Below, one piece after another: positions 1 through 18,473 of a stretch of 18,473 nucleotides of DNA (positions are counted from its first letter, which is position 1; every line of letters starts with the position of its first letter). The position numbers and the translations under genes were made by a program. The notes beneath the pieces are model-generated. The model saw only the letters and a list, made by a program, of their open reading frames with translations. It had not been told where the DNA came from and ran no database searches. This stretch comes from Sulfurimonadaceae bacterium (GTDB lineage Bacteria; Campylobacterota; Campylobacteria; Campylobacterales; Sulfurimonadaceae): assembly GCA_041562555.1 (NCBI GenBank), contig JBFEXS010000033.1, forward strand, positions 1 through 18,473. Direction: 5' to 3'.

Positions 1-593
1 ACATAAAACTCCTGTGTGACTGTGGCTGTTGTCGGATTGTGCGGAAAGTTGACCAGGACATATTTTGGCTTTGGAGAGTTCTCCTTGAAAACGCGTTCGA
101 GATCCTCAAAGAACTTATCCTCTTTTACACGGTAATCCTCATCAAATTCAATCCCGAATTTGACGACGGAACCGCCTGCCAGGATAAATGAATACTCATG
201 GATCGGGTAAGTAGGGTCAGGAACAACTGCCACATCACCCGGGTTTGTGATGGCGTAGGTCAAATGGGCATACCCCTCTTTTGAACCCATCGTTGCAACG
301 GCTTCCGTCTGAGGGTCGATGTCACAACCGTATCTTCGCTTATACCAGTCCGAAATTGCCACTAAAAGTTTTGGGATACCTTTTGAGGTCGAATAGCCAT
401 GTGTCTTCGTCTTCTTGGCTGACTCTATCAATTTCTCACGAATATGTTCCGGCGTATCCCCATCAGGGTTACCCATAGAAAAGTCGATAACATCTGCACC
501 TGCACGGCGCTCTTGCATCTTTAACTCATTAACCTCTGCAAATACATACTTTGGAAGCCTATCAATACGACCAAATTGTATCTCGTCAAACAT
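1..593 (-). CDS. Class I/II PLP-dependent aminotransferase (AlaC / LL-diaminopimelate aminotransferase-like); runs off the left edge of the window
   Basis: Absent from the ORF track; translated by hand from ATG at 593: MFDEIQFGRIDRLPKYVFAEVNELKMQERRAGADVIDFSMGNPDG...TMGSKEGYAHL...PGDVAVVPDPTYPIH...NFPHNPT. These are typical motifs of the family. AAGG RBS upstream. Confidence 0.9.
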   Translation of the reverse strand, partial: MFDEIQFGRIDRLPKYVFAEVNELKMQERRAGADVIDFSMGNPDGDTPEHIREKLIESAKKTKTHGYSTSKGIPKLLVAISDWYKRRYGCDIDPQTEAVATMGSKEGYAHLTYAITNPGDVAVVPDPTYPIHEYSFILAGGSVVKFGIEFDEDYRVKEDKFFEDLERVFKENSPKPKYVLVNFPHNPTTATVTQEFY

Positions 594-617
594 CTTTTCA
601 CCTTGTAATGGTGACTA

Positions 618-1499
618 CTACTTAACCCCGTGGGCTTGAATTTGTAGTCCCTGTTTAATATTCTTTAGACTATACAGATCCGCTATTTTTATATAAACTG
701 TATCTTCAGGAAGCTCCAACTTGATCTTACTTGTTTTACGATCACGTTTGTATACTTTTAATAATCGAAGCTCTTTGTCATAAATTGAGACATAAGGATA
801 CCAATTATTTCCTTTCAAAGACCATACAGTGACTGCATTTGTTGATTTTACATTCACCCAATGTTCATAAAGTGACTTTTTAAGCACTCTCTCTTTATAT
901 GGACGTAACTCGTCCAGCATCAAATAGGCCTTTTTTATATCGATATGATAGGACCATTCTGTCTTGGTATGACGGTCAATATCAACAATACTGCATCCGC
1001 GTTTTTGTAGAGCCGCCTTAAGTAATACGGGATCGATTGCATACTCTCCTGTCAGTCGTATCGTCCAAAAGAACCCACTTTCATCCTGCTTGGACTGTTC
1101 TGTTATAAAACGATAATATCCCATCGACTGAAGGGTATCGCTCATGATCTTTACGAAAAACAAAGGATATCCGCTGGACTGAAAGGTCAGATGCATCTCT
1201 TGAGGTTTTTTAAAGAACAGATCCAGCAGACCATTATCCTTTAAGGTCTGTATGACCTTGGCGACATCCACACGTTCATTGGTATAGTACTCTTCCTTGT
1301 CTGCAAAAATGATCTTGATGAACTTGCTGTGTCTCGCATAGGCCTTTTCACCGATCAGAGCCTTGATCTTTTCTTCCAAAAGATCAACATTCTGAATCAC
1401 AGTCGTATTATCATCTCCGGAACCAGGTTCCAGAATATAGGTCTCGGCATACAGTGCACTAAAACTAAGGAGTAAACATAGAAAGAGCGGTCTTACCAA
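618..1499 (-). CDS. Conserved Campylobacterota periplasmic protein of unknown function (Cj0151c-like position)
   Basis: 293-aa ORF with Sec signal peptide (MVRPLFLCLLLSFSALYA); overlaps the upstream gene's stop by 7 nt; syntenic position. Confidence 0.75.
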   Translation of the reverse strand: MVRPLFLCLLLSFSALYAETYILEPGSGDDNTTVIQNVDLLEEKIKALIGEKAYARHSKFIKIIFADKEEYYTNERVDVAKVIQTLKDNGLLDLFFKKPQEMHLTFQSSGYPLFFVKIMSDTLQSMGYYRFITEQSKQDESGFFWTIRLTGEYAIDPVLLKAALQKRGCSIVDIDRHTKTEWSYHIDIKKAYLMLDELRPYKERVLKKSLYEHWVNVKSTNAVTVWSLKGNNWYPYVSIYDKELRLLKVYKRDRKTSKIKLELPEDTVYIKIADLYSLKNIKQGLQIQAHGVK

Positions 1500-2290
1500 G
1501 CTTTACCCCGATTCTTCTCTTTAAACTGTGAACGGGTCAACTTGCTTAAGGTCCCGTTTTCATATGCAAACCAGACCTTGTTCTCATCTGTGAACTTATG
1601 CTCCACCTCATTGACTTCAAAGTTCACGTATCCATGGCCCATGACCAGAAGCCACTCTTTATCCGCATCCAGTTCAAAGGGTTCAGAACTCAAACGTTGT
1701 GAACGCTTAAATGTCTCAAGATCAACAATTCCGATCCAAAGTTTACTACGCGGTATAATCTCGAATTTTGTCGTATGTACCGGTTCAACACTCGCTGCTG
1801 ATTGAAGTTCCTTGGTCTCAATAGTGGTATTCCCAAGGTGTGTCAACGTAGCCTTCGCTTCCTCTATGGTCGTATTGTTCAGTTCCTGTTCAACCTTTGC
1901 TTCAGGTGTTTTCTCGATCTTGGGTTCTTCAACTTTTTCTTCCTCTGAAGGGTTAAAGACAAGAAAAACAAGACCGACTATAAGTAAACCGATAACAATA
2001 TACAGGCCTTTGCTATTGCTCTTTCCTTCTGTCTTCGTCTGCTCACTGATAACAAAAGGCTCATCTTCGTTACTATTCGAATTGTTATGAAAAAGGTTAT
2101 ATGCCTCGATAAGGGCATGGAGGTCTACATTATATTCGCGTTCCAGGATAGAGATAAAACCTGAAAACTGGATCTTGTTCATCCTAGAAAAATCTTCTCT
2201 TAATATATCTTCAACAAACTTTTTAGCGATATGAGTCTGTTCATAAATCTTATGGGCTCCAATCTCTTGGAGTTTATCTAAACCTGTCAT
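1493..2290 (-). CDS. Single-pass membrane protein with RodZ-like architecture (Cj0152c-like position)
   Basis: N-terminal HTH-like segment (IYEQTHIAKKFVEDILREDFSRMNKIQFSGFISIL), one TM helix (LYIVIGLLIVGLVFLVF), E/K/P-rich linker, C-terminal beta domain (KLWIGIVD); ATGA overlap with rlmB. Confidence 0.65.
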   Translation of the reverse strand: MTGLDKLQEIGAHKIYEQTHIAKKFVEDILREDFSRMNKIQFSGFISILEREYNVDLHALIEAYNLFHNNSNSNEDEPFVISEQTKTEGKSNSKGLYIVIGLLIVGLVFLVFNPSEEEKVEEPKIEKTPEAKVEQELNNTTIEEAKATLTHLGNTTIETKELQSAASVEPVHTTKFEIIPRSKLWIGIVDLETFKRSQRLSSEPFELDADKEWLLVMGHGYVNFEVNEVEHKFTDENKVWFAYENGTLSKLTRSQFKEKNRGKAW

Positions 2291-2967
2291 TCCCTCATCC
2301 TATCCATCAAAATTGCACCTGCCACACTCACATTCAAAGAATCAAAATCATTTTTCATCTCGATTGAGACAGTCACATCAAGTTTCTTCAATGCTCTTGT
2401 CGGTATCCCCTGTGCCTCATTACCCATGATCAATGCACGTTTACCTTCACACTTTACCTGGCGAATATCTTTGCCATCCATGCTTGCACCATAAAGCTTA
2501 TAGCCATCTAGTTTTAACTCATTCATCACGTCATACAAGTTTTGCGCATGGACAATCGGCATATCATATGCTGCCCCTGCACTGCTTCGCACGACATTAT
2601 CTGCTGAAAACTGTTTGATACCACTCACGATCACCGCGTCTATACCAAGGGCGTATGCTGAGCGGATGATCGCTCCCATATTCCCCATATCGGTAATTCC
2701 CGCTAAAACTACAACAAACTGTGCCTTACCGAGATCTTTAAGATCATGCAGCACTAGGTCATCCACCTCAGCTAAAAAACCTTGGTGATTCCCTGACTTA
2801 CTCATGGACTGAGCAGCGTTTGAAGGAATTCGTTTCAGTTCAAAATCCATACGCATAAGACGCGAATACTCTTTTTTATCAAGCTCTTTTGAGACATACA
2901 GTGTCTTAATCTTGTGCGGATGTTTTTCTATCAGGTAATATACCGGTTGTTTTCCATAAATAATCAT
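2287..2967 (-). CDS. rlmB: 23S rRNA (G2251-2'-O)-methyltransferase RlmB, SpoU/TrmH family
   Basis: MIIYGKQPV start, HQGFLA, ITDMGNMGAIIRSA, MGNEAQG and DSLNVSVAGAIL SPOUT motifs; start moved to ATG at 2967. Confidence 0.93.
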   Translation of the reverse strand: MIIYGKQPVYYLIEKHPHKIKTLYVSKELDKKEYSRLMRMDFELKRIPSNAAQSMSKSGNHQGFLAEVDDLVLHDLKDLGKAQFVVVLAGITDMGNMGAIIRSAYALGIDAVIVSGIKQFSADNVVRSSAGAAYDMPIVHAQNLYDVMNELKLDGYKLYGASMDGKDIRQVKCEGKRALIMGNEAQGIPTRALKKLDVTVSIEMKNDFDSLNVSVAGAILMDRMRE

Positions 2968-2974
2968 GGCAAAG

Positions 2975-2984
2975 AGTTTAGCCA
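2975..2984 (-). promoter_or_regulatory. Putative sigma70 -10 box (tggcTAAACT), 7 nt before the rlmB ATG; implies a leaderless transcript
   Basis: Minus strand reads tggc-TAAACT-ctttgcc-ATG with no Shine-Dalgarno sequence. Confidence 0.5.
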
Positions 2985-3124
2985 AAACTGTCTTAAGTAT
3001 ATGACATAAAGGTAAAAATTTAGAAAACAGGAAAAGAGAAGATCCATTTTTTTTGAAGATGTTACCTATGGTATAGTTTTAAGTTATACGTACTATACAT
3101 AAGGTTTATGTTTGTTTTTTATTG

Positions 3125-3940
3125 TTATTTCATATCCATCAATCGTTGATAACAATGCTTCGTATTTTCACCAGTGATCTTGGATATAAGTTTGGCTGCA
3201 GACTTTTTCGGAAGATCAAGCTCAAGGACATCCTTTTCACTGATTGAACTCTCTCGCGCTTGGGAAGCTTCTATGACAACTACCCATTCTCCCTTGATAG
3301 TTGCCTGCGAAAGTTCGTTCAAGACGCCTTTTGCATTACCATGATAATAAGATTGGTATTTTTTCGTCAGTTCCTTAGCGCAGAACACTCTTCTATCAGG
3401 GGCCTCACTATCAAGCTCTTTTAAAAGTTTTTCCAATCTGTGAGGTGCTTCATAAAGAATCGTCGTAAAGCCATTATGTAAGGCACCTTGCAAAGCCTTG
3501 GCACGCTCTTTCCCCTTGTGGGGCAAAAAACCGAAAAAAAGCATTTGGGTATTGACAAATCCACTGGCGACAAAGGCTGTAAGCAATGCATTAGCCCCCG
3601 GTAAAATATCATATGCTATCTTCTCCTCCTGACAATATTTGACCAAAAGCTGTCCCGGATCAGATATGCCCGGCATGCCTGCGTCAGAGACATACACGAC
3701 ATCCGCCTCAAAAAATGACGGGGTAATCTTGTCTATGAAGGCTTGTTCATTATGGGAATGTAAAGAGATAAACTCCTGTTCTTTGCGTTCGAGGTTATAT
3801 CGTTCCTGAAGGATATGTAGCAATTTTTTCGTTACACGGGTGTCTTCACAAAGCAGTATATCTGCATTCATCAAGCTGTCCATTGCTCTTAGTGATATAT
3901 CAGCAATATTTCCGATCGGAGTTGGAACAAGGGTTAACAT
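3125..3940 (-). CDS. rsmI: 16S rRNA (C1402-2'-O)-methyltransferase RsmI
   Basis: LVPTPIGNIADIS, CEDTRVT, VSDAGMPGISDPG, YEAPHRL, KELTKKY and KGEWVVV motifs. Confidence 0.96.
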   Translation of the reverse strand: MLTLVPTPIGNIADISLRAMDSLMNADILLCEDTRVTKKLLHILQERYNLERKEQEFISLHSHNEQAFIDKITPSFFEADVVYVSDAGMPGISDPGQLLVKYCQEEKIAYDILPGANALLTAFVASGFVNTQMLFFGFLPHKGKERAKALQGALHNGFTTILYEAPHRLEKLLKELDSEAPDRRVFCAKELTKKYQSYYHGNAKGVLNELSQATIKGEWVVVIEASQARESSISEKDVLELDLPKKSAAKLISKITGENTKHCYQRLMDMK

Positions 3941-3971
3941 ATTTAAGTCTTAAGATTGTTTTTGAAGAGAG

Positions 3972-4014
3972 AAAAAAATGTGAGTTGACAGCATAAATGC
4001 CATCAAACACTCAC
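3972..4014 (-). terminator. Rho-independent terminator after rpmE
   Basis: Minus strand: GTGAG-tgt-TTGATGGCA-ttta-TGCTGTCAA-CTCAC followed by aTTTTTTT. Confidence 0.75.
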
Positions 4015-4214
4015 TAGTCCATGTTGTAACGTTTTTTGAACTTGTCAATACGTCCAGCAGTATCTACCATACGCTCAGAACCAGTAAAGAATGGGTGACA
4101 CTCATTACAGATCTCAACTTTGATCTCGCTCTTTACACTTTTTGTGTCAAATGTGTTACCACATGCACAACTTACTTTACAATCAACAACGTCTGGGTGA
4201 AGATCTTTTTTCAT
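4014..4214 (-). CDS. rpmE: 50S ribosomal protein L31 (Zn-binding type A)
   Basis: MKKDLHP...SCACGN...[12 protein letters not shown]...[13 protein letters not shown], 66 aa; AAGGA RBS before ATG at 4214. Confidence 0.98.
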
Positions 4215-4301
4215 CTTGGGTATCCTTAGGTGCCACGCTGTGTACGTGATCACGGTATATTTTTTTAAAATCCGTACGGGTGCAGATTTATTGTGAACGG
4301 C

Positions 4302-4309
4302 ATTATAGC
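4302..4309 (-). promoter_or_regulatory. Putative -10 box (gcTATAAT) of rpmE
   Basis: Perfect TATAAT about 88 nt upstream of the start, preceded by AT-rich sequence. Confidence 0.6.
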
Positions 4310-4361
4310 GGAGTTTATCTTATTTTTCAATGAAGCTCATAATTATGCTCCTGTACTGTCA

Positions 4362-4910
4362 CTATATTGACAATAGATACAAGCATCCCATTCCTAATAA
4401 ACAAAGGATCATTCCACCTACAATTAAAGTTTTATGATGTTCAACTCTCCTAGGTGACAAAGATATATCAATATAAGCTTCCGTAGGTTTTTTTGGATTG
4501 TAAAAGCCTGTTTTACACTGTTCAACTGTTTTCTTAAGATAAACCTCTGCTTCTTCTAACTTGCGGAACATAAAACTATCTATATCCATTGCAAAAGAAC
4601 CAAACCGCTCCTTTCCTTGCAAAGTAAACTTAAAATCAACTACAGGGTAAAAATAGATTACAGGCAGCCCCTCATCTGGTACTATCTTTTTAACAATATC
4701 TGTCTTCGTAATTACAATATCGACAACTTTCCAGACTTTCTCATTGTGACTCTTTTTTAACGAGAACCAATTTACGGTTATCAGCCAACATCCAAATCCA
4801 AACAAAACTATCGGAGCATAATTTATGGACAAGTAAAGTGGTAATAACATCAGCACCCCTACAAGTGCAGACATTATAAGCTCATCACTTGCCGAATGAT
4901 CAACAAGCAT
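4362..4910 (-). CDS. DUF3592-like membrane protein
   Basis: Two N-terminal TM segments, then W-x-x-V-x-x-x-I, YPVVDFKFTLQGKE, FYNPKKPTEAYI, and a C-terminal TM; pattern recalled from DUF3592. Confidence 0.6.
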   Translation of the reverse strand: MLVDHSASDELIMSALVGVLMLLPLYLSINYAPIVLFGFGCWLITVNWFSLKKSHNEKVWKVVDIVITKTDIVKKIVPDEGLPVIYFYPVVDFKFTLQGKERFGSFAMDIDSFMFRKLEEAEVYLKKTVEQCKTGFYNPKKPTEAYIDISLSPRRVEHHKTLIVGGMILCLLGMGCLYLLSI

Positions 4911-4931
4911 TTTAGTTAATTACTTTCATTA

Positions 4932-5603
4932 TCAAATAAGTATCTTAGAGGCAATCGCCATCGCTGCTGATTCGGAACGCAAGATCATCGGCGTGTCCAA
5001 TCGAAAACGTCTCATCTTTTCCAGCTTCCGGCGTTCTTCATCTGAAAAACCGCCTTCACAGCCTATAAGCACCGTTTGAATATCATCATCACATCCCAAA
5101 ACTTCATCACAAAAATCGAGGACCATCGTCTCAGGGTTTTTGTCTAAAAAGGTATCTAGGTTCACATAGGTCTCAAAGGAGATCGGCTCGCTTCGCCCAC
5201 ACTGTTGTGAAGAGGTTTCCAAGATACGTTCATATCGCTTTAGATCCGTTTTGAAGTTCTTTTGGCTTCGAGCACAATAAATAAAGGATATCTTATCCAC
5301 GCCTATCTCATTAAGACTCGGCAGGACTTTTTCAACAGACTTTGGATCGATCACGCACCAGCCGATATGGAGCTTCTTTTGGGGTAAGAGCACTTTTTCT
5401 TCTGACGCCACAAGCTCCAGGACTGCCGAACGTCCATCAAGACTGATGACCTTATAGGTATACAGATATTCACTTTGTACACGAGAGCGAAAATAGAGAA
5501 GGTCATCTACATTGTGGCGGCGCACTTTAAAGAGGTACTTATACTCTTCACCCTTAAGTTTTAAACTGCTTTTTCCCGCCTCGTCATTAAAAAGAAACTG
5601 CAC
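4932..5603 (-). CDS. rsmE: 16S rRNA (U1498-N3)-methyltransferase RsmE
   Basis: YLFKVRR, LNEIGV, SSQQCGR, IGCEGGFS and ILRSESA motifs; probable GTG start at 5603 (MQFLF). Confidence 0.93.
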   Translation of the reverse strand: MQFLFNDEAGKSSLKLKGEEYKYLFKVRRHNVDDLLYFRSRVQSEYLYTYKVISLDGRSAVLELVASEEKVLLPQKKLHIGWCVIDPKSVEKVLPSLNEIGVDKISFIYCARSQKNFKTDLKRYERILETSSQQCGRSEPISFETYVNLDTFLDKNPETMVLDFCDEVLGCDDDIQTVLIGCEGGFSDEERRKLEKMRRFRLDTPMILRSESAAMAIASKILI

Positions 5604-6012
5604 CGGCCATCCCTGCGAACGCACTCACTCCTACTATCAGTAAAAGCTCGGCAAGTTGATATCTAAATCCAAGTTTTTTATAATGTTCATGGGACATCAT
5701 CTTGAAACGGATCACCCGGGCAAGAGCTTTGTTTCGTTTGATCTCCAAGGCTGCGATAATAAAGAATGACACAATCATCAGTAAATTGGCCGGAGTAAAA
5801 CTCAGATGCTTTGCCGCCATCATGATCGCACCTGTTAAAACGATGAATCCGACCAAACTGAGATGAAAGACCATCAGGACCTTTATCCATTTGACAAACT
5901 TCTGAAAATCGCCATTGACCTTATGCATCGCTATCATGACAAGCAAGAGAAAAAGCAGCCCGATCACAGAATAGATATGGATACTCTGACTCATTTCATA
6001 CATTTCATTCAT
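5587..6012 (-). CDS. Four-TM integral membrane protein of unknown function (Cj0157c-like position)
   Basis: 141 aa with four hydrophobic segments; GAGG RBS; overlaps the rsmE start. Confidence 0.75.
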   Translation of the reverse strand: MNEMYEMSQSIHIYSVIGLLFLLLVMIAMHKVNGDFQKFVKWIKVLMVFHLSLVGFIVLTGAIMMAAKHLSFTPANLLMIVSFFIIAALEIKRNKALARVIRFKMMSHEHYKKLGFRYQLAELLLIVGVSAFAGMAGAVSF

Positions 6013-6056
6013 AAGGACCTCTCAGTAACAGGACATTGTTCCCGTTTATCATCATA

Positions 6057-6064
6057 ATTATACG
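6057..6064 (-). promoter_or_regulatory. Putative -10 box (cgTATAAT) for the membrane protein-rsmE unit
   Basis: Perfect TATAAT about 45 nt upstream of ATG 6012. Confidence 0.45.
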
Positions 6065-6069
6065 TGTCA

Positions 6070-7614
6070 TTATGTCTTATAGATATTAAGTTCCTTATTA
6101 AGCTGTTGTGTATTCTCCACAAGATTATCAATGTTATCGACAATCTCCTGAATATTGGAAAAGCTTTCTGTTGTCAATGATTCGACATCATGAATGGTAT
6201 GAACCAACTTCTCAAGCTTCGTAATATTATCACTAAACTGTTCTGCCGAGTTTTCTGAAATTGAAGCTGTCTCATCCATAATCCCGATTGTCTCATGCAA
6301 GCTGGACCGGACTTCCAGAGAATCTGAACTTAAATAGGTGATGTTCTCGGCATTACTTGTCATCTTGTCACTTGTATCATTGATCGCCTGCACAACGATA
6401 TTGACCGTACCATGGATCTCATTAAGGGATTTTTGCGTTCGCTCTGCCAGTTTTCTAACCTCATCCGCGACTACCGCAAACCCCCGTCCGTGTTCACCTG
6501 CACGAGCAGCTTCAATGGCTGCATTAAGCGCCAACAGATTCGTTTGATCTGCGATCTCTGAGATAACCGTCAAGATGTTTTTGATCTCTTCAGCCGATTG
6601 GGTCAACTCATTAAGTTTCTCAGACATCTCATTCTCTATCTCAGCCGTCTGTTCTATACTCTGTGTAAACTTTGTAATCCGCTCACCTATATTTTGCAAG
6701 TTGGTGTTTGCCTCATCGATGCGTTCTTTGGCATAGGAGGTGTTTTGGTTTGTCTGACGGAGTTCTTCTTGCATGGTACCGCTGGCCTGTGTGATCTTTG
6801 AAATAGCCGATTGCTGATCAGCAGAACTTTTACGCAAAGCATTTGTGATCGTATGCACTTTCTGCGTAATTGCAGTCGTCTCGTGGGCAGACCCTTTCGC
6901 TGTATTTAAAACCTTTCTCAAGGTTGAGACAAATGAATGGAACGCAGCTTCCTGTACATTTTCTGCTTTGATATCCAGCGTGAAATCATGGCTTTTTGTC
7001 ATCTCATTCACATTATCTATAATATGCATTGAGCTAAGATACTGTCCTGTCATAACATATACCATGTAGATAAGCACTGCCGCCTCCATAACTACAAAAG
7101 AAGCATGTAAAAAGGCGATATCCCAACCGCAGGCATAGTTGAATATCATTATCTGCATCTCTCCGATCGAGGCACCGTTTAACTGCAGATACGTAAAGAG
7201 CAGATGATGAACGGCGATCGTCAACGCACTCACTATCACGGGCATAGCATCCTTATATAAGGACATAAACGCAAGGACGACAAAGATGTGAAAATGCATC
7301 TCAATACGCCCTAGATGTTGCTGTATCATTATGATCGGGAATCCCATAATCAAAACTCCGATCAAAATACGAGAGAGTGAAGTACCGGGAAAAAACTTAT
7401 ACAGAAAAAAAGCTACCCCGGTCAACATACCGCCGCCTACAGCTCCCAAGAAATACGTATTGTAGGTCAAAGAGGTCACAGCACTGACGATAATCCAATT
7501 GATGACAAAAATATACATAAACATCTTATCTGCATTTTTGGCTTCTTTCAAAAGATTCTCTTTTATTAAACTTGAAAGTCCCTCATAATTCCCAGCTAAT
7601 ACCTTTGCGTTCAT
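6070..7614 (-). CDS. Methyl-accepting chemotaxis protein with a multi-TM (about 6) intramembrane sensor domain
   Basis: Signalling hairpin [41 protein letters not shown]-terminal TM bundle containing EMHFHIF, AVHHL and FLHA; AAAGGA RBS before ATG 7614. Confidence 0.92.
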
Positions 7615-7835
7615 GTATTGTCCTTTGTTCAATGATGGCTCTGTCTCATGCATAGAACATGGGATCTACGAGCACCTTTTCTGATTAATGGTACACATAA
7701 AAGAATAGGATAAAGCTTAGAAAAATAAATTAGGTTTTGTATATACGGACACCCTTCTGGAGAACATGTAGAAACAATTGAATTTACATTCATACTTTTA
7801 CTAGCTTTAAAAGTTAAGTTTTACCCTTCTTGGCC

Positions 7836-7841
7836 TATAAT
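7836..7841 (+). promoter_or_regulatory. Putative -10 box (TATAAT) of moeA
   Basis: Perfect TATAAT 25 nt before ATG 7867, which has an AGGGAG RBS. Confidence 0.55.
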
Positions 7842-7866
7842 GCACTATCAACATCAGGGAGCAACG

Positions 7867-9093
7867 ATGGCAATATCTATACTAGACGCATTAAAACAGA
7901 TCGATGAGTGGGTAGAACCGCTGCATTCTGAGATCGTCTCTTTGGAAGCTGCCCTTGGCCGAATCCTCAGTAATGATGTGATCGCAGTCTATAATCTACC
8001 CGCCTTTAATAACTCTGCTATGGATGGCTATGCGATAAAACACAGTGACGCCGGTTGTGAGGTCGTTGTCGGTGAGACAATCTTTGCCGGAGACAACTCG
8101 GATGCAATCGTCGAGCAAAACTGCGCCTTAAAAATCATGACAGGTGCCCGTGTCCCTCTTGGCGCTGACGCCGTTGTACCTATCGAAGATATTGAGCAGA
8201 TCTCAGATAATGTCATCTTGCTTCCGGAAAAGATCAAACAAGCCCAGCATATCCGATATGCCGGTGAAGATGTAAGAGCAGGAGACAAACTCCTCCATGC
8301 CGGGCATAAACTTCATGCCCACCATATCACTATGCTCGCTTCACAGGGGATCTCTCACGTATATGTCACTAAACGTCCACGGGTTGCTGTTTTTGCCTCG
8401 GGGAAAGAGCTCAAAATGCATTTTGAGAGTGTTGAAGACCATCAGATCTATAACACTAACACACCTACCTTTCTCGCCCGTTCAAGAGAGCTCGGATGTG
8501 AGGTCATCTTTATCGGTACTGCCGAAGATACGCTCGAGGATATCAAGGAACATATTGCCTCTGCCCTCGAGGACTCGGACCTCATCATCACCTCAGGCGG
8601 TGTGAGTGTTGGAGATGCAGACTTCACAAAGGATGCCTTTGCCTCCTTTGAATACGAGAGTTATTTCTCCAAGGTAGATATCAAACCTGGGAAACCGACT
8701 ACCTTTGGACGGATCGGACGAAGCTATGTACTCAATCTTCCGGGGAATCCGCTTGCTGCCGCAGTCAATTTTGAGATCTTCGCACAAAGTATTATCCTGA
8801 AACTGCATAATGCAAGACGTCCCTACATCGGTAGCTTTAAGGCAAAGATGAAAAATGATTTTTCCCAACGTGCAGGCAAGTTTACCGTTGTGCCGGGATA
8901 TTATGACGGAGAGTTTTTTGAACCGATCGAAAAACGTAGTCCGGGGATGATCTCCCCGTTGGCACAATCCAACGCCATCATGATCACCGACGACAAGCTC
9001 GCAACACGACAACAGGGCGAAGAGGTTCTATTGATTCCTACAAGATGGCAGCTGTGTACCAAAGAGGAAAGTGAGATTATCACCCGTAACTAA
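7867..9093 (+). CDS. moeA: Molybdopterin molybdotransferase MoeA
   Basis: LGRIL, PAFNNSAMDGYA, IMTGARVPLGADAVVPIE, ITSGGVSVGDADF, IKPGKP and LPGNP motifs. Confidence 0.96.
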   Translation: MAISILDALKQIDEWVEPLHSEIVSLEAALGRILSNDVIAVYNLPAFNNSAMDGYAIKHSDAGCEVVVGETIFAGDNSDAIVEQNCALKIMTGARVPLGADAVVPIEDIEQISDNVILLPEKIKQAQHIRYAGEDVRAGDKLLHAGHKLHAHHITMLASQGISHVYVTKRPRVAVFASGKELKMHFESVEDHQIYNTNTPTFLARSRELGCEVIFIGTAEDTLEDIKEHIASALEDSDLIITSGGVSVGDADFTKDAFASFEYESYFSKVDIKPGKPTTFGRIGRSYVLNLPGNPLAAAVNFEIFAQSIILKLHNARRPYIGSFKAKMKNDFSQRAGKFTVVPGYYDGEFFEPIEKRSPGMISPLAQSNAIMITDDKLATRQQGEEVLLIPTRWQLCTKEESEIITRN

Positions 9094-9671
9094 ACAGTAT
9101 CGGGGTTGATAAAGACCTCTCCTTGAAGTACCTTTTCCCACAGTTTAGAATCATGCCAATCCGCTTTCACCGATTCTGAAAAACTTATCTTTTGCGGATC
9201 AATTATGCCCATGTTGGGATTATAAGCATCCTCTCTAAAACCTTGGGCATAACCGCTCTTCGTCTCATGCACGATGATGGAGTGCAGTTTTACTTCTTTC
9301 TCCCCGTTGATCATCTTGGTACATGAAAGCATCCTGTCAACCATAATGAAAATGACCCTGGAGAACTGCTCGGCAGAAGGAGAAACCGGCAACTGTATCC
9401 ATCGCTGCGAATGTTTTTTCATATCACTAATATAGTTTTGATCATCCCCATCCCAGAGAGTAATTGCATGATCAAAGGAGTCGATAAGGTCTTTGATCGA
9501 CTGTTTCATCAGACCAAAGTCAAACACCATCTGGCCATGATCCAAAAAATTTGATTCAAACAAGACTTCAATCTCATACGAATGCCCGTGAATCGAAGCC
9601 CGACAGCGTTCGGTAGAGCATCCTCTGACAATGTGAGCATTTTCAAATTTAAACAATTTTCGGATGAGCAT
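9090..9671 (-). CDS. queD: 6-carboxy-5,6,7,8-tetrahydropterin synthase QueD (PTPS family, long form)
   Basis: FKFENAHIV, C-x3-IHGHSY, MVFDFG, FDHA, PSAEQF and VHET motifs; adjacent to queE. Confidence 0.9.
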   Translation of the reverse strand: MLIRKLFKFENAHIVRGCSTERCRASIHGHSYEIEVLFESNFLDHGQMVFDFGLMKQSIKDLIDSFDHAITLWDGDDQNYISDMKKHSQRWIQLPVSPSAEQFSRVIFIMVDRMLSCTKMINGEKEVKLHSIIVHETKSGYAQGFREDAYNPNMGIIDPQKISFSESVKADWHDSKLWEKVLQGEVFINPDTV

Positions 9672-10430
9672 CTAAACCCCTTTATTTTGATCCCAGAGAC
9701 GAATATGCAAACGATCGCTATACACATATCCTTTACGTTTACAGTACTCGATGACTGCTTCACTGTGATCTTCCAACTCGGTCTTACTTCCACCTTTTGG
9801 CATACAATAGACTGAAATGGATGGTGCGAACTTTATGATATTGCCGATCTCATCATCAACACCGGATCCCAATGAAAACCTGTCCACAGTGAACTTGAAG
9901 AAAGCATCCTGTGAATAGGTCGCAATATTTTGGATTGCCTCCGCATTGATACGTCTGTTCTCAGGTTCACCGCTGTTGCTGAGTTTTACTGAAAGAGCAA
10001 AGGTACAGCGCTGATATACACGGTGCTTTTCAAAGTCGACGTTTATCGCACCGTTTGTCTCGAAAGTGACCTTATGGCCTTTGCCCTGTAAAAATTCTAT
10101 AAAAGAGACAAAAAGGTCATCATTGGCATAGATCAGGGGTTCTCCGCCGGTCAGTACGATATCAGCCTTTATCGGCAGTGTATAGGAATGATAGATATCA
10201 ATAAGCTGTTGCAAGGCTTCGATTTCCGTCCAGGTATCACCAAAGTGTTTCTTATCGACAGCATATACCGTGTCACATCCCATGACCTTGACACCGCTTG
10301 GAGAGACTTCAGAACATCCAAAGCCCTCACATTTCATATTACATCCGCCAAAACGAAAAAACAGAGATGGTGTGCCTAAATACTTTCCTTCGCCCTGGAT
10401 GGAGTAGAAATGTTCAACCAAATAGATCAT
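9672..10430 (-). CDS. queE: 7-carboxy-7-deazaguanine synthase QueE (radical SAM)
   Basis: EHFYSIQGEG, FFRFGGCNMKC...CDT, LTGGEP, ETNG, SVKL and RLH motifs; TGATG coupling to moaA. Confidence 0.93.
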   Translation of the reverse strand: MIYLVEHFYSIQGEGKYLGTPSLFFRFGGCNMKCEGFGCSEVSPSGVKVMGCDTVYAVDKKHFGDTWTEIEALQQLIDIYHSYTLPIKADIVLTGGEPLIYANDDLFVSFIEFLQGKGHKVTFETNGAINVDFEKHRVYQRCTFALSVKLSNSGEPENRRINAEAIQNIATYSQDAFFKFTVDRFSLGSGVDDEIGNIIKFAPSISVYCMPKGGSKTELEDHSEAVIEYCKRKGYVYSDRLHIRLWDQNKGV

Positions 10431-11395
10431 CAACCGCCCGTTTCGTAAAATGCGCGTGTGGAAGCTTCACCATCCGATTCTGACCAACGGTTCTTTTCCG
10501 GTTTGGTACGAATGACCTCTTTAAGTACAAGAGCAGCTTCTTGCACATCACCACGCTTGATCGCATCATGGATACTCATTGCTTCATCAAAATAAAGACA
10601 AGGAATAAGATGCCCCTCAGCGGTAAGACGGATACGATTACACTTTGTACAGAAATCGTCTTTATATGGCTCGATTATCCCAAAACGGTATCCATCTTCG
10701 CAACGGTAATAGTGTGATGGAGAAGTCGCATCAAATCCCTCATCGGTGAACGTGTAACGTTCGCCGATCAGTTTCAAAAGTGCTTCACTCTTCATACCCT
10801 TGATATCGACTTCGGCATGTACGTTTTCCATGTATTCGATATAACGTACAGTGATGTCACGTTCCTTACAATACTCCATCACATCCAGGACCTCATTCTC
10901 GTTCAATCCGACCATCGGGACCATATTGACCTTGACTTTCAGACCTACATGCAGTGCTTCATTCAGACCTGCAAGTACATTTTTCAACACATCTTTTTTA
11001 GCGATCTTTTCTGCCACTTCCGGAATAAGACTGTCAATAGAGATATTGATGCGTTTCAGACCGGCATCTTTAAGTCGTTGCGCATAACCTTTTAATAAAA
11101 AGGCATTTGTCGTCATTGCCAAGTCGATTTCAGGACAATAATCATAGATCATCTTGATGAACTTGTCCAAATCTTCACGTAGCAGTGGCTCTCCGCCCGT
11201 AATACGTATCTTTCTAATACCCTCGTCAATAGCTACCTTCATAAACAAGAACAGCTCTTCAAATTTAAGCAGGTTCTCTTTTGGCACCCATGAAAACGGT
11301 TTCTCCGGCATACAGTATTGGCATCTGAAGTTACATCGTTCTGTAACAGAAACACGCAGATAATCCACTGTACGTCCATAACTATCAACTAGCAT
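10430..11395 (-). CDS. moaA: GTP 3',8-cyclase MoaA
   Basis: [46 protein letters not shown]-terminal GG; AGGG RBS before ATG 11395. Confidence 0.98.
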
Positions 11396-11503
11396 ACAAT
11401 TCCCTAAATGGTTTAATCGTGCAAGATTAACCAAAATATTTATAGGGTCTTATTATATCTGTAATTATGTTTGATTTTTATAAGTCCTTTAAGGGCAAAC
11501 GCG

Positions 11504-11530
11504 AAAACCCCGTGACTATACCGTCAGGAA
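11504..11530 (-). terminator. Possible terminator at the end of the ABC/NIT operon
   Basis: Minus strand: ttccTGAC-ggtata-GTCAcgggg followed by TTTT, directly after the NIT gene stop. Confidence 0.4.
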
Positions 11531-11531
11531 A

Positions 11532-12371
11532 TCACTCTTGATGATCCAACATTGCCACCAAAGCCCCATAGACCTTGAGTACATTACTGATAGCCGCTGT
11601 CCCCTGATTGAAGTAGGTATTGGTGTCAAGTTCTATATGGTCTTGGTCAACAACGCGATTCAGAGTCAACTCCGTATAGGTATGCAGGCTTTCATTGATC
11701 ATTTGCAATTCACTTTTTTCAAGAGATGCAGGAACCTCCAGTCTAAGATAAGACTCCAACATCATTCTGTACTGTTCTATCTTTCTGGCAAATTGCTGCA
11801 TCTTCGGTGATTCTTGCTTTTTGCAATAACTCCGCGCAACGATCCCTGATCCCATGCCTCGCATCTTACCGATGTTTTCCGTCAATGGCAAAAGTACGTT
11901 GTTCAAAGTAGAGACCATTTTATATCTCTTGGCATCACTGGCAGAGAAATGTGTATCAATGACCCTCTTATTAAAGCTTATCCATCCTTCGATGATATCT
12001 GAGTAACTGGCAAACACCTGTGCCGAGTCCTCTTTAAATGCCCGTCGATTCAGCAGTTCCGTCTTGTTGATAAGAACAGCAGACATCTCTTTGAGCTCAG
12101 GCTTCAAACTGCTTGAAGCAATATTCTTTTCTACTTCCTGAAAGTTTTTAAGCATATTTTGACGCTGACCATAGACCAATAACTGCGCCACTACATTTCC
12201 ATTCATGTAGTTGTTCGTCAAACCGCGTGTCTTCTGTGTCGTGATCACGACATCCTTGATCGAATGCACTAATTCCAAATACGGTTTATCCTCTTGAGCT
12301 TGCGAAAATGGAAAAGCAAAAGCCATCCCTTCTAATACAATCAACCCTACTAAAAATATAATCCTCAACAT
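11532..12371 (-). CDS. Stand-alone secreted nitrate/nitrite-sensing (NIT) domain protein
   Basis: 279 aa from ATG 12371 (AGGGA RBS); signal peptide MLRIIFLVGLIVLEGMAFA; two helical halves with QKTRG and ENIGKMRGMG, resembling the NIT motifs Q-x-ERG and E-x-x-G-x-ERA; YF-x3-T-x2-I tail. Confidence 0.7.
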   Translation of the reverse strand: MLRIIFLVGLIVLEGMAFAFPFSQAQEDKPYLELVHSIKDVVITTQKTRGLTNNYMNGNVVAQLLVYGQRQNMLKNFQEVEKNIASSSLKPELKEMSAVLINKTELLNRRAFKEDSAQVFASYSDIIEGWISFNKRVIDTHFSASDAKRYKMVSTLNNVLLPLTENIGKMRGMGSGIVARSYCKKQESPKMQQFARKIEQYRMMLESYLRLEVPASLEKSELQMINESLHTYTELTLNRVVDQDHIELDTNTYFNQGTAAISNVLKVYGALVAMLDHQE

Positions 12372-12542
12372 ATTTTCCCTTTTCCCTGATTCATCTATAA
12401 ACACCTCGGTATTCATAGATAAATGTACATGTCCTGAGACATGTACTAGGTTTGAGAATTTATGCCGTAATACTGTACGGCAGGAGAACGTGAGCATTAG
12501 GGACTTACCTACTTTCCACAGCGAAGTAGCGCCCCAGGCTCT

Positions 12543-13334
12543 CTATTCATCCTCTTTGGCAAATTTCTCATACAAGAAACTAAGAATTGCTTCACGACAT
12601 CGGATATATTCCGGATCATGCTGCAAGGCAACCCGGTCCCTTGGACGATCCAGATTGACCTCAAGGATCTCTCCGATCGTCGCTTCAGGACCATTGGTCA
12701 TCATGATAACCCTGTCACTCAACAAGACCGCCTCATCAATATCATGGGTGATGATGATGACGGTATTTTTAACATTCTGCTGGATACGCATCAGGTGCTC
12801 CTGCAGATTTGCTCTTGTCAATGAATCCAGTGCACCAAAAGGTTCATCCATCAACAATACCTTCGGCTTGATAGACAAGGCACGCGCAATACCAACACGC
12901 TGCTTCATACCGCCACTGATCTCACCCGGATATTTATCCTTGGCATGATCAAGGTTTACCATCTCTATAAACTTGTAAACACGTTCCTTAAGCTCTTTTG
13001 GGCTCAACTCCGGCATTACCTTCTTGACCGCCATCTCGATGTTTTGATAGACCGTTAACCAAGGCAGTAGAGAGTGATTCTGAAACACCACTGCTCTCTC
13101 CGGTCCGGGTCCTGTGATCTCCTTGTTGTCAAGGATAATGCCACCGCCCGTGGCCATGTCCAATCCGGCGATCATATTCAACAGTGTTGACTTACCGCAT
13201 CCCGAGTGACCGATGATCGAGATGATCTCGTTCTCTCTGATATTCAAGTTGACATCCGTAACCGCCACATACTCTTTTCCCTTTGGTAAAGGAAATACTT
13301 TTTCTACGCCTTCTAAGTCTAAAAACTTGCTCAT
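12543..13334 (-). CDS. nrtD: Nitrate/nitrite/cyanate-type ABC transporter ATP-binding subunit (NrtD/NasD/CynD type)
   Basis: GHSGCGKST, PGPERAVVFQNHSLLPWLTV, ISGGMKQRVGIARAL, MDEPFGALD and MMTNGPEATIGE motifs; GGAGG RBS. Confidence 0.9.
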   Translation of the reverse strand: MSKFLDLEGVEKVFPLPKGKEYVAVTDVNLNIRENEIISIIGHSGCGKSTLLNMIAGLDMATGGGIILDNKEITGPGPERAVVFQNHSLLPWLTVYQNIEMAVKKVMPELSPKELKERVYKFIEMVNLDHAKDKYPGEISGGMKQRVGIARALSIKPKVLLMDEPFGALDSLTRANLQEHLMRIQQNVKNTVIIITHDIDEAVLLSDRVIMMTNGPEATIGEILEVNLDRPRDRVALQHDPEYIRCREAILSFLYEKFAKEDE

Positions 13335-13343
13335 AATTTCCTC

Positions 13344-14153
13344 CTATCGTCTTTTCGTATAATCAAAGTAGTCTGCAATAAATCCCATCATCGTATCAAG
13401 GATGTATCCAACGATACCGACGATGATAATCCCGATGATGATATTCGGATAGTTCAGGTTATTGTACTCATCCCAGATCCAAAAACCGATACCGATACCA
13501 CCGGTCAACATCTCAGCTGCGACGATAACCAACCACGCGATCCCCAAAGAGAGACGCATCCCCGTAAAGATGTACGGGACAGCTACCGGTAGAATGATCT
13601 GCGTCACCTTTTCCAAAGCAGTAAAGCGCAGTACCTTTGCGACGTTCAGATAATCCTCATTCACACTCTTCACACCCAAAGCCGTATTGATAATGATCGG
13701 CCAGATCGACGTGATAAAGATCGTGGAGATCGCCGTTGCATTGATGTCTTGAAAGACCATCAATAACAGTGGAAGCCACGCCAAAGGCGATACCGGCTTC
13801 AAGATCTGAATATACGGGTTCAACGCCGACATAAAGTTCTGTGACATACCGATCAAAAGCCCCACCGGGATACCGATAGCAATTGCCAAGGCGAATCCGG
13901 CAAATACACGTTCAAGCGAGTTAAGTACCTGCCAGAACAGACCCTTGTCATCCTCATTTTCAACATAAAATGGATCCGACAATGATCCATAAACCTCATC
14001 TCCTTCCGAATTAATACCTCCAAATGCTGCAACATAGGTATCCGATGGAGTCGGCAACTCATCTACTAATGTTGCTATCCCTGACCATGCCGGTAATAAT
14101 ATAAATAAAACCAACAGTGGAAATATAATTTTCTTAACGCTCTCAAAACTCAA
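13344..14153 (-). CDS. nrtB: Nitrate/nitrite-type ABC transporter permease (NrtB/NasE/CynB type)
   Basis: DPFY...DKGL.WQVLNSLERV, KPVSPLAWLP, WPIIINTALGV and WLVIVAAEMLTGGIGIGFWIWDE motifs; TTG start with AAGGAG RBS. Confidence 0.9.
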   Translation of the reverse strand: MSFESVKKIIFPLLVLFILLPAWSGIATLVDELPTPSDTYVAAFGGINSEGDEVYGSLSDPFYVENEDDKGLFWQVLNSLERVFAGFALAIAIGIPVGLLIGMSQNFMSALNPYIQILKPVSPLAWLPLLLMVFQDINATAISTIFITSIWPIIINTALGVKSVNEDYLNVAKVLRFTALEKVTQIILPVAVPYIFTGMRLSLGIAWLVIVAAEMLTGGIGIGFWIWDEYNNLNYPNIIIGIIIVGIVGYILDTMMGFIADYFDYTKRR

Positions 14154-14299
14154 TTTTTTCTCCTTATTGTAATGCTCAAGTAAAGTCCGTTCATCGACTT
14201 TCTTCTTTCATCTGTTCTCCACACAGATATAAAAACATCCACATGTCCTTATATCTATCCAGACTTACCATCGGATTTTCCGATAGTAAGGTGTGTTCT

Positions 14300-15691
14300 C
14301 TATTTTGTTACGAATTTCGGATCCGCACATCCTGCTGGACCATAGGGACATACATATGCAGGCTGTTCTGTTTTTACTGTCCACTTGTTCGCCGCTGCAA
14401 GCTCCTCTTTAGATACTTTTGGACTAGTTACTTTGAAGTCGAAGATATAATCAACCGCTTTGTTTGGATCCCATACTTTTTTATCCATGAACATGTTGTA
14501 TTTATCTACACCGTCCTTTTTCCAAGCACTTGGCGGAAGGCTGTACCCAACTTCTTTCGCTGCGACTTCAAACAGGTCCGGACGATATGTCTTTTCGATC
14601 ACCTCTTTCATGTTTACCGGTTTGTCAAGCTGACCCCATCTGTACATCTGTGTGATGAACCACATACCGTGTGAATAAAACGGGTACGCTGCATAATAGT
14701 TAGCAAACACGTTAAACTGTGGATTAGCCTCAGAGTCCTGACCTTTTAGGTACTGGAATGTCCCTGTCATTGATTTTTCAAGAACCGATACCGGTGCCTT
14801 TACGTAATTCGGTTTTGAAAGGATCTGTGCCGCTTCTTTACGGTTTTCCCATGAAGCATCCAACCACATCTGAGCTTCAATGACTGCTTTCATGACTGCT
14901 TTGGTCGTTTCCGGATTTTTCTCCACGAAATCTGCACGAGCTTGAAGCACTTTTTCCGGGTTGTTGTTCCAGATATCAAAGTTCGTTACTAGAGTAGAAC
15001 CCTTCTTCTTAAGTACGATACGTTCATTCCACGGTTCACCAACACAATACCCTTCGATATTTCCTGCAATCAAGTTAGATGGCATTGTTGGTGGTGGGAA
15101 AGGTTTGATCGTTGCATCACGATCCGGCTCGATACCGGACGTCGCCATCCAATAACGTAACTCATAGTTGTGTGTTGATACCGGGTGTACCATACCGAAG
15201 TTCAATGGCTGATATTTTTCACCCTCCGATGCATGTTTTGCGTCAATATACTTTTTAAGGGACTCTGAACCCAGTGGACGTGCTTTCTTATCCATCCCGT
15301 ACTTTTCCATCTTGCTGATGATGTTGTTACCGAAAGTGATCCCGTTTCCATTGAAGTCAAGACTTAATAGGGCTTGCAGGTTTGCATTACCGTTGATTCC
15401 CAATGTTGCCGCAATCGGCATCCCTGCTAACGCATGTGAAAAATCATACTCCCCATTAATCACTTTTTGCTGGATACCGGGCCATCCGCCACCTTCTTTT
15501 ACTACGTGTACATCCAGACCATACTTATCAAAGAAACCTTTCTCCTCTGCGATTACCAAAGGTGCACAATCTGTCAAGGCAATAAATCCGATTGTCAACT
15601 CTTTTTTCTCTAATTCTGCCATCAATGTACTTGCGACAAGTGACATCCCTAATCCAATTTTCAAAGCTTGTTTCGCTAATGGAAATTTCAT
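14300..15691 (-). CDS. nrtA: CmpA/NrtA-family ABC substrate-binding protein (nitrate/nitrite/cyanate type)
   Basis: IGFIALTDCAPLVIA, HPVSTHNYELRYW, PPP.M, GYCVGEPWN, NPEKV and WFITQMYRWG motifs; Sec signal peptide; AAGGAG RBS. Confidence 0.9.
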   Translation of the reverse strand: MKFPLAKQALKIGLGMSLVASTLMAELEKKELTIGFIALTDCAPLVIAEEKGFFDKYGLDVHVVKEGGGWPGIQQKVINGEYDFSHALAGMPIAATLGINGNANLQALLSLDFNGNGITFGNNIISKMEKYGMDKKARPLGSESLKKYIDAKHASEGEKYQPLNFGMVHPVSTHNYELRYWMATSGIEPDRDATIKPFPPPTMPSNLIAGNIEGYCVGEPWNERIVLKKKGSTLVTNFDIWNNNPEKVLQARADFVEKNPETTKAVMKAVIEAQMWLDASWENRKEAAQILSKPNYVKAPVSVLEKSMTGTFQYLKGQDSEANPQFNVFANYYAAYPFYSHGMWFITQMYRWGQLDKPVNMKEVIEKTYRPDLFEVAAKEVGYSLPPSAWKKDGVDKYNMFMDKKVWDPNKAVDYIFDFKVTSPKVSKEELAAANKWTVKTEQPAYVCPYGPAGCADPKFVTK

Positions 15692-15719
15692 TTTCTACTC
15701 TCCTTTTTTTGTTGATACC

Positions 15720-15773
15720 ATTTTACAGGAATGAAATATTTTTTGTTCACTTTGATGATTATTTTTTAATCAT
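15720..15773 (-). promoter_or_regulatory. nrtA promoter: -10 TAAAAT (15725-15720) plus upstream palindrome ATGATTA-N5-TAATCAT (15755-15773)
   Basis: Perfect 7-5-7 inverted repeat with the same core and spacing as the porin promoter. Confidence 0.65.
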
Positions 15774-15866
15774 TTTATGATTTTATTTAATACACATAAA
15801 CATATAAAAATACGTCATTTAAAAACCAAAAGAAAATTAAAGTGCCTGATCGAGATAGATGAGAAG

Positions 15867-15913
15867 AAAAAAAAGGGGGAATGACCGCCTAAGCGGTCTA
15901 AAAGGGGGAGGGT
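15867..15913 (-). terminator. Terminator-like 3' end of the porin gene
   Basis: GACCGC-ttag-GCGGTC hairpin, then attccccc and T8; the hairpin is flanked by direct repeats of TCCCCCTTTT. Confidence 0.65.
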
Positions 15914-17188
15914 TTAGTTAGAAAACTTGTAATCTAACATTACCCACGCTTTTTGCGTATCAGTACTAAAATCATCTGCTGAATAATCAGCATATTTGAG
16001 CATACCTGTCAAGCCCTTGACACCAGGGATAGTTCTTTTGTAGATAAGGTTAAGTTCCGTACCGTAATCCAGGCTTCCAGCATCTGAAGTGTAATCATGA
16101 TAGATCGCTTTTGCAACACCAAACTCTTTACTCTTGTATCCTACCATCAGGTTAGCATCAACAAGACCTGTTGTTGGAGTAATCAAAAACTTATCTGCCC
16201 AACCGTTGAATTTATGTTTCGTTGCCAGTGGTGTCTGGAAACCTGCATTGCTGCCATTTAGTCCGCCGGTCTCGCCAGCTCCAAGTACCTCGTAATTAAC
16301 ACCGGCAAGAATACCGCTTAGATTAACACCAAGATCTATATTGTAGTATTCAGAATCGCGGTCAGCTTTTCCAAAACTTTTCATCTCAAGTGAAGCATCT
16401 GTCTGCATCGCATACTCGGCACGGTAAGTGATCCCTACATCACCTGCTTTAGTCTTACCTGTCAGTGCTACACCGTAAGTATCGGAGATTGAACCCAGCA
16501 TATAAGAGTAAGCAGTAACCGTTAGCGCGTCTGCGACTTTATAAGAAGCATTTACCAGTGCCGAAGTCGTTGCACCTGAACCCGTACCACCTGCTGCGAT
16601 AATCGCATCCGTTGTTCTATTGATACCATAATAGATACCCTGCTCTCCGTTTCCATCATCACCGATAGCATTAACACCATAGACATATGCACCAAAAACA
16701 CTTAGACCGGCATCTTTATAACTAACTGATGCTAAATCAAGTGTTTGAAAACTTTGTTTCCAGCCAACTGAACCGATAAAACGTTGGTTATCCAGGTTTG
16801 TTGTACTTCTACCCACTGTAAAACTTGTTGCACCCGTAGAGTACTGAACCTTAGCCTGTGTCATTTTAGCCAGTTCTTTCTCAGCTGCAAGATCCTTCCC
16901 GTGTTGATCCAGTGTATTGAAATCATTAACCGAGTTAAGCTCTATTGTACCTGTTAATCCATCAACCTCCAATAGCTTTGCACTAAAGTTAAGATTTGTT
17001 CGATTTGTAAACGTGCTTCCAGAACTTGCCGCTGTACCTGCATGGTCAGTAAACTGATACCTTGGGCGTAACTCACCCTTGAATTTTATATCATCAAAAA
17101 TAGATAGACCATCTTCAGCTTGTGCTGAAACAGTACCCACACTCATCATTACGGCAGCAGCCAAAGACATTTTCATTACGTTTTTCAT
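15914..17188 (-). CDS. Outer-membrane beta-barrel porin (alginate-export/AlgE-like family), probable anion channel
   Basis: Signal peptide ending AQA; GELRPRY, LDNQRFIGSVGW.Q..QTLD, EYA.Q, FQTPLATKHKFNGWADKF, DYGTELNL motifs; terminal aromatic strand WVMLDYKF; AGGAG RBS before ATG 17188. Confidence 0.8.
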   Translation of the reverse strand: MKNVMKMSLAAAVMMSVGTVSAQAEDGLSIFDDIKFKGELRPRYQFTDHAGTAASSGSTFTNRTNLNFSAKLLEVDGLTGTIELNSVNDFNTLDQHGKDLAAEKELAKMTQAKVQYSTGATSFTVGRSTTNLDNQRFIGSVGWKQSFQTLDLASVSYKDAGLSVFGAYVYGVNAIGDDGNGEQGIYYGINRTTDAIIAAGGTGSGATTSALVNASYKVADALTVTAYSYMLGSISDTYGVALTGKTKAGDVGITYRAEYAMQTDASLEMKSFGKADRDSEYYNIDLGVNLSGILAGVNYEVLGAGETGGLNGSNAGFQTPLATKHKFNGWADKFLITPTTGLVDANLMVGYKSKEFGVAKAIYHDYTSDAGSLDYGTELNLIYKRTIPGVKGLTGMLKYADYSADDFSTDTQKAWVMLDYKFSN

Positions 17189-17214
17189 TTTTTCTCCTAA
17201 TAAATGTTGGCACA

Positions 17215-17271
17215 AGTATATCAGGCCATGAACATTATAAATACAAATTTGTGATTAATTTTTAATCACAA
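17215..17271 (-). promoter_or_regulatory. Porin promoter: extended -10 TGaTATACT (17223-17215) plus palindrome TTGTGATTA-N5-TAATCACAA (17249-17271)
   Basis: Perfect 9-5-9 inverted repeat; TGn extended -10 located 26 nt before the ATG. Confidence 0.65.
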
Positions 17272-17343
17272 TGAAAACCGGCACCATTCACACCTGAGGG
17301 TACCTCTCAAAAGACTAATGATAGTGCTTTAAGAGATATCATA

Positions 17344-17631
17344 CTATCTCTGTTTCATCAGACCCTCTCCCATACGTTCTTCAATATCTGCTTGATGTTT
17401 GGCCATCTCAGCACGAATGATATCCATGACATAGGGTGGGACATTCTCATCCTTATACCAATTGACCGAATCGATATGCCCGCCATAATCACTCCCCAAG
17501 TCTTCTACCTTTTGGGCATACTCATCCATATCCCTGCATATTTCAACACGCATATCAACCATGTCCTTAAGTTCGATGAACCAGGTATCATCGTCTGCCA
17601 TTTTGATGGTAGATGTAAAAACGACACTCAT
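17344..17631 (-). CDS. Small acidic cytoplasmic hypothetical protein, apparently the last gene of the nap operon
   Basis: 95 aa, D/E-rich, no signal peptide or TM; starts 3 nt after the napD stop (TAG-AGG-ATG). Confidence 0.75.
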   Translation of the reverse strand: MSVVFTSTIKMADDDTWFIELKDMVDMRVEICRDMDEYAQKVEDLGSDYGGHIDSVNWYKDENVPPYVMDIIRAEMAKHQADIEERMGEGLMKQR

Positions 17632-17634
17632 CCT

Positions 17635-18018
17635 CTATCCTAACCGCTGCTTATCATCAGCAAAGGCATTTAAATCTTTTTTCTTTAAGTCTCCATTATA
17701 TACTATGTCTTTAGCCTCAATGGAATCATCGTTAAGCATCTTTGGAACAACATCCGCATTATTGAGGACTTCCATATTTGCATCAAGTTCATCTTCACTA
17801 TAGGCCATCTGCATATCTGCAGTGATCACATGGGGAATTGCCTCAATGATACGTAGTTTTGCCAATTCCTCCTTCACACCCTCACCTTCAATGGTTATAA
17901 TCACTCTTCCCTTATCATCATGCATGTGATAATCACAGGCCTCACACATCTTTAGATCGCGAACGACCTGGTCTATATACTTGGGTACGGTTTGAACGAC
18001 TATGCTCGAAATATTCAT
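17635..18018 (-). CDS. napD: NapA signal-peptide chaperone NapD
   Basis: MNISSIVVQT, DKGRVIITIEG and I..IPHVITADMQMAY motifs; AAGGAG RBS before ATG 18018; C-terminal extension; follows napL. Confidence 0.92.
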   Translation of the reverse strand: MNISSIVVQTVPKYIDQVVRDLKMCEACDYHMHDDKGRVIITIEGEGVKEELAKLRIIEAIPHVITADMQMAYSEDELDANMEVLNNADVVPKMLNDDSIEAKDIVYNGDLKKKDLNAFADDKQRLG

Positions 18019-18076
18019 ATGATTCTCCTTATCTTCACTAGATGTCTGGTTTATTATACGCTGTTTATTTTTTATA

Positions 18077-18473
18077 TCACTTGACCTGGAACAAGTTGAT
18101 CTCTCTGGAGTCACTCGCTACCAAGATCTCCTTTTCATTTAAAAAATGTATCTGGGTAATCAACATCTTACTGCCTTCAAGGTCTGCAATACTCTGTCTA
18201 CTTAAAGTATCAAACACCCTGACATGGTTATCTTCATCCGAGGCGTATGCCCCCAATGCCCCGCTTGGAGACAAACCTGCACTATAGACCAAAAAAGGAG
18301 ATGCAATATAATAGGCATCTCCTTCTGGCATTCGATAGACAACAACCCGTCTGTCCTGTCCTGCAGTGATGATCCTATTGTTTTTATAATCGACCTGAAA
18401 CACGTTATCAAGGTTCTGTCCGCTCAAAGTCTTAAGCAAAATTCCCCTCCTGCTGTCATATACCTTCAAATCA
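18077..18473 (-). CDS. napL: WD40/beta-propeller protein NapL, 3' part only
   Basis: WD-like repeats (NLDNVFQVDY, TAGQDRRV, FLVYSAGLSPSG, LVASD); immediately upstream of napD, as in Campylobacterota napAGHB(F)LD operons. Confidence 0.8.
   Translation of the reverse strand, partial: DLKVYDSRRGILLKTLSGQNLDNVFQVDYKNNRIITAGQDRRVVVYRMPEGDAYYIASPFLVYSAGLSPSGALGAYASDEDNHVRVFDTLSRQSIADLEGSKMLITQIHFLNEKEILVASDSREINLFQVK

Follow-up and report, generated by a model that had tools for sequence, protein, structure and literature searches.

A probable nitrogen-regulated nitrate/nitrite uptake locus next to the nap operon of an uncultured Sulfurimonadaceae bacterium

Do the porin, ABC importer and secreted NIT-domain protein encoded between a nap operon and moaA serve Nap, or do they serve nitrogen assimilation? 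This question is raised by a minus-strand stretch of a contig from an uncultured marine sulfur bacterium (Sulfurimonadaceae bacterium), analyzed here as one window of 18,473 nt. ORF listing and family scans gave the order napD, orf95, porin, NrtA, NrtB, NrtD, NIT protein and moaA. The original prediction had placed five co-oriented genes between napD and moaA; all five are on the minus strand, but a sixth gene, the nap-associated orf95, lies there too. The source assembly is a MAG that is 89% complete and contains a strain mixture, so that statements on gene absence are weak for this genome. The gene order is no assembly artefact, since the independent MAGs L073, L077 and L096 show the identical order. 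All relatives entering the synteny and motif counts are related genomes and not independent samples. The features of the locus are:

18077-18472, minus strand: napL' (3' part of napL), WD40-like
17635-18114, minus strand: napD (PF03927, 70 bits; ORF listed from GTG)
17344-17631, minus strand: orf95 (acidic protein of 95 aa; start overlapping the stop of napD)
17252-17268, no strand assigned: putative palindromic operator, porin copy, 17 bp of the TGATTAA-N3-TTAATCA type, upstream of the porin gene
15914-17215, minus strand: porin ORF, likely start 17188 (Sec signal peptide; PF13372, 21.9 bits)
15867-15898, minus strand: GC-rich hairpin 3' of the porin gene (-11.7 kcal/mol, z -4.3), followed by eight U
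15756-15772, no strand assigned: putative palindromic operator, nrtA copy with 1 mismatch, lying 65 bp before the start of nrtA
14300-15691, minus strand: NrtA/NasF-type binding protein (PF13379, E 1e-82)
13344-14153, minus strand: NrtB/NasE-type permease (TIGR01183)
12543-13334, minus strand: NrtD/NasD-type ATPase (TIGR01184)
12425-12446, minus strand: inverted repeat in the gap between nrtD and the NIT gene, with perfect 9-bp arms and a 4-nt loop (-13.4 kcal/mol, z -3.2)
11532-12497, minus strand: NIT-domain protein ORF, likely start 12371 (PF08376, 32.0 bits)
10430-11434, minus strand: moaA (TIGR02666, above cut-off)

The two borders of the region belong to other gene sets. Upstream, the window edge carries napL' and napD (probably with a true start further in, because the Pfam match covers residues 33-108), while the nap operon continues as napAGHBFL on contig C3 of the same assembly. 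Together these match the Campylobacterota order napAGHBFLD, which the available portion of PMC4584964 describes as conserved in Sulfurimonas. Compared with the order given in that portion, our loci add a conserved 95-aa gene after napD and, in many genomes, a porin gene after or divergent from nap. As orf95 followed napD in 11 of 18 other loci with napD visible, we assign it to the nap operon, as a conserved gene at its tail, and not to the uptake module. Downstream, moaA opens a Moco/queuosine block (moaA-queE-queD, then moeA) that is syntenic in relatives and forms the border of a variable slot between nrtD and moaA.

The importer resembles nitrate transporters in all its subunits. The permease scored 244.9 bits against the TIGR01183 cut-off of 209, placing it within the nitrate ABC permease equivalog, and the ATPase reached 352 bits against the TIGR01184 cut-off of 291.8, i.e., within the NrtC/D subfamily. 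NrtA carries a signal peptide and lacks a lipobox Cys. HMMER alignment to 8wm7/9uai identified its nitrate-pocket residues as W70, H169, G218 and K247, corresponding to the four nitrate-contact residues that the accessible part of PMC13287603 names for CmpC-CRD/NrtA. Across NrtA homologues, the pocket was conserved at W (26/26), G (27/27), K (27/27) and, less completely, H (20/27). Since the NrtA family includes CmpA, a CmpABCD-like importer supplying bicarbonate to an autotroph could be envisaged. The protein is, however, closer to solved NrtA (2g29, E 6e-62) than to bicarbonate-binding CmpA (2i48, E 3e-51), and Lys247 occupies the specificity position where, according to the same part of PMC13287603, CmpA has the Glu that specifies bicarbonate. 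Its gene context is that of nitrate assimilation, and its operator is common with amtB (see below), leaving bicarbonate import with a close to negligible probability. The pocket is thus of the nitrate/nitrite type at the level of residues, as suits the importer originally proposed, and we predict from these sequence features a NasFED/NrtABD-type importer that would transport nitrate/nitrite.

Among known systems, NasFED of Klebsiella oxytoca and cyanobacterial NrtABCD come closest; they have in common with this importer the NMT1_2/NrtA fold, the W/H/G/K pocket, the TIGR01183 permease and the TIGR01184 ATPase, and its relatives' nrtABD genes likewise lie in nas/nir clusters. In contrast to cyanobacterial NRT, the second ATPase NrtC with its C-terminal NrtA-like regulatory domain is absent: the window encodes a single 263-aa ATPase without an NrtC-like C-terminal domain, and all 27 related loci contain nrtABD only, without NrtC. 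Lacking this nitrate-binding regulatory domain, the importer presumably resembles NasFED. It differs from both known systems in lying beside nap and Moco genes, apart from its own reductases, in being preceded by a dedicated porin gene, and in having a palindromic operator (also found at amtB) instead of a NasR or NasS/NasT regulator.

Gene neighborhoods across the class tie this importer to assimilation. Scanning 22 window ORFs, we found no nitrate/nitrite reductase, cyanase, NrtC-type fusion or ANTAR regulator, so that the absences originally noted hold for the window. They do not extend to the genome, and the importer is not orphaned from assimilation as had been supposed: a NasA-like enzyme, an FeS/DmsC protein and NarK are encoded on contig C64, NirA on C72, and FNT with CynS on C128. 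Genus relatives likewise encode a NasA-like enzyme (5/5, 67-91% identity) and NirA (5/5, 59-91% identity). NrtA homologues occurred in 18 of 400 other class genomes, and in 16 of these 18 Campylobacteria a NasA/NasC-like Mo enzyme, an FeS partner or NirA lay within ~9 kb of nrtA, with CysG also adjoining nirA. The Mo enzymes scored best to Fdh-alpha and NasC/NasA models, all below cut-offs. Reductase linkage of nrtABD is absent in the window; beyond the genus, 16 of 18 orthologous loci show it, and the corresponding genes are present elsewhere in this genome.

The same neighborhoods bear on whether the ABC system might be of the CynABD type, importing mainly cyanate for the cyanase and perhaps nitrite as well. 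cynS adjoins an FNT channel gene in this genome, cynS-FNT with an operator lies between the NIT gene and moaA in L077, and FNT-cynS occurs within the nas clusters of L021, L022 and L028. In most relatives, however, nrtABD abuts the NasA-like gene and nirA and not cynS; cynS has its own adjoining FNT channel, and comparison with NrtA and CmpA residues shows the pocket to equal the nitrate-binding one. We thus consider a chiefly cyanate-directed role highly unlikely.

How far, then, does the position behind nap reflect function? Within the genus, the porin gene lay directly upstream of nrtA in all 7 other loci with that side visible, and nap preceded the porin gene in 3 of these 7, namely the MAGs L073, L077 and L096 with their recurring nap-orf95-porin-nrtABD order. 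This recurring adjacency might reflect function. In such a scenario, the five genes would form one Nap-coupled module in which the porin feeds Nap, the NIT protein buffers nitrate, and NrtABD imports mainly Nap-made nitrite for assimilation or storage. Cyanobacterial NrtABCD carries nitrite too, 11 of the 20 surveyed loci of the porin family are nap-linked, and this MAG, at 89% completeness, yielded no canonical NasA orthologue. Against this, three genus loci (L095, L097 and L100) have porin-nrtA preceded by at least 1 kb in which neither napD nor orf95 lies, and this genome, like 5/5 genus relatives, encodes a NasA-like enzyme and NarK. Outside the genus, none of the 18 NrtA-bearing species had NIT or nap within ~9 kb and the porin gene was found, at the end of the nrtABD cluster, in only 4; even within the genus, NIT and nap were present at 4/9 and 3/7 loci, respectively. 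The five genes, originally proposed to be one module, are therefore not conserved as such.

The distribution of the palindromic operator argues in the same direction. The genome contained 8 sites with ≤2 mismatches, compared to a mean of 1.4 and a maximum of 6 for 139 composition-matched control palindromes, and 4 of the 8 lay upstream of the porin gene, nrtA, amtB-glnK-amt and narK/NasA-like genes; the porin-side copy sits ~15 bp before a TATAAT box. Relatives' loci (1.19 Mb) yielded 25 sites, 20 of them ≤400 bp upstream of narK, nrtA, porin, TM293, FNT-cynS or nasA, and of 15 site loci fetched from 5 other family genomes, 7 proved to be at amtB/glnK/amt, narK or the FeS/DmsC gene. The nap contig C3, napA included, gave no site. 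Because each is preceded by a copy of this palindrome, co-regulation of the porin gene and nrtABD is probable, as had been predicted for the module as a whole; however, with the operator also before amtB-glnK and narK and not before napA, this control looks nitrogen-assimilatory and not Nap-respiratory. From this motif distribution, we infer that the palindrome regulates the porin gene and nrtABD within a nitrogen-assimilation regulon, probably transcribed apart from nap. A hairpin 16 nt after the porin stop is terminator-like with atypical spacing, and no clear terminator was found between orf95 and the porin gene, so read-through from nap is possible. Taken together, the Nap-coupled arrangement appears unlikely, and import of Nap-made nitrite is at most a possibility. 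Separately, an Rrf2 gene adjoins nrtA in three relatives, which we record as a lead only to a candidate operator regulator.

The porin is new in its context as a family. The window protein scored 21.9 bits with PF13372, under the 25.2 cut-off, although many homologues at 45–75% identity carry precomputed PF13372 and/or PF03573 annotations. Its structural model (pLDDT 86, pTM 0.84) forms a barrel of 18 beta-strands, consistent with the originally proposed identity, and matches Occ/OprD, AlgE and Campylobacter MOMP barrels at TM 0.62–0.70, with Foldseek E values of 1e-15 to 1e-12 against Occ and AlgE chains and only 10–16% identity to solved members (18-strand comparators 5dl8, 4frx and 3rbh; Campylobacter MOMP 5ldt). 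As modeled, it shares a monomeric 18-strand barrel with AlgE and OccK/OprD, with invariant arginines on the first strands in the family described here, but its genes keep company with nap, nas or nrt instead of alginate or carboxylate catabolism. The family was detected in 30 of 400 class genomes. Among the 20 best-hit loci, 11 adjoined nap, 3 narK/nirA/nasA, 2 moaA and 4 none of these, in line with the suggested tie of the family to nitrate genes across the class. Nap-linked and nas-linked members interleave in the porin tree, and one genome contains a near-identical pair, one nap-linked and one nrt-linked. A crude strand-parity count gave 16 K/R vs 14 D/E facing the lumen, and therefore no clear anion bias, although basic residues cluster on the first strands, where R41, R43 and R63 are invariant. 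Selectivity for nitrate is suggested by gene context only.

The NIT protein, 279 aa counted from M43 of its ORF, has a signal peptide when started at 12371 and matches PF08376 at 32.0 bits (cut-off 24.9; homologues 37–45 bits). Its model (pLDDT 91) is an eight-helix double four-helix bundle, for which the only significant PDB match was NasR (4akk_B, TM 0.73, E 1e-5; next E 0.06). The originally proposed identity, a secreted protein with a NIT fold, is thus supported by signal peptide, model and 4akk match. R-G motifs that are invariant across the family map to helices 1 and 5; according to the available part of PMC7496416, predicted pocket residues of NasR sit on its helix 5, and a figure legend places residues of helices 1, 5 and 6 at a pocket-linked interface. 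The likeness to the NasR NIT domain thus comprises PF08376, the double-bundle fold and, at helix level, the motifs. Unlike NasR and the NIT domains that serve as sensors in kinases and chemoreceptors, this protein is secreted and stand-alone, ending after the NIT domain with ANTAR, kinase, MCP and GGDEF outputs and a second membrane helix all absent; its subfamily spans 264–295 aa in a near-length search. The gene occupied the nrtD-moaA slot in 4 of 9 genus loci and was missing from 5 of 9; elsewhere it lay beside Moco or housekeeping genes, and NrtA was missing from 7 of 9 NIT-bearing family genomes outside the genus, a distribution that also speaks against one Nap-coupled module. The inverted repeat preceding the gene may be either terminator-like or an operator.

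Overall, we favor, with a probability of roughly 0.7, a nitrogen-regulated high-affinity path for nitrate/nitrite uptake in assimilation. An 18-strand AlgE/Occ-type porin would pass nitrate, and probably nitrite, through the outer membrane; periplasmic NrtA would capture the substrate in its nitrate-type pocket; and an NrtB2-NrtD2 importer of the NasFED kind, with no NrtC regulatory subunit, would deliver it to the cytoplasm, where the NasA-like molybdoenzyme and the ferredoxin-nitrite reductase encoded on other contigs could convert it to ammonium. The position after nap would then be lineage-specific synteny, the porin family being often nap-linked, with nrtABD placed in this genus between a porin of the nap-linked type and moaA. 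The secreted NIT protein would be a variable accessory and not a constant part of the importer, most likely binding nitrate/nitrite in the periplasm and signaling through some partner.

This would be a fairly ordinary assimilatory uptake system, whose interest lies in a porin family accompanying nitrate genes and in a secreted protein resembling a nitrate sensor. Tentatively, and with more doubt than confidence, both may be combined in a broader reading, in which Campylobacterota AlgE/Occ-like porins are dedicated nitrate/nitrite channels for Nap and for assimilation that have moved between nap and nas loci and, within this genus, come together with nrtABD under the nitrogen-status operator, and in which secreted stand-alone NIT proteins are soluble periplasmic nitrate receptors docking on a membrane partner, e.g., a chemoreceptor, a kinase or the PDC-like TM293 protein. 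If true, such dedicated channels would, to our knowledge, constitute the first substrate-linked nitrate porin family.

ORF calls, family scans and structure models bore out the earlier observation of five co-oriented genes between napD and moaA, i.e., a porin, NrtA, NrtB, NrtD and a secreted NIT (nitrate-sensor-like domain) protein. This observation therefore stands, with a 95-aa ORF after napD (orf95) as the sole addition. The window is organized as follows:

Minus strand, in order: napL (3' part), napD, orf95 (95 aa), porin (424 aa), NrtA, NrtB, NrtD, NIT, moaA
17344-17631, minus strand: orf95, acidic 95-aa product without family match; its start overlaps the napD stop
Beyond moaA: queE, queD, moeA (opposite strand) and a chemoreceptor gene
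6070-7653, minus strand: methyl-accepting chemotaxis protein, N-terminal 240 residues without Pfam family
Window start: aminotransferase gene

NrtB and NrtD scored above the curated cut-offs of nitrate ABC models, NrtA was assigned to NMT1_2 (E 1e-82), and the NIT protein passed the PF08376 cut-off (32 bits against 24.9), while the porin remained below that of PF13372 (21.9 against 25.2 bits). Because orf95 also followed napD in 11 of 18 other loci with a visible napD (45-78% identity), we consider it a conserved, still nameless gene at the tail of napAGHBFLD in Sulfurimonadaceae. Across the window, no Rfam family reached gathering thresholds, and sigma-70 promoter-like sites were not in excess (23 vs 18.4 +/- 4.5 in shuffles). 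The chemotaxis gene beside moeA was kept in two related loci (L073 and L096) and absent there in two others (L077 and L097). Every functional statement on the locus is drawn from sequence, models and synteny.

The source MAG (G000; 2.1 Mb, 137 contigs, 89% complete, 4.3% contaminated) contains the window as an entire 18.5-kb contig, C33; by the source names of homologues, it belongs to Sulfurimonadaceae. The sequencing runs containing it were four marine DNA metagenome runs of one study, with no RNA run among them; one 5,178-nt contig from these runs spans moaA-NIT-nrtD, and several related strains are present in the runs. The MAG itself is a mixture of two or more close strains (C125, C129, start of C3). 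The short contigs C125 and C129 carry variants of window genes (about 93% amino-acid identity, spanning about 85-94%), and the nrtD-moaA slot of C129 holds a 293-aa membrane protein (TM293) instead of NIT. Contig C3 starts with the end of napD/napL, overlaps the napL/napD end of the window at 98-100%, and carries napAGHBFL.

The idea of an importer orphaned from assimilation genes failed genome-wide, since NasA-like, NirA-like, NarK and FNT-CynS genes are found on other contigs of the MAG:

C64 592-6010 (locus L019): signal-less NasC/NasA-like Mo enzyme (765 aa) and fused 4Fe-4S/DmsC membrane-anchor protein (522 aa)
C64, divergent from these two genes: narK transporter gene
C72: ferredoxin-nitrite-reductase-like gene, truncated by the contig start
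C128 1891-3289 (locus L017): FNT (formate/nitrite-family) channel gene adjoining cyanase (cynS)

The Mo enzyme scores below NCBIfam cut-offs; together with the FeS/DmsC protein, it may form a quinol-linked cytoplasmic assimilatory nitrate reductase. In three related loci (L029, L031 and L038), a single run of genes beside nrtABD comprises nirA and those for the FeS/DmsC protein and the Mo enzyme. Separately, nitrate-assimilation clusters from several genera repeatedly contain a PP2C-phosphatase/Ser-Thr-kinase fusion (547-595 aa):

L025 12588-14231: PP2C/kinase fusion
L031 12287-13933: PP2C/kinase fusion
L033 7043-8725: PP2C/kinase fusion
L077 10815-12602: PP2C/kinase fusion
G000 C64 7429-9075: PP2C/kinase fusion

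The original prediction treated the five genes as one co-regulated module; that they form a conserved module was rejected by neighbourhood surveys both outside and inside the genus. Of 400 other class genomes sampled, 18 carried an NrtA homologue (50-88% identity). All 18 of these loci outside the genus carried nrtABD and none carried nrtC. In 16, at least one of nirA, a NasA/NasC-like Mo enzyme gene and the FeS/DmsC partner of that enzyme was within ~9 kb, several also had CysG, narK or FNT-cynS, and a porin homologue directly followed nrtD in four (L021, L022, L033, L036). Neither nap genes nor a NIT gene were present nearby in any of the 18, so that, judged by the refuting condition set in the original prediction, co-occurrence of the five genes fails outside this lineage. 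Within the genus, we surveyed 16 other genomes, nine with NrtA at 90-98% identity and four with a NIT homologue. The porin was immediately upstream of nrtA in all seven other genus loci with that side visible, preceded by napD-orf95 in three (L073, L077, L096); L095, L097 and L100 had no napD-orf95 in at least 1 kb upstream of the porin, and L098 is the remaining seventh locus. Downstream, moaA was found in every genus locus whose contig extends far enough, with a variable slot before it.

Occupants of the nrtD-moaA slot in the genus (counts include the window and C129)
NIT alone: window, L073, L099
TM293: C129, L098
TM293, NIT, PP2C-kinase gene, cynS and FNT: L077
Empty: L094, L096, L097

NIT thus occupies four of nine slots. 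In two loci from another Sulfurimonadaceae genus (L053, L054), the porin directly precedes the same moaA-to-aminotransferase block as in the window with no nrtABD between, so that nrtABD, sometimes with accessories, seems to have been inserted between moaA and a porin already in place.

We then considered the importer substrate. NrtA matched solved NrtA (2g29, E 6e-62) better than bicarbonate-binding CmpA (2i48, E 3e-51), and was also closer to the nitrate-binding C-terminal domains of NrtC and CmpC than to CmpA. A study of the CmpC domain (CmpC-CRD; PMC13287603) lists Trp319, His408, Gly452 and Lys481 as nitrate contacts, and gives Lys269 in NrtA and Lys480 in NrtC as the counterparts of Lys481, CmpA having Glu. 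The listed contacts align to W70, H169, G218 and K247 of the window NrtA, and among 27 homologues from related loci the Trp (26/26), Gly (27/27) and Lys (27/27) were retained throughout and the His in 20/27. These predicted pocket residues support nitrate/nitrite over bicarbonate as ligand, and a bicarbonate importer was rejected on the Lys at the position where CmpA has Glu. Cyanate is a less likely candidate substrate of NrtA. Overall, the predicted importer core is a NasFED-type assimilatory nitrate/nitrite system, of an ordinary kind in an unusual location.

A 17-bp palindrome of the TGATTAA-N3-TTAATCA type occurs both in the gap before the porin and in the gap before nrtA. Across G000 we counted 8 sites with ≤2 mismatches, whereas 139 composition-matched control palindromes averaged 1.4 and reached at most 6. 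Four of the eight precede the porin, nrtA, amtB-glnK-amt (C47 11219-14428; perfect match, 67 bp upstream) and the divergent narK / FeS-DmsC-NasA-like pair; the nap contig C3 had none at this stringency. Among 25 sites in 1.19 Mb of sequence covering 73 loci of relatives, 20 fell within 400 bp upstream of narK (8), nrtA (7), TM293 (4), porin (3), and FNT-cynS or nasA. All three of these porins were nas-linked or of this genus; the site was retained before both porin and nrtA in genus loci, and nap-linked porins outside the genus had none at the same stringency. Five further family genomes contained 3-5 sites each (0-1 for a reversed control), with 7 of 15 fetched sites at amtB/glnK/amt, narK or the FeS/DmsC gene, and the amtB-glnK-amt association held in all five.

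From this operator common to porin, nrtA, amtB-glnK and narK, we infer a nitrogen-assimilation regulon that would include the porin and nrtABD. The proposed co-regulated module tied to Nap is therefore only partly upheld: porin and nrtABD do have a predicted operator in common, but share it with amtB and narK rather than with the nap contig. A stable hairpin and U-run after the porin stop suggest that porin and nrtABD are on separate transcripts. In one genus, the gene immediately before nrtA encodes an Rrf2-family regulator, a candidate binder of the operator:

L033 8736-9161: Rrf2-family gene
L036 8763-9188: Rrf2-family gene
L037 3290-3712: Rrf2-family gene

This candidate is kept as a lead because the only Rrf2 paralogues in G000 (on C27 and C71) are 31-37% identical. 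The FNT-cynS pairing also occurs in four relatives (L021, L022, L028, L077), with the operator before the pair in L077. TM293, which replaces or accompanies NIT in the nrtD-moaA slot, is soluble in its N-terminal part and has about four membrane helices towards the C terminus. No Pfam family matches it, and an atlas comparison hints at PDC-like sensor domains. TM293 was found on C129 (1858-2739, L009) and in L036, L037, L077, L084 and L098, with the operator upstream in L036, L037 and L084.

The porin model has 18 strands (pLDDT 86) and resembles Occ/OprD, AlgE and Campylobacter MOMP barrels. Porins of this kind were detected in 30 of 400 class genomes, including 18 of the 34 from the taxonomic family of the MAG. 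Taking the best match per genome in 20 genomes, 11 porin loci adjoined nap, seven downstream of napD/orf95 and four divergent from napA (two of the latter across 1.4-1.9 kb gaps). Three others adjoined narK/nirA/nasA, two preceded moaA, and four, including one on a 6-kb contig, had no nap, nas or moaA neighbour. This context is far from random-gene expectation, although relatives are not independent samples. Members linked to nap and to nas interleave in the maximum-likelihood tree built from 34 porins (midpoint root for drawing only), and in one genome (G254) the copy after nap is near-identical to the one after nrtABD. Arg41, Arg43 and Arg63 on the first strands are invariant; a crude strand-parity count of lumen charge (16 basic vs 14 acidic residues) gave no clear anion bias. 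Nitrate is usually taken to reach Nap by diffusion via general porins, as mentioned in passing in a preprint (bioRxiv 10.1101/2025.03.29.645582). We found no published description of a nap-linked or nas-linked porin, or of a nitrate/nitrite porin, in an incomplete literature set missing most subscription journals.

For the NIT protein, listed as a 321-aa ORF, a start at M43 yields a signal peptide, as in all homologues, and is probably the true start; the discarded leader contains a perfect 9-bp inverted repeat. Its predicted structure, a double bundle of eight helices (pLDDT 91), has NasR as sole significant PDB match. The protein belongs to a family of secreted ~280-aa proteins, all with signal peptides; a search restricted to near-length proteins returned 207 matches, all with Campylobacterota source names. 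NIT sensors of 700-1,060 aa exist in the class. R-G motifs invariant across the family map to helices 1 and 5. A NasR study (PMC7496416) is reported to place predicted pocket residues on helix 5 and, in a figure legend, residues of helices 1, 5 and 6 at an interface linked to the proposed pocket. The role that fits NIT best is that of a putative soluble receptor for periplasmic nitrate/nitrite acting with a partner; alternatively, it may buffer periplasmic nitrate, as originally proposed.

The nrtD-NIT-moaA context is that of this genus. The closest homologues (42-54% identity) lie between moaC(-DUF493-DUF6781) and mobA in five other Campylobacterales MAG loci (L072, L074, L078, L080, L081), with a sulfite-oxidase-type Mo enzyme gene nearby; a Sulfurimonas locus (L047) has NIT beside DUF6781-DUF493-moaC, and one Sulfuricurvum MAG has the order TM293-porin-NIT. 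In several Campylobacterales MAGs, secreted NIT is thus linked to Moco biosynthesis genes. Sulfurimonas NIT genes were rejected as nitrate-gene neighbours, with 8 of 9 loci among trpS, argF, hemB, ribA or similar. Seven of nine NIT-bearing family genomes outside the genus had no NrtA match. In this locus, the putative receptor is an optional accessory.

At vents and in marine redoxclines, where sulfur-oxidising Campylobacterota dominate, the little nitrate available is used both as an electron acceptor and as a source of nitrogen; to our knowledge nitrogen control in Campylobacterota is poorly known. Against this background, what goes beyond the textbook is a putative porin family with nap and nas linkage, a predicted secreted stand-alone NIT family, and a predicted nitrogen operator tying porin and importer to amtB and narK. 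The palindrome offers a testable nitrogen-assimilation regulon comprising amtB-glnK, narK, nas-like genes, nrtABD, porin and FNT-cynS. A porin family travelling with nap and nas genes would pinpoint a specific outer-membrane nitrate entry step, which could affect nitrate affinity and isotope fractionation.

Follow-up and report, generated by a model that had tools for sequence, protein, structure and literature searches.

A secreted, output-less NIT-fold protein family of sulfur-oxidizing Campylobacterota and its possible role as a detached periplasmic oxyanion receptor

The window analyzed here, an 18,473-nucleotide stretch of a Sulfurimonadaceae contig, encodes a stand-alone NIT protein (sNIT) that our data support as a secreted, soluble, output-less periplasmic protein of NIT fold, ~260 residues long and predicted to be Sec exported. 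The sNIT family is conserved in sulfur-oxidizing Campylobacterota and, judging from sequence comparison, is old and exclusively stand-alone and forms the sister group of the ligand-binding domains that chemoreceptors, c-di-GMP enzymes, and kinases expose to the periplasm. We tentatively propose that sNIT is a detached periplasmic oxyanion receptor acting in trans. Few sensor domains have been connected with nitrate; NIT, one of them, has to our knowledge always been treated as a piece of a larger receptor, and our literature search turned up no publication on NIT proteins that are free in the periplasm.

Results

Gene, start site, and domain content

The start Met of sNIT at position 12371 was fixed by alignment with 30 homologues, and by this comparison the gene call in the public record (P0002, 321 aa, starting at the ATG at 12497) has a wrong start, the homologues beginning at the Met of 12371 (Table 1). 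The Pfam NIT profile (PF08376) matches aa 41 to 268 over profile positions 2 to 231 of 239, with 32.7 bits for a cutoff of 24.9 (E = 1.3e-7), and relatives score 33 to 44 bits. No other Pfam family passed its cutoff in this search, HAMP, kinase, MCP, and ANTAR domains being absent. With its signal-like N terminus, sNIT thus conforms to what the initial annotation had read from the sequence, i.e., a signal peptide and one NIT domain without a second TM segment or an output domain. A K or R in the first 8 residues together with a hydrophobic 10-residue window, which served as a heuristic for signal peptides rather than a dedicated predictor, was found in 126 of the 130 full-length family members. 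None of these 130 proteins showed the lipobox that we sought, and a later 19-residue window with KD ≥ 1.6 occurs in four of them. The same annotation had called sNIT an orphan; this holds for the missing output domain but not for its uniqueness, as 207 near-length proteins match sNIT at E ≤ 1e-3 and 1,660 proteins match the family profile.

Table 1. Features of the sNIT region (positions in the window)
Feature	Position	Strand	Description
sNIT gene (stand-alone NIT protein)	11532..12371	minus	279 aa + stop; ORF and translation, Pfam NIT
sNIT signal-peptide-like N terminus, aa 1-19	12315..12371	minus	MLR, hydrophobic core, AFA; putative cleavage site
Shine-Dalgarno-like AAGGG	12377..12381	minus	5 nt before ATG at 12371; read from sequence
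Motif 1, aa 45-59 (TQKTRGLTNNYMNGN)	12195..12239	minus	End of helix 1 and following loop; holds R49
Motif 2, aa 161-179 (LPLTENIGKMRGMGSGIVA)	11835..11891	minus	Helix 5; holds R171
nrtA-nrtB-nrtC/D-type ABC transporter genes	12543..15691 (14300-15691, 13344-14153, 12543-13334)	minus	Upstream of sNIT; Pfam NMT1_2, BPD_transp_1, ABC_tran
moaA (molybdenum cofactor synthesis)	10430..11434	minus	Downstream of sNIT; Pfam Radical_SAM and Mob_synth_C; NCBIfam moaA 345.8 bits vs 284
Perfect 9-bp inverted repeat (GTACATGTC, 4 nt, GACATGTAC)	12425..12446	minus	In the 171-nt nrtC/D-sNIT spacer; consensus scan

Structural likeness to NasR

The AlphaFold2 model of sNIT (mean pLDDT 90.9) has eight long helices following the signal helix, pLDDT falling below 50 at aa 13 to 22. 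Its top Foldseek match is NasR (4akk; E = 6.6e-6, TMq 0.73, probability 1.0), with the runner-up far behind (E = 0.068), and VIA-align superposes model residues 10 to 279 on residues 9 to 283 of the 4akk chain (Z 25.1, rmsd 3.7, 260 residues; runner-up Z 13.6). According to the model, sNIT is one NIT domain whose single chain folds into two four-helix bundles, the same double-bundle fold as in the NIT domain of Klebsiella oxytoca NasR (PDB 4AKK), and the NIT fold suspected in the initial annotation is borne out by this comparison. Sequence-only PDB searches with sNIT, its family profile, and a canonical NIT domain encoded in its own genome did not reach NasR; sNIT and NasR are 12 to 16% identical.

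Each half of both proteins carries one arginine at matching motif positions, and we infer from the near-gapless superposition of the model that sNIT R49 and R171 are structurally equivalent to NasR R50 and R176. The latter are the two arginines required for the nitrate response, as described in PMC9581486. In contrast to the secreted sNIT without output, NasR resides in the cytoplasm as a fusion with an ANTAR RNA-binding domain, and the Glu that precedes each motif Arg in the NasR type is replaced by T and M in sNIT. The single four-helix bundles of NarQ (5jgp, Z 12.3) and McpN (6gcv, Z 12.4) superpose on each half of the sNIT model, at VIA-align Z values (near 12) that are commonplace among helical bundles. 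NarX/NarQ and McpN (PilJ-type) are membrane-anchored one-bundle homodimers with outputs, in which the ligand sits at the dimer interface. An arginine-based nitrate site is reported for McpN/NarX in PMC6381276.

Motifs with invariant arginines and no glutamate

The motifs read QKTRG at aa 46 to 50 and GKMRG at aa 168 to 172. In motif 1, R49, G50, and G58 are present in 130/130 members, Q46 in 129/130, and T45 and K47 in 127/130; in motif 2, E165, R171, G174, and G176 are present in 130/130 and P162 in 129/130. The initial annotation had noted that the motif arginines are kept, and this extends to the whole set for R49 and R171. Position 48 is a T in 124/130 members and an E in none, and position 170 varies among M, L, I, and T across the family.

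The NIT consensus is ERG/ERA, with a Glu directly before the motif arginine. In the genome's two canonical NIT receptors, the aligned motifs read RERG/KERA and SERD, so that the Glu-to-Thr and Glu-to-Met changes of sNIT represent a real difference; in the alignment, the Arg of RERG/KERA falls on R49, and that of SERD in the NIT kinase of the genome falls on R171. The claim of altered ligand motifs is therefore right as to the loss of Glu relative to canonical NIT, but the loss is not special to sNIT, since Glu-less motifs, TQK(L/T)RG and G(K/Q)xRG, are shared by fused chemoreceptor and GGDEF-EAL relatives.

An exclusively stand-alone family

Stand-alone ORFs were found at 89/89 related loci, at 27 to 67% identity and with intact motifs. 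In the tree, 55 stand-alone sequences lie on one side of a branch with an SH-like support of 100, and across that branch are found the ligand-binding domains of ~675-aa chemoreceptors, GGDEF-EAL proteins, and kinases. The nearest domains by profile (E 1e-43 to 1e-21) are fused Campylobacterota NIT-like domains (e.g., L014-L019, L013, L023, and L025; P0148-P0190), which are periplasmic and hence share the compartment of sNIT. The nearest fused relatives are TM-NIT-TM-HAMP-MCP proteins, chemoreceptors with an added PAS or hemerythrin domain, GGDEF-EAL proteins, and kinases, and hydrophobic segments lie on either side of the NIT domain in 77 of 82 of them. The two flanking membrane helices of these relatives, followed by HAMP and MCP, by PAS-GGDEF-EAL, or by HisKA-HATPase, all are lacking in sNIT. 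A search for longer fused homologues with the single sNIT sequence, which is a weak search, returned none; the contig search with a single sNIT protein as the query recovered 3 loci only. The genome carrying the window has no fused member of the sNIT subfamily. Up to 5 family matches occur per genome, and tandem pairs are seen in L079-L081 and L085. Carriers include the cultivable Sulfurimonas gotlandica GD1 (gene SMGD1_0840) and the complete genomes G136 and G331.

Evolutionary rate and genomic context

sNIT is 49 to 67% identical where the flanking proteins are 82 to 98% identical, with a dN of 0.27 to 0.50 compared to 0.02 to 0.14 for the flanks. It thus evolves 4 to 15 times faster than the flanking genes with its motifs fixed; synonymous sites being saturated, no dN/dS is given and positive selection is not claimed. 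A hypervariable cassette swapped by recombination was rejected as the sole cause of this divergence, the flanks having only 80 to 90% DNA identity.

In the window, sNIT closes a row formed by napD, a porin gene, and nrtABC, and moaA comes next. NCBIfam models assigned the upstream transporter to ntrB (244.9 bits versus 209) and ntrCD (352 versus 291.8). From its sequence, the inverted repeat upstream of sNIT resembles a hairpin or terminator. Palindromes of other sequence lie at a similar upstream distance in L034 and L032/L033. Across the 89 loci, no conserved membrane-receptor neighbor was found. A cytoplasmic coiled-coil DUF6781-like neighbor, which has no membrane segment, was ruled out as a periplasmic partner, and hhalign detected no relation between a 303-aa ORF of L005 and the sNIT family.

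Discussion

We propose, tentatively, a model in which a small anion would be held between the two bundles of sNIT by the invariant R49 and R171 and by the surrounding conserved Thr/Asn/Gly-rich segments, nitrate or nitrite being the most likely candidate. As sNIT has no output domain, its loaded or empty state would be relayed through contact with a membrane protein, sNIT acting as a detached co-receptor, and the neighboring ABC transporter would not be served by it; the nrt genes are a context for sNIT rather than an obligate partner. What the analysis shows is the export signal, the fold and family of sNIT, its conservation and stand-alone status, and the absence of an obligate link to the transporter; that it binds an anion, which anion this would be, and that it acts in trans are what we infer. 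Among the roles suggested by the initial annotation, that of a trans-acting ligand donor ranks highest, above the ideas of a nitrate or nitrite ligand and of a shuttle between porin and NapA. Paralogues and tandem copies, a sensor-like behavior, argue for the model, as do the NasR-type fold, the invariant arginines, the stand-alone status, the fixed motifs in a fast-evolving protein, and the enrichment of NapD in carrier genomes (see below). Against it stand the lack of a membrane receptor among the conserved neighbors and of a fused subfamily member in the same genome, as well as a subfamily devoid of the Glu of ERG/ERA. Seven of the 35 carrier genomes, two of which are 99% complete, also show no NapD match.

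Nitrate binding by sNIT is plausible. The NIT family name nevertheless does not give the ligand because, according to PMC6381276, the NIT domain of the Pseudomonas aeruginosa chemoreceptor PA4520 binds neither nitrate nor nitrite and mediates no nitrate taxis, and its authors propose NIT subfamilies with other ligands. PA4520 has a periplasmic NIT-family domain like sNIT, a likeness drawn from its description. A secreted protein acting on a membrane receptor in trans is found in LuxP-LuxQ, TorT-TorS, MBP-Tar, and QseG-QseE (PDB 9m08), the likeness to sNIT being one of logic only. LuxP-LuxQ, TorT-TorS, and MBP-Tar use Venus-flytrap binding proteins and QseG-QseE does not; QseG/QseE is among the weak helical structural matches of sNIT (VIA-align Z 10.5). 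Such binding-protein-dependent systems have a cognate receptor, whereas none is adjacent to sNIT.

The gene order of the window would fit an accessory role in nitrate or nitrite capture, periplasmic sNIT handing the anion to an NrtABC-type importer or to NapA. The nrt-linked layout is shared by 9 of the 30 loci of the sNIT subclade, NapD is enriched in carrier genomes (28/35 versus 59/116 others), and among the other proteins of the cluster, only the porin evolves fast as well (54 to 72% identity). However, an NrtA-type protein is encoded by 9/35 carriers compared to 43/116 noncarriers, these genome counts being tallied by hand over related, nonindependent genomes, and complete carrier genomes without NrtA exist. 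Within the same genus, the slot between nrtC/D and moaA is empty in G235 and G268, where the nrt operon is present, and contains an unrelated membrane protein in G300; moreover, no transporter is nearby at 17/30 subclade loci and at nearly all loci of the other subclade. NrtA is 89 to 93% identical where sNIT is 49 to 56% identical, which argues against a fixed NrtA-sNIT interface. Finally, the substrate-binding proteins of ABC importers (NrtA/CmpA type) have an alpha/beta two-lobe fold in contrast to the all-helical sNIT model, and the NrtA-type protein (NMT1_2) of the genome is encoded separately. The proposal of a second binding protein for the ABC system is thus not supported, and we regard a capture function in general as unlikely.

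To the same degree unlikely is that the fold serves another oxyanion (e.g., sulfite, thiosulfate, molybdate, tungstate, or cyanate), which would connect sNIT with molybdoenzymes of the periplasm or with the provision of molybdenum rather than with nitrate. In favor of this reading, a molybdenum-cofactor gene is located within five ORFs in 24 of the 29 loci of the window subclade with any neighbor. The linkage comes in two or more arrangements (moaA following nrt, or sNIT between moaC and mobA), a sulfite-oxidase-type gene is near five of these subclade loci, and a cyanase and a formate/nitrite channel adjoin sNIT in L005. Both motif Glu residues are replaced by uncharged ones and K47 and K/Q169 are conserved, and therefore the site would be more cationic than that of canonical NIT; a non-nitrate NIT domain is also on record (PMC6381276). 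Nonetheless, the other subclade has a cofactor gene nearby in just 2/56 loci, the need of Nap for the cofactor may by itself explain why such genes cluster with nap, and in NasR this pair of arginines is the signature of nitrate. Less probable still would be a partner-less buffer or decoy, the free domain sequestering a periplasmic ligand and damping or delaying its access to receptors or enzymes. The missing receptor neighbor, a fast-diverging surface around an invariant motif core, and a patchy presence, dispensable within the genus, are consistent with it, but stoichiometric buffering of a millimolar-range anion would be costly and we know of no precedent for it; P0136 and P0142, relatives that lack an output but have kept a C-terminal membrane helix, rather suggest that contact with a membrane protein matters. 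As for sNIT being the decaying remains of a once longer receptor gene, or a nonfunctional ORF called in error, we judge this already refuted and give it hardly any weight. The wrong start of the public call and an internal stop in one relative (L004/G258) speak for it, whereas the stand-alone status of all 89 loci with intact motifs, the monophyly of the stand-alone group, the end of sNIT within a few residues of the last helix, and the confident structural model indicate that sNIT is not a truncated receptor.

Taken further, the detached-receptor model might define a new class of helical-bundle co-receptors, in which a free periplasmic NIT module, once loaded with an oxyanion, would dock on membrane signaling proteins without a periplasmic sensor of their own, an extension that we consider doubtful. 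One candidate docking partner is a ubiquitous family of proteins that combine a PAS/Cache-like domain with four membrane helices; this family is found in the same nrtD-moaA slot, and in L005 and L039 it shows translational coupling to sNIT. Complex prediction of the L005 PAS/Cache-like membrane protein with the L005 sNIT (aa 21 to 275) scored 0.00 in both runs for a mark of 0.32, which is uninformative either way. Another candidate is a chemoreceptor with several N-terminal hydrophobic segments located 4 kb downstream. If such a class exists, sNIT would confer ligand specificity on the docked membrane proteins, resulting in binding-protein-dependent signaling without the binding-protein fold and, among vent and pelagic Campylobacterota, in specificities that can be swapped as modules.

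If neither a ligand nor a partner emerges, sNIT would be an ordinary accessory periplasmic protein. Small, soluble, and easy to express, it offers a means to settle the ligand of the Glu-less NIT subfamily, and this ligand would also assign one to hundreds of uncharacterized chemoreceptors and c-di-GMP enzymes with the same motifs. NasR already serves as a biosensor scaffold (PMC9581486), and sNIT would be a candidate for such use if its ligand is nitrate or nitrite. With a secreted, output-less NIT family, sensing in abundant sulfur-oxidizing, nitrate-respiring bacteria may be partly outsourced to free periplasmic modules.

RESULTS

Domain, fold, and export signal

The stand-alone NIT protein (sNIT) carries NIT as its sole domain, as proposed in the initial annotation: PF08376 is matched at 32.7 bits (cut-off, 24.9; residues 41 to 268 on profile positions 2 to 231 of 239), no further Pfam family passes its cut-off, which leaves no HAMP, kinase, MCP, or ANTAR domain, and no NCBIfam model matches. 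The AlphaFold2 model (31-sequence alignment; pLDDT 90.9, pTM 0.86) has eight long helices after the signal helix. We consider the predicted NIT fold confirmed because NasR, the Klebsiella oxytoca NIT-ANTAR protein (PDB 4akk) with which comparison had been suggested, is both the top and an isolated match of this model: (i) Foldseek against the PDB ranks it first (E 6.6e-6, probability 1.0, TMq 0.73), the second entry lying at E 0.068, and (ii) VIA-align places model residues 10 to 279 on chain residues 9 to 283 (Z 25.1, rmsd 3.7 Å over 260 residues), with a second-best match at Z 13.6. The nitrate sensors McpN (6gcv) and NarQ (5jgp), which are single four-helix bundles, fit one half of sNIT at Z ~12, a common level among helical bundles. 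Sequence-only PDB searches starting from sNIT, from its family profile, or from a canonical NIT domain of the same genome did not reach NasR.

A public protein collection holds a longer in-frame version (P0002, 321 aa, from an ATG at 12497); the Met at 12371 is the start in 30 aligned homologs and is preceded by AAGGG 5 bases upstream. Read from this Met, the N-terminus comprises MLR, a hydrophobic core, and AFA and resembles a lipobox-free Sec signal peptide. Among 130 full-length sNIT-family members, 126 satisfy a simple rule used in place of a dedicated predictor (K/R within residues 1 to 8 plus a hydrophobic 10-residue window), none has a lipobox, and only four have a later 19-residue window with a KD of at least 1.6. 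The signal peptide annotated initially stands as a signal-like N-terminus under this rule.

Coordinates of sNIT and of associated features
Feature	Location	Strand	Remark
sNIT ORF	window 11532..12371	minus	279 codons + stop
Motif 1, QKTRG	sNIT residues 46-50		translation; holds R49
Motif 2, GKMRG	sNIT residues 168-172		translation; holds R171
Inverted repeat	window 12425-12446	minus	upstream of sNIT gene
95-aa ORF	window 17344-17631	minus	between napD and porin
Chemoreceptor	window 6070-7653	minus	527 aa
~285-aa slot protein	L005:7143-7997	plus	
~285-aa slot protein	L039:7148-8005		
~285-aa slot protein	L116:224-1078	minus	
~285-aa slot protein	L125:1471-2349 (= contig C129 of G000, the window's own assembly)	minus	
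Split NIT gene	L004:6215-7048 (= G258:C44)		86-aa + 181-aa ORFs

Conserved arginines in Glu-less motifs

R49, G50, G58, F120, E165, R171, G174, G176, F254, and I261 are invariant in the 130 full-length members, with Q46, P162, and Y123 kept in 129 and T45 and K47 in 127. Residue 48 is T in 124 and E in none, and residue 170 is M, L, I, or T, never Glu, so that the described retention of both arginines with T and M in place of Glu is borne out across the family. The invariant residues sit in two pseudo-symmetric motif helices, which in NasR harbor the arginines critical for the ligand. The same genome encodes two canonical NIT receptors, a TM-NIT-TM hybrid kinase (contig C60) and a TM-NIT-TM-GGDEF-EAL protein (contig C17); aligned with them by MAFFT, R49 and R171 match the Arg of RERG/KERA and of SERD, respectively. 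For NasR, two invariant arginines located on neighboring helices are reported to be critical, with loss of the nitrate response in the R50A and R176A variants (PMC9581486). On the basis of the numbering and of the near-gapless superposition, R49 and R171 are likely the equivalents of NasR R50 and R176.

The same study prints, for a variant called "R49A," a primer that by our reading encodes ...LQC-A-RG..., with Ala just before R50; the residue label may be off by type, the candidate target being the Glu of ERG. This variant retained a reduced nitrate response (PMC9581486), and, provided that the primer reading is right, Glu before R50 would not be essential in NasR, a point to which we attach little weight.

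The altered motifs had been taken as a trait of sNIT itself, but fused chemoreceptor and GGDEF-EAL relatives share them (TQKLRG or IQLHRG, and GKSRG or GQLRG). By sequence comparison, they mark a Campylobacterota NIT subfamily extending beyond sNIT, many members of which score at or below the Pfam threshold. The window's own genome encodes no fused member of this subfamily; hence, there is no support there for sNIT competing or heterodimerizing with such a receptor.

Relatives of sNIT

First described as an orphan, sNIT in fact has 207 near-length matches at E ≤ 1e-3, and its family profile retrieves 1660 representatives at the same threshold. Nearly all of the 120 near-length matches listed are 264 to 295 aa long, with Sulfurimonas, Sulfurimonadaceae, Arcobacter, and Campylobacterota as source names, and they include SMGD1_0840 of S. 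gotlandica GD1. The best ~35 of the 1660 profile matches are stand-alone proteins or fragments, followed by proteins of ~675, 815 to 825, and 1015 to 1240 aa; the longer matches are TM-NIT-TM-HAMP-MCP chemoreceptors (some with hemerythrin or PAS), HAMP-PAS-GGDEF-EAL proteins, and histidine kinases, with hydrophobic segments on both sides of the NIT domain in 77 of 82 fused relatives. Databases already name such proteins "nitrate- and nitrite sensing domain-containing protein," and the ESM Atlas contains NIT-only clusters from Campylobacterota; our literature search, supplements aside, found no paper describing or testing a free periplasmic NIT protein.

All 89 loci (the window, 8 genome loci, and 80 metagenome loci) encode sNIT as a stand-alone ORF, and a search for longer near-relatives found no fused form, which is weak evidence. 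An unrooted FastTree tree built from 158 domain sequences has a branch with an SH-like support of 100, one side of which consists of 55 stand-alone rows and the other of 83 fused, 4 intermediate-length, and 16 stand-alone rows. Twelve of these 16 form a second clade; its proteins carry a membrane anchor at the N-terminus, and some add a further membrane helix but no output. Since the root is not fixed, we claim only that the sNIT family is one old, uniformly stand-alone group, as opposed to a recent truncation.

NIT-only proteins outside the sNIT family include P0213, P0223, P0230, P0231, P0194, P0204, P0261, and others (loci L020 and L026); besides the second clade, they comprise a set of ~320-aa proteins in which the only hydrophobic segment is a C-terminal tail. 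The split ortholog at L004 has one TAA within the match and may reflect pseudogenization or misassembly.

Genomic neighborhoods

On the minus strand, the window reads napL fragment, napD, 95-aa ORF, porin-like barrel, nrtA-type binding protein, nrtB, nrtC/D, sNIT, moaA, queE-like, and queD, followed by moeA (plus strand) and then a chemoreceptor. The 95-aa ORF is 70 to 79% identical in four syntenic loci and has no Pfam or NCBIfam match. The chemoreceptor has ~6 hydrophobic segments in its first 200 residues, with several histidines in them, and the MCP signaling domain as its only Pfam match; by our reading, it would have no periplasmic domain.

We clustered the ORFs of all 89 loci, near meaning within five ORFs. 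The window subclade (30 loci with a protein at least 40% identical to sNIT) shows the nrt-linked layout in nine (the window, L004, L005, L032, L033, L034, L039, L046, and L060; the automated count was 10, L037 being left out for a generic ABC ATPase in the same cluster). By eye, the gene lies between or beside moaC and mobA, with DUF493 and DUF6781-like genes, in 17 (16 flagged automatically, plus L048 by layout, its moaC inferred to be hidden under a spurious opposite-strand ORF). It adjoins napD/napL in L062, L045 and L049 have other neighbors, and L035 has none. A molybdenum-cofactor gene is near in 24 of the 29 subclade loci having neighbors. The usual layout of the other 59 loci (Sulfurimonas type, 27 to 40% identity) is trpS, NIT gene, and convergent argF and hemB (trpS in 31, argF/hemB in 36), with a cofactor gene near in 2 of the 56 having neighbors. 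Four loci carry tandem double copies of the NIT gene. No conserved membrane-receptor neighbor was found among the 89 loci, a chemoreceptor-cluster ORF being near in five.

Perfect inverted repeats of unrelated sequence occur 64 to 99 nt before the NIT start in four nrt-linked loci (the window, L034, L032, and L033); that the position is conserved and the sequence is not suggests a terminator or attenuator hairpin in the RNA downstream of nrtC/D, as opposed to an operator for a protein.

Distribution and divergence

Among 151 genomes of the same bacterial family, 39 match the sNIT-family profile (E ≤ 1e-15; up to 5 matches per genome), four of them only in open frames of 830 to 969 aa, leaving 35 carriers. 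These are patchy (4 of 16 in the own genus plus the window's genome; 0 of 29 in another genus). NapD is present in 28/35 carriers and 59/116 noncarriers, and an NrtA-type protein (E ≤ 1e-50) in 9/35 and 43/116; these cross-tabulations, made by hand from tables, are descriptions and not tests, as related genomes are not independent. Carriers without an NrtA-type protein include genomes in 1 to 2 contigs, and two carriers with 99% completeness lack NapD.

The nrtC/D-moaA slot varies among genomes of the window's genus. In G235 (380 nt) and G268 (309 nt), it is empty and shows no trace of the sNIT gene; in the window, G252, and G258, it is occupied by sNIT. In G245 (the L005 record), and likewise in metagenome locus L039 (genus not given), sNIT shares the slot with a 285-aa membrane protein, which is the sole occupant in G300 and, in the window's assembly, on contig C129. 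Syntenic flanking proteins are 82 to 93% identical to those of the window (92 to 98% in G252), versus 49 to 56% for sNIT (67% in G252), and the porin is the only similarly divergent neighbor (54 to 72%). The dN is 0.27 to 0.50 for sNIT versus 0.02 to 0.14 for the flanks; dN/dS is not given because dS is saturated.

On contigs C129 (= L125) and C125, the window's assembly has a second nrtB-nrtC/D-membrane protein-moaA locus with ~80% DNA identity to the window as well as a partial second NrtA copy (94% amino acid identity). Either a relative was binned together with this genome (contamination, 4.31%) or the second locus is genuine.

A candidate partner

The gene for the 285-aa protein ends 3 nt before the sNIT gene in L005 and within a few bases of its start in L039. 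This protein has no Pfam match; its model (AlphaFold2, pLDDT 71.9) combines helix and sheet in an N-terminal domain, after which come four long helices. That N-terminal part resembles the PAS/Cache-type sensor domains of YkuI, KinD, CqsR, and Tlp3 (Foldseek, E 5e-6 to 1e-3). The family occurs in 142 of 151 genomes, in several copies; inspection by eye places its best match no more than ~3 kb from nrtA or napD in at least nine of them. It is a sensor-like membrane protein without recognizable output, exposing, by our reading, only two short loops to the periplasm. We regard it as a lead for a partner of sNIT.

DISCUSSION

Invariant motif helices with drift elsewhere, paralogs and tandem copies, and receptor-domain relatives give sNIT the pattern of a ligand-binding module. 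On account of the arginine pair and of its enrichment alongside nap, nitrate or nitrite remains the likeliest ligand. PMC6381276 reports that the PA4520 NIT domain bound neither nitrate nor nitrite and proposes NIT subfamilies with other ligands, a caution that weighs heavily on a Glu-less subfamily.

Having no output of its own, sNIT can act only through a protein that it contacts or by sequestration of its ligand. We rank first, tentatively, a trans-acting co-receptor. A nitrate capture or shuttle protein seems unlikely to us, and the related proposal of a second binding protein for the ABC system is not supported, given the scarcity of NrtA-type proteins among carriers, the empty slots of G235 and G268, and the divergence of sNIT beside its conserved flanks. 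The genome counts also argue against an obligatory tie of sNIT to a porin-ABC capture system. That sNIT binds another oxyanion, in connection with molybdoenzymes or the supply of molybdenum, is similarly unlikely in our judgment, and a ligand buffer without partner is improbable. That sNIT is the remnant of a longer receptor gene, a possibility raised at the outset, is highly improbable: the check came out negative, with stand-alone genes at 89/89 loci and 55 stand-alone rows behind the fully supported branch.

Overall, sNIT is no fixed subunit of the highly conserved transporter; it is an accessory module of the periplasm that evolves fast around an invariant core.
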